From: Candidatus Bathyarchaeota archaeon
GTDB taxonomy: Archaea > Thermoproteota > Bathyarchaeia > Bathyarchaeales > Bathycorpusculaceae
Direction of reading: 5' to 3'
Assembly: GCA_963775895.1 (NCBI GenBank)
Contig: CAVZKL010000023.1
Coordinates: 1-64,000 of the forward strand
DNA: 64,000 bases
The translations under genes were made by a program, and so were the position numbers. Position 1 is the first letter of the stretch, and each line of letters opens with the position of its first letter. Positions 1 through 64,000 of this stretch are shown here, one piece after another. The notes under the pieces were generated by a model, which saw nothing but the letters and a program-made list of their open reading frames with translations, did not search any database and had not been told where the DNA came from.

Positions 1-602
1 AATTCTCGCCGTCGAAGGTAAAGCCATAGGGGCCATCGCGGTGTCAGATACCGCGAAGGAACACTCAAAAGAGTCCGTCAGCAGCCTGCAAGAGATGGGC
101 TTGAAAGTCATCATGCTCAGCGGCGACACGAAGAGAACCGCTGAAGCGATAGCCAAACAATCGGGCATCAGACTACGTGCTCTCCGAGGTTGTCCCTGCC
201 CAGAAAGTTGAGGAAATAAAGAAGCTGCAGAGTGAGGGAAGGTTTGTCGCCATGGTCGGCGACGGTATAAATGATGCCCCTGCCATCACTCAAGCAAACG
301 TGGGCATTGCCATCGGAGGCGGCACCGACATCGCCGTCGATTCAGGAGACATCGTACTGCTCAAAGACGATCCGCGCAGTGTGGCGACGAGCATAAAGCT
401 CAGCAGAAGCACTCTGAGCAAAATCAGACAGAACCTGTTCTGGGCGTTCTTCTACAACATCATAATGATTCCGCTAGCCGCAGGCGTGGCGTACCACTTT
501 ATTGGCGTATTGATTCCACCTGAAGCCGCCGCGGCTTCGATGATACTCAGTGACATCACCGTCGTGGGCAACTCCTTCTTGTTGCGAAGATTCAAAGCGT
601 GA
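1..602 (+). CDS. copA: Heavy-metal (Cu+) P1B-type ATPase, C-terminal part (5'-truncated by window; 1-nt indel near 170)
   Basis: [11 protein letters not shown] hinge motif, [13 protein letters not shown] and [13 protein letters not shown] transmembrane motifs; upstream frame gives MLSGDT. Confidence 0.9.
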
Positions 603-674
603 AGCCTGAAGGTCACGTCTCAAGAAAAGAACGAGCGCCACTCGATGTTTCGGCGTTACCGTTGAGCGGCGTCT

Positions 675-869
675 CTATTTTTCGCCAAGATACCTCGTCG
701 GGTTCTTGTCAAACGTCACCTTGCACGATTGTGCGCAGAAATAGTAGGTCTTGCCCCTGAACTGTGACTTGAATTTCGCGGTTTTCTCGTCAACCATCAT
801 TCCGCAAACAGGATCCTTAGCCAAACCATTCCCACCTCCATCATTTCGTCCCGACAGTCTGCCTTTCAT
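675..869 (-). CDS. YHS/TRASH-domain metal-binding protein
   Basis: KDPVCGMMV...YYFCAQSCK motif, next to copA. Confidence 0.85.
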   Translation of the reverse strand: MKGRLSGRNDGGGNGLAKDPVCGMMVDEKTAKFKSQFRGKTYYFCAQSCKVTFDKNPTRYLGEK

Positions 870-955
870 TGTACTTTACTCCTTATTCTCATTTGTGGAG
901 AAGAGAGAAGTTTGCGCGGGCTAATCTATGCCAGATTTTATGGTAGCGCGCGCTT

Positions 956-1180
956 TCAGTCTTTTGTTTTTCCCCAATCTATTTTGTTCCATATTCTCTC
1001 ATGGAAATAGTAGGCTAATGTTGTGTAGATGTTGCTGATAACCGCAAATCCCAACGCCGCATCCAATCTTCCTGTTAGAATGTAAATCACTGTAATGTCC
1101 AACACGACAATCATCAACCTGTAAGTAAGCGACTTCACTATTGACCTTGAATTCTTTTCTTGCAACCCGCTTCTCCTCAA
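956..1180 (-). CDS. DUF2061-like small membrane protein
   Basis: RSIVKSLTYR...YYFHERIWNKIDWG pattern. Confidence 0.8.
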   Translation of the reverse strand: MRRSGLQEKNSRSIVKSLTYRLMIVVLDITVIYILTGRLDAALGFAVISNIYTTLAYYFHERIWNKIDWGKTKD

Positions 1181-1378
1181 AATCCAAATAGTTCCAAAAA
1201 GAAGTTAAATCTCTTTGCGCACATGCTCCGAACAGACCCACATTTGGCTTCATTTTGGTTTGTTGGTCTTTTTCGTGATCTATTTCAATTCAGTGGCAAG
1301 TCAGTTTCGATTTGAAAACTTGGTATCAGGTCTTGATTCCAATGACTTCAAGCGATCAGGCGCGCGCGTTGATTCTCA

Positions 1379-2386
1379 TTATCTTCTGTAAAATCTCTCA
1401 AACACCCTGGAAACTGCGAGACTAAGCCAAAGACTCAGATCTTTGCTCTTTGTTTTCAGCATTCTGAGTTTCCAGAGCCCGTTTTCTTCCTGTTTTCCAA
1501 CGAACCAATCAAGAGCTTTTCTGACGTCTTGGTCCTTACTGCTGAACTCGAGTTGAGAAAGGGACTCTAAGGATCATAACAAATCTGTGAACCAGAAGGG
1601 ATACGAGAAGCTGGTCCAGAAACTGGGCGCTTTCCGATCGGGATATCTGTCAGAATGGAAGAACCGCGACTTCAACAGTTCACCCGCGCGTTTGGCTTCC
1701 ATATCTTCCCGATGTTTCGGATGCGCTGCGAAAGCACGCAAAACAACGCCTGTCACCATGTGGGAGAAAGGTTCTGATCTGTCGGGCTGGATTGGTTCCG
1801 GTTTCCTGATCGCCTGCATCAGCGTCAATGAATTCTTTCCTCTCACAGTTCTTGCCGGTATTGCCCATCCACCATCCTTCTGTCGCACACTCAGCAACCA
1901 ATGGAATCCCGCTTCGATACGGGCGTCATCGTCATACCCTGCCTTCGTAAGAATCTCCATGAATGCCGCCGTATAATATGGGTTGTACTGGTTTCCGAAA
2001 ATCCCTCTGAAGTCTCCTTCTTCCGTCTGAAACTTGAACAAGAACTCTGCACCGTTCTGTAAAGCTTGATGTTCGCGTGTAAAACCGTACTTTTCCACCA
2101 AGATGCCGAGCACCCTGTAGGTCTCGAGTTGATTGTAATTGTTTTGTGAACGGATTTCCAGTTTTGCGCCAGGGTACCTCCATGAGCCATCACTCTGTTG
2201 CCTTGCAAGGATTCTCTCAGGTTCATGGAGTTCCCATAATTCTTCAACTGGCTCTACTCTTTCTCCTAAAAGGTCTCGTCTCGCAAAGTAGGAGACAGCC
2301 ACGTTTCCAGAGTTGAGCAAGCTTAGAACTGGGTTGTACTTTAGTTCTCTAGTCCATTCTGTCATTTCTTTCTCCGTCCGTTTCAC
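1379..2386 (-). CDS. Prenyltransferase/squalene-cyclase-repeat (QW-repeat) protein, with in-frame TGA at 1574-1576
   Basis: Repeated QxxDGxW motifs (QQSDGSW, QTEEGDF, RQKDGGW). The frame stays open after the TGA and gives another repeat (KQEENGLW) to TAA at 1379. Confidence 0.65.
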
Positions 2387-2498
2387 TTTTTGATTTCTGC
2401 GCGCGCTTTTTCGTGATCATTATATCAGTTGGGTTCACTCTTAAATTCTCATGGGGAAAATACAAGAACGATAAAAAAAATCAGTTTGTCGGATCGGA

Positions 2499-3072
2499 AT
2501 GACTGCAGAACTTTACGTTGCCAACAGACACGAATGGCGTGCGTGGCTAGAGGAAAACTCATGCGCCTCGGGAGGGAGTCTGGCTGATTTACTTCAAGAA
2601 TCACTCTGAAAAGGCTAGCATTCCTTATGATGATTCGGTTGAGGAGGCGATTTGTTTTGGCTGGATTGACGGCATCATAAGGAAGTTGAGACGACGAAAG
2701 GTACGTTCGCAAATTCATGCCTCGGAGGACAGGAAGCAGATGGTCCGAATCGAACAAGAAAAGGGCGGGACGGATGATTGAACAGGGAAGGATGGCTGAG
2801 GCTGGACTTGCTACGGTCAGAGAGGCAAAAGAGAATGGTGAATGGTTCAGGATGCCGATAAACAGGAAAGAACTCGTGATTCCAAAGGCAATGCAGCAGG
2901 CATTGGCGAAAAAACAGGAAGGCCCGGGCAAACTTCGACAAACTCGCAAGTTCTTACAAACGTCAGTACGTGTCTTGGGTATCAGCTGCAAAGAAAGAAG
3001 AGACCAAGAAGAAACGGGTGACCGAAGCCATAGACCTCTTGGAACAGCAACAAAAAGCTTGGACTCAAATAG
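2499..3072 (+). CDS. YdeI/OmpD-associated family protein (frameshifted)
   Basis: Pieces in different frames: EWRAWLEEN, YDDSVEEAICFGWIDG, PRRTGSRWSESNK..GRMAEAG. Confidence 0.75.
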
Positions 3073-3138
3073 TGAGCCCATGCGCAAGAATTATAACAGC
3101 CAAGGCGTAAGACGCTGGATTGTTCGGAGACGGTCAGA

Positions 3139-3538
3139 GTGTCTGATGATGAGATGGATTTTTCAGCCTATATTGCCTATCACGCAGTTGGAACGAGCAC
3201 TTACTCACTGTTCATGGGTTTCACGTTCACGTCTATGGTTGTGCTTCTCACTTGGATTCCGGATCCCAAGCGAACTAAGAGTGCAGGTCGTCTTGTTCGC
3301 CTTGGCTGTGCTTTTCCATGTTCTGGGATTTCTTCTGTTCATCGAAGAAGCCGTCATAGCCTATTGCGTTAGAGTTGCTCCGCAACTGCCCGAAGGCTAC
3401 AAGGGCTCGACCATACGCTATTTGTCCGACTTTGTCTGGTACACCCTTACGGGAATAACGTTTCTGATGTTCTTCGTGTGGGGTCTGCATTATCTAGCAT
3501 TGGTCACGGCAATCGTGGCTATATCTCTAATAGTTTAA
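3139..3538 (+). CDS. Small integral membrane protein (frameshifted)
   Basis: Hydrophobic segments split between ORF 3139..3372 and the 3' half of 2717..3538. Confidence 0.45.
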
Positions 3539-3705
3539 GCCACGCTAAAAGCGCAGGCCTCTGTACAGGGCAGTTGGCGAGAAGTGGTCCAGGAAGTAAA
3601 TTGGTCGCAGTCATCAACATTGACCTTGGATAGTGACGTCTACAAGCAAATGAGCGCGCGCGCTTTTCCACTGGCGACTGCGAGAAAAGTGCGTGCCATG
3701 CGAAT

Positions 3706-4176
3706 TCAGAGAAGTACGGACACCATTTCACCTATCTTCCTTAAGAAGGTCGTGTCCTCTTTTGTGAACGGTGAAAGAGCATGAGAGTCTATGTCAAGTT
3801 CGCCAACCAGCACTTCACTCTTGAAGATGGGTATGACAATTTCAGACTTCACGTTTGCGCTGCATGAGAGATAATTGTTCTCTTTGGAAACATCTTGCAC
3901 AAGAAATGTCTTCCGAAGTTTTGCAGCTTGACCGCAGATTCCTTTTCCAAAAGCTATCCTTACGTGTTCGGTGGGTTCTCCCTCAAACGGACCGAGCACG
4001 AGTCCTTCTCGCTTTTTGTCGTCCACAAGGTAAAAACCGACCCAGTTGTAGTAGGGGACATTCTCCTTGAGTAGCTTGCAAACGGTTTTGAGTTTCTCAT
4101 TCTCATCCGCTTTTCTCTTCAAGACTTCACTTACCTTCTTCGTAAGCGAATCGAAAAGTGTTTTCTTGTCAATCAT
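3706..4176 (-). CDS. GAF-domain protein, free Met-R-sulfoxide reductase (MsrC/fRMsr)-like
   Basis: YNWVGFYL, LGPFEG, GKGICGQAA, SEIVIPI, ELDIDS motifs. Confidence 0.85.
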   Translation of the reverse strand: MIDKKTLFDSLTKKVSEVLKRKADENEKLKTVCKLLKENVPYYNWVGFYLVDDKKREGLVLGPFEGEPTEHVRIAFGKGICGQAAKLRKTFLVQDVSKENNYLSCSANVKSEIVIPIFKSEVLVGELDIDSHALSPFTKEDTTFLRKIGEMVSVLL

Positions 4177-4214
4177 TGCCCTTCAACTCATCTAAGCACA
4201 TTTAATCGAAAATG

Positions 4215-4772
4215 CTACTTGTCTTCGAGCTTGACAACCTTGCAGCACCTTCGCTCCAAGTGTCCCATAAGATCCACGCCTGCTCTGGCTCTTTCCTTTT
4301 CCTCTTCAAGGTACTTCTGAAATCCTACTTGTCTGACACGCTTGTAATTCTCAACGACGAAGGGGTACCATTCTCTTTGGTATTCGGTATTCTCGCACGC
4401 CAAATATTCGTCGCACAAAAGACAGCTTTCAAGGTTCTTCTTTGGAGCACATTTCTTGTTTTCACATGGTGCGCCTCCACCGTTCAGACACATCGGACAC
4501 TGAGAATTAGAAAACCATTCAAGACCCTTTCTGAACTCGTCAAAACTGAAAGATTTTACAGCATCTTGAACCCAGTTGTAACGCGTCGTGTCGACAAGCC
4601 TCTTCAACTCGCCGGCCATCATCTTCACTCTACCATTTCCATTTGGACATTGACCGCAGTAGACTCCGCATATCCCATATCGGCGGTTCTTAGTCTCCAT
4701 TTCTTGCTCACCTGTCATGACTGAATTAGTGATTGATCGTGGTAAAAATAGTCTGCGCTCAACCTTCGTCAC
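4215..4772 (-). CDS. DUF3795-like Cys-rich protein
   Basis: CGVYCGQCP...CPMC...C..CA......SCLLCDEYLAC pattern; start may be at MTGEQ/METKN. Confidence 0.75.
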   Translation of the reverse strand: MTKVERRLFLPRSITNSVMTGEQEMETKNRRYGICGVYCGQCPNGNGRVKMMAGELKRLVDTTRYNWVQDAVKSFSFDEFRKGLEWFSNSQCPMCLNGGGAPCENKKCAPKKNLESCLLCDEYLACENTEYQREWYPFVVENYKRVRQVGFQKYLEEEKERARAGVDLMGHLERRCCKVVKLEDK

Positions 4773-4929
4773 AGCCGCGCGGATACGTAGGTGATGACTA
4801 GAGGGGATGACGCGTCCAAGTCATGTAGAATACTAGGACGCTTGCGCGGATGTGGTCGATAGCACGCTCGATCTGGCACAAAACTTATGATGACCTACTT
4901 CTGAAATCAAATAGTGAGAGTAGAATTTT

Positions 4930-5766
4930 TTGAGCAAAGTCGTGAAAGAATACTACGACAGAAATGCTGAGAGAGAATGGAACAGACTAGCTCAGGACGC
5001 GTACCACAGGCTCGAATTCATCGTGACGACGCGTTTTATGGACAAGTACCTTCCTAAGAAAGGGTTGATTCTTGACGCGGGCGGCGGGCCTGGACGCTAC
5101 ACGGTAGAGTTGGCAAAGAAAGGTTACGATGTCGTGCTCTTCGACCTGTCTCCAAAGTGTCTGGTTCAAGCTCAAAAGAGAATCCTGAAAGCCAAGGTTG
5201 AGAAAAGAGTGAAGAACGTAGTGCAAGGTTCCATCACAGACTTGTCGCAATTTCCAGATGAGGGTTTCGACTCCGTAGTCTGTCTCGGAGCAATGTCGCA
5301 TCTGCTTGAAAAGAGGGAAAGAAACATGGCGGCTTCAGAACTCGTTAGAGTGACGAAGAAGGACGCGCCGATTTTCGTTTCTGTGATCAATTTGTACGGC
5401 GTTTTCAGAGTGGTCCTGCAGAGAATACAGAACGAGCTCTTGGCTCCTTCTCACGAGGAAATGTTCTCTAAGGGTGTTCACAGGGCAAAATGGCACGAGA
5501 AAGAGCATGACTATCGGGGCTTTCCAGACGCGTATTTTTTCCTTCCGCCCGAACTGCGAGAACTGTTCGAGAAACGAGGAGTCGAAACACTTGAGATGGC
5601 AACGTGTGAAGGTCTATCCTCACATTTGAAAGAGGAAACCAACAAGATCTACAAGGATGATGGAAAATGGAAGTTTTGGCTGGACCTAATCCTGAAAACC
5701 TGTGCAGACCCTGCTATCCTGGGGCTAGGAGAGCACTTCCTGTACGTCGGAAGAAAGGTCACGTGA
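4930..5766 (+). CDS. Class I SAM-dependent methyltransferase
   Basis: ILDAGGGPGRY motif I. Confidence 0.85.
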   Translation: MSKVVKEYYDRNAEREWNRLAQDAYHRLEFIVTTRFMDKYLPKKGLILDAGGGPGRYTVELAKKGYDVVLFDLSPKCLVQAQKRILKAKVEKRVKNVVQGSITDLSQFPDEGFDSVVCLGAMSHLLEKRERNMAASELVRVTKKDAPIFVSVINLYGVFRVVLQRIQNELLAPSHEEMFSKGVHRAKWHEKEHDYRGFPDAYFFLPPELRELFEKRGVETLEMATCEGLSSHLKEETNKIYKDDGKWKFWLDLILKTCADPAILGLGEHFLYVGRKVT

Positions 5767-6616
5767 CTGCTGCGTTCTTCGAACTTGTCCGTTCTGATTA
5801 GTGCGCGCTAAGGGTTCGTAGTACGCACATCTGTTGTTTTGGAAGACCAATCCTCGTCCCATGAAGAATCCAAAAAAACAGGACTAACAAATCCAAGAAA
5901 AGATGAACATAACCTCACTTAGGGACTCCTAACGCCCATATTCTTCCGTTGTTTCGAAGCGCGCGCTCAACAATGTCCAGACTCTAGAAAAGGGCAAAAA
6001 AAACTCTCTCCGAGCGCGCGCACATTTCAGCATAGTTTGGTCCAAGGCCCTTGAGTTTTGAAGAGCGATCAGCCGTCTCTGCGATCGCGAGACACTTCTA
6101 CCTTGTTTTCCCATTGTCTACGGGGCCGCCTGAGCTTGAAAAGAGAGGTTAAGCCTTGCGGCAAGGCTTTAAGGCTTTTGAGGTGAGGTTTATGCAAGGC
6201 TTCAAGGCCAACCTTTTCAAGGCTTTCAAGGCACAGTCAAGGTTTTGGGCACTAGGTTCGAGGTGATCAAAGTAGAGGGCTGGACTCGCTTAGTGAGAGA
6301 CAGAGGACGGCGAGAAAGAAGTCAAGCTTTTGCGGCGCCTTCTTATCCAAAATGCCAGGGCTCCCGAACAAGTACGCTCAGCAGCCCTTGAAGCGCGCAA
6401 GGCTTCCCAAGGTTCTGCTTAAGGCTCTGCTCATGCCTTTGAGGAAGCAACTCAAGAAGCTCAAGGCTCAGACGCGAACTTCGAGGCAGTCGAAGTAGCA
6501 CGCGCGGCAATCGTCAAAAAACAGCCAAAAACCAACTCCAATTCATACTCAAAACGTGCCGAAAAAGAAACTTGGGGGAAAGGGGAGGACGGTGCACCTA
6601 CAACTTCACGCGCTTT

Positions 6617-7067
6617 TTACATCTGTGTTCCGGTTATCGTTGCGTTGAAACCGAAGTTCGTAACACCCGTGGCCCCCGATGACACCGAAAGCACCAGCAG
6701 TGTTGCAAGAACGTTACCAACGTTGAGCACCGTGCCCTCCTGATTCCACGTAAAAGTCACGTAGCCCGAAGCGTTCGCAGGGTTCCACGCCGTGACCGTC
6801 ATGCTCAAAGACACCTGCGCCGTACCAGTGTTCTTCACATAGATCGTCTTGTTCGCCGAAGAACCAGGAACCAGGCTTCCCCAATCTATCGTCGACAACA
6901 CTTGCGTACAACCGCTGTCCGCAAACGCACCCACATTCACCGTCGTGATCGCACCCGTGTTCGAAAACGTCCTGTTCGCCTGCAAAACCGCAAGAACACT
7001 CGTCAGCAACGCCATCGCCGCCACGGCAACCGCGAGCCCCACCATCGTCGATCTTCTGCATAGCCAA
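6617..7067 (-). CDS. Secreted/surface beta-sandwich protein (lineage-specific; indel near 7052)
   Basis: N-terminal hydrophobic signal, IDWGSLVPGSSANKTIYVKN motif; paralogous to 62617..63147. Confidence 0.6.
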
Positions 7068-7347
7068 ATTTTTCCACCGAGCCTTATCTTGAATCGCAAG
7101 TCATAATAAACGTTTCCGTCTACCAGATCAACACAAATACAAATGAGAACCCAGCCACAATTCCAAAAAAATACCCAAAACCTCTCGGAAACAACACCCA
7201 TAAAAGAAAATCAACGACTCCTCGCGCGCAGAAGACATGCGCAGGAGCGGATGGGCGACATCGGCCGCAAATCAGCTAATCTGCGTCAACGACACTCTGG
7301 CCTTAGCGGACAGCTATCTAAGGGTCTTCCCCTTTCGGAAGGGCATC

Positions 7348-7925
7348 CTATTCTTTGCGTGCGACATTCACGAAATTCCTGAGTATGTCTTCGCCGTGCT
7401 CAGTGTTGTTGACTTCCGGGTGAAACTGCACCCCGTAGTACGATTTTTCCACGTGCTTCACTGCCTGTATGCTACAATTGTCCGAAGTTGCAAGGATTCT
7501 GAAGCCCGGTGCCTCCTTAACCTCATCATTATGCGATTCCCAGACCAAGAACTCTTTAGGCAATCCCCTGAACAAGTCATCCTCCTCAACGACCCTTATC
7601 TTCGCCAATCCATACTCCGGAGCCCTTGCAGGTCCAGCCTTGCCTCCACAGTGAAGAGCCATCAACTGAAGACCAACACATATGCCCAGTATCGGGCCTC
7701 GAAAATCATTCAAGTAATCCGTACAGTTTCCAAGCTTAGGGCGATTCCCACGCGATCCGCAGGCGCCCCACCGCTGAGGACAAGCGCGTCAGCATCAATC
7801 TCGTTCAGAGGAGTCGTGTTTGCGATTATCTTGGTCTCGCATCCGATTTCACGCAAGACTCGCCAAATCCTATGAGTCCACTGGCCACCGTTGTCAATAA
7901 CGTAGACTTTCACAGCACTACTCAT
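7348..7925 (-). CDS. guaAA: GMP synthase subunit A (glutamine amidotransferase), frameshifted near 7730-7760
   Basis: [21 protein letters not shown] (catalytic Cys), QFHPEV. Confidence 0.9.
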
Positions 7926-8875
7926 ACTCGATCGTTCCAGGAGGCTTATTGGTTACGTCAAAAACGACCCTGCTGACCTCGTCCTTGAGCGTGTTCGTAA
8001 TTCTGATCGATATCCTTTCCAACACCGAGTGCGGTATCTTTGAATACGCCGCGCTCATCCCGTCAAGACTCTCGACAGCATCGAACCGAAATCATGGTTC
8101 CATAGACCCTGACGTCACCGTGAACACCAACAGTTTTACAGGGTAATAGAACCGCGAAATATTGCCAAGGCTTGCTCATCTCCTTGTTTGCAGCTGCGTT
8201 CTCAATCTCTTCCTCAACGATTGCACAGGCTTCCCGAACGATTCTCGTGCTCTCCGAGTCCGCTTCACCGAGAATTCTAACTGCCAAACCCGGGCCTGGA
8301 AACGGCTGTCTCTCGTAAATGTCCTTGGGCAACCCCAACTTCTCTCCGACGATTCTCACCTCGTCTTTATACAAGTCTCTAAGAGGTTCAACGATCTCAA
8401 ACTCTATTTTTTCTGGCAGACCCCCAACGTTGTGATGGGACTTGATGGTGTCTCTCAAGCCCCCTCCGCTCTCTATCCAGTCCGGCGCGATGGTCCCTTG
8501 GACAAAAAACTTCGCGTCTTCCTTCCTCGCAACTTCCTCGAAGACTCTTATGAACAACTCGCCTATGATCTTTCTCTTCTTCTCAGGCTCCACAACTCCT
8601 TTCAGCTTCTCGTAGAACCTCTCCTTGGCGTCCACGACGATAACGTTCAAACCCATCTTCAGCAGCATTCTCTTGTTGTTCTCGATTTCATCCTTCCGCA
8701 TATAACCAGTGTCAACCAAAACACACCGCAAATTCTCCCCAACAGCCCTGCCAACCAAAACAGCGGCGACGGTGGAGTCAACGCCGCCCGAAACGCCGAT
8801 CACCGCTTTTCCTATGATCCTCTTTCTCAGCTCCTCAACTTTGCTTTCGACGAATCTCTGGGCGTCAAACATCAA
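7918..8875 (-). CDS. guaAB: GMP synthase subunit B (ATP pyrophosphatase), frameshifted near 8080
   Basis: [26 protein letters not shown]; alternative frame ends [13 protein letters not shown]. Confidence 0.92.
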
Positions 8876-9029
8876 ATCATCACAAGCTAGCTTGAACTTC
8901 TGGATATAAAAATCTTGTAAAACTCTGAAGAAAACTGTTCGAGAGGATGGATACTGCTGCTCTCATAATGGGAAAACTATAAAACGCAGACGACAAGTTT
9001 ACCTAGTCTCCGATTAATCCGAAAATCTG

Positions 9030-10739
9030 GTGAAAAGCGTGGAAAAGTTCACACACGACGTAATCATGATCGGTGCGGGCCTAGCAGGTCTGAGAGCCGC
9101 AGTGGCCGCCGCAGATGTCAACAACAAACTCGACATTGCGGTGATCTCCAAACATCACCCCTTGCGTTCACACTCGGTTTGCGCACAGGGCGGAACCGCC
9201 GCAGTCATGCGTGAGGAAGATTCGTTTGAACGGCATGCCTATGACACCGTCAAAGGCGCCGATTTTTTGGCAGATCAAGATGTAGCAGAATTCTTCGTAA
9301 AACAAGCTCCAAGAGAAATCGTGCTGACCGAGCATTGGGGATGCCCTTGGAGTCGCACCCCAGATGGAAAAATCGATCAACGCGCCTTCGGAGGTCACAC
9401 TTTTCCGCGTGCATGTTTTGCGGCGGACATGACGGGTTTTCATGAGATGCACGCGTTGTATGGCAAGGCTTCATCGTATGACAACATAAAATTCTACGAC
9501 GAATGGTTCGCTACTTCTTTGATAGTTGAAAACAAAACCGCAATCGGCTTGACCGCCATAGAAATGAAAACTGGAGAAATGAGAGCATTCGGCGCCAAGT
9601 CAATAGTGATGGCCAGCGGTGGACATGAACGCATTTACGAGTTCACAACCTTCTCTCACACAACAACAGGCGACGGCATGGCTATGGCATATCGCGCAGG
9701 AGCAGCCCTTGAAGACATGGAGTTCGTGCAATTCCACCCCACAGGTCTCGTTCCATCCGGTGTACTGATTACAGAAGGAGCCCGAGGCGAAGGTGGCTAC
9801 CTGATAAACGCTAATGGCGAACGTTTCATGAAGAAATACGCTCCTGAAAAAATGGAACTGGCTCCACGCGACGTGGTGTCGAGGGCCGAACAAACCGAGA
9901 TTCTTGAGGGCAGAGGCCTGATCGGACCCTATGGTCCATACATAGCCATAGACCTCAGACACTTGGGCGAAGAAAAAATAAATGAACGATTACCCCTGAT
10001 TCGAGACGTCGCAATAAAACTCGGCGGGGTCGACCCAGTTAAAGAACCGATACCTATCAGGCCCGCGGCCCACTATTCGATGGGGGGTATACAAGCAAAC
10101 ATCAGAACCGAAACGCCGACATCGGGATTGTACGCATCAGGAGAATGCTCGTGTCTGAGCCTGCATGGCGCGAACAGGCTGGGAACGAACTCGACGAGTG
10201 AATGCTTAGTTTTCGGAGCAGTTTCAGGCGAAGAGGCCGCGAAACACGCCATGAAAACTGGTCTGCACGAGTTACCTCACGAGAAGCTGGCGGAAGAAGA
10301 AAAACGGGTCTTCAACGGCATTCTAGGCAGCGAAGGTCCCGAAGCCGTACCTAAGATAAGAGACGAAATGAGGCAAATAATGAACCAAAAGGCCTGGATA
10401 TATCGGAGGGGTGACCAACTCGAGAGCGGCCTGAAAGAAATAAAGCAGTTGAAGGAAAGGTTCAAGAGAATTAAGGTCAGCGACAAGGGAAGACCCTTCA
10501 ACACTGGAATGCTCAACGCGCTTCAGCTGAGTTTCATGTTAGATCTCGCGGAAGTGACGATGGTAAGTGCACTTCCACGAAACGAGTCACGGGGAGCACA
10601 TTCGAGAACAGATTATCCAAAACGGGACGACCAGAACTGGTTGAAACACACGCTCGCATATTATACACGAGACGGGCCAAGGCTGGAATACGCTCCCGTC
10701 ACTATCACTAGGTGGCAACCTGCCGCAAGAACCTACTAG
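9030..10739 (+). CDS. sdhA: Succinate dehydrogenase/fumarate reductase flavoprotein subunit
   Basis: GAGLAG, RSHSVCAQGG (FAD-His), QFHPTG, HGANRLG, ESRGAH. Confidence 0.93.
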   Translation: MKSVEKFTHDVIMIGAGLAGLRAAVAAADVNNKLDIAVISKHHPLRSHSVCAQGGTAAVMREEDSFERHAYDTVKGADFLADQDVAEFFVKQAPREIVLTEHWGCPWSRTPDGKIDQRAFGGHTFPRACFAADMTGFHEMHALYGKASSYDNIKFYDEWFATSLIVENKTAIGLTAIEMKTGEMRAFGAKSIVMASGGHERIYEFTTFSHTTTGDGMAMAYRAGAALEDMEFVQFHPTGLVPSGVLITEGARGEGGYLINANGERFMKKYAPEKMELAPRDVVSRAEQTEILEGRGLIGPYGPYIAIDLRHLGEEKINERLPLIRDVAIKLGGVDPVKEPIPIRPAAHYSMGGIQANIRTETPTSGLYASGECSCLSLHGANRLGTNSTSECLVFGAVSGEEAAKHAMKTGLHELPHEKLAEEEKRVFNGILGSEGPEAVPKIRDEMRQIMNQKAWIYRRGDQLESGLKEIKQLKERFKRIKVSDKGRPFNTGMLNALQLSFMLDLAEVTMVSALPRNESRGAHSRTDYPKRDDQNWLKHTLAYYTRDGPRLEYAPVTITRWQPAARTY

Positions 10740-10743
10740 GAGG

Positions 10744-12318
10744 ATGACGTCAGTGAGTACTCATGTTGAAAAAACTGTCGAGTTCAAGATAAGTCGGTAC
10801 GACCCTGAAAAGAGCAGAAAGTACGTGTCAACATTCAAAGTGCCGATTCGGAAAGGAACAACCATGCTCGATGCACTCCTCTACATCAAGGACAATCTCG
10901 ACGATTCTCTGACGTTCAGGCAGTCCTGCAGAATGGGGATATGCGGCGACTGTGCAGTGAACGTTAACGGAAAGCCGATGCTTGCGTGTTACACGCAGGT
11001 GCTCGATCTTGACGCAGACTCGGTGCTTGTTGAACCGCTGTCAAACGCTTCTGTCATCAAGGACTTGGTAGTTGACATGCAACCCTTCTTCCAGACCTAC
11101 AAGAGAATCAAACCGTACTTGATAGAGCCTGAAGAAGATCTTAAGAAGCCCAGCGAGTTTGCCCAATCACCGACTGAGCTCAAGAAGTACTGGGATTTGA
11201 GCCTGTGCATAAAATGCGCGATATGCAATTCTGCCTGTCCTGCAATAATAGACGAGAAGTTTCTGGGTCCTTCTGCCTTGACGGCTACTTACCGTTGGGT
11301 GGCCGATTCGCGAGACAAGGGCAACGATGAGCGTTTGAAACCGATGACTGACAACGTGTGGCTGTGCACTCAGTGCAATTCGTGCACGCTCTTCTGTCCA
11401 AAGAAGCTGAGCTGTGCAGACTCGATAATCGATGATCACTGCCTGATAGTTGAAACTGGCAACATACCGCGGACCGTAAAAGACGTGCTTGAAAGCGTCT
11501 ATAAGTACCACAATCCGATGAGCACACCTCAAGCAAAGAGAATGGATTGGGCGAAAGACCTGAATGTGAAGACCTATCCGACCGTCACTAAGGCCGACGT
11601 GCTGCTCTTCACCTGCTGTTCAAACACGTATGACATCAGAAACCAGGAAGCAGCAAAGAGCTTGACTGAAGTTTTCAACAGGATGGGCGTGTCCTTCGCG
11701 ACGTTGGGTGCTGAAGAATGGTGCTGCGGAGATCACATGCTCAGAATGGGCGAAAAAGGACTTTTTGAAGAACTGGCTGAGCACAACATATCCATGTTCA
11801 AGCAGTTCGAAGCCAAAAAGATCGTGACCCTCTCACCGCACTGCTTCAACACTTTCAAGAATGATAAACCTTACAAAGACGCAGGCCTCAACGTCCAACA
11901 CTACACACAATTCTTGGCTGAAGCCGTGCAGAATGGCGCAATCAAACTGTCGAAATCCGTCAACAGGACGGTAGCCTACCACGACCCCTGCTTCTTAGGA
12001 AAACGCAACGATGTGTTCGACGCACCAAGACAGATACTGCGATCAATAAGCGGTTTGAAACTGGTTGAGATGAAAAGAACAAGGCAGAGTAGCTTCTGCT
12101 GCGGCGGAGGAGCTGGAAGAGTTTGGACGGAAGATGCATTGCCCGAAAAGAGGCCCAGCACCAACCGACTCCACGAAGCCGTTGAGCTCGAGGTAGACAC
12201 GATAGCCGTAGCATGCCCCTACTGCATAACCACCCTCGAAGACGCGGTCAAAGTGCTGGACATCGAAAACAAAATCGCCGTCAAGGACATACTCGAACTG
12301 GTGAAAGAAGCACTTTAG
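10744..12318 (+). CDS. SdhB/FrdB Fe-S subunit fused to two CCG domains (TfrB-like)
   Basis: SCRMGICGDC, CIKCAICNSACP, CTQCNSCTLFCP, then EWCCG, YHDPC, CCGGGAG, ACPYC. Confidence 0.85.
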   Translation: MTSVSTHVEKTVEFKISRYDPEKSRKYVSTFKVPIRKGTTMLDALLYIKDNLDDSLTFRQSCRMGICGDCAVNVNGKPMLACYTQVLDLDADSVLVEPLSNASVIKDLVVDMQPFFQTYKRIKPYLIEPEEDLKKPSEFAQSPTELKKYWDLSLCIKCAICNSACPAIIDEKFLGPSALTATYRWVADSRDKGNDERLKPMTDNVWLCTQCNSCTLFCPKKLSCADSIIDDHCLIVETGNIPRTVKDVLESVYKYHNPMSTPQAKRMDWAKDLNVKTYPTVTKADVLLFTCCSNTYDIRNQEAAKSLTEVFNRMGVSFATLGAEEWCCGDHMLRMGEKGLFEELAEHNISMFKQFEAKKIVTLSPHCFNTFKNDKPYKDAGLNVQHYTQFLAEAVQNGAIKLSKSVNRTVAYHDPCFLGKRNDVFDAPRQILRSISGLKLVEMKRTRQSSFCCGGGAGRVWTEDALPEKRPSTNRLHEAVELEVDTIAVACPYCITTLEDAVKVLDIENKIAVKDILELVKEAL

Positions 12319-12374
12319 GACAGCGCCCGACTGGCTTCCTTGTTCTGAAAGTTGGATTCCACGTACGCGCTCTA

Positions 12375-12680
12375 TCAACCGTGCCCACGAAGATCTTTGT
12401 GTTCAGCGTGTGCACGTGCCTCTTTGAATTTTCCCATGTCTGCTAGCCTTAGCGGAACATCCATGGCAAAAGTGTTTTCGCAGTACGGGCAAACGCAGGT
12501 AGCCTCGAGGATCAGGAAGTATTCTCCGTTCTTGAAGATCAGATGAGCAGGGAACATCTCTTTAGAACTGGAAGTCTTGGTGCTTACCGTTGTTTCAGCT
12601 GATGTTTCCAATTCAACCTCAGCTTGCTCCGTTATTTCCTTTCCACATTCGGGGCAGAAGATTTTTTCCAAGAACTTCAC
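12375..12680 (-). CDS. Small zinc-ribbon protein
   Basis: CPEC and CPYC pairs. Confidence 0.55.
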   Translation of the reverse strand: MKFLEKIFCPECGKEITEQAEVELETSAETTVSTKTSSSKEMFPAHLIFKNGEYFLILEATCVCPYCENTFAMDVPLRLADMGKFKEARAHAEHKDLRGHG

Positions 12681-12995
12681 AAGGATTTGCTAGCGATATT
12701 GACATCTTAAGTTTTGTGCTTGCAGCGCACGCACTAGGGATCACGCGCACCGTTTTGTCGGCTACGTTTCTCCCGCGCGCGCTGTCCCTTCAATGTCTCC
12801 GCATTCTCTTGGTTTCTTGGAGGTTCACACGGCTGGTCTTCGTAAACCACTTCGCTTTGATCATGCCTTGATTAGCTCGTGCTTCTTACAGTCTTCCTTG
12901 CGCGTACATATATTAGGTTTAATGTTTTTCCATAGAAAGACAAATTAATATCAAACCGTGCATGTTCATTCGCAGTCAAAATCGGAGGCAACACG

Positions 12996-14843
12996 TTGTT
13001 AGGTTATGCTGGACGTATATTTCACGTAGATTTGACTTCTGGAAAAACTCATGTTGAACCGTTGAATGAAGATTATGCCAAGAAATACCTCGGTGGAATA
13101 GGCCTCGGCATGCGTTTGTGGCTTGACCACTCCAAACCGGGCGTAGAGCCATTCAGTCCGGACAACCCGCTGATTCTGGCAACGGGTTCAATTGCCGGTA
13201 CGATGTGGCCGACGGGTGGAAACGGTCATGCCTTCGTTTCAAAGTCACCTGCGACGTACGGGGTTGGAGAGGCTAAGGCGCACGGGACCTTCGGCACTGA
13301 ACTGAAGAGAGCAGGGTACGACGCAGTCATTCTCACGGGTAAGTCTGAAAGACCCGTCTATCTGTGGATAGACGATGATTCAGTTCAGCTTCTGGACGCA
13401 TCACATCTGATGGGTAAGTCACCGCAGGACACTGAGGACGCGATAAGAGAGGAGCTGGGCGATTATTACATCAGAGTCGCGGCAATAGGCGTCGCAGGCG
13501 AAAAACTCTCGCGAATCGCATGCATCATCAACGACAAAACCCGAGCCTGTGGAAGAACTGGACTCGGAGCCGTGATGGGTTCAAAGAACCTCAAAGCGAT
13601 CGCAACACGGGGAACACACGATATCACGGTAGCCAAGCCCGATGAATTCATGGAGATGGTCAAGGAATTTCATGAGAGAATGAAAGGTCCAGCGGCACAG
13701 AAATATCGTACTCTGGGCACTGTCGAGAACGTTCTCGTTCACAATTCACTTGCTTGTATGCCGACTAGAAACTACAACAACGCTTCTTTTGAGGGAGCAG
13801 AAAAGGTCAGTGGAGAAAACCTCAACGAGAAATTCGTGACAAAGATCATAGGGTGCAGTTCTTGCGCCATGCGGTGTGAACACATGTGCGTGGTCTCTGA
13901 GGGTCCGTACAAAAACACGATGACGCGAATGGAATACGAGACGTTATGGGCTCTCGGGCCGTTCTGCGGCGTGGACCGCTTAGATGCAATAATCAAAGGG
14001 ATGGAACTTTCAAACTATTATGGAATAGACGCGATCAGCGCAGGCGTCATCGCCGGGTTTGCGATGGACTGCTACGAAAGGGGTATACTGACACAGAAAG
14101 ATCTGGATGGAATAGACGCGCGTTTCGGTAACGCTGAAGCCATGGTGCAACTCGTTGAAAAGATTGGAAAGCGAGAAGGCATAGGCGACATTTTGGCTGA
14201 CGGCGTGAAAGTGGCCGCCGAAAAGATAGGCAAAGACTCAGACAAACTGGCTGCGCACATCAAGGGATTGGAAGTCACAGGCTACGATCTTAGATGCCTT
14301 AAAACGGCAGCGCTAGGTTTTGCAGTATCATTCCGTGGAGCGGACCATAACAGACACGGAGCGTACGCCTTTGATGTCAAAGGAAAAGTCAACCGCCTCA
14401 TCGCCGAAAAGGGCAGAGGAAAACTCGTCAGAGGCATGGAAGACTCGTACGCGGTCATTGATTCGCTCGTGGTCTGCAAGTTCTCCAGAGGCACCTACTA
14501 CAAGGAATTCGAGGACATGGCCAAACTCTACAGCGTGGTCACCGGCTATAACATGACGCCGGAAGAGTTGAAACTGGCTGGAGAAAGAATAAACAACATT
14601 GGCAGACTCGTGAACATTCGAGAAGGATTGGGCAGAAAGGATGACACACTTCCCTACAAAGTGATGCACCTTCCAATCCCAGACGAAGGTCCTTCAAAGG
14701 GGGCGTTCGTCACGCAAGAAGAACTGGATCTGCTCTTGGATGACTACTATGAAGCCCGCGGTTGGACAAAAGAAGGAATACCCAGCGCTGAGAAGCTCAA
14801 AGAACTCGGAATGGAAGATCTGATGTCGATAATCAAGAAGTGA
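12996..14843 (+). CDS. aor: Aldehyde:ferredoxin oxidoreductase (tungstopterin AOR/WOR family)
   Basis: KSPAT, GRTGLGAVMGSKNLKA, CSSCAMRC, EYET, GIDAIS, LDDYYEARGW. Confidence 0.93.
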   Translation: MLGYAGRIFHVDLTSGKTHVEPLNEDYAKKYLGGIGLGMRLWLDHSKPGVEPFSPDNPLILATGSIAGTMWPTGGNGHAFVSKSPATYGVGEAKAHGTFGTELKRAGYDAVILTGKSERPVYLWIDDDSVQLLDASHLMGKSPQDTEDAIREELGDYYIRVAAIGVAGEKLSRIACIINDKTRACGRTGLGAVMGSKNLKAIATRGTHDITVAKPDEFMEMVKEFHERMKGPAAQKYRTLGTVENVLVHNSLACMPTRNYNNASFEGAEKVSGENLNEKFVTKIIGCSSCAMRCEHMCVVSEGPYKNTMTRMEYETLWALGPFCGVDRLDAIIKGMELSNYYGIDAISAGVIAGFAMDCYERGILTQKDLDGIDARFGNAEAMVQLVEKIGKREGIGDILADGVKVAAEKIGKDSDKLAAHIKGLEVTGYDLRCLKTAALGFAVSFRGADHNRHGAYAFDVKGKVNRLIAEKGRGKLVRGMEDSYAVIDSLVVCKFSRGTYYKEFEDMAKLYSVVTGYNMTPEELKLAGERINNIGRLVNIREGLGRKDDTLPYKVMHLPIPDEGPSKGAFVTQEELDLLLDDYYEARGWTKEGIPSAEKLKELGMEDLMSIIKK

Positions 14844-14853
14844 GGATGAGAAA

Positions 14854-15360
14854 ATGGTGAAAATACACGACAGAAAATTCGTTTCATCAGACCCTAACAA
14901 GTGTGTAGGATGCCAGATATGCGAATATGCATGCTCAATGACCAGAGATAAAGTGTTCAACCCGCTGAAATCTGGAATACGCGTCGTCAGAATAAATCAA
15001 CTCATAAACATGGCAGTCACATGCAGACTCTGCGAAAACCCTGCATGCGTTACCGCGTGTCCGCGAGACGCTCTGACACAGTCGGAGGAAACAGGACTAA
15101 TATCAGTCGACAAGGACAAGTGTAACGGTTGCGGATGGTGCATCGAAGCTTGCGATTACGGGGCTATCATGCTGCACCCAGACAAGAAGGTGGTCTACGT
15201 CTGCGATTTGTGCAAAGAAAAAGGCGAGCCCCAATGCATTAAATGGTGCCCTGAAGAAGCCCTGGAACTTGTCACAAGCGACGTATTGGCGCAGAAGGCA
15301 AGAATAACAGCCGTGAAGAAACTATTCCAGGAAGCATCCAAGACACCCAAGAAACAGTAG
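14854..15360 (+). CDS. Poly-4Fe-4S electron-transfer subunit of the AOR
   Basis: Four CxxC-type cluster motifs; 10 bp after aor. Confidence 0.88.
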   Translation: MVKIHDRKFVSSDPNKCVGCQICEYACSMTRDKVFNPLKSGIRVVRINQLINMAVTCRLCENPACVTACPRDALTQSEETGLISVDKDKCNGCGWCIEACDYGAIMLHPDKKVVYVCDLCKEKGEPQCIKWCPEEALELVTSDVLAQKARITAVKKLFQEASKTPKKQ

Positions 15361-15670
15361 TAGAATACCGCGCGCCTCAGGATTTCCTCAAAACTGGCTC
15401 GGGGGTTTATTCTTCCTCTTTGACCTACCCTAAATTCCTAACTCTTTCACTGCTATGCGCGCGCGTCGTTTTCTCTTCATGCGAGATAACTGTCTTCGAC
15501 ACCATAGATGCTGGGTTTTTCGGCCATTTCGAAACTGTTGGGCAATGATTTCCGTGATTTTAGTTATTAGTGGTGCGCCCTGAAAACCAGTGATTATGCA
15601 GAAAAGAAACGCCTCCATCGTCACGAAAAAATGCACGCGACAATAGATCAGAAATGGCGTTAGGCAGTAG

Positions 15671-15803
15671 TGGTGGGGTCGCTGGGATTTGAACCCAGGA
15701 TCGCCAACGCCCCAGGCTGGTATACTAAACCATTCTAGGAAACGGGAAACCATGATCACCAACAAAATGACCGAAATCCCGCTTCAAGCTATACGACGAC
15801 CCC
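15671..15803 (-). tRNA. tRNA-Pro(GGG) with encoded CCA and a 54-nt D-loop intron (15733..15786, position 17/17a)
   Basis: Reverse complement folds: acceptor GGGGTCG/CGACCCC, D stem GTAT/GTAT, anticodon arm CCAGC-CTGGGGC-GTTGG, T arm CTGGG-TTCAAAT-CCCAG, ACCA end. The insert forms hairpin GAAGCGGGA/TCCCGTTTC with a CTT bulge. Confidence 0.92.
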
Positions 15804-16774
15804 AACAACCCGAAACAACACCACAACAACTAAATAAACTATCTCAAAACCCCAAAGGAATACGAACGCCAAGATCAGAACCCGCAAACCACACCGAAGA
15901 AATCCAAAAGACTCTAGCATTAATGACCATACGCGGAAAAGCCAAAAGCACAATCAACAACGCAAGACGAAAACTAAACCATCTATCCCGTGTATGCAAT
16001 CTGTCAGACCCTAACGACGTAACCGAAGCCATTGGCTATTCAAGCATTGACAACTCAAGCAAAAACTCATACTCATACTTTTACGCATGGTACGCCAAAG
16101 CGAACCAAATCACGTACCAACGCCAACACTTCAAATACGAACTACCCGCACCCATAATGCCAACGACAAGCCAAGTCAACCGCATCATATCAGCCACAAC
16201 AACAAAATACGCAACAATCTTCAAGCTAATGACAAAAACCGCCGTCGAACCAGAAGAATTACACCAAACCCACCGAAACCAATTCGACCCCACCCAAAAC
16301 GTAATCACGATCAAAGGTCTAAAAGGTCACAGTAGCCAAGCGTACCCACTAATCGAAAACGTCGCCCTAATGCTCAAAGCCTACCTAGCAAAATACACCG
16401 AAGAATACCCCTTCCCATCAGCCAAATCAATGTCCGAAATGTGGCAACGAGCAAGAACCAAAGCCGCCGCCAACCACAACGACCCAACACTCTTAAAGAT
16501 TCCACTCAAAAACCTACGCAACTATTCAGGCGCACAACACTACCTAAACATGGAACGCCCCGACCCCATAGACACAATGCGACACTTCCGACACAAACGC
16601 ATGGAAACAACAATGCACTACCTACGAAACATGGTAATCGACCAAGACCCACACTACGACGTAAGAGAAGCCACAACACCCGAACAATGCAAAGAACTGG
16701 GACAAAAAGGCTACACCAAATTCGACGAAATAGACGGAAAACACCTATACCGAAAACGACAACAAACAGACTAA
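15752..16774 (+). CDS. Tyrosine recombinase/integrase A (int-C; frame open from the att core at 15719)
   Basis: KGLKGH, KNLRNYSG, FRHKRMETTMHY catalytic region; overlaps tRNA antisense. Confidence 0.85.
   Translation: MITNKMTEIPLQAIRRPQQPETTPQQLNKLSQNPKGIRTPRSEPANHTEEIQKTLALMTIRGKAKSTINNARRKLNHLSRVCNLSDPNDVTEAIGYSSIDNSSKNSYSYFYAWYAKANQITYQRQHFKYELPAPIMPTTSQVNRIISATTTKYATIFKLMTKTAVEPEELHQTHRNQFDPTQNVITIKGLKGHSSQAYPLIENVALMLKAYLAKYTEEYPFPSAKSMSEMWQRARTKAAANHNDPTLLKIPLKNLRNYSGAQHYLNMERPDPIDTMRHFRHKRMETTMHYLRNMVIDQDPHYDVREATTPEQCKELGQKGYTKFDEIDGKHLYRKRQQTD
15831..15838 (-). promoter_or_regulatory. TATA box for tRNA-Pro, inside integrase A coding sequence
   Basis: TTTATTTA 28-35 nt upstream of tRNA G1; equivalent TTTATAAT at the same offset in copy B (21066-21073). 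Confidence 0.55.
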
Positions 16775-16969
16775 TGCTATTCTGAAAACGCAAATAACTC
16801 CCCTCTTTTTTTAAAAAAAAGAAACTCGGAATCCCTGAAGCCTCTCAGTCTCAAGCCTAACCATCATGTCACGCTCACATCACGCTCACACTCCAACCCA
16901 CAAAAACAAAACAACAAATGGCGTCTCTTTATTTTCAAGGATGAGACTTACCCGCGCACATTTGCTGAA

Positions 16970-17470
16970 TCAAGGCAGTTTCAAGATCGCTACGCCAAGG
17001 AGAATTAGAACCCAGAATAAGTAGAGCCAGACTTTCCGTCGTCCCCACTCGTACCATTTCTTGCCGTGCAACCTAGCTCTCATGTCAAAATGAATGTTAA
17101 GCCTAGGGTCTGCTTCTCTCTCCATTTTTCTCAGTTTTGAGTAGCACATATCGTCAATCTTGTTCGTAGTCATATCAAAGCCTAACAGCCAAATACTGTA
17201 AATCGCCAAGGAAGCAGTAACAACAGCTATTCTGATGTTAAAGTCTATTGTTCCTCTCGACACCAGCTCTGCAAATGAAGCTAGAAGGACAACCGAAGCA
17301 GTAATCAGAATTGTTCCACTGACTATACTCATATTGTCTCTGGAACGAATGTTTGCGCTAATCTGCTCGTACTGAATCTTGAATGCTTCTGAAGAAGTCA
17401 ATGCTACTAGATTCGTTCTATACTCTTTTTTCTTGATCAGCCTTATGCGTTGAATCCTTGGAATCTTCAA
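16970..17470 (-). CDS. Multi-TM cargo protein of element A (true start probably ~17570 via an indel)
   Basis: Three hydrophobic helices; upstream frame encodes a further TM (ASCLVIIAGIIISAFYL). Confidence 0.55.
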   Translation of the reverse strand: MKIPRIQRIRLIKKKEYRTNLVALTSSEAFKIQYEQISANIRSRDNMSIVSGTILITASVVLLASFAELVSRGTIDFNIRIAVVTASLAIYSIWLLGFDMTTNKIDDMCYSKLRKMEREADPRLNIHFDMRARLHGKKWYEWGRRKVWLYLFWVLILLGVAILKLP

Positions 17471-17613
17471 TTTTGTCGTAATGCAAATAGAAAGCAGATA
17501 TTATGATTCCTGCGATAATTACTAGACAAGATGCAGACATTGCCAGATGTTTTCTCCGAACAATTTCATGTTGAACTCAGATTATAAACCTTGTGAAACC
17601 CTAGCCGTCTATA

Positions 17614-17656
17614 GCTCGTGAGCCTTCGGCTCGCTCGCACGTTCCAGACGATACGC
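17614..17656. repeat. ~44-bp hairpin-containing repeat, copy 1
   Basis: gctcgtgagcc-ttc-ggctcgctcgcacgttccagacgatacgc; near-identical to 23259-23302. Confidence 0.85.
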
Positions 17657-17762
17657 CAAGAAACCGACAAACTAACGAAGATTAATGTCCAATTAGAAAT
17701 TCTGGTGTGCGCGCCATTGTTAGACCCCTTGTCAAACTGGCACGCGTACGAAAAGTGTTATA

Positions 17763-18437
17763 ATGCTCAATGAGACTAGAAAGTTCGTTGGAGGTCACAC
17801 CCCTTTGACGGAAGATCAGAATCCGCATAGTCTCTTAGACCTTCAACCCAAACTGGATGAAGTGAAAGCTTTTAGCAATATTATACCGCACGAACTTGAA
17901 ATGGAACTAAAGAAAGCAGTGAAAATTGGAGACTTGGAGAAAACAAAGAGCATAATTGATGCCAAAATTCAACCAATCATTGATGACTACATGGTGAAGC
18001 TTCGCGGTCCGCCACTAGAAGGAGAACGAATTCTATGGCAACACATCGTCACCAAAGGCATATTCAACAAGGAAATTGTGGAGGTGTGGCGAATAACCGA
18101 CTTCAGAGCATTTCTAGGGGTTCCAAAGACAAAGACTTACATGGCTCCAAAGGTGGCTGTTGATGTGACGGTTTCAGGTGTCGGTCTAGCCGTGTGCGAC
18201 ACAGTTGTTATGAATCAACATCGCAAATCCCAAGGAAGTCGCGTGGGAACTTTCACAGGAGTTAGTGGAGGAGGATTTGTTGGAACGGGTGTGAGTTCAA
18301 GCGAAAGCACAAGCTCCACTTACGGAGATTTGATCTTCTTATTTAAAGGCAAGGAGGTTTTCCGTTTCAGAAGCATAAGTGACCCTAATGGTGTCCGCCG
18401 AATGATAGAGGCGATAAAGAGGGAAAAGAAAACCTGA
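17763..18437 (+). CDS. Hypothetical protein with PH-like C-terminal domain
   Basis: GERILW...WRITDFR...YGDLIF...FRSISDPNGVRRMI resembles bacterial/archaeal PH domains. Confidence 0.5.
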   Translation: MLNETRKFVGGHTPLTEDQNPHSLLDLQPKLDEVKAFSNIIPHELEMELKKAVKIGDLEKTKSIIDAKIQPIIDDYMVKLRGPPLEGERILWQHIVTKGIFNKEIVEVWRITDFRAFLGVPKTKTYMAPKVAVDVTVSGVGLAVCDTVVMNQHRKSQGSRVGTFTGVSGGGFVGTGVSSSESTSSTYGDLIFLFKGKEVFRFRSISDPNGVRRMIEAIKREKKT

Positions 18438-18459
18438 TAACCCCTAGCTCGCGCTACAG

Positions 18460-18837
18460 CTACGGTTCACTCAAATACGTAAAATGACCATCAGGCATCC
18501 TAATACGAATGTTCAAATAGTCATCAACAAAATCAGCGCAATACTCTTTAGTGATCGAATGACCCTTACCGCAAACCCAAGTGTTGATGTCACGACGAAA
18601 GACCAAATTCTTGCAGACCCCGCAGACATATTGCGACCAACGCTCAAACGACTTCTCAGTAAAAGTCCTGAACCTCTCGCGCGCGCGCCGCTCACGATTA
18701 CTCTTACCTCTAAAAGCGACCTTGCTCTTAGCTTCAAGGGAGTCAATCAAACTATAGTCACCAGAACGAACCTTTGCAAGCCGTTTCTTACCCAAAGCGA
18801 ACACCTCTAAAGTGGTAGTAGTGGTGATAAAACTCAC
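18460..18837 (-). CDS. Small basic Zn-finger protein downstream of rep
   Basis: CGVC...CGKGH...C; 12 bp from the rep stop codon. Confidence 0.5.
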   Translation of the reverse strand: MSFITTTTTLEVFALGKKRLAKVRSGDYSLIDSLEAKSKVAFRGKSNRERRARERFRTFTEKSFERWSQYVCGVCKNLVFRRDINTWVCGKGHSITKEYCADFVDDYLNIRIRMPDGHFTYLSEP

Positions 18838-18849
18838 TCATAAAAATTC

Positions 18850-19845
18850 TCACTCCCCCTCAACATGCGGAAGAGTAAAATTCTTCATAAACCCACGTTC
18901 ACCACGGTTAGAAACAACCCGAACGCCAGCAGGCAACGAACTATCATGCAAGTCGCCCTTACAAACTGCACACAACGGAACGTTAGGGCGTTTCACAGTC
19001 TTAAATTTCTTCTTCGACACGTTGCCCCACCAACGGATAATCTGAAAATTCTTAGCCCCCTCCAAGTAGCCCGAATGTTCAAGCTGATACCAGCACGTTC
19101 CAAAGAGAGACTCGCGCTTTTCAGCAACGCCTAACTCGTTGGTAGCCAGCTTCACAATCCAGCCGTCAGAATCGTACATCCTCCGAGTTAAAGCCTCAAA
19201 ACCGTCGCAAGCCAGATCGAGACAAACCCCGTTTACGTTCTTCGAGCACTCACGACACCTGTATCCCCCCTGAATGTAGCCCAAGCAGTGAAAGTGAAAC
19301 CCCTTAACCAGATCGCGTTTCTCCTTGTCTTTACGGAAAGGATGAACAATACTCGCACAGCCTACGATGCCCCTACGCCTAAGCGCAGACCAGCACAATC
19401 CACACATGACATCGTAAGACGTATGATACAACTCTTTAGGCATAGACGCAGAAATATGTTCAACCGACGAAACAGGCAAACCAGCAACGTTCACAGCGGT
19501 CAAAAAACGCGATTCCATGCCAAAAGCACGCCTCACAGCCCAACCGTATTTCCAGCAAGTATGACAACGATAGCTCCAACAGCTAGTAACGCTATTATGG
19601 TAGAAATCGCGCCCTCCAATCGAACCATGCAAAGACGTTTCAGAACACCGTTGAAACTTCCTATGTTTGCCGCAAAACGAATTAGTTGCAGGCTCACGAC
19701 CCACAATTTTCCAATCACCACGGAAGCCATCGCGCAAAGGAAAACTGTCATACTGAGTAATCCATTCTGTCTCCTGCTTTCCGAACCCAACAGCCTCCAG
19801 AAATTTAGCATCACGTCTACTAACGTCATTATTCTCAACCATCAA
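18850..19845 (-). CDS. HUH-superfamily rolling-circle replication initiator (SNJ1 RepA-like motif order)
   Basis: N-terminal Zn motif (C..YRCHTC), motif I HISASMP, HPFR, motif II FHFHCLGY, motif III WYQLEHSG, C-terminal CAVC. Confidence 0.7.
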   Translation of the reverse strand: MMVENNDVSRRDAKFLEAVGFGKQETEWITQYDSFPLRDGFRGDWKIVGREPATNSFCGKHRKFQRCSETSLHGSIGGRDFYHNSVTSCWSYRCHTCWKYGWAVRRAFGMESRFLTAVNVAGLPVSSVEHISASMPKELYHTSYDVMCGLCWSALRRRGIVGCASIVHPFRKDKEKRDLVKGFHFHCLGYIQGGYRCRECSKNVNGVCLDLACDGFEALTRRMYDSDGWIVKLATNELGVAEKRESLFGTCWYQLEHSGYLEGAKNFQIIRWWGNVSKKKFKTVKRPNVPLCAVCKGDLHDSSLPAGVRVVSNRGERGFMKNFTLPHVEGE

Positions 19846-20063
19846 AAAGCACCTTGAAGCGCTTCGAGAAAGTTCACGCTTTCAAACTCCTTATCTTATG
19901 TCATATCACTATGGGCTTCGTCTTAAATCAACTTTTCTTATATATTATATAACCACACGGATAGTGTACAAGACGCTTGGCAGCATGTATCCATACACTA
20001 GAAACGCACCTATGTTGCACACATTAACACGTTCAAAGCAAAACGCCACCTGCCACGCACGAA

Positions 20064-20471
20064 CTACGAGAACTCGCCTTTAGCCATCGTGACACAAACT
20101 AAAGCCAGAACTGAAAGAACCATCGTTGACAGCCCAAACAGCAGACCTCCGCCCAGTAGCCCACCCAACCCAAATGATATGTCAAAGGCTGCCATCGTCA
20201 CAAATCCAGAGAGCAACGTTAAACTCGTTCCCATAATCGAAAATCGAAAGTGTCTTCTCTCCATTGAGAACATACCTGCTTTCAAGCCTCCTGCAAAGCA
20301 GACTATGCCCAAGAGTCCCACGTACATCCAAAGATAGTCAGCGCTCGCGCCATGAAAGCTGTAATAGGTCACAGACCCCATGATTTCAACTATGCCAACG
20401 CAAAGGGACACAAAAGCGGCAATGATCGTCAGAACACCTGCGGCCGTCGGATAAGCTGTTTTATACATCAA
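20064..20471 (-). CDS. 4-TM membrane protein
   Basis: Four hydrophobic helices; paralog of 57670..58086. Confidence 0.65.
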   Translation of the reverse strand: MMYKTAYPTAAGVLTIIAAFVSLCVGIVEIMGSVTYYSFHGASADYLWMYVGLLGIVCFAGGLKAGMFSMERRHFRFSIMGTSLTLLSGFVTMAAFDISFGLGGLLGGGLLFGLSTMVLSVLALVCVTMAKGEFS

Positions 20472-20853
20472 TGCAAGCTCACCATTGCCTTGCTCTTATT
20501 TACCCCCAACGAAGACATTAGCCCACCGAAATTAAATTCACTGTTTAACCTAATAATCTTTCATTCAAGCCCAATCTGCCAGACATGAGACACCATTCTG
20601 AAGTGCTAGAGCGCAACCGTGCGTCTTTCCCTTAAGCCTCGACGCGCCGACAACTTGTATTCAGAACGGTTTCTCATACTCTTCCATAAAAGTTCGCCTC
20701 GCTAAAAAACTTATTGTCATGGAAAAGCGAAGTGTTTTCCACCGCTCTCCACTAGCTTGACATAAGTTTTTTCCTTTTCTCTCCACCAGAAAAGTCGCTC
20801 GGCTCACACAGGCGAAACCGAAATATGAATCAGTCATCAAAGGAAATGAGACC

Positions 20854-21006
20854 ATGAACAACGAACAGAACCAGCGGGAGAGCCAGAAGACTATGATAGA
20901 AGCAACCCCCACAGAAACAAAAAAAGAAATAATAAAAATGCAAAACGTAAAGACTGGTATACTAAACCATTTAGGTGAAAGTGACCCAATATGCACAACG
21001 AATTGA
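20854..21006 (+). CDS. Putative int-N fragment of split integrase A (50 aa)
   Basis: ATG 20854 reads MNNEQ...KTGILNH through the att core in the same codon phase as integrase A (AGILNH). Confidence 0.45.
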   Translation: MNNEQNQRESQKTMIEATPTETKKEIIKMQNVKTGILNHLGESDPICTTN

Positions 21007-21039
21007 TTCAGTCACAGTCACTAGCTATACGACGACCCC
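20954..21039 (-). repeat. Second tRNA-Pro 5' part (exon 1 + different 53-nt intron + D/anticodon-stem core) = attR of A / attL of B
   Basis: Exon 1 identical (agctatacgacgacccc), core identical; intron 20970..21022 differs in sequence but forms the hairpin GTGA..GTGACT/GGTCAC..TCAC. Confidence 0.88.
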
Positions 21040-21922
21040 AACAGCCAACAAATTATCAATCCGAGATTATAAACACTCTCATCAACGTAACCAACTCAGG
21101 GAAAGCAAAAAACACTCAAAGAGTATAGCATCATCCCTCAGACGAATAAGCAAAGGAGCAGACCTACTCAAACCTGAAGAAGTCAAAACCTACATCGCAA
21201 ACTCAACCTAGACAACCAAACCAAAAAACAGCCTAGCATTAGGATATAATTGGTTCTGCAAAACAAACGCAATTCAATGGAAACGACCATACTTCAAATG
21301 GGAGAGGAAAATACCTCTTATACCAACAACCGAAAACATCAACAAAATAATATCCGCATCGACACCGAAATACGCCACAATTTTTACAATCCTAGCCGAA
21401 ACAGGATTAAAAGCCCACGAACTAGTAACAACTGGAGACAAAGACATAGACATGACACAAGGAATCATAAACGCAAGAGGATGCAAAGGACACAACTCAC
21501 GATCATTCAAACTCAAACAAGCAACAGCAGAAATGCTGAGAGAATATCTCGCAGACTGCAACCAAGAAACACCGTTCCCATCATCACGATCAATGGGCGA
21601 AATGTGGAGAAGAACACGCAATCGACTCGCCAAAAAACTCAATCAACCAGAACTCAAAAACATATCTATGCGAAACCTAAGACACCACTTCGCCACTCAA
21701 AAATATGACCAAACCAAAGACATTCTACTACTCAAATCTCTACTAGGACACAAAAAACTCGAAACTACGATGTTCTATGTCCAGCTAATCGCACACGATA
21801 ACGACGAAGAATACACCGTAAAAACAGCCAGCAACATCAAAGAAGCCACCGATTTGATAGAACACGGATTCCAATATGTCACTGAAATGGGCAACATCAA
21901 AATATTTAGAAAACGAAAATAA
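20991..21922 (+). CDS. Tyrosine recombinase/integrase B (indels near 21118 and 21210)
   Basis: ATG in the intron copy gives MHNELIQSQSLAIRRPQQP; later ETGLKAHEL, RGCKGH, RNLRHHFAT, LGHKKLETTMFY. Confidence 0.8.
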
Positions 21923-22008
21923 CCGCCCTCTTTGTCTAACAAAACGCAAAACACAAAAGTTAAGCTAGCTAAAGTAACTCAAGCTGAATTCTTACATGAG
22001 GACGTCCA

Positions 22009-23217
22009 ATGAAGGTCTTCATAAGCTACTCATCGAAGGATGGAACTCAATATGCTAAGAAATTACGTGAAGTATTATCAGAAAGAGGACACGATGCATA
22101 CTTAGTTGACCATTCCCTATGTGTAACTGAAAACATGTGGGATGAGATAGGGAAAGAGATTCTGGGCAGAGAACGAACTATTTTTGTTATTACTGAATCC
22201 TCTCAAGAATCACGTGGTCAAAAGCAAGAGTATGATCTAGCTGTTGCTCGATACAGAAAAAATATGGCTTTGGTGAAGGAAGACTCTTGGAAAATCGTTG
22301 AAAACCGTTTTCCATTTCTGACTATTCCAAAGGGACTGATTTTCAATCAAGGAAATCTTGAAACAATTTGCGAATCTATATCAACACAATTAGTAAGACT
22401 CCAAGACCAAGAGGCAAAAGTTGAAAACATCAAAGTTAAACCCAAGCAAATAAAGTTTGAAAAGCTTGATAATAACGGTTTGGACGAATCCGAAGTTACA
22501 AAGTGTTTAGATGTTCTATCGTCTAGCTATCAAAATCAAACGATAATCCCTGAAGCTTTCTTCGTAAAAGAAGTGAAAAATGCGGGCAGTGCTTTCGTAA
22601 ACATAGGTTTCAATCATAGACTCCCCCGAGAATGGTTTTTGCCCTATGAACAAACCAACATCGAATACGCCAATGATTTCTTATTCCAACAATTTGGACG
22701 AGACATTGCATTTGCCGAAAGGGATTACTTAGTTAAATCAGTTGTTAAGACACCAAACGTGATTAACCTAGAAGCAGAACCTCAAGAACCAGATTCGCTT
22801 CTCGCTAAGATAAAGGAAGGCATATCAATCATAGAAAAAGCAGGACATAAGCCAAGAGTGATTTTTCCATCAATACCGCATTATTTGACGATGTATCAAT
22901 TTGGAAAGCTTGCGCGAGTTGAATACGATAATACAACTCCCACACCCACTTTGCGATTATCACTGAATATCGATAAACACAAACTAAAAATAATCGATCC
23001 ATTGGGTCAAATTCCCCGAGGCACTATCTTATTCGCTGATGAAGCAATAACGTGGAACGTTAAGACTTATCCAAGCCAAGGCGTTCTATATGCAGACCTT
23101 GGAAATGATAGACTGTATCCTAAAAAGTATGTAAACGCCTTAGCTTTGACATGCATAAAATGTGAAGTAAACTCTGAAAGTGCAGTAATTTTGAAGGATA
23201 AGGACATCAAGAACTAA
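22009..23217 (+). CDS. TIR-domain protein with ~260-aa C-terminal domain (possible HK97-capsid-like fold)
   Basis: KVFISYSSKD, EIGKEI..RERTIFVITESSQES...QEYDLA (catalytic Glu position). Confidence 0.8.
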   Translation: MKVFISYSSKDGTQYAKKLREVLSERGHDAYLVDHSLCVTENMWDEIGKEILGRERTIFVITESSQESRGQKQEYDLAVARYRKNMALVKEDSWKIVENRFPFLTIPKGLIFNQGNLETICESISTQLVRLQDQEAKVENIKVKPKQIKFEKLDNNGLDESEVTKCLDVLSSSYQNQTIIPEAFFVKEVKNAGSAFVNIGFNHRLPREWFLPYEQTNIEYANDFLFQQFGRDIAFAERDYLVKSVVKTPNVINLEAEPQEPDSLLAKIKEGISIIEKAGHKPRVIFPSIPHYLTMYQFGKLARVEYDNTTPTPTLRLSLNIDKHKLKIIDPLGQIPRGTILFADEAITWNVKTYPSQGVLYADLGNDRLYPKKYVNALALTCIKCEVNSESAVILKDKDIKN

Positions 23218-23258
23218 AGTCTGTATTATTCCTTGGACAAGATACAAGCAATCAAGTG

Positions 23259-23302
23259 GCTCGTGAGCCGTTTGGCTCACTCGCACGTTCCAGACGATAC
23301 GC
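23259..23302. repeat. ~44-bp hairpin-containing repeat, copy 2
   Basis: gctcgtgagcc-gttt-ggctcactcgcacgttccagacgatacgc. Confidence 0.85.
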
Positions 23303-23571
23303 GCGCTACCTCTTGCCTACCAACCGTTTTCTTATTCATATCAAGACTTTTTTTATTTTTTCAAACATGAAAAATGGATCATGACTCATCATTTTGTCTC
23401 CTTCATGTTTTTGCTTGAATTACCTTTTCTCGCAACCTCTCACCTAGCACGCACAAATAAACACAAACCATCTTCGCGCGCGCTATTCAACTACAACATA
23501 TCCTAGCGCCCGCTAGTGTCATACAATTATGCGGTTGAAGTGGGCACTCTCAAAGCCTTCGCGCGCGCGAT

Positions 23572-23925
23572 TTACTTTGTGGTTATTGTGTACTTACATC
23601 CGAGCGGCGTCAGTACATTTTCAATCTTTTCGATCAAATTGCGCAATTGCTCTCCATCTGGTTCTGTTGCCCATTCAAAGAAGAAATCATAGTCTCCTAG
23701 AGTATAACCCGATTTGCTCACAGAAATTTTAGATTTCTCCTTGTATTTTTCTCCTAAACCTATCGGTCCTTCTTCCTCTGGCGCGACCCTAGTTCTTGCT
23801 ATAGGTATAAATCCCAGAATATAGTGATAGTAAAAAGAAATCTCAGGCATTTCACGTGCAACTTTTTCTAATTCATCTAAAGCCTTCAATACAGGTGGAC
23901 CATAAATCTTAATGTAACTCTTCAT
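23572..23925 (-). CDS. Hypothetical protein
   Basis: Clean 117-aa ORF with ATG and upstream TATA-like element. Confidence 0.6.
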   Translation of the reverse strand: MKSYIKIYGPPVLKALDELEKVAREMPEISFYYHYILGFIPIARTRVAPEEEGPIGLGEKYKEKSKISVSKSGYTLGDYDFFFEWATEPDGEQLRNLIEKIENVLTPLGCKYTITTK

Positions 23926-24099
23926 TCTTATCGATATTAGAAAATCAAGCTAACCTTATAAATCTCTCTAGTACGAAAGATTCCTTTCTCAGGTAGCGCA
24001 CGCCTTGATAAATCCAACCATCAGCAGTGCCACACGCGCGTTCTGAGATCGAAAATTACTTTAGGATGCTACTCCGTTTACTCACGGGAGAACGCGAGT

Positions 24100-24537
24100 T
24101 TGAGTCTACGCTATCTTGCCTTTATCGTGTTCCTCATAAACTTCATTTTTGTCCTGGTTGGTGCGATTTTCGCTTTCATGTCGATTGCTCAGCTGGGAGA
24201 ACAATATAGCTGGGCGAACCTATTCGTCATATGGGTAATCTTGACTGCTTTCTGCCTCGTAGCCGTATCTTTATGGGTCGCCCAAGACGGCGGAGACATC
24301 TCCTTGATACAGCGCAAAATATCAGAAATGACACAATCAGCCAAAAAAGAAAACGAAGTGACCCCGTCCGTCGAAAGCCCTGCTACAACCGAAACCATCG
24401 ATCAGAACCTTGTAGAAAAACTGTCCAAGAAATACCTAAACCCTGAACAGGCCTTGAAACACTTAATAGACCTTAAGACGAAACAAGGAAAAACCCGAGA
24501 ACAAGCAATAAAAGAAATAGAAGAAGAAAACACGTAA
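24100..24537 (+). CDS. 2-TM membrane protein with charged C-terminal tail
   Basis: Two hydrophobic helices, then helical GKTREQAI tail. Confidence 0.6.
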   Translation: MSLRYLAFIVFLINFIFVLVGAIFAFMSIAQLGEQYSWANLFVIWVILTAFCLVAVSLWVAQDGGDISLIQRKISEMTQSAKKENEVTPSVESPATTETIDQNLVEKLSKKYLNPEQALKHLIDLKTKQGKTREQAIKEIEEENT

Positions 24538-24785
24538 CACTCCGACCAGTGTTTGCTTTTCTCGCTGTTTGAACGCATAGCGCCGCTCAATTCGTTAAGT
24601 CTCGTACGCGCACTACATAAACACAAAATTCTCCTTTTTCTGCTCAGCATCATGCTTAACCATTATGTCGTGCTCGCATCACGCTCGCGCTTCCCTAAAA
24701 AGCTTCAAGAACCAACCACCGTCATAACTCCACCGAGTTTTAGAGTAACCGCGCGTGTTGTATCAAATCAACCAGGTGATCAAAA

Positions 24786-25022
24786 CTAAGGTGGTGGTGG
24801 AGTTTGAGGTATTTTCTTTTCTAGCCTAACTATGTAACCGATTGCTCCCAGCACTCCGAAACTAAAACCCAAATAGAAGAACCCCATAGTGAAAAAAGCT
24901 TGCGCGCTAAGAAATGGGTTATTTGTAGAAGGAATATTGTTGCTTCTTGACAAGCCAATCAAGACGACGCCAATCAGGATACAAGCACCCGCTACGACAA
25001 GAACCTGATGTGAATCCTTCAT
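24786..25022 (-). CDS. Small 2-TM protein with poly-Pro tail
   Basis: Hydrophobic helices, C-terminal PPPP. Confidence 0.5.
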   Translation of the reverse strand: MKDSHQVLVVAGACILIGVVLIGLSRSNNIPSTNNPFLSAQAFFTMGFFYLGFSFGVLGAIGYIVRLEKKIPQTPPPP

Positions 25023-25206
25023 AGATTCAACCCATAGTTACAAAGGTTCAACCATCTTATATTATTTCATCTCTCAAGAAGTCTTAAATCTGCACAGCGC
25101 GCGCGAGACTATCATATTGCGAGAGCCACAGTTTTTATGCTGATGCGAATTAGTTATTCAACGGTTTACTGCCACGCCACAAAAAAGAAGAGAATCGTGA
25201 ACGATC

Positions 25207-25947
25207 GTGAAACCGAAACATAGGTACATACGGGGCCACCCAGTCGCACTTCTTGTGGGTTTTGAACAGGATCACGCAGTTCTGTGGCAGGTGTTCAGTC
25301 ACGTCATAAAACCGTACCTGACGTTGAGACTCGCAGGAACGAGGAAAAATGGACGGGCTCTCTACGATCTTCACGAATCCGTTATAAAAGCGCTAAAACC
25401 AGTGCTCAAAGAGGGCGTGAAGAGCATAATAGTTACAGCTCCGATGAAAACCACTTACGCCTCCGACTTCCTGAGTCACGTTCGAAAACATCACGCCTAC
25501 CTAATTCAATCAAAAGGTCCCAACAGAGCGACCTTCGCTGAGTCAGTCGGCTCAGCGGATCTGCCTCACTCGGTGGCCGAACTGGTGAAAACCAAAGAAT
25601 TTCGAGAATCAATCGCAGAGACGACATCAGGAGAAGCCGATTACATCATCACCGCTCTCGAGAAGGTTCTCAGCCAACCAGACGGCACCCGACTCGTCCT
25701 ATTCTCACTCAAAGAAATCGAAGACAAGATCTATGATCGAGAGAAAAGAGATGACTTCAGCGCTACTTACCTGGTGCTCACGGACGAGTACATTGCTGAA
25801 AGCGAGAACAAGAACAGAGTTCAAAGATTACTGCAGATTTCAGCGAACAAGAAGGTGAAAACTAGAGTGATCGAGGCAAGAACACCAGCGGGCAAACGAA
25901 TCACCCAGTTTGGAGGGCTGGTCTTCTTCACAATGGCAATCAAGTAG
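25207..25947 (+). CDS. Pelota/aRF1-like protein lacking the N-terminal domain
   Basis: SIIVTAP (domain 2), LVLTD, and C-terminal TPAGKRITQFGGLV match the eRF1 domain 2/3 signature. Confidence 0.6.
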   Translation: MKPKHRYIRGHPVALLVGFEQDHAVLWQVFSHVIKPYLTLRLAGTRKNGRALYDLHESVIKALKPVLKEGVKSIIVTAPMKTTYASDFLSHVRKHHAYLIQSKGPNRATFAESVGSADLPHSVAELVKTKEFRESIAETTSGEADYIITALEKVLSQPDGTRLVLFSLKEIEDKIYDREKRDDFSATYLVLTDEYIAESENKNRVQRLLQISANKKVKTRVIEARTPAGKRITQFGGLVFFTMAIK

Positions 25948-26014
25948 ACACACGGTGCTACACAGAGGAACGAAGAGATAAGCAGAAATAGGCAATTCCG
26001 CTCGTAGCCTTTTC

Positions 26015-26374
26015 GTGAAAAAGTTGTCAATCTGGAATGCGTCAGAATGGAACTTCAGAATATCCAGTACGCGTAACATCTTGGTCAAGAGCAAAAACGT
26101 GAATCAGCGAAAGATACTCGCCGAAGACGTTTCAACCAAACGTCCGTTTGTTCTCGATGCTTCCGAGAACGTCCCAATCAGAACAATAAAAGTTGGCAAA
26201 GAGTACCTCGCGACGTTTAAAATCTACACCGCCAAGTCAGCCGAAGGCGTGAAGACAGAATTTGTCGAGTTCTTTCATGCACTTGACGTGGATCGACCCG
26301 CAGAAGACTTCCTCGACGCGGCCTGCAACTACCCGATGCTGATCAAATTTGAACTGGTAGAAATAGAAAGCTAG
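26015..26374 (+). CDS. Hypothetical protein
   Basis: Clean 119-aa ORF. Confidence 0.55.
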   Translation: MKKLSIWNASEWNFRISSTRNILVKSKNVNQRKILAEDVSTKRPFVLDASENVPIRTIKVGKEYLATFKIYTAKSAEGVKTEFVEFFHALDVDRPAEDFLDAACNYPMLIKFELVEIES

Positions 26375-26392
26375 CGACAACTCTCGAAAACC

Positions 26393-27460
26393 TTAAGCTC
26401 GTGAAGAGGGAAAACGAAACATAAACCAGAAACCTTTGCGAGAGACAACCACGTGTCTCAGACACGCATCGTGCGCTTGTTTTGAAAACGCGTAACCATT
26501 GCACAAGAGGAGGCAGCCAACACGAACGATAGAAGCGAAAGGGCCAGATGGAAATTCGGGAATCGCGACGAACGGAGTTTCTAGGGTGAACTCGTTATCT
26601 GGGTCAGTCACAAACTGTCCCGCGTAGGGTTCGTATGTTTTGACGTTTATTTTTCCTTGTGTCAAATCAAAAGTCAAGATTCTCACGGTTGCCCCTCCTT
26701 TCTGATCGTCAAGATTCTGACGATCGAAGAAAAGTTCATCACGTTCGTCAACCCTTGTCCTGTTCGCGTTTCCGTTAGAGTAGTAGTGGCCATTCAAGGT
26801 CATGAAAACGTTTGAGTGATTCGCCAAGACAGTGTCTTGTAATCTGAGCGCCCATGCATCGTAACCGCAGGTCTCATCAATATAAGCGTGGGTTGCAAGA
26901 ATAACGTGAGAGTTCGGATGGGCGTCGAGAACATCGTTTGCCCATTGAAGCTCGCTCGAGTTTGCGTGGAATTCGACGTTAACTATGAGAAAATTGTAGC
27001 CAGAAAAATTGAAGGAAACTGCGGTGTTCTTTCCGTCAAAAGAGTCTCCGGTCCAATACGCTTTCTGTTCCATCAGAGTTACATTAAACGCAACGAAGTC
27101 TTTTCCGTTCCATGAGCCTGCAGACTGATCGTGGTTTCCAGCATCCCAACAGTAAGGAATGTCGTTGTCCAACAAGATACCCATCGAATGGTTAGCGTTT
27201 TTCCATTGAGACAGATCTGTGGCGTAGTTGATTATGTCGCCGGTGTGCACCACCATCTTGACGTTGTAAGCGTCCCTGTTGTTAACTATCCACTGGCACA
27301 TGCTGTCAAAATAGTCAGGATACGTCTGTGAAAGATACTGCGTATCGGTAATCCAAACCACTGAAAAAGTGGATTCTGAAGCCAAAGCTAAAGGCATCAA
27401 TAAACAAACAGTCAAGAGTGCAGACGACAAGACGAACAGGAACAAGTGCGACTTATGCAT
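26393..27460 (-). CDS. Secreted calcineurin-like metallophosphoesterase with PEF-CTERM-like tail
   Basis: Signal peptide from MHKSH; DTQ, HTGD, GNHD, THAY, GHY motifs; VAIPEFPS then hydrophobic stretch (3' end probably frameshifted). Confidence 0.75.
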   Translation of the reverse strand: MHKSHLFLFVLSSALLTVCLLMPLALASESTFSVVWITDTQYLSQTYPDYFDSMCQWIVNNRDAYNVKMVVHTGDIINYATDLSQWKNANHSMGILLDNDIPYCWDAGNHDQSAGSWNGKDFVAFNVTLMEQKAYWTGDSFDGKNTAVSFNFSGYNFLIVNVEFHANSSELQWANDVLDAHPNSHVILATHAYIDETCGYDAWALRLQDTVLANHSNVFMTLNGHYYSNGNANRTRVDERDELFFDRQNLDDQKGGATVRILTFDLTQGKINVKTYEPYAGQFVTDPDNEFTLETPFVAIPEFPSGPFASIVRVGCLLLCNGYAFSKQAHDACLRHVVVSRKGFWFMFRFPSSRA

Positions 27461-27537
27461 CCTTGACCCACTCACTCGAACGCGGGGCAAACTTTCTCTT
27501 CGGACCCATTGATTTGTCTTAGACAGCTGAGAGCGGG

Positions 27538-27857
27538 CTAAGGTTGCTGGGTCTGTCCGAAAAGGTTCTGCAGGACCTGTGCTGAAGTGAAGAGGGCACG
27601 GTTGCCTCCAACGTAGTATGCAACTCTCAGGGCTTCGATGATCTCGTCTTTTGAGGCTCCGAGTTTGAGTGCTCTTCGGCCTAAGGCGGTGGCACCTTGT
27701 GCAGAGCCATGTTCTGCGTCGATGGCTAAGGGCTATCAGAGTTTTGAACTTCTGGGGCAGCGCCCCTTCAGAAAAAGGCCAGTTCCTGAAGCTTGTGGAA
27801 GGATTCAACTACTCTCGGATCAAATTCCCTATAGACGTCCAGTGGGTTTGCGGGCAC
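27538..27857 (-). CDS. Carboxymuconolactone decarboxylase/AhpD-family protein (frameshifted, not in ORF track as such)
   Basis: Joined frames: EGALPQKFKTLIALAIDAEHG...ALKLGASKDEIIEALRVAYYVGG. Confidence 0.7.
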
Positions 27858-28080
27858 GTCACCACCTATGATGTCAATAGCAAGGCCATCAGGAAATAAA
27901 GCTTCGTGTCAACGTACCGAAGATCATCTGACCTCTGGCACCATGCTAAAAGTCAAACAGCAAAACTCATCTGTGATACAACCAAGCTATTCCATACAGC
28001 GGGATATTGTAGTTTTGGGAAGAATTCCTTTTTATCTGAATACGGAAGCTACACGTGAAAGGAGAAGGCGAGACGGGAGA

Positions 28081-28290
28081 ATGATAGAAGAAAAGGCGAA
28101 GGAACTGGACCAAGAAGTCCTGGGGATGTTCAGAAACTCGTACATGAGGCGTTATGAGAGGTGGAAGAGGAGAGACCTGCTTCTCGTTGCGCTTCAAACG
28201 ATGCCCAAACAGGTCAAAAAAGAGAAAGTGATTGACCATCTGATAGAGCTGAAATCTGAATTCTCAAAAAGATTGAAGGATGAAACCTAG
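28081..28290 (+). CDS. Small hypothetical protein
   Basis: MIEEKAKELD..., GGAGA just upstream. Confidence 0.4.
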   Translation: MIEEKAKELDQEVLGMFRNSYMRRYERWKRRDLLLVALQTMPKQVKKEKVIDHLIELKSEFSKRLKDET

Positions 28291-28710
28291 AGCTCTGACG
28301 ATCTTCTAAATAAGAAGGCTATCCTGCATAGTCTCATCACATAACAGTCCTAGTTGAGCCTTCGCAATTCTTGAAACGAAGGAAGGCTCGTAATCAAAAG
28401 CAGGGGCTATGGATCTCAAAAGCGTCAAATGGGAAATTCATTTCTCCACGTTTATCGGCAACATTCAGGCTTGCTTTCACCTGATTTTCACTGACTTTGC
28501 CAGTTCACGCTAAGAAAACTGTGCGATAATTATCTCTAAATCCTTCTGCAGCTGAAAACGTATTGTCTTTCTAAGAAAGACCCTAGAAGAACTGTTTTAG
28601 CTTCCAACCTACGTGGGAACTCTTCAGAGGGTTACAACAACCTTATATGTCAACGAGCTAGCATGGCAAAACAGGGCTTAATTCCAAAAGTTATGAACAG
28701 GGGCTATTGC

Positions 28711-29916
28711 ATGATAAAAGACATCTCAGTTTTCTACTCCAAGAACGCTAAGAACATGAGACGTTCGGAAATAAGGGAACTTCTGAAATTCACGCGTCGA
28801 CCAGACATAATCTCCTTCGCAGGAGGCCTCCCAGCACCAGAAACTTTTCCTGTGAAGGACATAGAGGACATATCCTGCCAAATCCTTCGAGAGAAAGGCG
28901 ATTTAGCCCTTCAGTATGGTCCAACAGAAGGAGAAGGGATCTTTCGTGAACAGATTGGCAGTTGGATGGCACGAGAAAAACCGACGATTAAGGCGGAAAA
29001 TATCCTCGTCACCTCAGGGTCCCAACAGGGTTTAGACATTATAGGCAGAGTCTTTCTGGACCCAGGCGACATTGCAATCGTTGAACTCCCCACGTACATA
29101 GGCGGTCTTCAGGCTTTCACAGCGTATAGAGCCAAGCTTGTGGGGGTAGCTCAAGATGATCAGGGAATGAGAACCGATTTGCTGGAGAAAGCGCTGAGCA
29201 AACTGGCAAAGAGAAAGAAGAAACCAAAATTCATCTACGTCGTACCTGATTTCCAGAACCCTTCCGGGGTCACTATGTCTCTGGAAAGGCGAAGAAAACT
29301 GCTGCAACTGGCTTACGAGTACGAGGTGCCAATCATAGAAGACAGTCCGTACCGAGACCTCAGATTCATGGGTGAAAAAGTCCCCGCCATATACGGACTC
29401 GACACAGACAACCAGGTCATAGTCTTGGGAACGTTCTCAAAGTTGCTATGTCCTGGGTTGCGGTTGGGTTGGCTAATGGCTCCGACGGACTGGATGGACA
29501 GAATGGTCGTTGCCAAACAGGCCATGGACCTCAATTCTCCCACGTTCACTCAACTCATCGCAGCCGAATACATTAAAAGGGGATTGTTGGTAGGTCAGAT
29601 TGACAGAATACGCAGGCTGTATGCGAGAAAACGTCAGGTAATGCTGGACGCACTGAAGAAATACATGCCGAAAGGAGTGAAATGGACCAAACCCGAAGGC
29701 GGACTGTTCCTCTGGCTTAAATTGCCGAAGAAATTGAGTGCGAACGATCTTTTCCCGAAAGCCATCGAGTACAAGATCGCCTACGTGATAGGTTCAGCCT
29801 TTTACTGCAACGGCAAAGGACAGAACACGATGAGACTCAACTTTTCTTACTCATCAGACGATCAGATCGAAGAAGGAATCAGACGTCTTGCGAAAATGAT
29901 AAAAGAAAACATGTAA
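28711..29916 (+). CDS. PLP-dependent aminotransferase class I/II (aromatic/2-aminoadipate type)
   Basis: ISFAGGLP, FQNPSG, IEDSPY, GTFSKLLCPGLRLGW. Confidence 0.9.
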   Translation: MIKDISVFYSKNAKNMRRSEIRELLKFTRRPDIISFAGGLPAPETFPVKDIEDISCQILREKGDLALQYGPTEGEGIFREQIGSWMAREKPTIKAENILVTSGSQQGLDIIGRVFLDPGDIAIVELPTYIGGLQAFTAYRAKLVGVAQDDQGMRTDLLEKALSKLAKRKKKPKFIYVVPDFQNPSGVTMSLERRRKLLQLAYEYEVPIIEDSPYRDLRFMGEKVPAIYGLDTDNQVIVLGTFSKLLCPGLRLGWLMAPTDWMDRMVVAKQAMDLNSPTFTQLIAAEYIKRGLLVGQIDRIRRLYARKRQVMLDALKKYMPKGVKWTKPEGGLFLWLKLPKKLSANDLFPKAIEYKIAYVIGSAFYCNGKGQNTMRLNFSYSSDDQIEEGIRRLAKMIKENM

Positions 29917-30142
29917 CTTTCGCGAACAGGGCACACGAATAGTTGAAGCCGGAGACCTTGCTTCTCTGCCTATCCCAATGACTGTCAGTATTGAAGGATA
30001 AGGACTCTGCATTGTCAGGTTGGAGTTTGTTGCTGGAAAATCAACTTTAACAGAATATTCCCCAAGTTTCCTTCTCTTAACAATAGTTTGATCATATGAC
30101 AAGACTTAAGAATAACCAAATCAGAAGCTCACATTCGCGTAG

Positions 30143-30649
30143 ATGAAAGAATTGGATCACCGGAAAATCGTGGCATCAATTGGTGCGATCCTCTTCCTGC
30201 TCTCCGGCGTTTTGCCACTGATTTCAGACACTTTTTTCAGTCTCTTCAATCTGTATGCGTCAATCTGGCAGTTACAGCAAGGCCCTGGCCAAGTGACAAT
30301 AAATGTCGAAACGATTGGGATCCTGTTGACGATCATACTATATCCCGTCGCGGTCATCCTTGGCTTCGTTTCGATTGGCAAGAGAAGAATGGCTATGGTC
30401 GCAGGAATACTAGGTCTCACATGTTGGTTTGGAACGCTTACTTACCTCGCCTCGTTGGGTTTCGTTTCGTACGCCGGTTTCGGAGTCTATATGGGAATCG
30501 TTGGCGCGATTTTCATGGTGATAGCCTACTTCCTCAAACCGAGTTCAGCGCCAGAACACGACTTTGGTGACATCAGTGACTGCCTCGCCCCCTCCACCTC
30601 CTCAAGAGGACAAGGTACACAACCTCTCTTTTGGTTCTTTGACAGATAA
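30143..30649 (+). CDS. 4-TM membrane protein
   Basis: Four hydrophobic helices; tail likely frameshifted. Confidence 0.55.
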   Translation: MKELDHRKIVASIGAILFLLSGVLPLISDTFFSLFNLYASIWQLQQGPGQVTINVETIGILLTIILYPVAVILGFVSIGKRRMAMVAGILGLTCWFGTLTYLASLGFVSYAGFGVYMGIVGAIFMVIAYFLKPSSAPEHDFGDISDCLAPSTSSRGQGTQPLFWFFDR

Positions 30650-30850
30650 TGGTCTGGGCGCAACCACTTCGATTTTTGATGGAGGAGAATTCAGTTTGCA
30701 TTTGCAATACGGGCATTTCCCGCCAATTGTTGAGATGATGCCTTCAAGGTATGTTTCTTTCCTGTAAGTCCCGTCCTTCAAAACGGGGGTCGAATCTTTG
30801 TACAATATTGACCCACAACAGTGACAATGAAATATGAAAGTCATATTCAA
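30602..30850 (-). CDS. Small zinc-finger protein
   Basis: CHCCG and CPYC motifs. Confidence 0.5.
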   Translation of the reverse strand: MNMTFIFHCHCCGSILYKDSTPVLKDGTYRKETYLEGIISTIGGKCPYCKCKLNSPPSKIEVVAPRPLSVKEPKERLCTLSS

Positions 30851-30882
30851 CGTCCTCGAGTCTCGTCTCTTCTCGTGTATAT

Positions 30883-30899
30883 AGTATACCGTGTATACT
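30883..30899. promoter_or_regulatory. Palindromic operator candidate
   Basis: AGTATAC-cgt-GTATACT between divergent genes, abutting ttaataa. Confidence 0.45.
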
Positions 30900-30945
30900 T
30901 AATAAACCTGAGTCCACTCACAATACCAAAAACAAAATATGCACC

Positions 30946-31407
30946 GTGACTTCCATGTACCAATCGGTGGAAGATATGAAAACGCTAAAAATCTCGGATG
31001 ACATCCATCAAAAACTAACGGCAATGTTGGGTGAACTCATGACCCAAACCAGCAAGATGCAAACCTATCAAGACGCAATAAACGCGCTACTCAATGAATC
31101 AGTCTTACTTCCCCAGGAACTGCTCACCCAAACTCAGAACTTCATTGAAGAAAACAGACATTTGGGCTTTACAACAAAAGAAGAGTTTATTCGAGACGCA
31201 ATAAGATTCAGGCTAACCTGGTTCAAACAGGAATACGATTACATTGAGATGCCCAAAGAACAATATGAAGCACTTGGAGAGGCACTCGTTCAAATGAGCA
31301 CACCCTACCGAACCGTCGAGGACTTCGTCAACACGCACGCAAGAGAAGCCCTTCAAAAGTACGAAGAATGGAAAAAGGCAAATACTCGAAGAATAAGAAG
31401 AGAGTAA
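30946..31407 (+). CDS. Ribbon-helix-helix repeat DNA-binding protein
   Basis: KTLKISDDIHQKL, GFTTKEEFIRDAIR, YRTVEDFV repeats. Confidence 0.65.
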   Translation: MTSMYQSVEDMKTLKISDDIHQKLTAMLGELMTQTSKMQTYQDAINALLNESVLLPQELLTQTQNFIEENRHLGFTTKEEFIRDAIRFRLTWFKQEYDYIEMPKEQYEALGEALVQMSTPYRTVEDFVNTHAREALQKYEEWKKANTRRIRRE

Positions 31408-31415
31408 AAGAACCG

Positions 31416-31883
31416 CTACTTTGCTTTGCTGTTGACTCTCTCCGCATCGAGCTCCCTGACTCGTGTCTCTATGTAATCGGTGACGCGGTCTTGAGTGAAA
31501 CTGATCTCTTCATTCTGCTTCTTTAATTGATCCTTAATAACAAAAAGGACCTTGCCCATGTCGAAAGGTTTCAGCAAGTACGCATCGGCATTTTTGTTAA
31601 CAGCTTCTATCGCGTTGCGGACGGATGGATAGCCCGTTATGATTATCTTGCGCATCCTCGGAACGGTGTCCTTTATCCTCGTGAGAAGTTCAGTTCCATC
31701 CATGTCCAGAAGCCGAACGTCAATCAAAGCGAGGTTGTAGAATCCCGCGTTGGACTTCAAGATTGCTTCTTTTCCGCTTTCAGCGGTGTCAACCGCGTAG
31801 CCTTCATCTTCCAGTATCGCAGCCAGCGTTTTTCTTATTCCTTCGTCGTCGTCGACAACAAGGATTCGGGCGCGCTTACCCAA
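31416..31883 (-). CDS. Response regulator (receiver domain)
   Basis: ILVVDDD, LIDVRL, ITGY, KPF. Confidence 0.9.
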   Translation of the reverse strand: MGKRARILVVDDDEGIRKTLAAILEDEGYAVDTAESGKEAILKSNAGFYNLALIDVRLLDMDGTELLTRIKDTVPRMRKIIITGYPSVRNAIEAVNKNADAYLLKPFDMGKVLFVIKDQLKKQNEEISFTQDRVTDYIETRVRELDAERVNSKAK

Positions 31884-34852
31884 ATTCTGTCACCTCCTGC
31901 TTCCTTTCGTCTAATAGGAATGATTACTGTGAAAGTCGATCCTACCCCTGGACTGCTTTCAACCAAGATCTTTCCTCCGTGAGCATCCACGATGCGTTTT
32001 GAAATGGCTAAGCCAAAACCCATTCCCTTCGCTTTTGAAGTGAACAGAGGCGTGAAAATCTCCTGCATCGTTTCCTTCGACATACCTGTTCCCGTGTCTG
32101 TGAATGCAATCGCCAAGTTGTCTTTGCACTCACGACTCGTTATCGTGAGAGTTCCGCCTTTTGGCATAGCTTCCAGCGCGTTCTTAATAATATTGACAAA
32201 CGATCTTTTCAGCTTGTCCGCGTCGACCTTCATTTGTGGTTCATCAGTCGTCAGATTTTTCAGGCGAACTTTTTTGGGGATTTCGACCAAATACAGTGAT
32301 TCCTTAATCAACTCGTGCGGATTGATCTCAGTCAACTCCAACTTGATTTCTCTCGAGTAGTCGAGGAGATCATTGATTATTTTGTTGGAATACGCGATGT
32401 CTTTTTCTATTATCTCCAGCATCTCCTTGCTTTTGTGATTCAGCGAAGGTCCGAGCTTTGTCTTCAGATAATAGCTGGCTCCCGTTATTCCGGTCAGCGG
32501 GTTGCGCAGATCATGCCCGATCATCGCAGCCAACTGACCGATTGCGGCGAGTCTCTCAGATTTGAAAAGCTGTCGTTCCATTCGTTTGCGTTCAGTGATG
32601 TCCTTTGCGATAGACACCAAGCCTATGGGATGCCCTGAGGCATCTCTGACGACGCGCCCAGACAGCTCACCTGGAAATTCCCTGCCGTTCCTAGTTATGA
32701 ACCAGTATTCAACCGATTTCACGCTGCCGAACTCATACATCTCCCTCATATCTTGCCTAGCTCTGTGGCAGTCTTTCTCTGCAATCAAATCAAGGACGTT
32801 CTTACCGATCAATTCCTTTCTTGAATTATACTCGTGCATTTTAAATGCCTGCTCGTTGCACTCGATGATTTTTCCATTCAAATCAGTTGCAGTTATCGCG
32901 TCAGGGGAGGCCGCAAAAATGCTCTTCAATTTCTCCTCGCTCTTTCTTAGTTCCACCGTGCGTTCATCCACTTTCTCTTCCAGATGTTGGGCATACTCTC
33001 TGACTTGCTGGATCAACCTCGCGTTTTCTATGGCGACAGCAGCCTGATGAGCAAAAAGTTCGAAAGGAGCAAGCGAGTCCTTGGTCGGTCGCCTTCCGTC
33101 GTGTGGGTCATCCATACTCATTATGCCCACAACTTGTCCATCAGGTAACTTTAGCGGAATGTAGAGAAGATCGTCAGGATTCCAGTCAACAGTCTCCTGC
33201 AACTTAACTTTGCTCGAAAGAGCATACCTGAACTGTTTCTGAACTAATGGATCACTCCAAGGCAAGTAGTAGAATTCACCGAGACGATAGCGCTCGAACA
33301 TCGAACTCAAACGCTTGCGCCAAACGTCACCTGCTGCCTGATGCTCCTTCAGATACTTCTCTTCTTCAACATTCAGACCCGCCGAAACCACGTCTATGGC
33401 GTTTAGCTTTTCGTCCCTGAGAGTGATGACGACCCTGCCCCAACCTTGATCGTGCACCGCTTCAGCGATCGTTTTCAAACGCTCCCGCAGGTCGGTTGTG
33501 TGCAACATGACTGCAGAGCTTTTCATTAGGCCCTCAAGTTTCTTCGAGATAGCTCGGTAGTTTTCCTCGCCTTCCCGTAAGACTTTTTCCATTTGTTTTC
33601 GTTGGGTTATGTCGCGGATCATGATCAACGCGTGCAACTTGTCTCTGATGCGAAGTCTTGAAATTGAAAGTTCCACGGGGAACTCGACCCCATTCTTTTT
33701 GACGGCTGAGTATTCGACCACTCTTGCAGGAAGAGGATTTTGCTCCGTTTTCAAGAAGGTCTGAAACTGCGAATAGTTGGTACCAAAGCTTTTTGGAGAA
33801 AGAAGTGTGAAGGCTACTTCGCCCAGAACCTCCTCTTTTGAATAGCCGAATATTCTTTCAGCAGAGGGATTCCAGTACGAGATCCTGCCTCTCTCATCCA
33901 TCAACACTATCGCATCTGTTGCTGAAACGCTGATAGCACGAAATCTTTCCTCGCTGTCTTGCAGGCTTGACTCTGATAGTCTTCGCGCCTCCTCAACTCC
34001 AATGGCTGAGGCGAGCAACAATAGAAACTTTTTATCTCCTTCAGCTGGGTCAAAGTCTGTTTGATAGACGGCGCAAAGAGAACCCACGTGAATTTGCCCG
34101 TATCTCACGGGTGCTCCCATGTAAGTTTCCAGTTTGTAACGCCTGACATTAGGATCTGTTTTTGCGTACGGAGTGTCAGATAAGTTGCGTACCACTAGAA
34201 CTTCATTCTTCTTTTGTTTGATCACGTCGTTACAAATGTGTCCTTCAGGTTTGTCCACAACCTTATAGTCAGAAGGAGTATTCCATTTGCCGATGGAACA
34301 CAAAAGACCATGGTCCAAACGATCGTAGATAGCACATTTCGCCTCCAACAACATGCCGCACAATGCGACGAGTGAGTTGACGTTCTCTTTAGGGTCCGTT
34401 TTGAAGCTGAGAAGACATTCGTTTAATCTCTCAATTCGATCTTGCGCTTTCTTCTGTTCACTTATGTCACGTAAGATTATGGTGAAATAGTCTTTGCCCC
34501 GTACTCTTGAACACGAAAATGATGCTTCTGCGGGGAACTCTCGTCCATCCTTCCGTAGGCCTACCAATTCAGATTCCTTAACCAAGGATGAGGCTGGAGC
34601 ATGGCACCATTCCTCCATTCCACTGAGATGTTTTCCAACGAATCTCTCAGGGATCAGTAGCGTTATTGATTTGCCCATCACTTCCATGACGGAATATCCA
34701 AAGATGCTCTTGACCGCTTTGTTGGCAAACGTTATTGTCCCCTGATTATCAGTGGAGATCACAGCGTTTGGAGCGGAATCTGCGACCGAGCGCAGATAGC
34801 GTTCGTTTTCACGCAGAGTCTGGATGGCATCGTCTAGGTCGGGACAGGGCAT
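31835..34852 (-). CDS. PAS/GAF sensor histidine kinase
   Basis: PAS-GAF-PAS-GAF-PAS, GHDLRNPL H box, NALEA, DTGTG, FTSK, GMGFGL. Confidence 0.92.
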   Translation of the reverse strand: MPCPDLDDAIQTLRENERYLRSVADSAPNAVISTDNQGTITFANKAVKSIFGYSVMEVMGKSITLLIPERFVGKHLSGMEEWCHAPASSLVKESELVGLRKDGREFPAEASFSCSRVRGKDYFTIILRDISEQKKAQDRIERLNECLLSFKTDPKENVNSLVALCGMLLEAKCAIYDRLDHGLLCSIGKWNTPSDYKVVDKPEGHICNDVIKQKKNEVLVVRNLSDTPYAKTDPNVRRYKLETYMGAPVRYGQIHVGSLCAVYQTDFDPAEGDKKFLLLLASAIGVEEARRLSESSLQDSEERFRAISVSATDAIVLMDERGRISYWNPSAERIFGYSKEEVLGEVAFTLLSPKSFGTNYSQFQTFLKTEQNPLPARVVEYSAVKKNGVEFPVELSISRLRIRDKLHALIMIRDITQRKQMEKVLREGEENYRAISKKLEGLMKSSAVMLHTTDLRERLKTIAEAVHDQGWGRVVITLRDEKLNAIDVVSAGLNVEEEKYLKEHQAAGDVWRKRLSSMFERYRLGEFYYLPWSDPLVQKQFRYALSSKVKLQETVDWNPDDLLYIPLKLPDGQVVGIMSMDDPHDGRRPTKDSLAPFELFAHQAAVAIENARLIQQVREYAQHLEEKVDERTVELRKSEEKLKSIFAASPDAITATDLNGKIIECNEQAFKMHEYNSRKELIGKNVLDLIAEKDCHRARQDMREMYEFGSVKSVEYWFITRNGREFPGELSGRVVRDASGHPIGLVSIAKDITERKRMERQLFKSERLAAIGQLAAMIGHDLRNPLTGITGASYYLKTKLGPSLNHKSKEMLEIIEKDIAYSNKIINDLLDYSREIKLELTEINPHELIKESLYLVEIPKKVRLKNLTTDEPQMKVDADKLKRSFVNIIKNALEAMPKGGTLTITSRECKDNLAIAFTDTGTGMSKETMQEIFTPLFTSKAKGMGFGLAISKRIVDAHGGKILVESSPGVGSTFTVIIPIRRKEAGGDRIWVSAPESLLSTTTKE

Positions 34853-34982
34853 CGCAGCATCATCTGTATAGTCTTTAACAGAAAGCTGTCCATGCTAGCT
34901 CCATTTAACGTGTGTGAAGTTTAACTCTGAATTACTGCTCAACGCTGTGGTTAGGACGAACTTACGTGTGCACGCACGACGT

Positions 34983-35222
34983 CTATTGAATCATACTAGT
35001 GTTGGAAGCGATCCCATGTATCTTTTCGGTCACGAAACCCAGACTCTTGGCGTACTCCAAGAATGCAGTACGCAAAGCCTCACTTTCAGCCATACCCAGG
35101 CTGATGCACATATGCTGAAGAACTCTCTTTTGTTGAGGCGGCAAGTACACTTTAACGACTTTTCTAGCCATGACACAATCTCCTTCCAAGCCAGTTACGT
35201 GACCCAAATATCGATCATGCAT
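34983..35222 (-). CDS. Small RHH-like protein
   Basis: VVKVYL..QKRVL...LGMAESEALRTAF. Confidence 0.45.
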   Translation of the reverse strand: MHDRYLGHVTGLEGDCVMARKVVKVYLPPQQKRVLQHMCISLGMAESEALRTAFLEYAKSLGFVTEKIHGIASNTSMIQ

Positions 35223-35287
35223 CCTAAAAGAATTGCCAACGTGAACGTCTCAATCGTTACTTAATCAGCCCAAGATGCTTCGAGGAG

Positions 35288-36041
35288 TTGAGACAAAGAG
35301 ATGACAAAATCAAGGCCCTCCTGTCTGGAACGACACAGGCTCCACTGTCGAGATCTCATACCATAGGCTTAATAACTCAAGAAGAAACCTTCCTGAAAAG
35401 GAGAAAAAGACCACGTTTCGCAGTCGGCCACTTAGCGCTCGGGTACCTACTTGGCAAGGGATCAGCAAGATTGACTAAAACGAGCCTTAACGTACCTCTC
35501 GCATTGACGCTTGCGGTTATTCCAGACATCGATATACTTGCTGAACGAGTTAACGGGCTCGCTTCGCTGATCCCACACAGGGGGCCAACCCACTCAGTTC
35601 ATAGCGGCGCTGATCGTGTTCATACCACTGTTCGCAATCTATCGAAGAAGTGCCTTCCCCTACTTTGTGGCCCTTATCTCGCATGCTCTGATTGGCGACT
35701 ATCTTGCTGGAGGGCAGCTTCAGCTTCTCTGGCCGATATCTCAACAAAGGTTCGGCGTGATGACCAGCATTCAAAGCATACAAAACATGAGTCTCGAGTT
35801 GGTCTTGTTCGTTGCGTTCTTAGGATTTCTATTGGCTACAAGAGACGTATACACGTTGTTACAGCCTCACAAGTCCAACCTGATCCTGGCTATTCCGACG
35901 TTCACAGTCTTGCTTCCGACGTTCCTCAGTTACCCTCTTGACGTGCCCATCTTGATGATCCCTCCTCACATAATCTACACCGTCATTTTCGCTGCTGCAA
36001 TCACGATTGAACTGCTAGCACTTCTTAGACTTAGGAAATGA
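35288..36041 (+). CDS. YdjM-like membrane metal-dependent hydrolase (frameshifted, start uncertain)
   Basis: GHLALG, PDID, HRGPTHS, SHALIGD motifs across two frames. Confidence 0.75.
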
Positions 36042-36074
36042 AAAGAAGGCAAGTTCGACGGGAGCAACAGGTGA

Positions 36075-37223
36075 TCATGTCGGCGGGGCAGGTCTCGTTC
36101 CCAACACGAGCGTCAGGTCCATCGGAGCGTTGTTCCTAATGATGTTTACAGTCACACTCTGTCCTGGCAACGTTTTCTCTTCCAGGTAACTCGACATTTC
36201 GTCTCCGTTGATTACACGATAATTGTTGATGCCGACTATGATGTCGTTCACCTTCATACCTGCTTTGTCTGCCGGTCCTCCTAAGACTATCTCCGAAATC
36301 GCCCACCCGTATGTCACGTTCGCACCCATGTCTTGGGCTTGGAATATAATCCATATCCACGCCTTTTACACCCAAGTAGGAGTGTCCGCTATAGGAACCA
36401 GAGCAACCAGAGCAGCTATTTCTCTCAGTATCGTGTTGCCTGGAATAGCAAATCCTAGTCCCTGGGAATTCGCAATTATCGCGGCGGTTATGCCAACCAC
36501 CTTGCCATCGAAGTTCAGCAGCGGTCCCCCAGAATTGCCTGGATTTATCGGGGCGCTAGTCTGTATTATGTTGGCTATCGCGAAACCTCCAGTGTACTGG
36601 TCTTCAGAAATACTCCTGCCGAGCGCACTCACCACGCCTGTGGTCATCGAACCAACAAGTCCATAAGGAGCTCCGATGGCAATAACTGGGTCCCCGACCT
36701 TCAGCGTGGAAGAGTTAACAACGATCAGCGGTTTGAATTCGCTCTGAGCAGCACCAACGACTGTGACAACTGCCAAGTCAGAGTAGGGGTCTGTTCCGTT
36801 TACCACAGCTGAGTATCCATTACCATCGGCAAACGTCACGCTTAGACTCACCGTTCCACTAACGACGTGGTTATTTGTTACAATCACCATCGAATTGGTC
36901 AAGTTGTAAACGAAGCCTGACCCCTGAATGAAACTCCCATTGCTTAATTGCCCACTGATAATGACCACCGAATCCTTCGTGTTATTGTACATCTCAGCCA
37001 AGGAAGTTTCATTCTGAAAAACCGTGATTGTCTGATTATAAATGGTCTGGTTGCCCGAGACTTGCGACAACTCGCTCGAAAGGTTTGCAATTTCGCTCTG
37101 TAAATCGTTTATTCTGCGGGTGAAAACATACGCCGTGACTAATCCACCAATCAACAGTCCGGCGACGAGCACTAGCGCAAAGACTGCCGTAGAGATTCCG
37201 GTACGATTTTCAACCATGTCCAA
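36075..37223 (-). CDS. HtrA/DegP-like serine protease with PDZ domain (frameshifted near 36370)
   Basis: GSGF, TNNHVV, DLAV, INPGNSGGPL; PDZ GPADKAG in the next frame. Confidence 0.88.
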
Positions 37224-37305
37224 TCGCCTTCTCTAGACACAGCTAAATGAGGCTTCTTAAGAGTTTCGCAACAAGAGGCGGATGTCGATCGTGTCTGGGA
37301 AGAAC

Positions 37306-38304
37306 CTATTTTCTCCTGTCTGTGACATCGAACGCATCGGGTCCGGTTCCTATGAGATTGACCCTAATGCCTGTTTCTTTTTCCACTTTGACTACGAACT
37401 GCTTCGCTTCTTCGGGAAACTCTTCGAAGGTTCTTGCACCTTTGACTTCTGGAAAGATCGCGTCAAGCTTGGTCAAAGCTATTTGCGTTGCTCCGTTTAT
37501 CATGACAGATCTTTTTGCAAGCTCGAAACTGAAAGGTGCTGCACGTCTGTCTCTGCCTGTTCCTGAGGCCGTTTCGAACCATCCTCGCTTCATCGCTTCT
37601 TCCTTTGATATTTCGCCAGGCAAAGGTCCTGCTCCTACCCGCGTCATGAACGATTTCAACACTAACAATACGTCATCGACGCTTGTCGGGCCAACGCCTA
37701 CCTCAGAACAAACCGCTGACGCGCTGGTGTCTCTTCCAGTGACGTATGGGTACGTTCCATGGAAGAGTGAAAGAAAGATCCCCTGCGTACCCTCTAAAAG
37801 CACCGTTTTCTTCATTCTGATTCCTTCGTTGACTTCTGCCGAGACGTCTGCGAGATATGGCTTCAGTTCGGGAACATCTCGTGCCAACCGTGCGGTTCGT
37901 CGCACTCTCTCTTCGATTGCAGGTCCTACCCCCCAGCCAGTTGTACCTATGCCCTTCAGGTGTGCATTCGTTTTGTCTTGAGTAGAATGTTTCTCTTCAA
38001 TGATCGAAGCCTGATTGTCGACGCCGATACGCTTCTTCACGTTCGTTTCTTCAACTTCTTTCAGAAATTGACTCACGTGAACATTCGCACCTGACGCTAT
38101 CCGCAAGCGACAGTCTTCATTAACGAAACCGCCTGGAACCATGTGCAAGGCGTAACGTCTTCCTTGGTGCCAGATGGTGTGCGCCGCGTTCACAGAACCT
38201 GTCCTGACGCAGAAATCTACCTTGTCCTTGAGTGCCAAATAAGAAATGATTTTCCCTTTGCCTTCATCTCCCCAGAAACCGCCAACTATGACTGTGCAAG
38301 GCAT
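37306..38304 (-). CDS. purA: Adenylosuccinate synthetase (short archaeal form)
   Basis: WGDEGKGK, EGTQG, GTYPYVT, TRVGAGP, TKLD. Confidence 0.95.
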   Translation of the reverse strand: MPCTVIVGGFWGDEGKGKIISYLALKDKVDFCVRTGSVNAAHTIWHQGRRYALHMVPGGFVNEDCRLRIASGANVHVSQFLKEVEETNVKKRIGVDNQASIIEEKHSTQDKTNAHLKGIGTTGWGVGPAIEERVRRTARLARDVPELKPYLADVSAEVNEGIRMKKTVLLEGTQGIFLSLFHGTYPYVTGRDTSASAVCSEVGVGPTSVDDVLLVLKSFMTRVGAGPLPGEISKEEAMKRGWFETASGTGRDRRAAPFSFELAKRSVMINGATQIALTKLDAIFPEVKGARTFEEFPEEAKQFVVKVEKETGIRVNLIGTGPDAFDVTDRRK

Positions 38305-38372
38305 TTTTTCACCAAACTGGTAATTTCTGGCTCTTTATATAAGTCTGTTTGACTGGTTCATGTCAAGAAAAA

Positions 38373-38786
38373 TCAACGCACGCGCTTCGTTTCCGCTCGT
38401 GCCTTGGCTTCCGTATCTATCCTTCTAAGAAGTTCAACGACATTCAAACCCTTTTTCCGCAGCTCCCCTCTTGAGACGGTTCGCCCCATCGGACACAACT
38501 CATCTACAAGAACCACGTTCTCGTCACTGCACACTACAGGATATACTCGACAGCCAAGAGGTCTGATAGAGTAAGCCCTGCATCGATGTTTTGTGACATC
38601 ATAGAAGAAGCAATATCCTCTGTGATTTCGTAAAAACACGTACCCGTGCTTGTCGCCCCTTGCAAATTCGTTTCTCGTCGTGACCTGCTTGTCTGAGAAG
38701 TCGTATGTCTTCGTTAGAAAGAAGCATTTCAGTTTCTTTGCAACAGATACCGCAGTGGGAGCAACGCATGGACTGTTGTAAATCAT
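38373..38786 (-). CDS. YkgJ-family cysteine-cluster protein (5' end frameshifted)
   Basis: YCFFYD...CRAYSIRPLGCRVYP. Confidence 0.75.
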   Translation of the reverse strand: MIYNSPCVAPTAVSVAKKLKCFFLTKTYDFSDKQVTTRNEFARGDKHGYVFLRNHRGYCFFYDVTKHRCRAYSIRPLGCRVYPVVCSDENVVLVDELCPMGRTVSRGELRKKGLNVVELLRRIDTEAKARAETKRVR

Positions 38787-38823
38787 TCCTTTTCTAATCT
38801 GCTTTTCTCTAGTCTACTGTGTT

Positions 38824-39060
38824 TTAGCCACTCAGTATGAAGTTCAGATTCAGAAGCTCGGCCCAAGCGACACTCTTGAGCGGCACCCTCAAGGTGGCTC
38901 TGTTGCCGTAAGGAACGCATGTGATGAATTTCTCTCTTCTGAAATCGTCTCTCATAATCTCTGATACTAACACGTTGACTATTACTGAACCATCTTTCAA
39001 GTGCAGATTGACATTTCTTTTGAGGAAAGATCGTGCCGTGTTCACGCCGAAACCTTCCAT
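38824..39060 (-). CDS. Small hypothetical protein (Sm/LSm-like pattern)
   Basis: NVNLHLKDGSVIVNV. Confidence 0.5.
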   Translation of the reverse strand: MEGFGVNTARSFLKRNVNLHLKDGSVIVNVLVSEIMRDDFRREKFITCVPYGNRATLRVPLKSVAWAELLNLNFILSG

Positions 39061-39063
39061 TTC

Positions 39064-39216
39064 TTACCACTCCAAGTCGCGATCTGCCATGTTAGTCCAG
39101 CACTGCCTGCAGATCGGGAGTTTCTCTCCGCGGAAATAAATGTACAGTTCGATGTCGTGGTTCTTGCACTCTCCATTCCAGGGATTCTTGCAATGTTCAA
39201 CGCTTTGAACTTCCAT
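39064..39216 (-). CDS. 50-aa Cys-rich protein (below ORF-track cut-off)
   Basis: MEVQSVEHCKNPWNGECKNHDIELYIYFRGEKLPICRQCWTNMADRDLEW; GGTG upstream, coupled to next gene. Confidence 0.6.
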   Translation of the reverse strand: MEVQSVEHCKNPWNGECKNHDIELYIYFRGEKLPICRQCWTNMADRDLEW

Positions 39217-39365
39217 TTTGAAACACCGCAATCCCTTCACTTTGCTCTATTTCCTTTTAAGACTCACTGAAAAGCAACACATGCCTGAGGAGGGAGAGGT
39301 GAGTTAAAATGAATGCCTCAAAATCGCAAAGTCTCCTGCAACAGCGCCTTACATCCGTAGCTTTT

Positions 39366-39908
39366 TCAGATCTGAATTATTTCAGGCACGATTCTTTCCT
39401 TCGATATCCTGAGCAAGCCCACGCTCGGTTTGACTATGAATGGAGGGTTTGGATTCGTGGGGCTTCCAGGGTTCACGAATAGAAGATCTCTCTCCCATTT
39501 TATGCTAGAGCTGTGAGTGTGTCCGAAGACCAGAACGTCAAAACCATTAGTCTTGGCTATTTCGCGCAACCTGCCACTTCCGAAGCGGGCACCAGGATAA
39601 TGCGTGACTCCAATTTTCCAATCGAAAACCCTGAAAGAACTGATTTTCGGCAGCTTTCCGCGAACTTCAGGACCATCCATGTTTCCGTACACAACTAGAA
39701 CGGGCGCAAGCTGTTCGAGTTCATCAACCACGGACAATGCGACCAAGTCACCCGCGTGCACAATGTAGTCAACGTTTTCGAAGACCTTGAAAACCTCTCG
39801 CGGAATCTCCTTGGCGCGCACAGGTATGTGAGTGTCTGAGATCAGACCGACGACTTTGCCTGAACTTTCCTGCAATTTCGGTAGAATTTGGTCTTGCTGG
39901 CTAACCAC
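39366..39908 (-). CDS. YfcE/MJ0936/Vps29-family metallophosphoesterase
   Basis: SDTH, HAGD, GNMD, FGHTH, NPGS. Confidence 0.9.
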   Translation of the reverse strand: MVSQQDQILPKLQESSGKVVGLISDTHIPVRAKEIPREVFKVFENVDYIVHAGDLVALSVVDELEQLAPVLVVYGNMDGPEVRGKLPKISSFRVFDWKIGVTHYPGARFGSGRLREIAKTNGFDVLVFGHTHSSSIKWERDLLFVNPGSPTNPNPPFIVKPSVGLLRISKERIVPEIIQI

Positions 39909-40049
39909 CTATACTGCCTCACGTTAGTCTCTGACAGTTTTCGAAGAGTTCTGTTTCTGAATATGCATCAAGGATTAGATATTAAAGCTTAAGCTCACGA
40001 TCTGGTAGTGCTAAACTATTAAGTCTGTGTACAGTCATCCATAAGGAAG

Positions 40050-41423
40050 ATGAGGAAACTCGTGTCCCCTTTCAAAATATCGCATGAAACAAGAGAGGAA
40101 GTTGCAGATCTTCTTAGTAATTTGATCCGCATAGACACGACCAATCCGCCTGGAAACGAGGCAGAAGCGGCAGAGTTTTTGGCCACAAACTTGGAGAAAG
40201 AGGGTTTCACCTGCGAAACCTATGAATCCAAACCAGGAAGAGGCAACGTCATAACACGCATGATAGGAACTGAGAGAAAACCGAGTCTCCTTCTCCTTTC
40301 TCATTTGGACGTGGTAGCTGCAAACCCGAAGGAATGGAGTGTGGACCCCTTTAGCGGGAAGATCAAAGACGGGTTCGTGTGGGGACGCGGTGCAGTAGAC
40401 ATGAAATCCATGACGGCCATCGAAGCCACGGTTATGAAGCTCTTGAAGAGACGGAACGTCAAACTCAAAGGTGACTTGATCCTGGCCGCAACGGCTGATG
40501 AAGAAAAGGGAGGAAATGACGGAGCTGGTTGGCTTGTTCGCAATCACCTGCAAAAAGTGCAAGCAGATTACGTGATAAATGAAGGCGGAGGCTTAGCAGT
40601 GCCCACAGATAGTGGACCATTGTACACGATACAGACGGCAGAAAAGGGAATTCTGTGGCTCAGGATCAAAGCAAGGGGCACTCCTGGACACGGATCGATT
40701 CCGGGGGCATCGGACAACGCGATTCTGCGTATGAACAAAGTTTTAAGTAAAATCGTGGGCTACCATCCAAAAATCATCATGACACCCACCGTAACAGAAT
40801 ACCTAACTTCAATCGCCGCCGGGGACAAAGCTAAACGGAAAGAATTGAGGAGTCTGCTGAAAAATCCCGCTGTCGCTGACGAAATGTTGGATGTCATCGC
40901 AAAGAAGGACAAGTTCCTGGCAGAAGAGATGCGCGTGAAACTCAGGATGACAATCACTCCGACTATGGTCCACGGTGGAGTCAAAGAGAACGTGATACCG
41001 TCTGAATGCGAAGCGGTCTTTGACTGCAGAGTTCTGCCAGGACAGACCCCGACAGAAGCCTTGGAAACGATCAAGAATCTGCTCTCAGAAGTTGACTTGG
41101 ACAAGTTGGAATTCGAAACAATCGAGGCGAACGAACCGTCTGAATCGCCGTTGCACACTCCGCTGTATGAACAAATCGCGAGCGTTCTGAAGGAGTTCGA
41201 TCCTGATTGCCATGTGGCGCCAGACATGCTGACGGGCGGGACCGATTCACGCTTTTTTAGAAGGCTCGGGATTGTTTGCTACGGTTTTCAACCCATGCAA
41301 GCGGACGTGCCCTACGGCGAAATAAAAAAAGGAATGCATGGCATTGATGAAAAAATCTCTCTAGACAACCTTGCTTTTGGAACCAATGTCCTCTACAGTG
41401 TTGTGGAGAAATTCCTGACTTAG
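40050..41423 (+). CDS. M20/M25/M40 family metallopeptidase (ArgE/DapE-like)
   Basis: SHLDVV, GRGAVDMK, DEEKGG, GGTDSR, HGIDE. Confidence 0.9.
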   Translation: MRKLVSPFKISHETREEVADLLSNLIRIDTTNPPGNEAEAAEFLATNLEKEGFTCETYESKPGRGNVITRMIGTERKPSLLLLSHLDVVAANPKEWSVDPFSGKIKDGFVWGRGAVDMKSMTAIEATVMKLLKRRNVKLKGDLILAATADEEKGGNDGAGWLVRNHLQKVQADYVINEGGGLAVPTDSGPLYTIQTAEKGILWLRIKARGTPGHGSIPGASDNAILRMNKVLSKIVGYHPKIIMTPTVTEYLTSIAAGDKAKRKELRSLLKNPAVADEMLDVIAKKDKFLAEEMRVKLRMTITPTMVHGGVKENVIPSECEAVFDCRVLPGQTPTEALETIKNLLSEVDLDKLEFETIEANEPSESPLHTPLYEQIASVLKEFDPDCHVAPDMLTGGTDSRFFRRLGIVCYGFQPMQADVPYGEIKKGMHGIDEKISLDNLAFGTNVLYSVVEKFLT

Positions 41424-41482
41424 AACGAACTTATAAGCGCGTTGAACCTTTCTCTACAGTATTCCAATAAGGAGATCTCACG

Positions 41483-41773
41483 ATGCCAGCAATTGAAGTG
41501 GGCAGAATTTGCGTCAAACTTTTAGGCCGTGAAGCTGGAAGAAAATGCGTGATAGTTGACCTTGCAGACAAAAGTTTCGTGTTGATCACAGGGCCAAAAA
41601 AAGTGACGGGCGTCAAGAGACGGAGAGTGAACGCCAGCCACATCGAACCTCTGCAAGAAAAGATCGACCTTAAACGCGGAGCATCTGACGAGGAAGTGGC
41701 AGAGGCGCTCAAAGCGTCAGACAAGCTGGAGACGATGAAGAAAATAGTCAAACCCGCATTTCCCGAGGCTTGA
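41483..41773 (+). CDS. rpl14e: 50S ribosomal protein L14e
   Basis: [22 protein letters not shown]...GVKRRRVN. Confidence 0.95.
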
Positions 41774-41905
41774 GCCAACCCCCAAGACAATTGCTTCAAC
41801 CAGATTGTGTGTGACTCCTTTTTGAATGAGCCCCGAGGTTGACGCGCACATCTAAACTCATATAGTTCAGACACTTTCTACAGTTTAGGAAGTGACACTT
41901 CGAAA

Positions 41906-42948
41906 ATGCCCAGAACCATCGCTCCTTGGGAAGTGAAGCATGAACTACTGATGAAGGCTGAAGGGCAGACTGACCCTAATTTCGGACGCACACCTGAGCA
42001 GAGATCGGCTGAAGAACTGACGAATAATGGTGTAATAAACTTGGACAAACAAGCCGGTCCGAGCAGTCATGAAGTCGCTGCGTGGGTCAAACGCATCCTG
42101 AAACTGAACCAAGTTGGTCACGGCGGGACTCTAGAGGCTGTTGATTAGGCCAGAGAAATCCCAAAGTGACCGGTGTTCTGCCCGTTACTCTAGGTGACGG
42201 CACGAAAGTGGTGCAGGCACTTCTCCACAGTGGCAAAGAGTACGTTTGCGTGATGAAGCTTCATGCAGACGCAGGAATAGAACAAATCAAGAATGTTCTA
42301 GCTCAGTTTGAGGATGTCATCTATCAGCGTCCACCGTTGCGAGCTTCTGTGAAACGGCAAGTTCGCACGAGACGCGTCTATTACTTGGACCTGCTTGAAA
42401 CAGATGGACGAAAAGTGCTGTTTCGAGTGGGCTGCGAAGCGGGAACGTACATCCGCAAGCTCTGCTTTGACGTGGGCGAAGTCTTGGGTTGTGGAGCGCA
42501 CATGCAGGAATTGCGAAGAACTAGATCAGGCCCGTTCCTTGAAGATCAAAGCGTAACCTTGAACGACGTTGCGTATTGGCGAATGGAGTGGGAGGAGAAA
42601 AAAGACAAGACAATCCTCACCAAGTTCATTCAACCGATGGAACGGGCATTGGACCTGATTCCAAAAATCTACGTACGTGACTCAGCGGTTGACGCGCTGT
42701 GCCACGGTGCGAACCTGACTGCGCCGGGAATCCTTTCATTCGACAACCACATTAGAGCAAATCAAATGGCCGCTATTTTGACCTTGAAGGACGAAGCCGT
42801 AGCATTGAGCATAGCCTTGTTTAGCGCTCAACAGATTATGGAAATGGAACACGGAGTCGTCGCAAAAATCGAAAGGGTGCTGATGCCCAGGGGTACGTAT
42901 CCAAGGCGATGGAAGAGCGGACACAAAGATAATGAACAAAAAAACTAA
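41906..42948 (+). CDS. cbf5: H/ACA RNP pseudouridine synthase Cbf5, split by a 23-nt BHB intron
   Basis: DKQAGPSSHEV, GHGGTL|D|PKVTG after removal of 42135..42157, GTYIRKL, PUA domain. Confidence 0.95.
42135..42157 (+). other. Archaeal pre-mRNA intron with bulge-helix-bulge motif
   Basis: GGGA-CTCT-AG^A-GGCT...GGCC-AGAG-AA^A-TCCC; splicing yields CTA GAT CCC (L-D-P). Confidence 0.92.
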
Positions 42949-43549
42949 AGAAGCAGACCACTACTTTTCGGCGAGGCCAAGATCAAGAGCGAGATTCGGC
43001 TTGATTCAAACCTGCCTCAGGGGACGATCTTTTGAATTTCTCACGTCTTCAGGCATTTTCTCGAAAAGTCGTATTGACCTCGGGACAAGACTGCTCATTG
43101 AATGCATGACACTTCCCGAAAAGGGTTACACGTTGGACATGGGTTGCGGCTATGGGCCCGTCGGCATTGCCGCAGCGACTCTTAAACCTGATCTGAAGGT
43201 TATCATGGTCGACGTTAACCATAGAGCAGCGTTGTTGGCAAGACAGAACATTCTGAAGAACCATCTCTACAACGTCGAAGTCAGGAGGGGTGACTTGTAC
43301 GATCCTGTTGAGGATGTGATTTTCGACTGCATTCTTTCTAACCCGCCGGTGAGCGCCGGAATGGAAACGGTCAAAACCATAATCTGCGAAGCTCCAAAAC
43401 ACATGGCAAACGATGGTTCGCTCCAGATGGTTGTCAGGTCCAAAATTGCCGGAAAACGATTACGCACCTTTTTCGAGGAAGCTTTTGGAGATGTCGAGAT
43501 ATTGGCGCGGGAGAGTGGTTACCGCGTGCTGATTTCATACAAACAGTGA
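42932..43549 (+). CDS. RsmC-like class I SAM methyltransferase
   Basis: GIFSKSRIDLGTRLL, LDMGCGYG, SNPP. Confidence 0.85.
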   Translation: MNKKTKEADHYFSARPRSRARFGLIQTCLRGRSFEFLTSSGIFSKSRIDLGTRLLIECMTLPEKGYTLDMGCGYGPVGIAAATLKPDLKVIMVDVNHRAALLARQNILKNHLYNVEVRRGDLYDPVEDVIFDCILSNPPVSAGMETVKTIICEAPKHMANDGSLQMVVRSKIAGKRLRTFFEEAFGDVEILARESGYRVLISYKQ

Positions 43550-43675
43550 CTCCGTCTGTGTTTTGGAGCACACGCGCGTTGTCGCGACTCTATGGCTTCT
43601 AGAAATTCTTTTTATGTGCTACGCTCCGTTTGAGCGCGCGTTTTGAGAGCACCGCATACGTTGTCAGAATTTCTT

Positions 43676-43933
43676 TCACTCGTAGCGTTTCAAGTAAAGC
43701 GGTTTACCAGCCTCTTTTCTCCTCACTTCCAACGATACATCCTTGAGCGAAGTGACAAACCTCAGTGTTTCAGTAATTTGTCCTTCTGCAATGCTCTCAG
43801 AGATGACCTGAATATCTTTTTCAGATTTGGCCTTAGCCCCACCCTCACGCATCGTCAGACACCAAATCAGAACCAGAGCGCAATTAGATATAGGCTTCAG
43901 AGCTAATAAAGGTTGTTCCACAGGTTTAACCAA
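43676..43933 (-). CDS. Small hypothetical protein
   Basis: ORF only; start uncertain. Confidence 0.3.
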   Translation of the reverse strand: MVKPVEQPLLALKPISNCALVLIWCLTMREGGAKAKSEKDIQVISESIAEGQITETLRFVTSLKDVSLEVRRKEAGKPLYLKRYE

Positions 43934-44131
43934 AAGATTCTTACCGAAAGATGAAGCCCGTGCACACCAGCAACCTAGAGTGGTTTTCTGTACTTAACAC
44001 ACTCAGAACCCGTGGGCGAGCGAACTGGGCGACGTTTCTTGTATTCAACGACGAATTAGCTAATTCTTAAATGCTAGACAGAAGTGACTAGCAACTGATC
44101 CCACGATTTCCATGAAGCCGGAGACGTACTA

Positions 44132-45037
44132 TTGATCAAAGACTTTTTCGGCCGCAATCTTGCGGCTATTACCATACTTGGAAGTGTAGTGTTCGGATTC
44201 TTCCTCTCAGACACTGGCAACTACTGGAAGCCCTACACGCCATACCTTCTCATGCTTTTGATGTTCTCAACCGTTCTGACGATACGGCCACGGGACATCG
44301 CAGAATCTGCAAAAGACACACGCTCTCTGGCTTCTGCAATTTTCATAGTGTTTGTCATCGGACCGGCCTTGGCATTCACGGGTAAGTTCCTCTTTTCGCC
44401 AGCAACGTTTGCAGGCATAATCCTTGCATTGTGCGCCCCGTCAGCAGTTGCAACAGCCTTCTATTCTGGCTTATTCAATGGTGACACGGCATACGGGTTT
44501 GTGATGAGCATAACCACAAATCTGATAGCCATTCTCACGATACCCACGACGATGTTTCTTACTGTTGGGGCCGTTGTCAGCTCAGACCTGACCTCGATGT
44601 TTCTGAACTTGACAGAGTTGATTCTCGTACCTACAATCATAGCGTTTCTCGCTCAGAGAACTCTGCGTTCAAGCCTCGTTAAGATTTCTCGACACACTTC
44701 AAAGATCAATCTAGCTATTCTCTTTTTTCTAATATGGGCTTCGATCGCGCCAGGATCAGCCTATGCCCGTCAGAATCTTCTCGAGTTCATGTGGCTGACC
44801 ATTCTTATGCTTGCGGTGTTGGCTACCTTGTTCGTAGTTTCCTACGGACTTGCTGTCAGACAAGGGCGCAAGAAGGCTATCACGGCTGGTGTATCTGCGA
44901 GTGTGAGAAACGGGGCGTTGGCGCTGGTCCTTGGAACAACGTTTTCCAACCCTGAAATAATCTTGCCGCTTGTGGCAAATCTTGTGGCACAGAGTCTCCT
45001 TCTGGTTGCCTTGGGGATTGTTTTCAAGGATGGTTAG
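44132..45037 (+). CDS. Bile acid:sodium symporter (BASS/Acr3-like) transporter
   Basis: ~9-10 TM, CAPSA, VRNGALAL. Confidence 0.8.
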   Translation: MIKDFFGRNLAAITILGSVVFGFFLSDTGNYWKPYTPYLLMLLMFSTVLTIRPRDIAESAKDTRSLASAIFIVFVIGPALAFTGKFLFSPATFAGIILALCAPSAVATAFYSGLFNGDTAYGFVMSITTNLIAILTIPTTMFLTVGAVVSSDLTSMFLNLTELILVPTIIAFLAQRTLRSSLVKISRHTSKINLAILFFLIWASIAPGSAYARQNLLEFMWLTILMLAVLATLFVVSYGLAVRQGRKKAITAGVSASVRNGALALVLGTTFSNPEIILPLVANLVAQSLLLVALGIVFKDG

Positions 45038-45172
45038 TTTGTTCAAAGAAATATGACATATCAACGTTATCATTGTGAGATGCGAATAGAACCTTCCTCT
45101 ATAACAAAGTTAGGGAAAACTCAAATATATCTGCAACTCACTACCAAGTATAAGGGAGAGGAGCGAATAGAA

Positions 45173-45826
45173 TTGAAGGTAAAGGGTTTTTGGACGATTT
45201 TGATCGCAGTTGTCTTGACTTTCAGTGTCGGACTCCTCATGTTCAAGAGCGGTGCGTTTACGGTGAGCGGATCTGGCAGTTTGAGCATTGCCAGCGTTAT
45301 CTCATGTGATGCGTCCGGAAACCCTCAGAACGCTTTTGGACCAGGAAAAATGGTATACTTCAAGATCACTGTTGACTACTCTGGATCTGATAGTGAATAC
45401 GTGCTGTTGACCGCCAACGTGTACGATATAGGTAACAACCCGCTGGGAGTGGCCTATTCTAACGTTTCAATCAGTCAAGGTGAGTCTGCTGTGGTTTTAG
45501 GCTTGCCCATTCCCAAGTCGGCGACAATTGGAAATGCAACAGCTTACGTAGATGCCTACTCGGATTGGCCAATGAACGGTGGTCTCCCCTTATGCCCCGA
45601 AGTGAGTACCGTGTTTCTCATAGACCCGCCAGTGCTCTTGGGTGACGTTACCGGACCTGCAGGCGTTCCCGATGGCCGGGTCAACATGATGGACATCATA
45701 GCCATAATCGCCAAGTTCGGAACCAAACCTTCGAGTCCAAACTGGAATCCCAACATGGACTTGAACAAAGATGGCGTAGTGAATATTCGCGACTTAGCCA
45801 TTGCATTGATGAACTTCACTCCGTGA
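45173..45826 (+). CDS. Secreted protein with C-terminal dockerin-like domain
   Basis: Signal/TM; GDVTG..PDGRVNMMD and DLNKDGVVNIRD Ca-binding repeats. Confidence 0.75.
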   Translation: MKVKGFWTILIAVVLTFSVGLLMFKSGAFTVSGSGSLSIASVISCDASGNPQNAFGPGKMVYFKITVDYSGSDSEYVLLTANVYDIGNNPLGVAYSNVSISQGESAVVLGLPIPKSATIGNATAYVDAYSDWPMNGGLPLCPEVSTVFLIDPPVLLGDVTGPAGVPDGRVNMMDIIAIIAKFGTKPSSPNWNPNMDLNKDGVVNIRDLAIALMNFTP

Positions 45827-45992
45827 GCAGCGAACGGCAAACTGAAAAAAAGAGATGCTCGGACAAAATTCTCACAACTTTTCATTGAGCAGGTTAAACT
45901 GTAACACGAGCAGGCGAAATTATCGCAGTTTTCTTGAACGTTGGGCACGTGCAAAGATGCTTCTACTTAAAACACTAGGCAGTATCCAAGGG

Positions 45993-46247
45993 CTACTCGT
46001 TCGCATTGCTCGCATAGGCGCCGATAGTCCTCTCTTGCTCCTCTTTTCCTCTTTGTAGTGCCTCCCAATCTCGCCACGAAAGTCCGGAGATCAGGAAAGG
46101 CAAGAGCATCGCTAAACCCAACGTGGCGGTCCCTGCGAGGTCATTATTGCGTGAAGCCATTCCGATGAGGGTCGAGAGACCGGTGAAAAGCATGAGACAG
46201 CCTACTACTAGAAAACCGATCGCAAAATAGAAAGTCAAATGCTTCAT
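45993..46247 (-). CDS. Small 2-TM protein
   Basis: Two hydrophobic helices. Confidence 0.45.
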   Translation of the reverse strand: MKHLTFYFAIGFLVVGCLMLFTGLSTLIGMASRNNDLAGTATLGLAMLLPFLISGLSWRDWEALQRGKEEQERTIGAYASNANE

Positions 46248-46350
46248 TTAGCTTCAGTTGCCCCTGATGTTAAATTCTGCTCATGTTTTTCGTTGATGAG
46301 GTTTATGAAATCAGAATGCAGATTCAGAATATTGCAAAGAACGTGAGGCA

Positions 46351-46776
46351 CTAGTGAGAAGAGACGAGAATGGTTGAGTTCGCATCAACCAATATCCCGG
46401 AAGATGATTCTCTCAGTTCTTTGAGGCGATTCTCAACGGTCTTGCAGATGCTCATTCTGATTTCACTATTGTCGGATGAAGATATCCGATTTAGCTTTCT
46501 GGCAAGGTTGCCGTCGCCGAGAGTTTTCTCGATCCAATTTTGAAAGTCATTCCTCTGAAGGTGGAACGTCAGGCTTTCTGACTTGACAGATCTCACCTTG
46601 TCAAGAAAGTCGGACAGGCTTCCAGCTTTTTCACCGGTCGGCTTTCCAACCGTTTCATAGAAGTAGAAGGCTTCTTGGTCTCCTACCGTTCTAAGAATTT
46701 TCTCAGCGTCTAGCCTAAAGTCGAAGTTGTTACTTTTCCTTGTTCTCTTGCTTCTTGCGGGCACTCTTTTCTTCAT
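46351..46776 (-). CDS. DUF5752-like protein
   Basis: AFYFY..GKPTG..A.SL.DF...SLTFHLQRNDFQNWI...LGD..LA. Confidence 0.7.
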   Translation of the reverse strand: MKKRVPARSKRTRKSNNFDFRLDAEKILRTVGDQEAFYFYETVGKPTGEKAGSLSDFLDKVRSVKSESLTFHLQRNDFQNWIEKTLGDGNLARKLNRISSSDNSEIRMSICKTVENRLKELRESSSGILVDANSTILVSSH

Positions 46777-46925
46777 TTTTAATTTATCACCTAGGACCAA
46801 GCCTTGCATCTTAAGACTTAATAAGTCTTCCTCTTGAAGTGTCGAACGCAAAGACAGAATGCCTAAATTGTTGCGGTTGCCAACGAAACAAGGTTATTAA
46901 GAGGTTCATCAGAATAGTCGGGAAT

Positions 46926-47366
46926 ATGACGGGTCTACTCGGAAAGGCTCCATTGACGTCTGATGTTGCTCTTTTCATCGAAATTGCAGTCATCGTAGCC
47001 TTGTTCGTTGGGCGCTTCGGATTTGCCCGGAAGGGGAGAATTAAGGCACACGGTGTCACAGCCTTGATTGCAACCGCGCTTCACACGGTCACCGTTCTGT
47101 TGGTTATGATACCTTCGCTTCTAAGATCGCAGAACATATTGTTCACCGATTTTTCGAGTCCAGCCATAATCCTAGCATGGATCCATGCGCCTCTAGGACT
47201 GTTGGTTCTGATTATGGGATTGTACCTGGTTTCAGAATGGAGATTTCGTCCTCCAGGCACCACTTGCTACAAGAGAGCGAGACTGATGCGACCTCTATGG
47301 CTGTTATGGGTACTATCTGTGGTCCTTGGGCTGTTGATTTACTTGGCCATAGCGATCTATTCATGA
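46926..47366 (+). CDS. DUF420-like 4-TM membrane protein
   Basis: Four TM helices with conserved His (KAHG, WIHA). Confidence 0.6.
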   Translation: MTGLLGKAPLTSDVALFIEIAVIVALFVGRFGFARKGRIKAHGVTALIATALHTVTVLLVMIPSLLRSQNILFTDFSSPAIILAWIHAPLGLLVLIMGLYLVSEWRFRPPGTTCYKRARLMRPLWLLWVLSVVLGLLIYLAIAIYS

Positions 47367-47407
47367 TACCGCGCCCGCACAGGATGAGGTGGGGTGAAAG
47401 CTTAACC

Positions 47408-47758
47408 ATGATCACGATTGAAGGAATCAAAGTCAAAGCGAGGATGATTCCAGGGAAACAACTTGTCACTGTGTGGAATGCGTTGACCACCAAGCCTTTT
47501 CCGAGAGTGAAGGTTTTTCAGCTTGAAGACAGCGATTTTGACGATATCTTACGACGCAGAAAGTGTGGAGCTGATGAAAGAAGAGAGTTGGAAGAGTGGG
47601 GACAAGTTCTCTCACCCAAGAGTACAGACGCTTGTGTCTTCAATGCTGACGAAGCTGCAGAATGCGACTACGTCATACTCGTCAGAGAAAACCCCTACCA
47701 CAGGCTAGAAGAAGTCTTGGAACATGAACTGTCCCACATTGCCAGAGGAGACCTTTAA
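47408..47758 (+). CDS. Small zincin-like protein
   Basis: C-terminal EHELSH (HExxH). Confidence 0.5.
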   Translation: MITIEGIKVKARMIPGKQLVTVWNALTTKPFPRVKVFQLEDSDFDDILRRRKCGADERRELEEWGQVLSPKSTDACVFNADEAAECDYVILVRENPYHRLEEVLEHELSHIARGDL

Positions 47759-47780
47759 ATCCAAACGGGCAGCAGCCTCT

Positions 47781-48866
47781 TCAATCGACCACATTTTTGC
47801 CCTGAAGTTGCGGAGACGGAGCATTTGGCACCTGCTTTCTGCCAGTCAGAATTTTCACACCTGCCCATTGGAAAGCCACGTAGGATACGATCAGTTTGAA
47901 CCACAGAGTCACTACTCTGGTTAGAAGAGTCACCGAAACGCTTAGGGCCGCTGGAATACCGAGAACGGTGTAGGCACCGCTCACGATCACCTCGGTGAAA
48001 CCGACAAAGGAGATGCCTATTATTTGCAGGCTTCCAGTCAAAGCGTAAATGATGAGCACTTTGTCGACGGGGATAGGATAACCCAAGGAAGCGAAAGTTA
48101 AGAACACCACTGAAACGTCAAAAACTGAACTCAAAATAGAAAACAACGCTGGCTGAACTAACGTTGCAGGCTTAGCACTTAGGGCTCCTATGCCATCATG
48201 AAACTTTTCCAGAAATTCTTCTGCCTTGATCTGAAATTCTCTGGAATTCCAACGTCCTTGCCGTAGGAACGTTGCTGCGCTTATCAACCAACGCAGTATT
48301 CTCCTCGTTGCCTCACGTCTAGTGCTCAAGTACCAAACCAAGGCCAGTGAGAAGAGCGTTAGAAACAGCACGGCGACGATGAATAGTAGGACTCCTTGGG
48401 AAAGCAGGTAGTTTCGAGCCAGAAGAACCAGGCCCAGAATCAACTCTACGACTGTTATTAGCATTACAATGATCTTCTGACTCACAACCGAAGCGACGAT
48501 TCTTCCTGCGTCTTGATCAGAGGCTTTGGCCAGTATGTAAGACTTTGTGAAATCGCCAGACCATCCAGGTTCAGGAACCGTGGCGTCAAAGAACATACCG
48601 ACCCACATGAGAAAGAATAGCTCTTCGCATCTGGACTCTCACCGCCAGATTATTCAAGAGGCTACGCCATGCCAAAGAAGCAAAGAGGACACTCACGACG
48701 AAAGCCATGAAAGCTGAGGCGTAGTAGAAAAGGTCAGCTCGCCTTATGACATCGGCGATGTTGCCGGTACCCACGAAATAGTAGAGGTAGAGACCAGCGT
48801 GAGCAACCCAAGGCCGATGAACAGAAATATCTTCTTTGAGAACAGTGGCTTTGGCGGGCTAGTCAT
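47781..48866 (-). CDS. Flippase-like / lysylphosphatidylglycerol synthase TM-domain protein (frameshifted)
   Basis: AWRSLL, FFDATVPEPGWSGD, GFTE, LLTRVVTLW. Confidence 0.75.
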
Positions 48867-49006
48867 GTTGACGTTTTCTCCGCTCTTCAAGTATTTTCGG
48901 GATTGGTTAAAATTCTATCGCATTTCACGACAAGGAAAACTGCAAAGCGCGCGCGAGACGACGCTAGCGTACGCGTGGATATTGCTCTGAAGAAAGTTTA
49001 GGTAGT

Positions 49007-49534
49007 CTAAGCAGGGTGTTTCGGTTTGAGAAAACTGTATGTCCTTTCTCCTTTTCTCGATAGGTCAAACAGTCCATTCTTTGTCAACTTAGATATTATC
49101 TCGCTCTCTTGCAAGTGATGATCACTGAGGGATAATATTCCATTCGGTTTTAACACTCGGTACAGTTCTTTCAACACTCTTTGAGGGTCTGTCAAATCAT
49201 GAAGCACATCGTAAAGTAGGGCCACGTCTATGCTGTTGTCTGGCAACCCAGTGTTACAATCTGTCAGTATCGTTTCCACATTTGTAAGATGGTTCTTCAA
49301 CGCGATTTGTTTGATCATTTCAATGGCTGTGGGATTAACGTCTAGAGCATACAGCTTCCCTGATTTTCCGACCAATTCAATCACTGCTTTCACGTAGCTA
49401 CCGGAGCCGCATCCATAATCCAGAACCTGAAAACCTTCTTTGATTCCTACTTCCTTCAAGACGTCCTTTCTAGGTCTGAAGAAATCTCGAATCTTGAAGG
49501 TGAGAGCCATAAGTCTGAAGCCCAGATCGGTCAT
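49007..49534 (-). CDS. Class I SAM methyltransferase
   Basis: VLDYGCGSG, RVLKPNG. Confidence 0.85.
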   Translation of the reverse strand: MTDLGFRLMALTFKIRDFFRPRKDVLKEVGIKEGFQVLDYGCGSGSYVKAVIELVGKSGKLYALDVNPTAIEMIKQIALKNHLTNVETILTDCNTGLPDNSIDVALLYDVLHDLTDPQRVLKELYRVLKPNGILSLSDHHLQESEIISKLTKNGLFDLSRKGERTYSFLKPKHPA

Positions 49535-49733
49535 TTACGCATCCTCGATCGTTTTGTCAGATGTCTGAGTTCTGTCGGCTTTAAGACTTTTTGTTGAAGC
49601 CGCGCCCCAGGCACTTTCGAGACCTATGAGACTTGCAAGTTATGTGACGCACGCGGATTTGTCGAAGTCAATAAATATCAGGAATGCATGGGCTTTCAAC
49701 GAAAGACCCTGAACTTGAAGGGCGACGTGAACA

Positions 49734-51230
49734 GTGTTGGAAAAGGATGAGATAAGGGTTCAGTATTCTGGCTTCGTGGTCTTTTCGGCTCAGATCGTCA
49801 GTGTCGCCACTGGACTCATATTCACGCTTCTGCTGACGAGGAATATGACAAAGCCAGAGTACGGTATATGGGCCAACATCTTCGACGTGATCGGCTATTT
49901 TCTTCTGCTGAGCAGCGTGTTTCCGTTCTGGACGATGCGATTCGTGGCTCGTCAGAAGCAGGGAGCAGCCAAAACGGGTTTTCTAGCTAACTTGTTTGTC
50001 TCTCTGATCTTTGGTCTCGTGTACATTGCATTGACGCCGTTCGTAACGGCTGCACTCCATATTGGCTCACAGTATGTGCTCGTCTACGTCATTGCGTCGG
50101 TGCAAATAATCAACATGTACCTCATCGTCGTGTTAGAATCTGTCTTAAGGGCAAAGAAGCCTCAGGCCATCGGCTACGGTCTTCTCATAGAAGAGGTCTG
50201 CAAGATAGTCCTCGCCTACCTGCTGATCATCGGGTTGCACCAATTGTTCTTGGGAGCAGTCTTGAGCCTGATAATTGCAGCCGCGGTTCAAGTGCTCTAC
50301 TATTTGAAGCTGACCTCGAAAGAGTTGAGACAGAGGATTCAGTGGGCTTATGCAAGAGAATGGCTAAAATCCTCAGTCGTGAATATTTACAATGCCGCTG
50401 GAAATCAGCTGGCAGCATCAACGATCATCCTACTGTTCGTCTATGGTGGTCAGGCGGCAAGAGGGAACTATCAAGCAGCGATGACGTACGCAAACATTGT
50501 GGGCTACTCCCTCTTTCTCTCATACGCACTGTATCCCAGACTTCTAACCAAGAACAACTCCGAAGATGTGACGTCGACACTAAAAACGGTCTTGATGTTT
50601 GCAATTCCGATGACAGCCATCGTGTTTTCTTTGCCAGAATCGCTACTGACAATTCTAAATGTCCACTTCAATGAAGCAACGCCCGTTCTCATGGTGTTGG
50701 CCATAGACGCTTTTGTCGTCGTGATTTCGCAGTTCTACTCTTCAGTCATATTTGGCGCCGAAAAACTCGACGAAGAAGCGAGGATACCTTTCAGAGAACT
50801 CGTGAAAAGCAAGATCTTCAAAGTGTTCACGTTACCTTACTTGCAAGCCATCATCGCGATACCCACGTGTTTCTACGTTCTAACTCGGTATGCGAGTGGG
50901 CTTTCGGTTAACGCAGCAGTCTTCGTGACAGCGATCAACCTTGCGGCCCACGTTGCAACACTTGCAATTCAATACGGCATGATGCGCAATTCGGTGCGAA
51001 TCAATGTTCCTTGGAAAAGCATCGGAAAATACCTTATTGCCTCTGCCGTTTCAGCAGTCTTCTTCCACATGCTTCCGGACACCACCACGATACTGTTGAC
51101 TCTGTGCGTGGTCTTAGCAGGAAGCGCCATTTACGCTTCAATATTGTTGGCAATCGACAATGATGCGAGAAACTTGGTGGTAGCAATCTGGCAGGAAATC
51201 AAGACTATTCTAAACGTACGCACTGCCTGA
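49734..51230 (+). CDS. MATE/Wzx-like polysaccharide flippase
   Basis: ~14 TM, LTRNMTKPEYGIW, LYPRL. Confidence 0.7.
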   Translation: MLEKDEIRVQYSGFVVFSAQIVSVATGLIFTLLLTRNMTKPEYGIWANIFDVIGYFLLLSSVFPFWTMRFVARQKQGAAKTGFLANLFVSLIFGLVYIALTPFVTAALHIGSQYVLVYVIASVQIINMYLIVVLESVLRAKKPQAIGYGLLIEEVCKIVLAYLLIIGLHQLFLGAVLSLIIAAAVQVLYYLKLTSKELRQRIQWAYAREWLKSSVVNIYNAAGNQLAASTIILLFVYGGQAARGNYQAAMTYANIVGYSLFLSYALYPRLLTKNNSEDVTSTLKTVLMFAIPMTAIVFSLPESLLTILNVHFNEATPVLMVLAIDAFVVVISQFYSSVIFGAEKLDEEARIPFRELVKSKIFKVFTLPYLQAIIAIPTCFYVLTRYASGLSVNAAVFVTAINLAAHVATLAIQYGMMRNSVRINVPWKSIGKYLIASAVSAVFFHMLPDTTTILLTLCVVLAGSAIYASILLAIDNDARNLVVAIWQEIKTILNVRTA

Positions 51231-51237
51231 GTCTTTT

Positions 51238-51972
51238 CTATGCTTTTCCGTAGACTGGAATCGCTGCGCCACTTGTAACGTTGGAATCCTCTGACACTAG
51301 AAAGAGAACGACTCTGGCAATGTCTTCTGGCTTGACCCACTTGGTGAAGTCAGCATCCGGCATGTTGCGCCTGTTGGCCAAAGTGTCGATCGTGCTGGGC
51401 AGGATACAGTTCACGTTAATATTGTACTTCTTGACTTCGTCAGCGATGATCTCCGTCAACACCAGAACTCCCGCCTTGGAAACAGCGTAGGCCCCATTCT
51501 TGACTCTGAAACGCTTCTCAACAGCTGGGCGTGCAGAGACGCTGACGATTCTGCCAGAATTCTGCTTGATCATGTATTGCAAAACGGCCTTGGAGCACAG
51601 AAACATGGACTTCAGGTTAACGTTCATCATGAAATCCCAGTCGCTCACCTTGGTTTCGGCTACTTCGACACCGCCAACGTGAGCACCAACAATGTTGAGC
51701 AGAAAGTCCACTCTTCCGTGTTTTTCAACAACCTTCTGCATCAGGGCTTGCACACTGGCTTCTTCAGTGACATCGGCCTGAACGTGCATGAGTCTCTCGC
51801 TGTGTTCGCCAACGAAAGTAGTGAGTTCTTGTGTGCTCTCGCCGCTCCTGTACGTCGCTGCAACGTACGCGCCGTGTTCCAGAATTGTTCTGGTCAAAAC
51901 TCTGCCAAGCGCCCCAGTGGCGCCAGTGATGACTGCAACCTTTCCGCTCAGCGACAAAGAAACCACCAGCAA
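51238..51972 (-). CDS. SDR family oxidoreductase
   Basis: ITGATGALG, YAVSK, NCILPSTIDT. Confidence 0.9.
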   Translation of the reverse strand: MLVVSLSLSGKVAVITGATGALGRVLTRTILEHGAYVAATYRSGESTQELTTFVGEHSERLMHVQADVTEEASVQALMQKVVEKHGRVDFLLNIVGAHVGGVEVAETKVSDWDFMMNVNLKSMFLCSKAVLQYMIKQNSGRIVSVSARPAVEKRFRVKNGAYAVSKAGVLVLTEIIADEVKKYNINVNCILPSTIDTLANRRNMPDADFTKWVKPEDIARVVLFLVSEDSNVTSGAAIPVYGKA

Positions 51973-52264
51973 CTACTTGTGATGAACAGTATATCTCGGT
52001 TGCTATTCGAGGCTTGCTCTTTAACGCGAGTTATGATAACCTCATGGATTGAGTGGAGGGAAGGAAAAATGATAGAACCGTCAATGGAGGGAGGTGAGCT
52101 TCACCTTCTTGCAGTCCACTAAACAATAGTCTGGTTGGTCTCTGTCTTGATTCATCACAAATTCGCCTAGCGCGCGCGTTGCACTAGGGTACCATGAAAC
52201 ATCTGCTCAAATTCCATATGTTCAGGAGAATCACTCAGCGCACGTGCTATTCGCTTCTGCACCT

Positions 52265-52963
52265 TCAAACTTTTTCAGGTGTGATGTTTAGCCATATCTT
52301 TCGTTTTAGACCTCCAAAGGAGGTGAGGCTTGTGACAAGCAAAGTGCCCGCCAGGATGAAATTTCCCAAGGTGGCCCGTGCAGGGTTTGGTGCAATATAG
52401 AGGCTGACGCATACAAAAATGTAGAAAGACAAGAGACCCGTGAGGCATTGAGTCGCGTAGATGATTTTTCGTGCTTGATAAGCCTTTGATTTCAAGACGC
52501 TTAGAACGGATCTCAACCGTTCGGAGATATCGGCAAAATCATCTAAGACAAGAGTGAAACCGCCTAAAACAAAGAATCGTCCAACATTAATCGCTAGGCT
52601 CGTGTTGCGTGCCGTAAATAGGCTGACTAGAGGAACAGTTGTGGACATCTCTAGCGTAATGGCGGATAAAACCAAGACCCCGAACCCATAAACGCAGTGA
52701 TGAAACCATAACCTTCCCATTTTCACTCTACCAACGCTTATGGCCGGAAAAATGTTTACAATTGAAGCTAGAATTATCATCCAGAAAAGGGAACCATCAA
52801 CCAGATACGGCGGATAAAGCTTCCAATTAGCCTCATAAAGACCCGTCAAGAGTCCGATCGCATACACTATGCACAGAAGGCAGTTGAAAGTCAAGACCAA
52901 ACTAAACAGTTTTCTTCCACAGACCGAGACAAGGCTAGCCACTGAATCGACACCACTCCGCAA
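52265..52963 (-). CDS. Multi-TM hypothetical protein
   Basis: Six hydrophobic segments, WFHHCVYG, LVLDD. Confidence 0.6.
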   Translation of the reverse strand: MRSGVDSVASLVSVCGRKLFSLVLTFNCLLCIVYAIGLLTGLYEANWKLYPPYLVDGSLFWMIILASIVNIFPAISVGRVKMGRLWFHHCVYGFGVLVLSAITLEMSTTVPLVSLFTARNTSLAINVGRFFVLGGFTLVLDDFADISERLRSVLSVLKSKAYQARKIIYATQCLTGLLSFYIFVCVSLYIAPNPARATLGNFILAGTLLVTSLTSFGGLKRKIWLNITPEKV

Positions 52964-53215
52964 TCTTCAAACTGGCACGATAGATTCGTGAATCCGTCTA
53001 ATATTTCGCGCGGGTTTATTACGCTTTTTGGCATGAGTTTCACGAAAGTCAAAGACAATGTGGCGTATGCGCTTCTTGTAGCCTGACGTTCAGTGTTCGA
53101 CAAACCTTAAATTTGCCATAGAGCTTCTCACAGATAACGCGGGATTGTGAAGCCTGCGAGCAAACGAAGCATTGTGTCCGTGCTGGGGTATCCTAGCTAG
53201 GTATAGCACCTCTTA

Positions 53216-54618
53216 GTGGGTACTTATACTCTTATATACTCGTTTTTGCGTAAGTGTCTAGCGGTGTTGTGTGTGCGTGTCTGGGAAAGCTTTCTCAAAG
53301 TCAGAGAGTGGTCGAGTGGTTACGAGAGCGTTGACAAGTATCTTAGCCACTACAAGCGGAAGTCGCGCAGCGAAGCGACGAAGGAGCTAGGTTGTGACGT
53401 GCTGACTCGCTTCTGCAAGTATGCGGGCAAGAGCCCGGACGAGCTTGTGAGGCTGAGCCCAGCAGAGGCGAGCAAATCCGTACAGGGTTTCGTCGATTCG
53501 CTTGCGGACAGGGGACAGAGCGTTACGACCGTGAACGTCGCCCTGACTTTCCTGAGGACGTTTTTTGACGTCAACGGTTTCAAGGGCGATAGGAGGATCG
53601 ATGTCGAACGCTTCTTCCAGCCCTCCAGGTACCGGAAGCGATCGGAGTACATTCCAACTGCTGAGGAAATATACAGGATGGCCTACGCATCAGGCTCGGC
53701 GAGGAACAAGGCGATGATAATGTGCCTGTACACGGCGGCCTGAGAAATTCGACCCTGAGAGCGTTGCGATACAAAGACGTGGCGGATGAACTTGACACGT
53801 CGGAAGCAGTCAAGGTCCCCGTGTACCCGGAGATGAAGGAAGTCGACCCGAGGGCCTGTAAAGGCAACATTCCCTACTACACGTTTTTCTCCAAGGAAGC
53901 CGTAAGCTCCCTCAGAGAGTACCTTAGTGAACGAAAGAAGGAGTTCGGAAACATCGGCGGTGACGAACCGCTTTTCGCTTCCACATCGGTTAACGTGCCT
54001 AAAGAGGTAAGGCGCAACACACCAGCCAAGAGAAACTCTCTGGACCTGATCGTGAAGAGAGCCGCTGGAAAAGCGAGCATCGTGAAGTGGAGGGAGGTGC
54101 ACCCTCACTGTCTCCGGAAAGCGTTTGAAAGCGCTCTTAGAAACGGTGGGCTCGACCCGAAGGATCAGGAGTTCCTCATGGGGCACATTCTGCCCGGAAC
54201 CCAAGACACGTACTACGACAAGACAAAGGTCGACGAACTGCGACGTAAGTACGCGAAGGTCAACTTCTTCCCGGAGAGAGGAGGGCTTACCGATGATATG
54301 CGCAAGAGGCAGATACTCGACACCGCAAGGTTGCTGGGCTATTCAGAAGACAAGATCAAGAGGGTGGAAGAAGCTCTGGCAAAATACGCGCATGTCGACG
54401 AAGCATTTGACGAAATAAGAAAGCTGGGTCTTGAATCCTACGAAGCAAACAATGAAAGGAAAAGAGGAAAGGACTGCAACAGAGATGGTGATTTCAGAAA
54501 ACATGAAGTCCAAGTGGTCCAAGGCGAGAGAAAACTGGTTGAATTCTTGGATTGCGGCTGGGATATTGTTAAGGAACTCTCGAATGACAGGTTCGTTCTG
54601 AGGAGAGGTTTCGATTGA
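53216..54618 (+). CDS. Tyrosine recombinase/integrase C (frameshift near 53735)
   Basis: LYT|GGLRNSTL, HPHCLRKAF, LMGH, DTYY; N-terminal SAM-like domain. Confidence 0.85.
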
Positions 54619-55190
54619 AAACTGCGTTCAAACGCGACCAGGATTTGAACCCGAAGGAGCGGACCCAAATTCCGTATAATCCCACAGTTGGTTTGGGGCA
54701 AAGATCTGCGCGCGCGCTGACGGAATGCGATGAACCAGCATGCGTGTCAACTCTCCATGAGTGCGACGTTCTGACAATTTCTCTGAATTAAAAACCAAAG
54801 TTGAAAATTGTCAATTGTATTGCTGCTCCGTCAATGGAAAAAAGTTTCTCATCATTTACAACTATTGGAAAATTTTTTCCAACCACAGCCCTTTTTAAGG
54901 TTAGCGTGCACGTCGTCTGTTTGGAATCAAAAGCTATGAAGCAGCGAAGACGTGGAAAGCCAGGTTCAAGTGCGATGTCGCGAATGGTATCGAAGACACG
55001 ATTATTCACGAAGGAACCGGCCATTCGACCGTGGCCTGACGGCAGGAACGAATGTGCATGCAAAAAGAGCAAAAGAGAGCTGAAACAAATCCCGTCGCTC
55101 TTTTCAGCTCCTCGAGTGAGTTTCGATCGCCAAACAGTAGCTAAGACACGACGCGCGAGCAGTCTTGGATCCAAAGCCAAAAACGGAGAG

Positions 55191-55586
55191 ATGAAGTGCT
55201 CGACGACAGAACGAGGGAAGCTTGCATTGAGAAGGTATAATCCAGTAAAGTCTTACAGAACCTCCCTCGAATTGAAAATGCAACATTGTCTCGAACAGCT
55301 GGACATTCCTCTCAAAGTCGTATGGTCTCCAAAGGCCGATAATGATCTCCAAGGCGAGATCAAATCAGACTGCCTTTTCATCTATGACCGAGATGAACAA
55401 GAAGCTTGGTCAACCTTTGAGCATGAAATCTACGAGTACAAGTTCAAGGGAGTCAGCTACGCTTATCGCAGCCTCGTAAACAGCTTGATTGAAAACGTCG
55501 AGAGACTGCTCTACGAGAGAAAGGAGAGGTTCCTCGAATCTTTACCGAAGATCATCGAGACTATCTCGACAGAGAGACAAGGATAG
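55191..55586 (+). CDS. Hypothetical protein (possible minimal zincin)
   Basis: QGEI...FIYD...AWSTFEHEIYE; start uncertain. Confidence 0.5.
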   Translation: MKCSTTERGKLALRRYNPVKSYRTSLELKMQHCLEQLDIPLKVVWSPKADNDLQGEIKSDCLFIYDRDEQEAWSTFEHEIYEYKFKGVSYAYRSLVNSLIENVERLLYERKERFLESLPKIIETISTERQG

Positions 55587-55984
55587 AGTCTGCATTAGAA
55601 GCGCGCAGGCGCGCTGTCAAATCCGCGATTTTCAAGATTACGAGGAGTCAGCCGAAACGGCACGGAGGAAAGCTCGATGGATAATCTGAAAATGCAAACG
55701 CAGAAAGTGTTGGTCAAGACTGATTGTGCCAATTTTATCTGAACTGTTTGACAGAAAGCACGCAGTCCTAACCGTGCAATAAGAGTGCTAGACGACTGTT
55801 CTGATTTTGATTGACCGTTATGGAAAAGCCGATATGAACGCCCGGCAAAGGCTTGAACTATCTTGCCCTGCTCCTGTAGCGCGCGCTATGACGAAAAGTG
55901 GGAAAATCTAGGGAGTATCCATATCGTTTACGAAGGCAAAGTGTGACAATGCACGCAAAAGAACGCGCGCGGAAACTAGTGAAT

Positions 55985-57579
55985 TCATTGATGATCTCGA
56001 TTCCATTCCGTAATCTTTTCTCTGTATTTGGAGCCAGTTATCCCTTGCTCTCTTAGCTTTTCTACGAATTCCCGGAAGGCTTTTTGCTTCTCGCTTATTG
56101 CGAGTTCCGCTATTGAAGAAGATTGTTTGGCTTGATCCAGAGACTTGAGTTTCTCCATAATGAAAGGCAGTGCTTTGACATCATCCTCGTTATACTCGAA
56201 CAATCTCGGCTCTAACGGAGTCTTATCTTGGATGTGGCGGTGATATTCAAGGGCTACAAGCAAACCGCAAAGTTCTGGGTACTTGAATTTGTAGCCGAGA
56301 AATGATGCCAAGTCTTTCAATGCATAGCTTTGGTTGGGAAAAATGAAACATTCTTTGACTTGCTGACAGACATCAACATGCGCGTGCGACAGAAACGAAC
56401 GAGAATCTAGTCTTAGTCTTCTCAGAGCTTTTTCAACTACGTTTCTGTCAAAATTGACCCCGGAAAAAGATACGAGTTTTGTTTCTCGATTATTGCCAAG
56501 ATATTCTAGAAAGCTCTCAAGCATTTCCCTCTCTTGCTTCCAGCTATCAGCGTAGAACTTTCGAAATTCAGTTCCTCGCAGCACCCCCACCAACCAAACT
56601 CTTTCGCAGGCGACGTCTGTTTCGATATCAAAGAAAGTAATGTCGCCCATAATGGGTTTCAGATCTTTTATTTTATATATTTCTCCTTCGATCAATGATC
56701 TTGCTTTGGCCTTGAGCACACTTAACGTGGAAATAGGAACCCCACAAGAACCAGCGATCTCATGTAGGTCAGGAGCCTTGATGAGTTGATCTATTGTTGT
56801 TATGCCCGCCTCTGACAAGGCCTCTTCAACTGCTGGACCAACGCCATGTAAGTTCAGCAGCGAGCTAGATGCTATTTGTTCGAGGGTATCATGGAATTTG
56901 ACTTCCAGATGACCCATCGTATCGATGTCGATTACCGCGAAGTTACCTTCGGAACCTGACGAGTCATGTGAAGATACATTGACAATCTTTGCTTTCCCTA
57001 GATTCGAGGCTAGCTTGCCTTGGGAATGGCAGTGACCACAGACCACAAGTTGAGGGCTAGATTTTATTACGAAATCTCTCAGTGCGGTTGACCCAATATG
57101 ACTCGCACCATCCTCTGGTCTGGCAAATCGGATTCCCAGGTCTAGTGTCCCATAAGGGGGAGCATGGGATAGAACGATGAGAGTCTTGTCTTTGGCGGTC
57201 ATAACTTGTTTTCTTAGGTGCTGTTCAACTTCCTCCTCTGAATGTTGAAGCAGAGCGGGTCCAGAAGTTGAGGCTTCGACCCCTATGAAAACGAAATTCT
57301 GATGAACAAATGGAGAATTGTGAAGATCATGAACGTTCTTTGCCTTAAGAACTATTTTGGTTTCTGGAAAATCGTCATTTCCAGCTACTGCAAGAACGCG
57401 TTGCTGTTTCGTATACTGAGCCATTTCGGAGAAATGGTTTATACCTTCATCTGAAAATCTGGCAAGTCATCTCCTGCATAAAGAATGAAATCAGGTTCAT
57501 CTTTCAAATTGTGGAGGAATCTGTATACTTCCTCGATTGGTTGTGCTCTCCAATCTGAGAAGCAAAATAGTCTCATCAT
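55985..57579 (-). CDS. Metallophosphoesterase + HhH + RNase H-like (YprB/DEDD) fusion (frameshift near 57462)
   Basis: FSDWR, YAGDD, GNDD, SHAPP, CGHCH; LHGVGP; FFDIET, NFD, YNEDDV. Confidence 0.75.
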
Positions 57580-57669
57580 AATCAGTATATTTAACACATG
57601 GTTATGTATTTTCTTTTCTTGAAACACGCACAGAATCTACTACAACTTCATAAGACCGCACGCGCGCGC

Positions 57670-58086
57670 CTAGGTGAACTCGTCTTTGGACATGGCAGCG
57701 AAGATAACGCTCAGGATTGAGGGAATGATTATGGGTATTCCAGCATACAATCCGATGATCCACTCACCGAACAGCGCAGGGAATAACAGCCTGAAAAACC
57801 CCATGAGTGTCAGAAGACTCATCCCGAATATTGACAACCCAAAGTGTTTCCTTATTATCGAGTATATTCCCCCCGTCAAACCGAAAGCAAAGACGACAAG
57901 ACCGAAGACTCCCATGAGCACCCAAAGCGAACCAACTGCACCAACAAAAAGTAATACGATGAGGGGCGTTTCTATACCAGAAGCAATGATTACTAGAGCA
58001 CCTGCGGCAAGTGGATAACCTGTTCTCTTCGTCGGTATTGGCGGCGGTGGTGGCGGTGGTTGTTGCTGTGACAAATCTTTCTCCAC
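57670..58086 (-). CDS. 4-TM membrane protein with N-terminal poly-Pro
   Basis: YPLAAG...SKDEF; paralog of 20064..20471. Confidence 0.65.
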   Translation of the reverse strand: MEKDLSQQQPPPPPPPIPTKRTGYPLAAGALVIIASGIETPLIVLLFVGAVGSLWVLMGVFGLVVFAFGLTGGIYSIIRKHFGLSIFGMSLLTLMGFFRLLFPALFGEWIIGLYAGIPIIIPSILSVIFAAMSKDEFT

Positions 58087-60054
58087 ACAATAAAGCGTTC
58101 AACTCGGTATTAAAATACTTGCTTTTGCATCGCAAGGCTTGTGTGTGTTTGGGGGGCGGTAAAGTTTTATCCCAAACCCAAACATTACGCGCGCTAGCCA
58201 ACCTTAGATACAACAAGAAAAAAATCTCAGGATGCAGCTCTTGGGTCAGCGCGCGTGTGGGCTCCCTTAAACTATCACGGGACCGCTTGTAGAACCCTAG
58301 ATACGGACCGACCTCGCCAGCAAGGGGTTCTCCATGGACTCAGCAGGTCTGTCGACAGTTTTATCGATCTGTACGTGCTCGAACTGTGCCCTTCTTTCAT
58401 ATAAAAATTCTTGCGTAACGAAGCGTGACGAACAACGGCCTCAAAAGGAACACGAGGCAGCAAAGGGGTCACATTTTTGGTGTTTTGTCCATCTATACTA
58501 GCTCAAACTTAGCCTCTTTCCCGTGTCAAAAAAATGTAGTGGGAGACCGCTTTGCCCGGCTTCCACTACAGAATTCTGTAGTGGCTTGGCGTGAAAAGAA
58601 AAGACTTCAAGAAAAGGCATGATAACGAGAAATCACAGTCGGTTTAAGGGTACTTGAACAAGAACAAGTAATGGCAAGTGCACCTAACCGTAGTGAAGCT
58701 CGGCCTCGGCAACGATTATGACGGCATCTGCAGCGGAATTCGTTCACGGTTCTCCCCAGCTTTTTCGGTCAAACTAAGTGCCTCTTGGCCAGCCGACATT
58801 GAACATGGGACACACGTTTCAAAACAACTGCAAACCCTTTCGTAGAACAAAACCTATTCTCTCGGCAAAACCCAAAATGCCTTATGCTATCGCAACTGCT
58901 CTCAAACCCTAACATACCTAAACTTAGTATTCTAGAATCAGTGCCCTAAGCTCTATCTTAACTTAGCCTAAACTTCAGGCAAAACCCTAAGTGCGTGATG
59001 CTTCTAGAAATTCTGAAGAAACACCGACGAGATCGCGGTTTGGATCTTTGTCGAAAATCTTGATATGGTTAATTCAAATGTGATCACTTAGGAAAAGTAT
59101 AGAACAAACACCGGCTTTGTCGCATTGGATTTGCGTTTTCTTCGCATCGACGATGGAAACCGCCTACACGGTCTGATGTTGTAATCTGGGCAGGCAGATT
59201 TAATCTGAAATCTTCGATGAACAAAGGTGAAACTATAACATTTATAAAGAACAAACGCACGGAAGTCAAGCCAAAAATGGCACCCTACCTCTTTCATTCC
59301 TGTGGATGCACTCATCTATAACACCGTTTGAAATTTTATAAGTTAATTTTTCGACGTCATTGGGGGGCTTTCTAGACTTTTCTTGCTATAAGGTTCTCAG
59401 GAAGTAAGGTTTCAGTTTCAAGTGAACGTTTAGGCCTACTTAGCTTTTGTTTGCTTAAGGTTTCAGCGTATTAAGGATTATTCGTGCTTAATGGTTAGGG
59501 GAGCTTCGGTTTCCCCCGCGTCGTGATATTATATTATATTAAGCGTATGTAAGCGTACGTAAGCTTTGTTCGCGTATGATGTTTTGTCTGCGCAATGTAG
59601 GATTGTATTATTATGCTTTAGTTGCAGCTAATCGTTACGCTTTCATAAGCGATGTATCCATGTATAGGCTAAGTATCCTTATTGCTCAAGCAGCTTAGCA
59701 GGATGGCCGACCAACCGTTACCGCACAGTGCGCGTTTGTTCTGCGTATCGTTGGCTAATTTGGAATTACCTTGAGAACTGGCTGAGCTTCATCAGAAAAT
59801 GGGTTGGCAATTCTCAACGCATTGTGTGTGATGCGTGGTGCGCTAAAAGCTGCCGTTCCAGTCTTGTTTGCTCATGCGTTTGCATGTGGACTTGGTTTTC
59901 AGGAGAGTTTTCAGTACATTGAGCTGTCTGTCACGCATTTTTGTGATCAATCATACACTTTGCGTCTATGTATTAGATGGTTTCAGTTCATATGATCTCC
60001 AAAAATACACTTACGCGCGCGTCATATAATCCGTCTAGGGTATGTCCATGTTTC

Positions 60055-60267
60055 TCAGGCGGGTGTGAGAACTCGCATGACGACTGTGGCCATGAATGCT
60101 ATTCCTAGGGCTAGTGCTGCGAGTCTGAGGCGTTGTTTTTGTATTGCGACGTTTCCGAGTCGGCCGGTTGAGCTGGTGAGGATTTCTGAGGTTATGAGGA
60201 GGATTATGGCGGTTACGGCGAGCCAAAGGCCAATGTCAGATATTGAGAGTGGGAAGTGTAGGTTCAT
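60055..60267 (-). CDS. Small 2-TM protein
   Basis: FPLSISDIGLWLAVTAIILLITSE. Confidence 0.6.
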   Translation of the reverse strand: MNLHFPLSISDIGLWLAVTAIILLITSEILTSSTGRLGNVAIQKQRLRLAALALGIAFMATVVMRVLTPA

Positions 60268-60271
60268 TGGG

Positions 60272-61189
60272 TTATCCTTCTTTGAGTTCGATGGTGGCTT
60301 GGATTGTTTCTGCGTCGGGTGTGACGCGTATGGTTTGGATGGTGGCTTGTTTGCCCGTGGTTTTGGCTATTGTGCATGTTATGGCGCTCGTGAGTGGGTC
60401 GCCGAGGAGTGTGACGCTTTTGAGGTTTGGGTCGAGATACAGGTTTTTGTAGATTGAGCCGGTTATTTTTAGGATGATCTGGTTGTTTTCTGGTTTTATT
60501 TCTATTTCTTTGGCGAGTTGGAAGTTTTCGATTATCATTTGGGGCAGGGTGGTGGAGAGGTCTTCGAGGCTCATTTTTGTGATGTCGGTTCGGAGGAGTG
60601 TTTCAAACTGGTCCAGGAAGCTTGCGCCCGGTGGGAAGAGGATTACTCCTCTGGGGTTTTTGGTTATGAATTTGCTCGTGGCCATCTCTTCTATCGACGG
60701 CGCGGTCTGGCCGGTGTCCAGGGGTATGAAGGTGACTGTTTCCTTGAGGCCCTTCAGGTGTTGAGGAAGGTAGGCTCCTTTGGGGTAGGGTGGAAAATAG
60801 ATTGGTTTGCCTTTGCAGTTGAGGTCTCTGATTATTCTGTCGATGGTTTGGTAGAGTGTTGTGGCCGTTGTGCTGAGGAGGCTGCCTCTGACGTAGGCTA
60901 TGGGTCTCACGAGGTAGAATAGGGCTCCCCAAAACGTTAAACCCAATCCAACAAAAGCTAGGACCTGTGATTGAGATATTATCGAATAGACGAGGGACAG
61001 GACGCCTGGAACGATGAAGGCTATGCTGAGTCTGATTGCGGATCGGTGGCTGAGTGTTTGAAGCTGGTTTTTGAGGCGTTGAATTTCTTGTTGCAGTTGG
61101 TCGACTGATTCGGCTAGCTGTTTAGTCGATTCAAGTTCTGTTGGTATGCCGTTCAGTTCGGTGGTTTTCTGTTTTTCTTCAGGGGACAA
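60272..61189 (-). CDS. Hypothetical membrane-anchored protein
   Basis: Coiled coil, two TM helices, soluble C-terminal domain. Confidence 0.65.
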   Translation of the reverse strand: MSPEEKQKTTELNGIPTELESTKQLAESVDQLQQEIQRLKNQLQTLSHRSAIRLSIAFIVPGVLSLVYSIISQSQVLAFVGLGLTFWGALFYLVRPIAYVRGSLLSTTATTLYQTIDRIIRDLNCKGKPIYFPPYPKGAYLPQHLKGLKETVTFIPLDTGQTAPSIEEMATSKFITKNPRGVILFPPGASFLDQFETLLRTDITKMSLEDLSTTLPQMIIENFQLAKEIEIKPENNQIILKITGSIYKNLYLDPNLKSVTLLGDPLTSAITCTIAKTTGKQATIQTIRVTPDAETIQATIELKEG

Positions 61190-61400
61190 TTTGATTTTCC
61201 TATCAACATTCTGCCGATGCGCTTTTAAAGTTTCTAAGTGGCGAGGCTAGTTTTCCGCTGGAAGTGGGGTCTGTTAATAGCGGACTCGACCACTTCTTGA
61301 TGAGCCTACTGAGTTTTCTGTTTTGCGCCTCTTATAATCGTTCTTCCTTACTCGGAAGGCGATCTGCTTACACTTCAAAGCGTCGGAAAAAAGAGAATCT

Positions 61401-62109
61401 TCAGTCGGTCTGGTGTTCGATTTTTGAGAAGTTCGATCTGATTATGGTTTTGAGGATTCTTTGTCCGTCCCTGAGGATTTTGACTCTTGATAGGTTGTAG
61501 CGTCTTTTTTCGGTGGTGATTGGTTTTTCCTGGAATTTGAAGCCGTTTTTGAGTCCTTTTACTGTGATTTCGCTTTCTATTTCGAAGCCTGTTGAGTTGA
61601 GGTTCATTCTGTCTAGGACTTGTTTTTTGATGGCTCTGAAGCCGCTTTGGCTGTCGGTTACGCGTTTTCCAGTTAGGGCAGTGATCGTGGTGTTGAATAG
61701 GTAGTTTCCGATGCGGTTGAGTTGGGTCGTCGAGTCGTTGCTTGTCCCTAGGAAGCGTGAGCCCGCTACGATGTCGGTTCCGTTGTAGAGCGGTGTGACT
61801 AGGTCTGGAATTTCTTTGGGTTTGTGGGTTCCGTCTGAGTCGATTGTGACGATTATTTCGCCTTGAGCTCTTTTGAAGCCCTGTCTTAGTGCGTAGCCTT
61901 TTCCTCTGTTTTGCGGGTAGCTGATGACTGTGGCTTTGTATGTTGAGGCTACTTTTGAGGTGTTGTCGGATTGATCCATCGTCGACGACTATGATCTCGT
62001 AGGGGACTTGCAGGCTATCTAGTACTTGGGTGGTCTGTTCTATTACTAGGCCTAGGGATTTCTCTTCGTTATAGGCTGGAATGACTACTGAGATGGCCTG
62101 CCGTTGCAT
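61401..62109 (-). CDS. Glycosyltransferase family 2 (DPM1-like), frameshifted near 61975
   Basis: VVIPAYNE, VVDDGS, NRGKG, IDSDG, DSQSGFRA. Confidence 0.88.
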
Positions 62110-62616
62110 TTTTCTTCTCCCTTCTCTACATAATCGAAGTAACTTTATTCGATGGTCGTATTAAACTGATAAGGAATCGTGTTATAGAACAATGCTTCTA
62201 CATAAATATTTTGGAGTAATTTCAATATGTTGATCATTAATTTGTGTTTGATTCAGTTCTGTCTCAAATGTTTCTTTCAATTGCCTTCTAGGGTTTAACT
62301 GAGCATGGATGAAGGTTGGATTTCGTGTTTAAATGATACTTTTGTGAGTTGAATCGTTTTGCGTATCTCTCCATGAAGGGTTATCGGAGGCTTGTGAATG
62401 TGGACGACTTGTGCGGCGGGGGATGTACTTGCTGTCTGAGTTGGGGGCGGTTCGTTGGGGCACTGTTCTTAGCATCTAACGCACTTTATTCGCTGAAAAA
62501 AGGCTTATTGTGTACCTCTCCCTCCTCGGTTTCAATGTATCGTGAATATTAGGATCCAAATATGCCCGTGTTTGGCTTCCGCTCGGCCTTCCGGTCTGGT
62601 GGGCAAGGGGTTTTCC

Positions 62617-63147
62617 TTAGACTTGGGAAGGCTGGATTATGATGTCAAAACTGAACGTTGTTATGTTGTTGTTTATGAGGTAGTCGACGAAGGTTTGGTC
62701 ATACTTGACCGTCAGCGTTAGGGTTACGTTGATTTCTTGGTTTGGCGCAAGCGAGGTGTTGTTGATGGTCCAGGCGAGGGTGATGTCGTTCACGGTTGGC
62801 GGAGGGGCTGATTGATTTTGTGCGTTTTTGAATGTCCAATCAGTAGTGTTCAGTTGAGGTATCGTGTTTGCGGTGGATTTGCTTTTCAGGATGAATGAGC
62901 GGTTTGTTGATGCTCCGACGTAGATTGTGCCCCAGTCGAGAGTTGCGTTGCCGTTGTTGGTGATGATGTCTCCTCCGTGGGCTTCGTAGCCCAGCGTGAT
63001 TATGTTTCCGACCGTGGGCATGCGAACAATTGAGCTGCCATCTATGATGGAGACGAACAGTGAGGTCAGTGTTATGGTGTAGACAACTACGACTATGATT
63101 ATGAGTGCTGTTTTGATTGAGGGAAGCGGTATTCTGTGTCTCGCCAT
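62617..63147 (-). CDS. Secreted/surface beta-sandwich protein
   Basis: N-terminal TM, LDWGTIYVGASTNRS, many N-x-S/T sequons; paralog of 6617..7067. Confidence 0.65.
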   Translation of the reverse strand: MARHRIPLPSIKTALIIIVVVVYTITLTSLFVSIIDGSSIVRMPTVGNIITLGYEAHGGDIITNNGNATLDWGTIYVGASTNRSFILKSKSTANTIPQLNTTDWTFKNAQNQSAPPPTVNDITLAWTINNTSLAPNQEINVTLTLTVKYDQTFVDYLINNNITTFSFDIIIQPSQV

Positions 63148-63163
63148 GTCCTTTCTCCCAGAA

Positions 63164-64000
63164 TTATGGCATTTCTATTTTCAGTTTGGACAGGGCCTCA
63201 CTTATCTGTAACGGTTTGTGCGTTAGGGTTTGGTTTGCTTTGTCAACGTTCAGGGATGAGTCTCTTGGTCTTTTGGCGAGCCATGTCATTTCTTTCGCGG
63301 TGACGGGTTTCAGTAGGTTTGGGTCGAGGTTGAAGGTTTTTGCGATGTGTTGGGCGAATTCGTGTCGACTGAGGCGTGTTGCTCCGGCTAAGTGGAAGGT
63401 TCCTGCGAGTCTTTTTTCAACGATTTCGAGGATCATTTCTGCGAGGTTGGTGTTGAGTGTTGGTGAGCTCCATTGATCGATAACTGTTTTCACTTCTTCT
63501 TTTTTCTCGAGTTTGTCAATGAGCCATAGTGCGAAGTTGACTTTTTCTGCTGCCGGGATTGATCCATAGATGACGCTCGATCTTGCTATGCAGTATGCTG
63601 TCTTGGACTGTTTGACTCTTTTTTCGCCCTCGAGTTTTGTGAGTCCGTAGTAGTTGACTGGACCTGTCGAGTGTGGTTCTTTGTAGTTTCCCTTTTCGCC
63701 GTTGAAAACGTAGTCGGTTGAAACGTAAACAAGGAAACAATTGTGTCGTGTAACAGAGCTGTGCAACGTTTAACGTGCCTTCCACGTTTATTTTCCATGC
63801 GAGTCCTTTTTCCCTTTCGCACTTATCCACGTCAGGTAGCGCTGCTGCATGCACGACCGCATCGGGTTTTGTTTTCTCGAAGGCTTCTAAGAGGGCTTTT
63901 TTATGCGTTACGTCAAATTTGATTGGAGTTCCATACTGAGGTAAGTGCTGACTGTAAGCAGAATACACTTCGTGATTGCGTGTCTTCGCTATTTGGCAGA
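63164..64000 (-). CDS. rmlD: dTDP-4-dehydrorhamnose reductase (frameshifted, 5' end outside window)
   Basis: VVHAAA..DVDKCE, VSTDYVFNG, YGLTKLEGE, DQWSSPT, RPRDSSL. Confidence 0.88.

Follow-up and report, generated by a model that had tools for sequence, protein, structure and literature searches.

What does a gene encode when its first part reads as an immune enzyme and the remainder as a virus capsid protein, and what might such a combined protein do? The gene in question lies in a 64,000 nt stretch of a Bathyarchaeota contig (hereafter the window), and was described in a first-pass annotation, made from the sequence letters, as a TIR domain fused to a capsid-like domain. The open reading frame given there stands, with the same limits (Table 1), and it is present as a single copy in the genome from which the window derives. 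The gene encodes a TIR immune enzyme joined to what is predicted to be a complete capsid/encapsulin-type HK97 fold, and it is carried on an archaeal mobile element.

Table 1. Features of the TIR–HK97 gene and of the surrounding element, with positions in the window
Feature	Position	Strand	Basis or remark
Whole gene, TIR – linker – HK97-fold domain	22009..23217	+	ORF list; ATG start, 402 aa
TIR domain, residues ~1–125	22009..22383	+	Pfam TIR_2, E 4.7e-13
E74 codon, putative catalytic glutamate	22228..22230	+	Alignment with bacterial TIR NADase chains
Linker, residues ~126–159	22384..22485	+	Long helix, then low-confidence stretch (full-length AF2 model)
HK97-fold domain, residues ~160–400	22486..23208	+	AF2 model and structure searches
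Tyrosine recombinase (integrase B)	20975..21922	+	Translation; Phage_integrase, E 1.4e-10
Conserved ~45-nt element with GTGAGCC/GGCTCAC hairpin	23258..23302		Direct repeat D1, alignment, fold
Copy of att/tRNA-5′-part repeat	20951..21046		Repeats D2, D3
Other copy of att/tRNA-5′-part repeat	15714–15810		In tRNA-like gene 15671–15803 (−); Rfam tRNA-like match

Predicted structure of the C-terminal domain

The AF2 model of residues 150–402 is a confident one (pLDDT 95.5, pTM 0.90), in which the C-terminal ~240 residues are predicted to adopt the HK97 fold in full, in the compact form seen in encapsulins. An A-domain, a P-domain with a long spine helix and an E-loop hairpin all appear to be present, and in canonical order. 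The predicted elements comprise an N-helix (residues 160–177), a hairpin (185–206), the spine helix (223–247) and an A-domain helix (261–277), together with strands at 282–286, 324–328, 339–343, 374–387 and 392–397. The spine helix, A-domain and strand segments that had been picked out from the letters coincide with the secondary structure of this model. One detail of that earlier description has to be amended: the E-loop, thought to be deleted, is short, as a β-hairpin formed by residues 185–189 and 197–206 occupies its position, and there is no net length deficit relative to the Pyrococcus furiosus shell domain (model residues 11–247 against chain residues 110–345). A separate idea, that the last ~100 residues form an Ig-like repeat module, arose from 19 stretches of the protein P0045 and was rejected, since the confident model puts these residues in the HK97 P- and A-domains. 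Ahead of the fold, the full-length model displays a helix at residues 114–139, with pLDDT below 50 for residues 131–154.

A search with the model against 48,161 chains returned the encapsulin shell of P. furiosus (2e0z_A) as best match, with a Z-score of 17.6 and an rmsd of 2.4 Å over 208 of 236 residues. In total, 79 chains reached Z ≥ 8, and each of the 50 matches listed is an encapsulin or capsid protein (Z 17.6–10.4). Foldseek gave a similar picture, with 229 matches in the PDB at E ≤ 1e-3 (TM up to 0.70), the first 14 of which are all encapsulins, and a further 206 matches among viral models at the same threshold. The check by AlphaFold and Foldseek suggested in the first-pass annotation hence yields HK97 capsid proteins and encapsulins as top fold matches, and the HK97-like nature of the C-terminal region is borne out at the level of predicted structure.

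Within this set, the four best matches are Family-1-type encapsulins (Z 17.6, 17.3, 16.9 and 15.6), in three of which the alignment begins at model residue 1, and in 2e0z at residue 11. All four cover the N-helix (model residues 11–28, corresponding to residues 160–177 of the protein); phage capsid proteins mostly align from about model residue 26. As modelled, the HK97 domain is thus closest to Family-1-type encapsulin shells, N-terminal helix included. A complex prediction with three copies of the domain, run without controls, scored 0.29 against a mark of 0.42, a result that counts neither for nor against assembly.

Sequence relationships of the C-terminal domain

At the level of sequence families, the C-terminal part has no match in Pfam (E ≤ 0.1), PHROGs (E ≤ 1), NCBIfam or PADLOC. 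Other members of its family are likewise without a capsid or encapsulin family match in Pfam and PHROGs, and one relative (P0048) has a sub-threshold match to ENCP4 (E 1.4e-3). TIR_2 is the sole Pfam domain found in the window protein, with neither a STAND NTPase plus repeat sensor nor a match to PF04454 (Linocin_M18, the Family-1 encapsulins). PF08967 gave no match either; it describes Family-4 A-domain encapsulins, which consist of an A-domain only, of about 100 aa, as against the full HK97 fold of ~240 aa predicted here. In the ESM Atlas only unnamed clusters were retrieved, at 0.90, with low recognition.

Profile comparisons by hhalign gave a probability of 8.4 % against 14 Linocin sequences and of 20.2 % (P 0.0011) against 12 cellular encapsulins, the latter being a weak, non-significant signal that is nonetheless in register over 72 columns, from the spine helix to the A-domain. 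As a control, viral and cellular Linocin sequences were aligned to each other at 99.7 %. Against local viral capsid proteins the probability was 0.2 %, from a shallow profile of 4 sequences only. There is no sequence tie in this comparison to the local viral capsid proteins. On this figure, shallow as the profile is, the idea that the HK97 domain was copied recently from the capsid gene of a known local virus or provirus was rejected.

Within the order, 31 of 81 genomes contain Terminase_6N, as do 11 of the 15 from the same family, and a provirus in one relative from that family (L038) has a full head module, with portal, protease, cement/scaffold-like protein, capsid protein and terminase. 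The capsid protein encoded there is a compact one, of Linocin_M18 type. Because the tailed proviruses of related archaea have a capsid protein from the encapsulin sequence family, likeness to an encapsulin and likeness to a local virus capsid cannot be told apart by fold. The window's own genome, which is 88.8 % complete, has no terminase, Phage_capsid or Linocin_M18 match. Family-1 encapsulins are common in the phylum (48 of 301 genomes).

The TIR domain

The TIR domain at the N-terminus is real, with a Pfam TIR_2 (PF13676) match over residues 3–81 that scores 50.1 bits against a cut-off of 28 (E-value in Table 1). In alignment, E74 occupies the same column as the Glu of the YELD/YELN motif in solved chains of bacterial TIR NADases, and it is kept in 18 of 18 family rows positive for Pfam TIR, in agreement with the catalytic Glu position that had been pointed out. 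We take the Glu of this motif to be the catalytic residue of bacterial TIR NADases, and E74 to be its equivalent. Profile searches of PDB sequences matched only TIR chains, solved TIR NADases among them; a single-sequence PDB search with the TIR part returned no match.

A rare family with exchanged effectors

The family is small, with 40 representatives among 1.84 billion proteins, and a match across the HK97 part is seen in just 1 of 401 genomes of a phylum sample, namely the window's own. The first-pass annotation had proposed a survey of other effectors joined to this domain, and such proteins do exist: of 48 family rows, 18 carry TIR, 4 carry HNH and 1 has DUF4062 alone, and in 5 the N-terminal part is short or absent. 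The family includes stand-alone forms ~240–275 aa in length, and the domain must therefore have a function independent of an effector. A tree of the domain was built from 29 of the 48 rows, the 19 rows with fewer than 200 residues in the domain being dropped. Its well-supported branches require the TIR label to have changed four times or more and the HNH label twice or more, and a DUF4062 form groups as sister of an HNH form (support 97/95). The effector modules are thus interspersed on the tree, a pattern typical of sensor–effector immune proteins. Three entries were set aside, namely the Ig-like repeat proteins P0041 and P0045, whose weak representative matches appear spurious, and P0038, an apparently chimeric product of 878 aa regarded as artefactual.

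With regard to genomic context, no relatives were found in genome contigs, and the metagenome search gave 6 short loci, one alone of which exceeds 2 kb. None was found in 2.9 million viral contigs using two different queries in a pattern-based scan of limited sensitivity. The 6 metagenome loci share no neighbouring gene with the window locus, and in one of these the relative sits next to apparent housekeeping genes, as read by eye. The proposal of a single-gene system is compatible with these observations, given that no conserved partner gene is seen in the little context that the 6 loci provide.

Location on a mobile element

The gene follows directly behind integrase B and has a GC content of 0.38–0.40, against 0.45–0.51 in the flanks, so that its earlier description as AT-rich cargo behind this integrase is accurate. 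Integrase B itself is one frame of 315 codons with an in-frame TAG at 21209–21211, and the best NCBIfam match for its C-terminal part is XerA-type. On the other side, 41 nt separate the stop codon from the hairpin element (23218–23258). A second copy of this element lies at ~17613–17656, 3′ of the cargo gene of a neighbouring element, and the D1 copies are 94 % identical. The att repeat occurs in exactly two copies in the window, where none is expected by chance, and the window yielded no third copy that would mark where element B ends on its right.

Community contigs, which were read only where they cover the island, break or join at 23257–23259 and at 17613. In these contigs the 3′ flank of integrase A is joined straight to the hairpin, with 3–4 or ~33 other letters between. 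The sequences that precede the hairpin are diverse; X1 has 10 loose ends and X2 has 7 (agreement 0.47 and 0.49, respectively). The gene therefore occupies a variable cargo slot, bounded by integrase B and the conserved hairpin, at an integration site linked to a tRNA, and it belongs to a series of elements integrated in tandem at a tRNA-like gene. There are no further recognisable defence genes in the island, and PADLOC returned nothing for the 3 neighbouring proteins. Equally, Pfam and PHROGs reveal no portal, protease, scaffold, terminase or other virion or packaging gene nearby in the island. Flanking genes are metabolic.

Proposed mechanism and alternative readings

Induced oligomerisation is known to activate immune effectors of the TIR and HNH kinds. 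The reading that we favour, albeit tentatively and with rather less than even confidence, is that of a single-gene antiviral (conflict) protein, in which an infection-triggered HK97-type assembly would cluster the N-terminal effectors and abort the infection. In an uninfected cell the protein would be unassembled, or present as small inactive units. Upon infection by a tailed virus, head components (capsid protein, scaffold, protease or portal) would nucleate, or take part in, the assembly of HK97 domains into capsomer-like units; co-assembly with capsid, scaffold or protease had been suggested in the first-pass annotation. In these units the N-terminus would lie on the concave, lumenal side, in place of the viral delta or scaffold domain, and it is therefore proposed that five or six effectors would be brought together. 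Clustered TIR domains might then create a composite NADase site, resulting in NAD+ depletion or a signal, whereas the HNH versions would act by cleaving DNA. Either the infected cell or the forming capsid, together with what it contains, would be lost before virion maturation. Two published observations provide background to this scheme. N-terminal fusions of HK97 and encapsulin proteins are described as facing the interior, with viral delta domains at the same position (PMC11664910), and short-Argonaute systems are described as using TIR and HNH as alternative effectors, the HNH type being activated by target-induced filament assembly (PMC12738770). A narrower form of the proposal is appreciably more doubtful, and holds that the protein is a capsid-fold immune receptor: an HK97 protein of the host or element would stay unassembled until the head machinery of an invader templates its capsomers, thereby sensing capsid assembly in progress via like-with-like polymerisation, and switching on TIR, HNH or DUF4062 on the inner face. 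The family as a whole is probably an undescribed coupling of capsid-type assembly to antiviral defence. Speaking for the favoured reading are the predicted fold, the kept E74, the exchange of effectors, the rare and patchy distribution, the position as mobile cargo and the tailed viruses of related archaea. Against it count the absence of terminase, Phage_capsid and Linocin_M18 matches in the window's own genome, the missing sequence tie to local viral capsid proteins, the lack of other recognisable defence genes in the island and the existence of stand-alone forms.

A self-enclosing shell, left out of the first-pass annotation, appears from our analysis to be a serious rival, because the domain is closest to Family-1 encapsulins and known N-terminal fusions are described as ending inside the shell (PMC11664910). 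The protein would then form a constitutive, closed, icosahedral encapsulin-type shell with TIR, HNH or DUF4062 in the lumen, where the enzyme is kept from NAD+ or DNA, and would act in defence or killing once the shell is opened, left unclosed or cleaved in infection or stress, or else would serve as a non-immune compartment; taken together, we give these possibilities a minor but substantial weight. The coverage of the N-helix by all four best matches, where phage capsid proteins mostly begin after it has largely passed, argues for such a shell, as do the existence of stand-alone forms and the weak in-register signal to cellular encapsulins. The protein that matches best belongs to the archaeal encapsulins with an N-terminal fusion, and its ferritin-like domain lies in the lumen. 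Ferritin-like and dihaem cytochrome c N-terminal fusions are reported as internalised on assembly, with all of the ferritin-like fusions described being archaeal (PMC8346489, PMC11664910). With shell-forming encapsulins as the closest structures, self-assembly would fit at least as well as co-assembly. However, 60 or more lumenal TIRs would be constitutively active if NAD+ enters and useless if it does not, barring a release step, for which no component was seen. The alternative cargoes, moreover, are standard induced-proximity immune effectors and not metabolic enzymes, the protein falls outside Linocin_M18 by sequence, and the family is very rare, patchy and borne as mobile-element cargo, in contrast to the frequency of Family-1 encapsulins in the phylum.

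Two other readings concern what triggers assembly, and whom it serves. In the first, which we hold to be rather unlikely, the HK97 fold would be only a switchable multimerisation module, and viral capsids would have no part in its triggering. The trigger could then be some nucleic acid or small molecule, a signal of stress, or a different viral protein that binds in the pocket formed by the N-helix and the P-domain, with effector clustering and abortive infection still ensuing. The lack of detectable sequence similarity to viral capsid families or local provirus capsid proteins is consistent with such a module, and effector swapping fits it equally well; yet the choice of a capsid fold from amongst oligomerising folds is left unexplained, and the lineage commonly hosts tailed viruses whose compact capsid proteins share this fold. 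We consider it more improbable still that the gene serves the small integrative element, itself a satellite-like parasite or a virus competitor, and not the host. It might do so as a dominant-negative subunit that poisons or hijacks the capsids of a helper or rival, placing a nuclease or NADase in the head, or it might be a capsid gene left over from a degraded provirus, to which a captured TIR has been added. Its position right behind an integrase, in a tandem array at a tRNA-like gene, points in this direction, as does the variability of the integrase-to-hairpin interval across the community. An incorporated HNH would also meet packaged DNA, because the N-terminal domains of HK97 proteins are described as pointing into the head (PMC11664910). 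Nevertheless, the island has no other virion or packaging gene, the two queries of limited sensitivity found no relative in the viral contigs, one metagenome relative lies beside apparent housekeeping genes (by eye), and the adjoining integrase has an in-frame stop.

Returning to the favoured reading of assembly-triggered defence and its principal rival, either a capsid-type lattice would act as an immune switch, possibly templated by viral capsid assembly, or encapsulin-type shells would cage toxic enzymes, and either outcome would be new to the phage-defence and encapsulin fields. As a single gene of 1.2 kb the system is easy to test, and it would enlarge what is still sparse knowledge of antiviral defence in uncultured archaea. 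Should it prove to work, a compact module for assembly-gated enzyme activation would be gained.

Comparison with known systems

The HK97 fold builds virus heads, gene transfer agents, satellite capsids and encapsulin organelles; if the proposal is true, immune switching would be a third fate of this fold, beside virus capsids and encapsulin organelles. The nearest architectural parallel is the P. furiosus fusion encapsulin (PDB 2E0Z), which is also archaeal and shares both the compact HK97 fold with its N-helix and the order of functional domain, flexible linker and HK97 domain. In contrast to proteins of that type, the window protein has no Linocin_M18 membership (hhalign 8–20 %), and the family is rare and borne on mobile elements, with any shell being putative. 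The fused domains differ too, being TIR, HNH or DUF4062 here and ferritin-like or cytochrome domains in fusion encapsulins. Whilst the window protein does carry an N-terminal fusion, its fused domain types are outside the encapsulin cargo types described in the 2021 encapsulin census, the main text of which contains no occurrence of 'TIR', 'HNH' or 'nuclease' (PMC8346489). No description of a TIR, HNH or other effector fused to an HK97 or encapsulin protein was found in the literature covered, and a look-up of terms in the available text of PMC13700489, PMC12803255, PMC8987985, PMC8346489, PMC11664910, PMC7824862 and PMC10884400 returned no effector–HK97 fusion, although supplements may list some.

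Similarity extends to the HK97 major capsid proteins of phages, archaeal viruses, gene transfer agents (GTA), PICI and herpesviruses (Z 14.8–10.4), and the TIR and linker stand at the place of the delta or scaffold domain described for viral capsid proteins (PMC11664910). Unlike the capsid genes of tailed viruses, including that of the Linocin_M18 type in L038, the window gene has no head genes nearby, no sequence similarity to capsid families and no relative in the viral contigs searched.

Amongst defence systems, the TIR is weakly similar to Thoeris ThsB, with a ThsB-like PADLOC match at E 6.9e-5 and a match to NCBIfam Thoeris-III ThcB4 of 27 bits. The latter is far under the cut-off of 220 bits, however, and there is no ThsA-type partner in the 3 neighbours scanned, nor is the C-terminal domain related. 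The effector repertoire (TIR, HNH, DUF4062-like) is the same as that of Avs/STAND and short Argonaute systems, and in both an assembly switches the effector on, as may also be the case here. Unlike those systems, the window protein has no NTPase, TPR or Argonaute/APAZ domain. Avs/STAND NTPases sense capsid, portal or terminase. Recognition of the HK97-fold capsid protein is described for Avs7, Avs8 and Avs10 (PMC12803255). In Avs, a binding domain is wrapped round its target, whereas the presumed sensor here is itself a capsid fold and would act through like-with-like assembly; if true, sensing by co-assembly would constitute a recognition principle distinct from that of the binding-domain sensors Avs, CapRel and Lit.

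The TIR–HK97 gene and its predicted structure

The TIR–HK97 gene begins with an ATG codon and encodes a protein of 402 aa. That it opens with a TIR domain, as the first-pass annotation had read from sequence, is borne out by a Pfam TIR_2 match across residues 3–81 (E 4.7e-13, 50.1 bits against a cut-off of 28), and the family profile matches both solved TIR NADases and TIR-STING; PADLOC and NCBIfam yielded weak ThsB/Thoeris-like matches to the TIR stretch, far under cut-off. The proposed position of the catalytic Glu was likewise upheld, as E74 is conserved within the family (18/18 TIR-positive rows) and, in alignments with solved TIR chains, shares a column with the Glu of the YELD/YELN motif, which we take to be the catalytic residue of TIR NADases. 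The gene was also correctly described as AT-rich, as the stretch in which it lies is the region's most AT-rich, with a GC content of 0.38–0.40 versus 0.45–0.51 in the flanks.

Residues ~130–402 have no family match in Pfam, NCBIfam, PADLOC or PHROGs. An HK97-like fold had been suggested for this portion, with a structure search named as the test, and the outcome agrees. With 12 sequences as input, AlphaFold2 gave a mediocre model of the whole protein (pLDDT 60.8); encapsulins and HK97 capsid proteins rank top for it in Foldseek, and again in a comparison with 48,161 chains (Z 14.5). Residues 150–402 alone, with 28 sequences, gave a model of pLDDT 95.5 and pTM 0.90. With this predicted structure as query, the top match is 2e0z_A, the shell of the P. 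furiosus fusion encapsulin (Z 17.6, rmsd 2.4 Å, 208 of 236 residues aligned), followed by three more Family-1-type encapsulins (Z 17.3, 16.9 and 15.6) and then, at Z 14.8 to 10.4, by capsid proteins of phages, an archaeal tailed virus, GTA, PICI and herpesviruses. A total of 79 chains reach Z ≥ 8, the best 50 of which are all capsid or encapsulin proteins. Foldseek with the same model returned 229 PDB matches at E ≤ 1e-3, the first 14 being encapsulins (TM up to 0.70), and 206 matches amongst predicted viral structures.

Segments originally picked from sequence coincide with the predicted spine helix (residues 223–247), A-domain helix (261–277) and strands. The supposed deletion of the E-loop did not hold, since a β-hairpin is predicted at its position (185–206) and the domain equals the P. 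furiosus shell domain in length; the loop is therefore short rather than deleted. The alignment begins at model residue 1 for three of the four encapsulins and at residue 11 for 2e0z, and takes in the N-terminal helix in every case; with phage capsid proteins it mostly begins at approximately residue 26. The modelled domain thus belongs to the compact, encapsulin-like type. Most of the family keeps two cysteines, C166 of the N-helix and C385 of the last P-domain strands; both are missing in some stand-alone forms, and they may constitute a contact, disulfide or metal site.

With regard to sequence, profile–profile comparison with 14 Linocin_M18 proteins of the same phylum gave a probability of 8.4 % (P 0.004), with 74 columns, from spine helix to A-domain helix, aligned in the correct register. 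The corresponding values were 20.2 % (P 0.0011) against 12 cellular encapsulins and 0.2 % against four provirus capsid proteins, whilst a control of viral versus cellular Linocin profiles scored 99.7 %. By these profiles, the domain therefore represents a separate, deeply diverged HK97-fold family, distinct from Family-1 encapsulins and not copied recently from the capsid gene of a local virus.

Family members and exchange of N-terminal modules

A word-index search found 12 relatives; when 1.84 billion representatives were searched exhaustively with HMMER, 40 reached E ≤ 1e-3, 13 of them at E ≤ 1e-30. The family alignment comprises 48 rows, from which an apparent chimera and two proteins with Ig repeats were left out. 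The suggested survey of other effectors on this domain proved fruitful: 18 of the 48 rows carry TIR, four carry HNH and one has DUF4062 as its sole N-terminal match, whilst in five (237–301 aa) the N-terminal part is short or missing; the remainder are fragments or have no recognisable N-domain. The stand-alone forms have the N-helix, a 'P.EWFL' motif and the spine-helix motif 'FGR.IALGE' in common with the family. One TIR–HK97 relative, P0038 (878 aa), continues after approximately residue 300 into GC-rich, low-complexity, MerR-containing sequence, and is probably a chimeric contig or miscalled gene.

The N-terminal modules are interspersed in a maximum-likelihood tree based on the HK97 part, for which 29 of the 48 rows were kept and 19 with <200 residues in the domain were dropped. 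Well-supported branches require the TIR label to have changed at least four times and HNH at least twice. A DUF4062 form and an HNH form are sisters (support 97/95), and the deep clade of stand-alone forms includes a TIR form (98/96). Within 15 full-length TIR fusions, conservation is slightly higher in the TIR part (53 %) than in the HK97 part (44 %).

The gene is present as one copy in a genome of 1.77 Mb (28 contigs, 88.8 % complete). Ten members of a 401-genome sample of the phylum match the profile, nine of them at the TIR end alone, and the HK97 part is covered only in the window's genome. Pattern-based scans found no relative in one genome per GTDB species or in 2.9 million viral contigs. 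Six short metagenome loci hold relatives, and no neighbour from the window recurs in these six; in the one locus with context, as read by eye, the relative adjoins genes for an EF-2-type GTPase and a nitrilase-like hydrolase. In a 413-aa TIR protein from a genome of the same archaeal family (locus L008, G258:C49:1370-1885), the match to the profile spans the TIR domain and the linker (positions 3–171) and leaves out the HK97 part; the protein may bear a different C-terminal module on the same TIR–linker unit.

The integrase island and its probable cargo slot

The island extends from the tRNA-like gene to ~25 kb and contains two tyrosine recombinases, with fumarate-reductase-like and aldehyde:ferredoxin oxidoreductase genes to its left and phosphoesterase and aminotransferase genes to its right. 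ARAGORN found no tRNA in the entire 64-kb window; the tRNA-like match agrees with an intron-bearing tRNA. Integrase B could be a nonsense-inactivated gene, be read through, or use a downstream start at 21452.

Features of the integrase island and the TIR–HK97 gene
Feature	Position (nt)	Strand	Remarks
tRNA-like gene	15671–15803	−	Rfam tmRNA model, E 1.6e-7, below gathering; inside att repeat
Integrase A	15689–16774		Intact
att-like repeats	15714–15810 and 20951–21046		Two copies
Conserved hairpin element (~45 nt)	~17613–17656 and 23258–23302		One cargo gene downstream of each integrase
Element A ORF	18850–19845	−	331 aa, Cys-rich; sub-threshold matches to Csx27-type models, no others
Integrase B	20975–21922		One 315-codon frame; in-frame TAG at codon 79 (21209–21211)
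TIR–HK97 ORF	22009–23217	+	Cargo of element B
C166 codon	22504–22506	+	N-helix
C385 codon	23161–23163	+	Last P-domain strands

Contigs from four public runs were compared with the island at 90 % likeness, the joint sides being short (20–39 nt). Some pass straight from the 3′ flank of integrase A to the hairpin (16906/17613 and 16906/23259), with 3–4 letters between, or do so with ~33 other letters between (16798/23257), and one goes from 15739 to 21019, skipping element A. Varied sequences lie ahead of the hairpin at 23259 (10 loose ends in X1 and seven in X2; agreement 0.47 and 0.49). These joints probably derive from related elements of other organisms; a family of elements whose cargo slot is variable would produce such a pattern. 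It is precisely at the hairpin that contigs break, join or diverge, and the integrase-to-hairpin interval looks like a slot of this kind. That of element B is occupied by the TIR–HK97 gene.

Tailed viruses of the lineage and the proposed role of the fusion protein

Within the order, 31 of 81 genomes encode Terminase_6N, as do 11 of 15 within the family; it was not found in the window's own genome, at 88.8 % completeness. A genome of the same family holds an 11-kb provirus head module (locus L038, G061:C3:46000-64000) with a large terminase, capsid protein, cement/scaffold-like protein, head maturation protease and portal protein. Its capsid gene (locus positions 9960–10844, − strand) encodes 294 aa matching Linocin_M18 (E 2e-51) and the PHROG 'major head protein' (E 8e-22), and this type occurs in four of the 81 genomes. 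Tailed viruses with compact, encapsulin-type capsid proteins thus circulate in the lineage, and an encapsulin-leaning fold match therefore cannot separate a shell from a mimic of local capsids. The L038 protein additionally bears on the evolutionary link between viruses and encapsulins.

In the modelled architecture, a linker connects a toxic effector to a complete HK97 fold; the family is rare, its effectors have been swapped repeatedly, and the gene is carried as integrase-element cargo. TIR, HNH and DUF4062 are effector types that established immune systems activate through forced proximity, and HK97 domains serve first and foremost for assembly, so that gating of the effector by assembly would be the most economical mechanism. 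Upon infection, viral head proteins would nucleate or join capsomers, and effectors would cluster on the inner face of the assembly. We tentatively rank such infection-templated assembly first, at somewhat short of even likelihood, because the lineage commonly harbours tailed viruses that share the compact fold and because a closed shell fits poorly with the effector: TIR domains packed constitutively within it are hard to square with a useful or harmless NADase. Such a shell is nonetheless a serious, if rather unlikely, rival, given that the domain's closest structural matches are fusion encapsulins, which self-assemble, and that the family has stand-alone members. A trigger unrelated to capsids appears improbable, and a capsid poison serving the element, or a relic capsid gene, more improbable still.

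The capsid-decoy interpretation of the first-pass annotation stands in part: the fold and the effector survey favour it, whilst the putative co-assembly mechanism has a strong competitor in the closed shell. A bolder view, in which the protein would sense an invader by co-assembling with its capsid lattice, is less likely than not.

Comparison with known systems

Full-text literature searches, covering main texts, turned up no account of immune effectors joined to HK97 or encapsulin domains. N-terminal fusions named in a 2021 encapsulin census are ferritin-like protein (all archaeal) and dihaem cytochrome c, and the words TIR, HNH and nuclease are absent from its main text (PMC8346489). As described in a 2024 structural review, the N-helix is present in all Family-1 shell proteins, the shell-protein N-terminus lies inside the shell, such that N-terminal fusions are lumenal, and viral delta domains are N-terminal fusion scaffolds (PMC11664910). 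Sensing of an HK97-fold capsid protein is reported for Avs7, Avs8 and Avs10 via TPR sensors, and of capsid motifs for Lit and CapRel (PMC12803255), whilst HNH effectors in short-Argonaute systems are reportedly activated by target-induced filaments (PMC12738770). The island resembles cassette systems in its integrase-to-hairpin interval, which looks like a variable cargo slot, and its empty-slot joint with 3–4 letters, and the protein it carries is akin to a fusion encapsulin or a sensor–effector immune protein.
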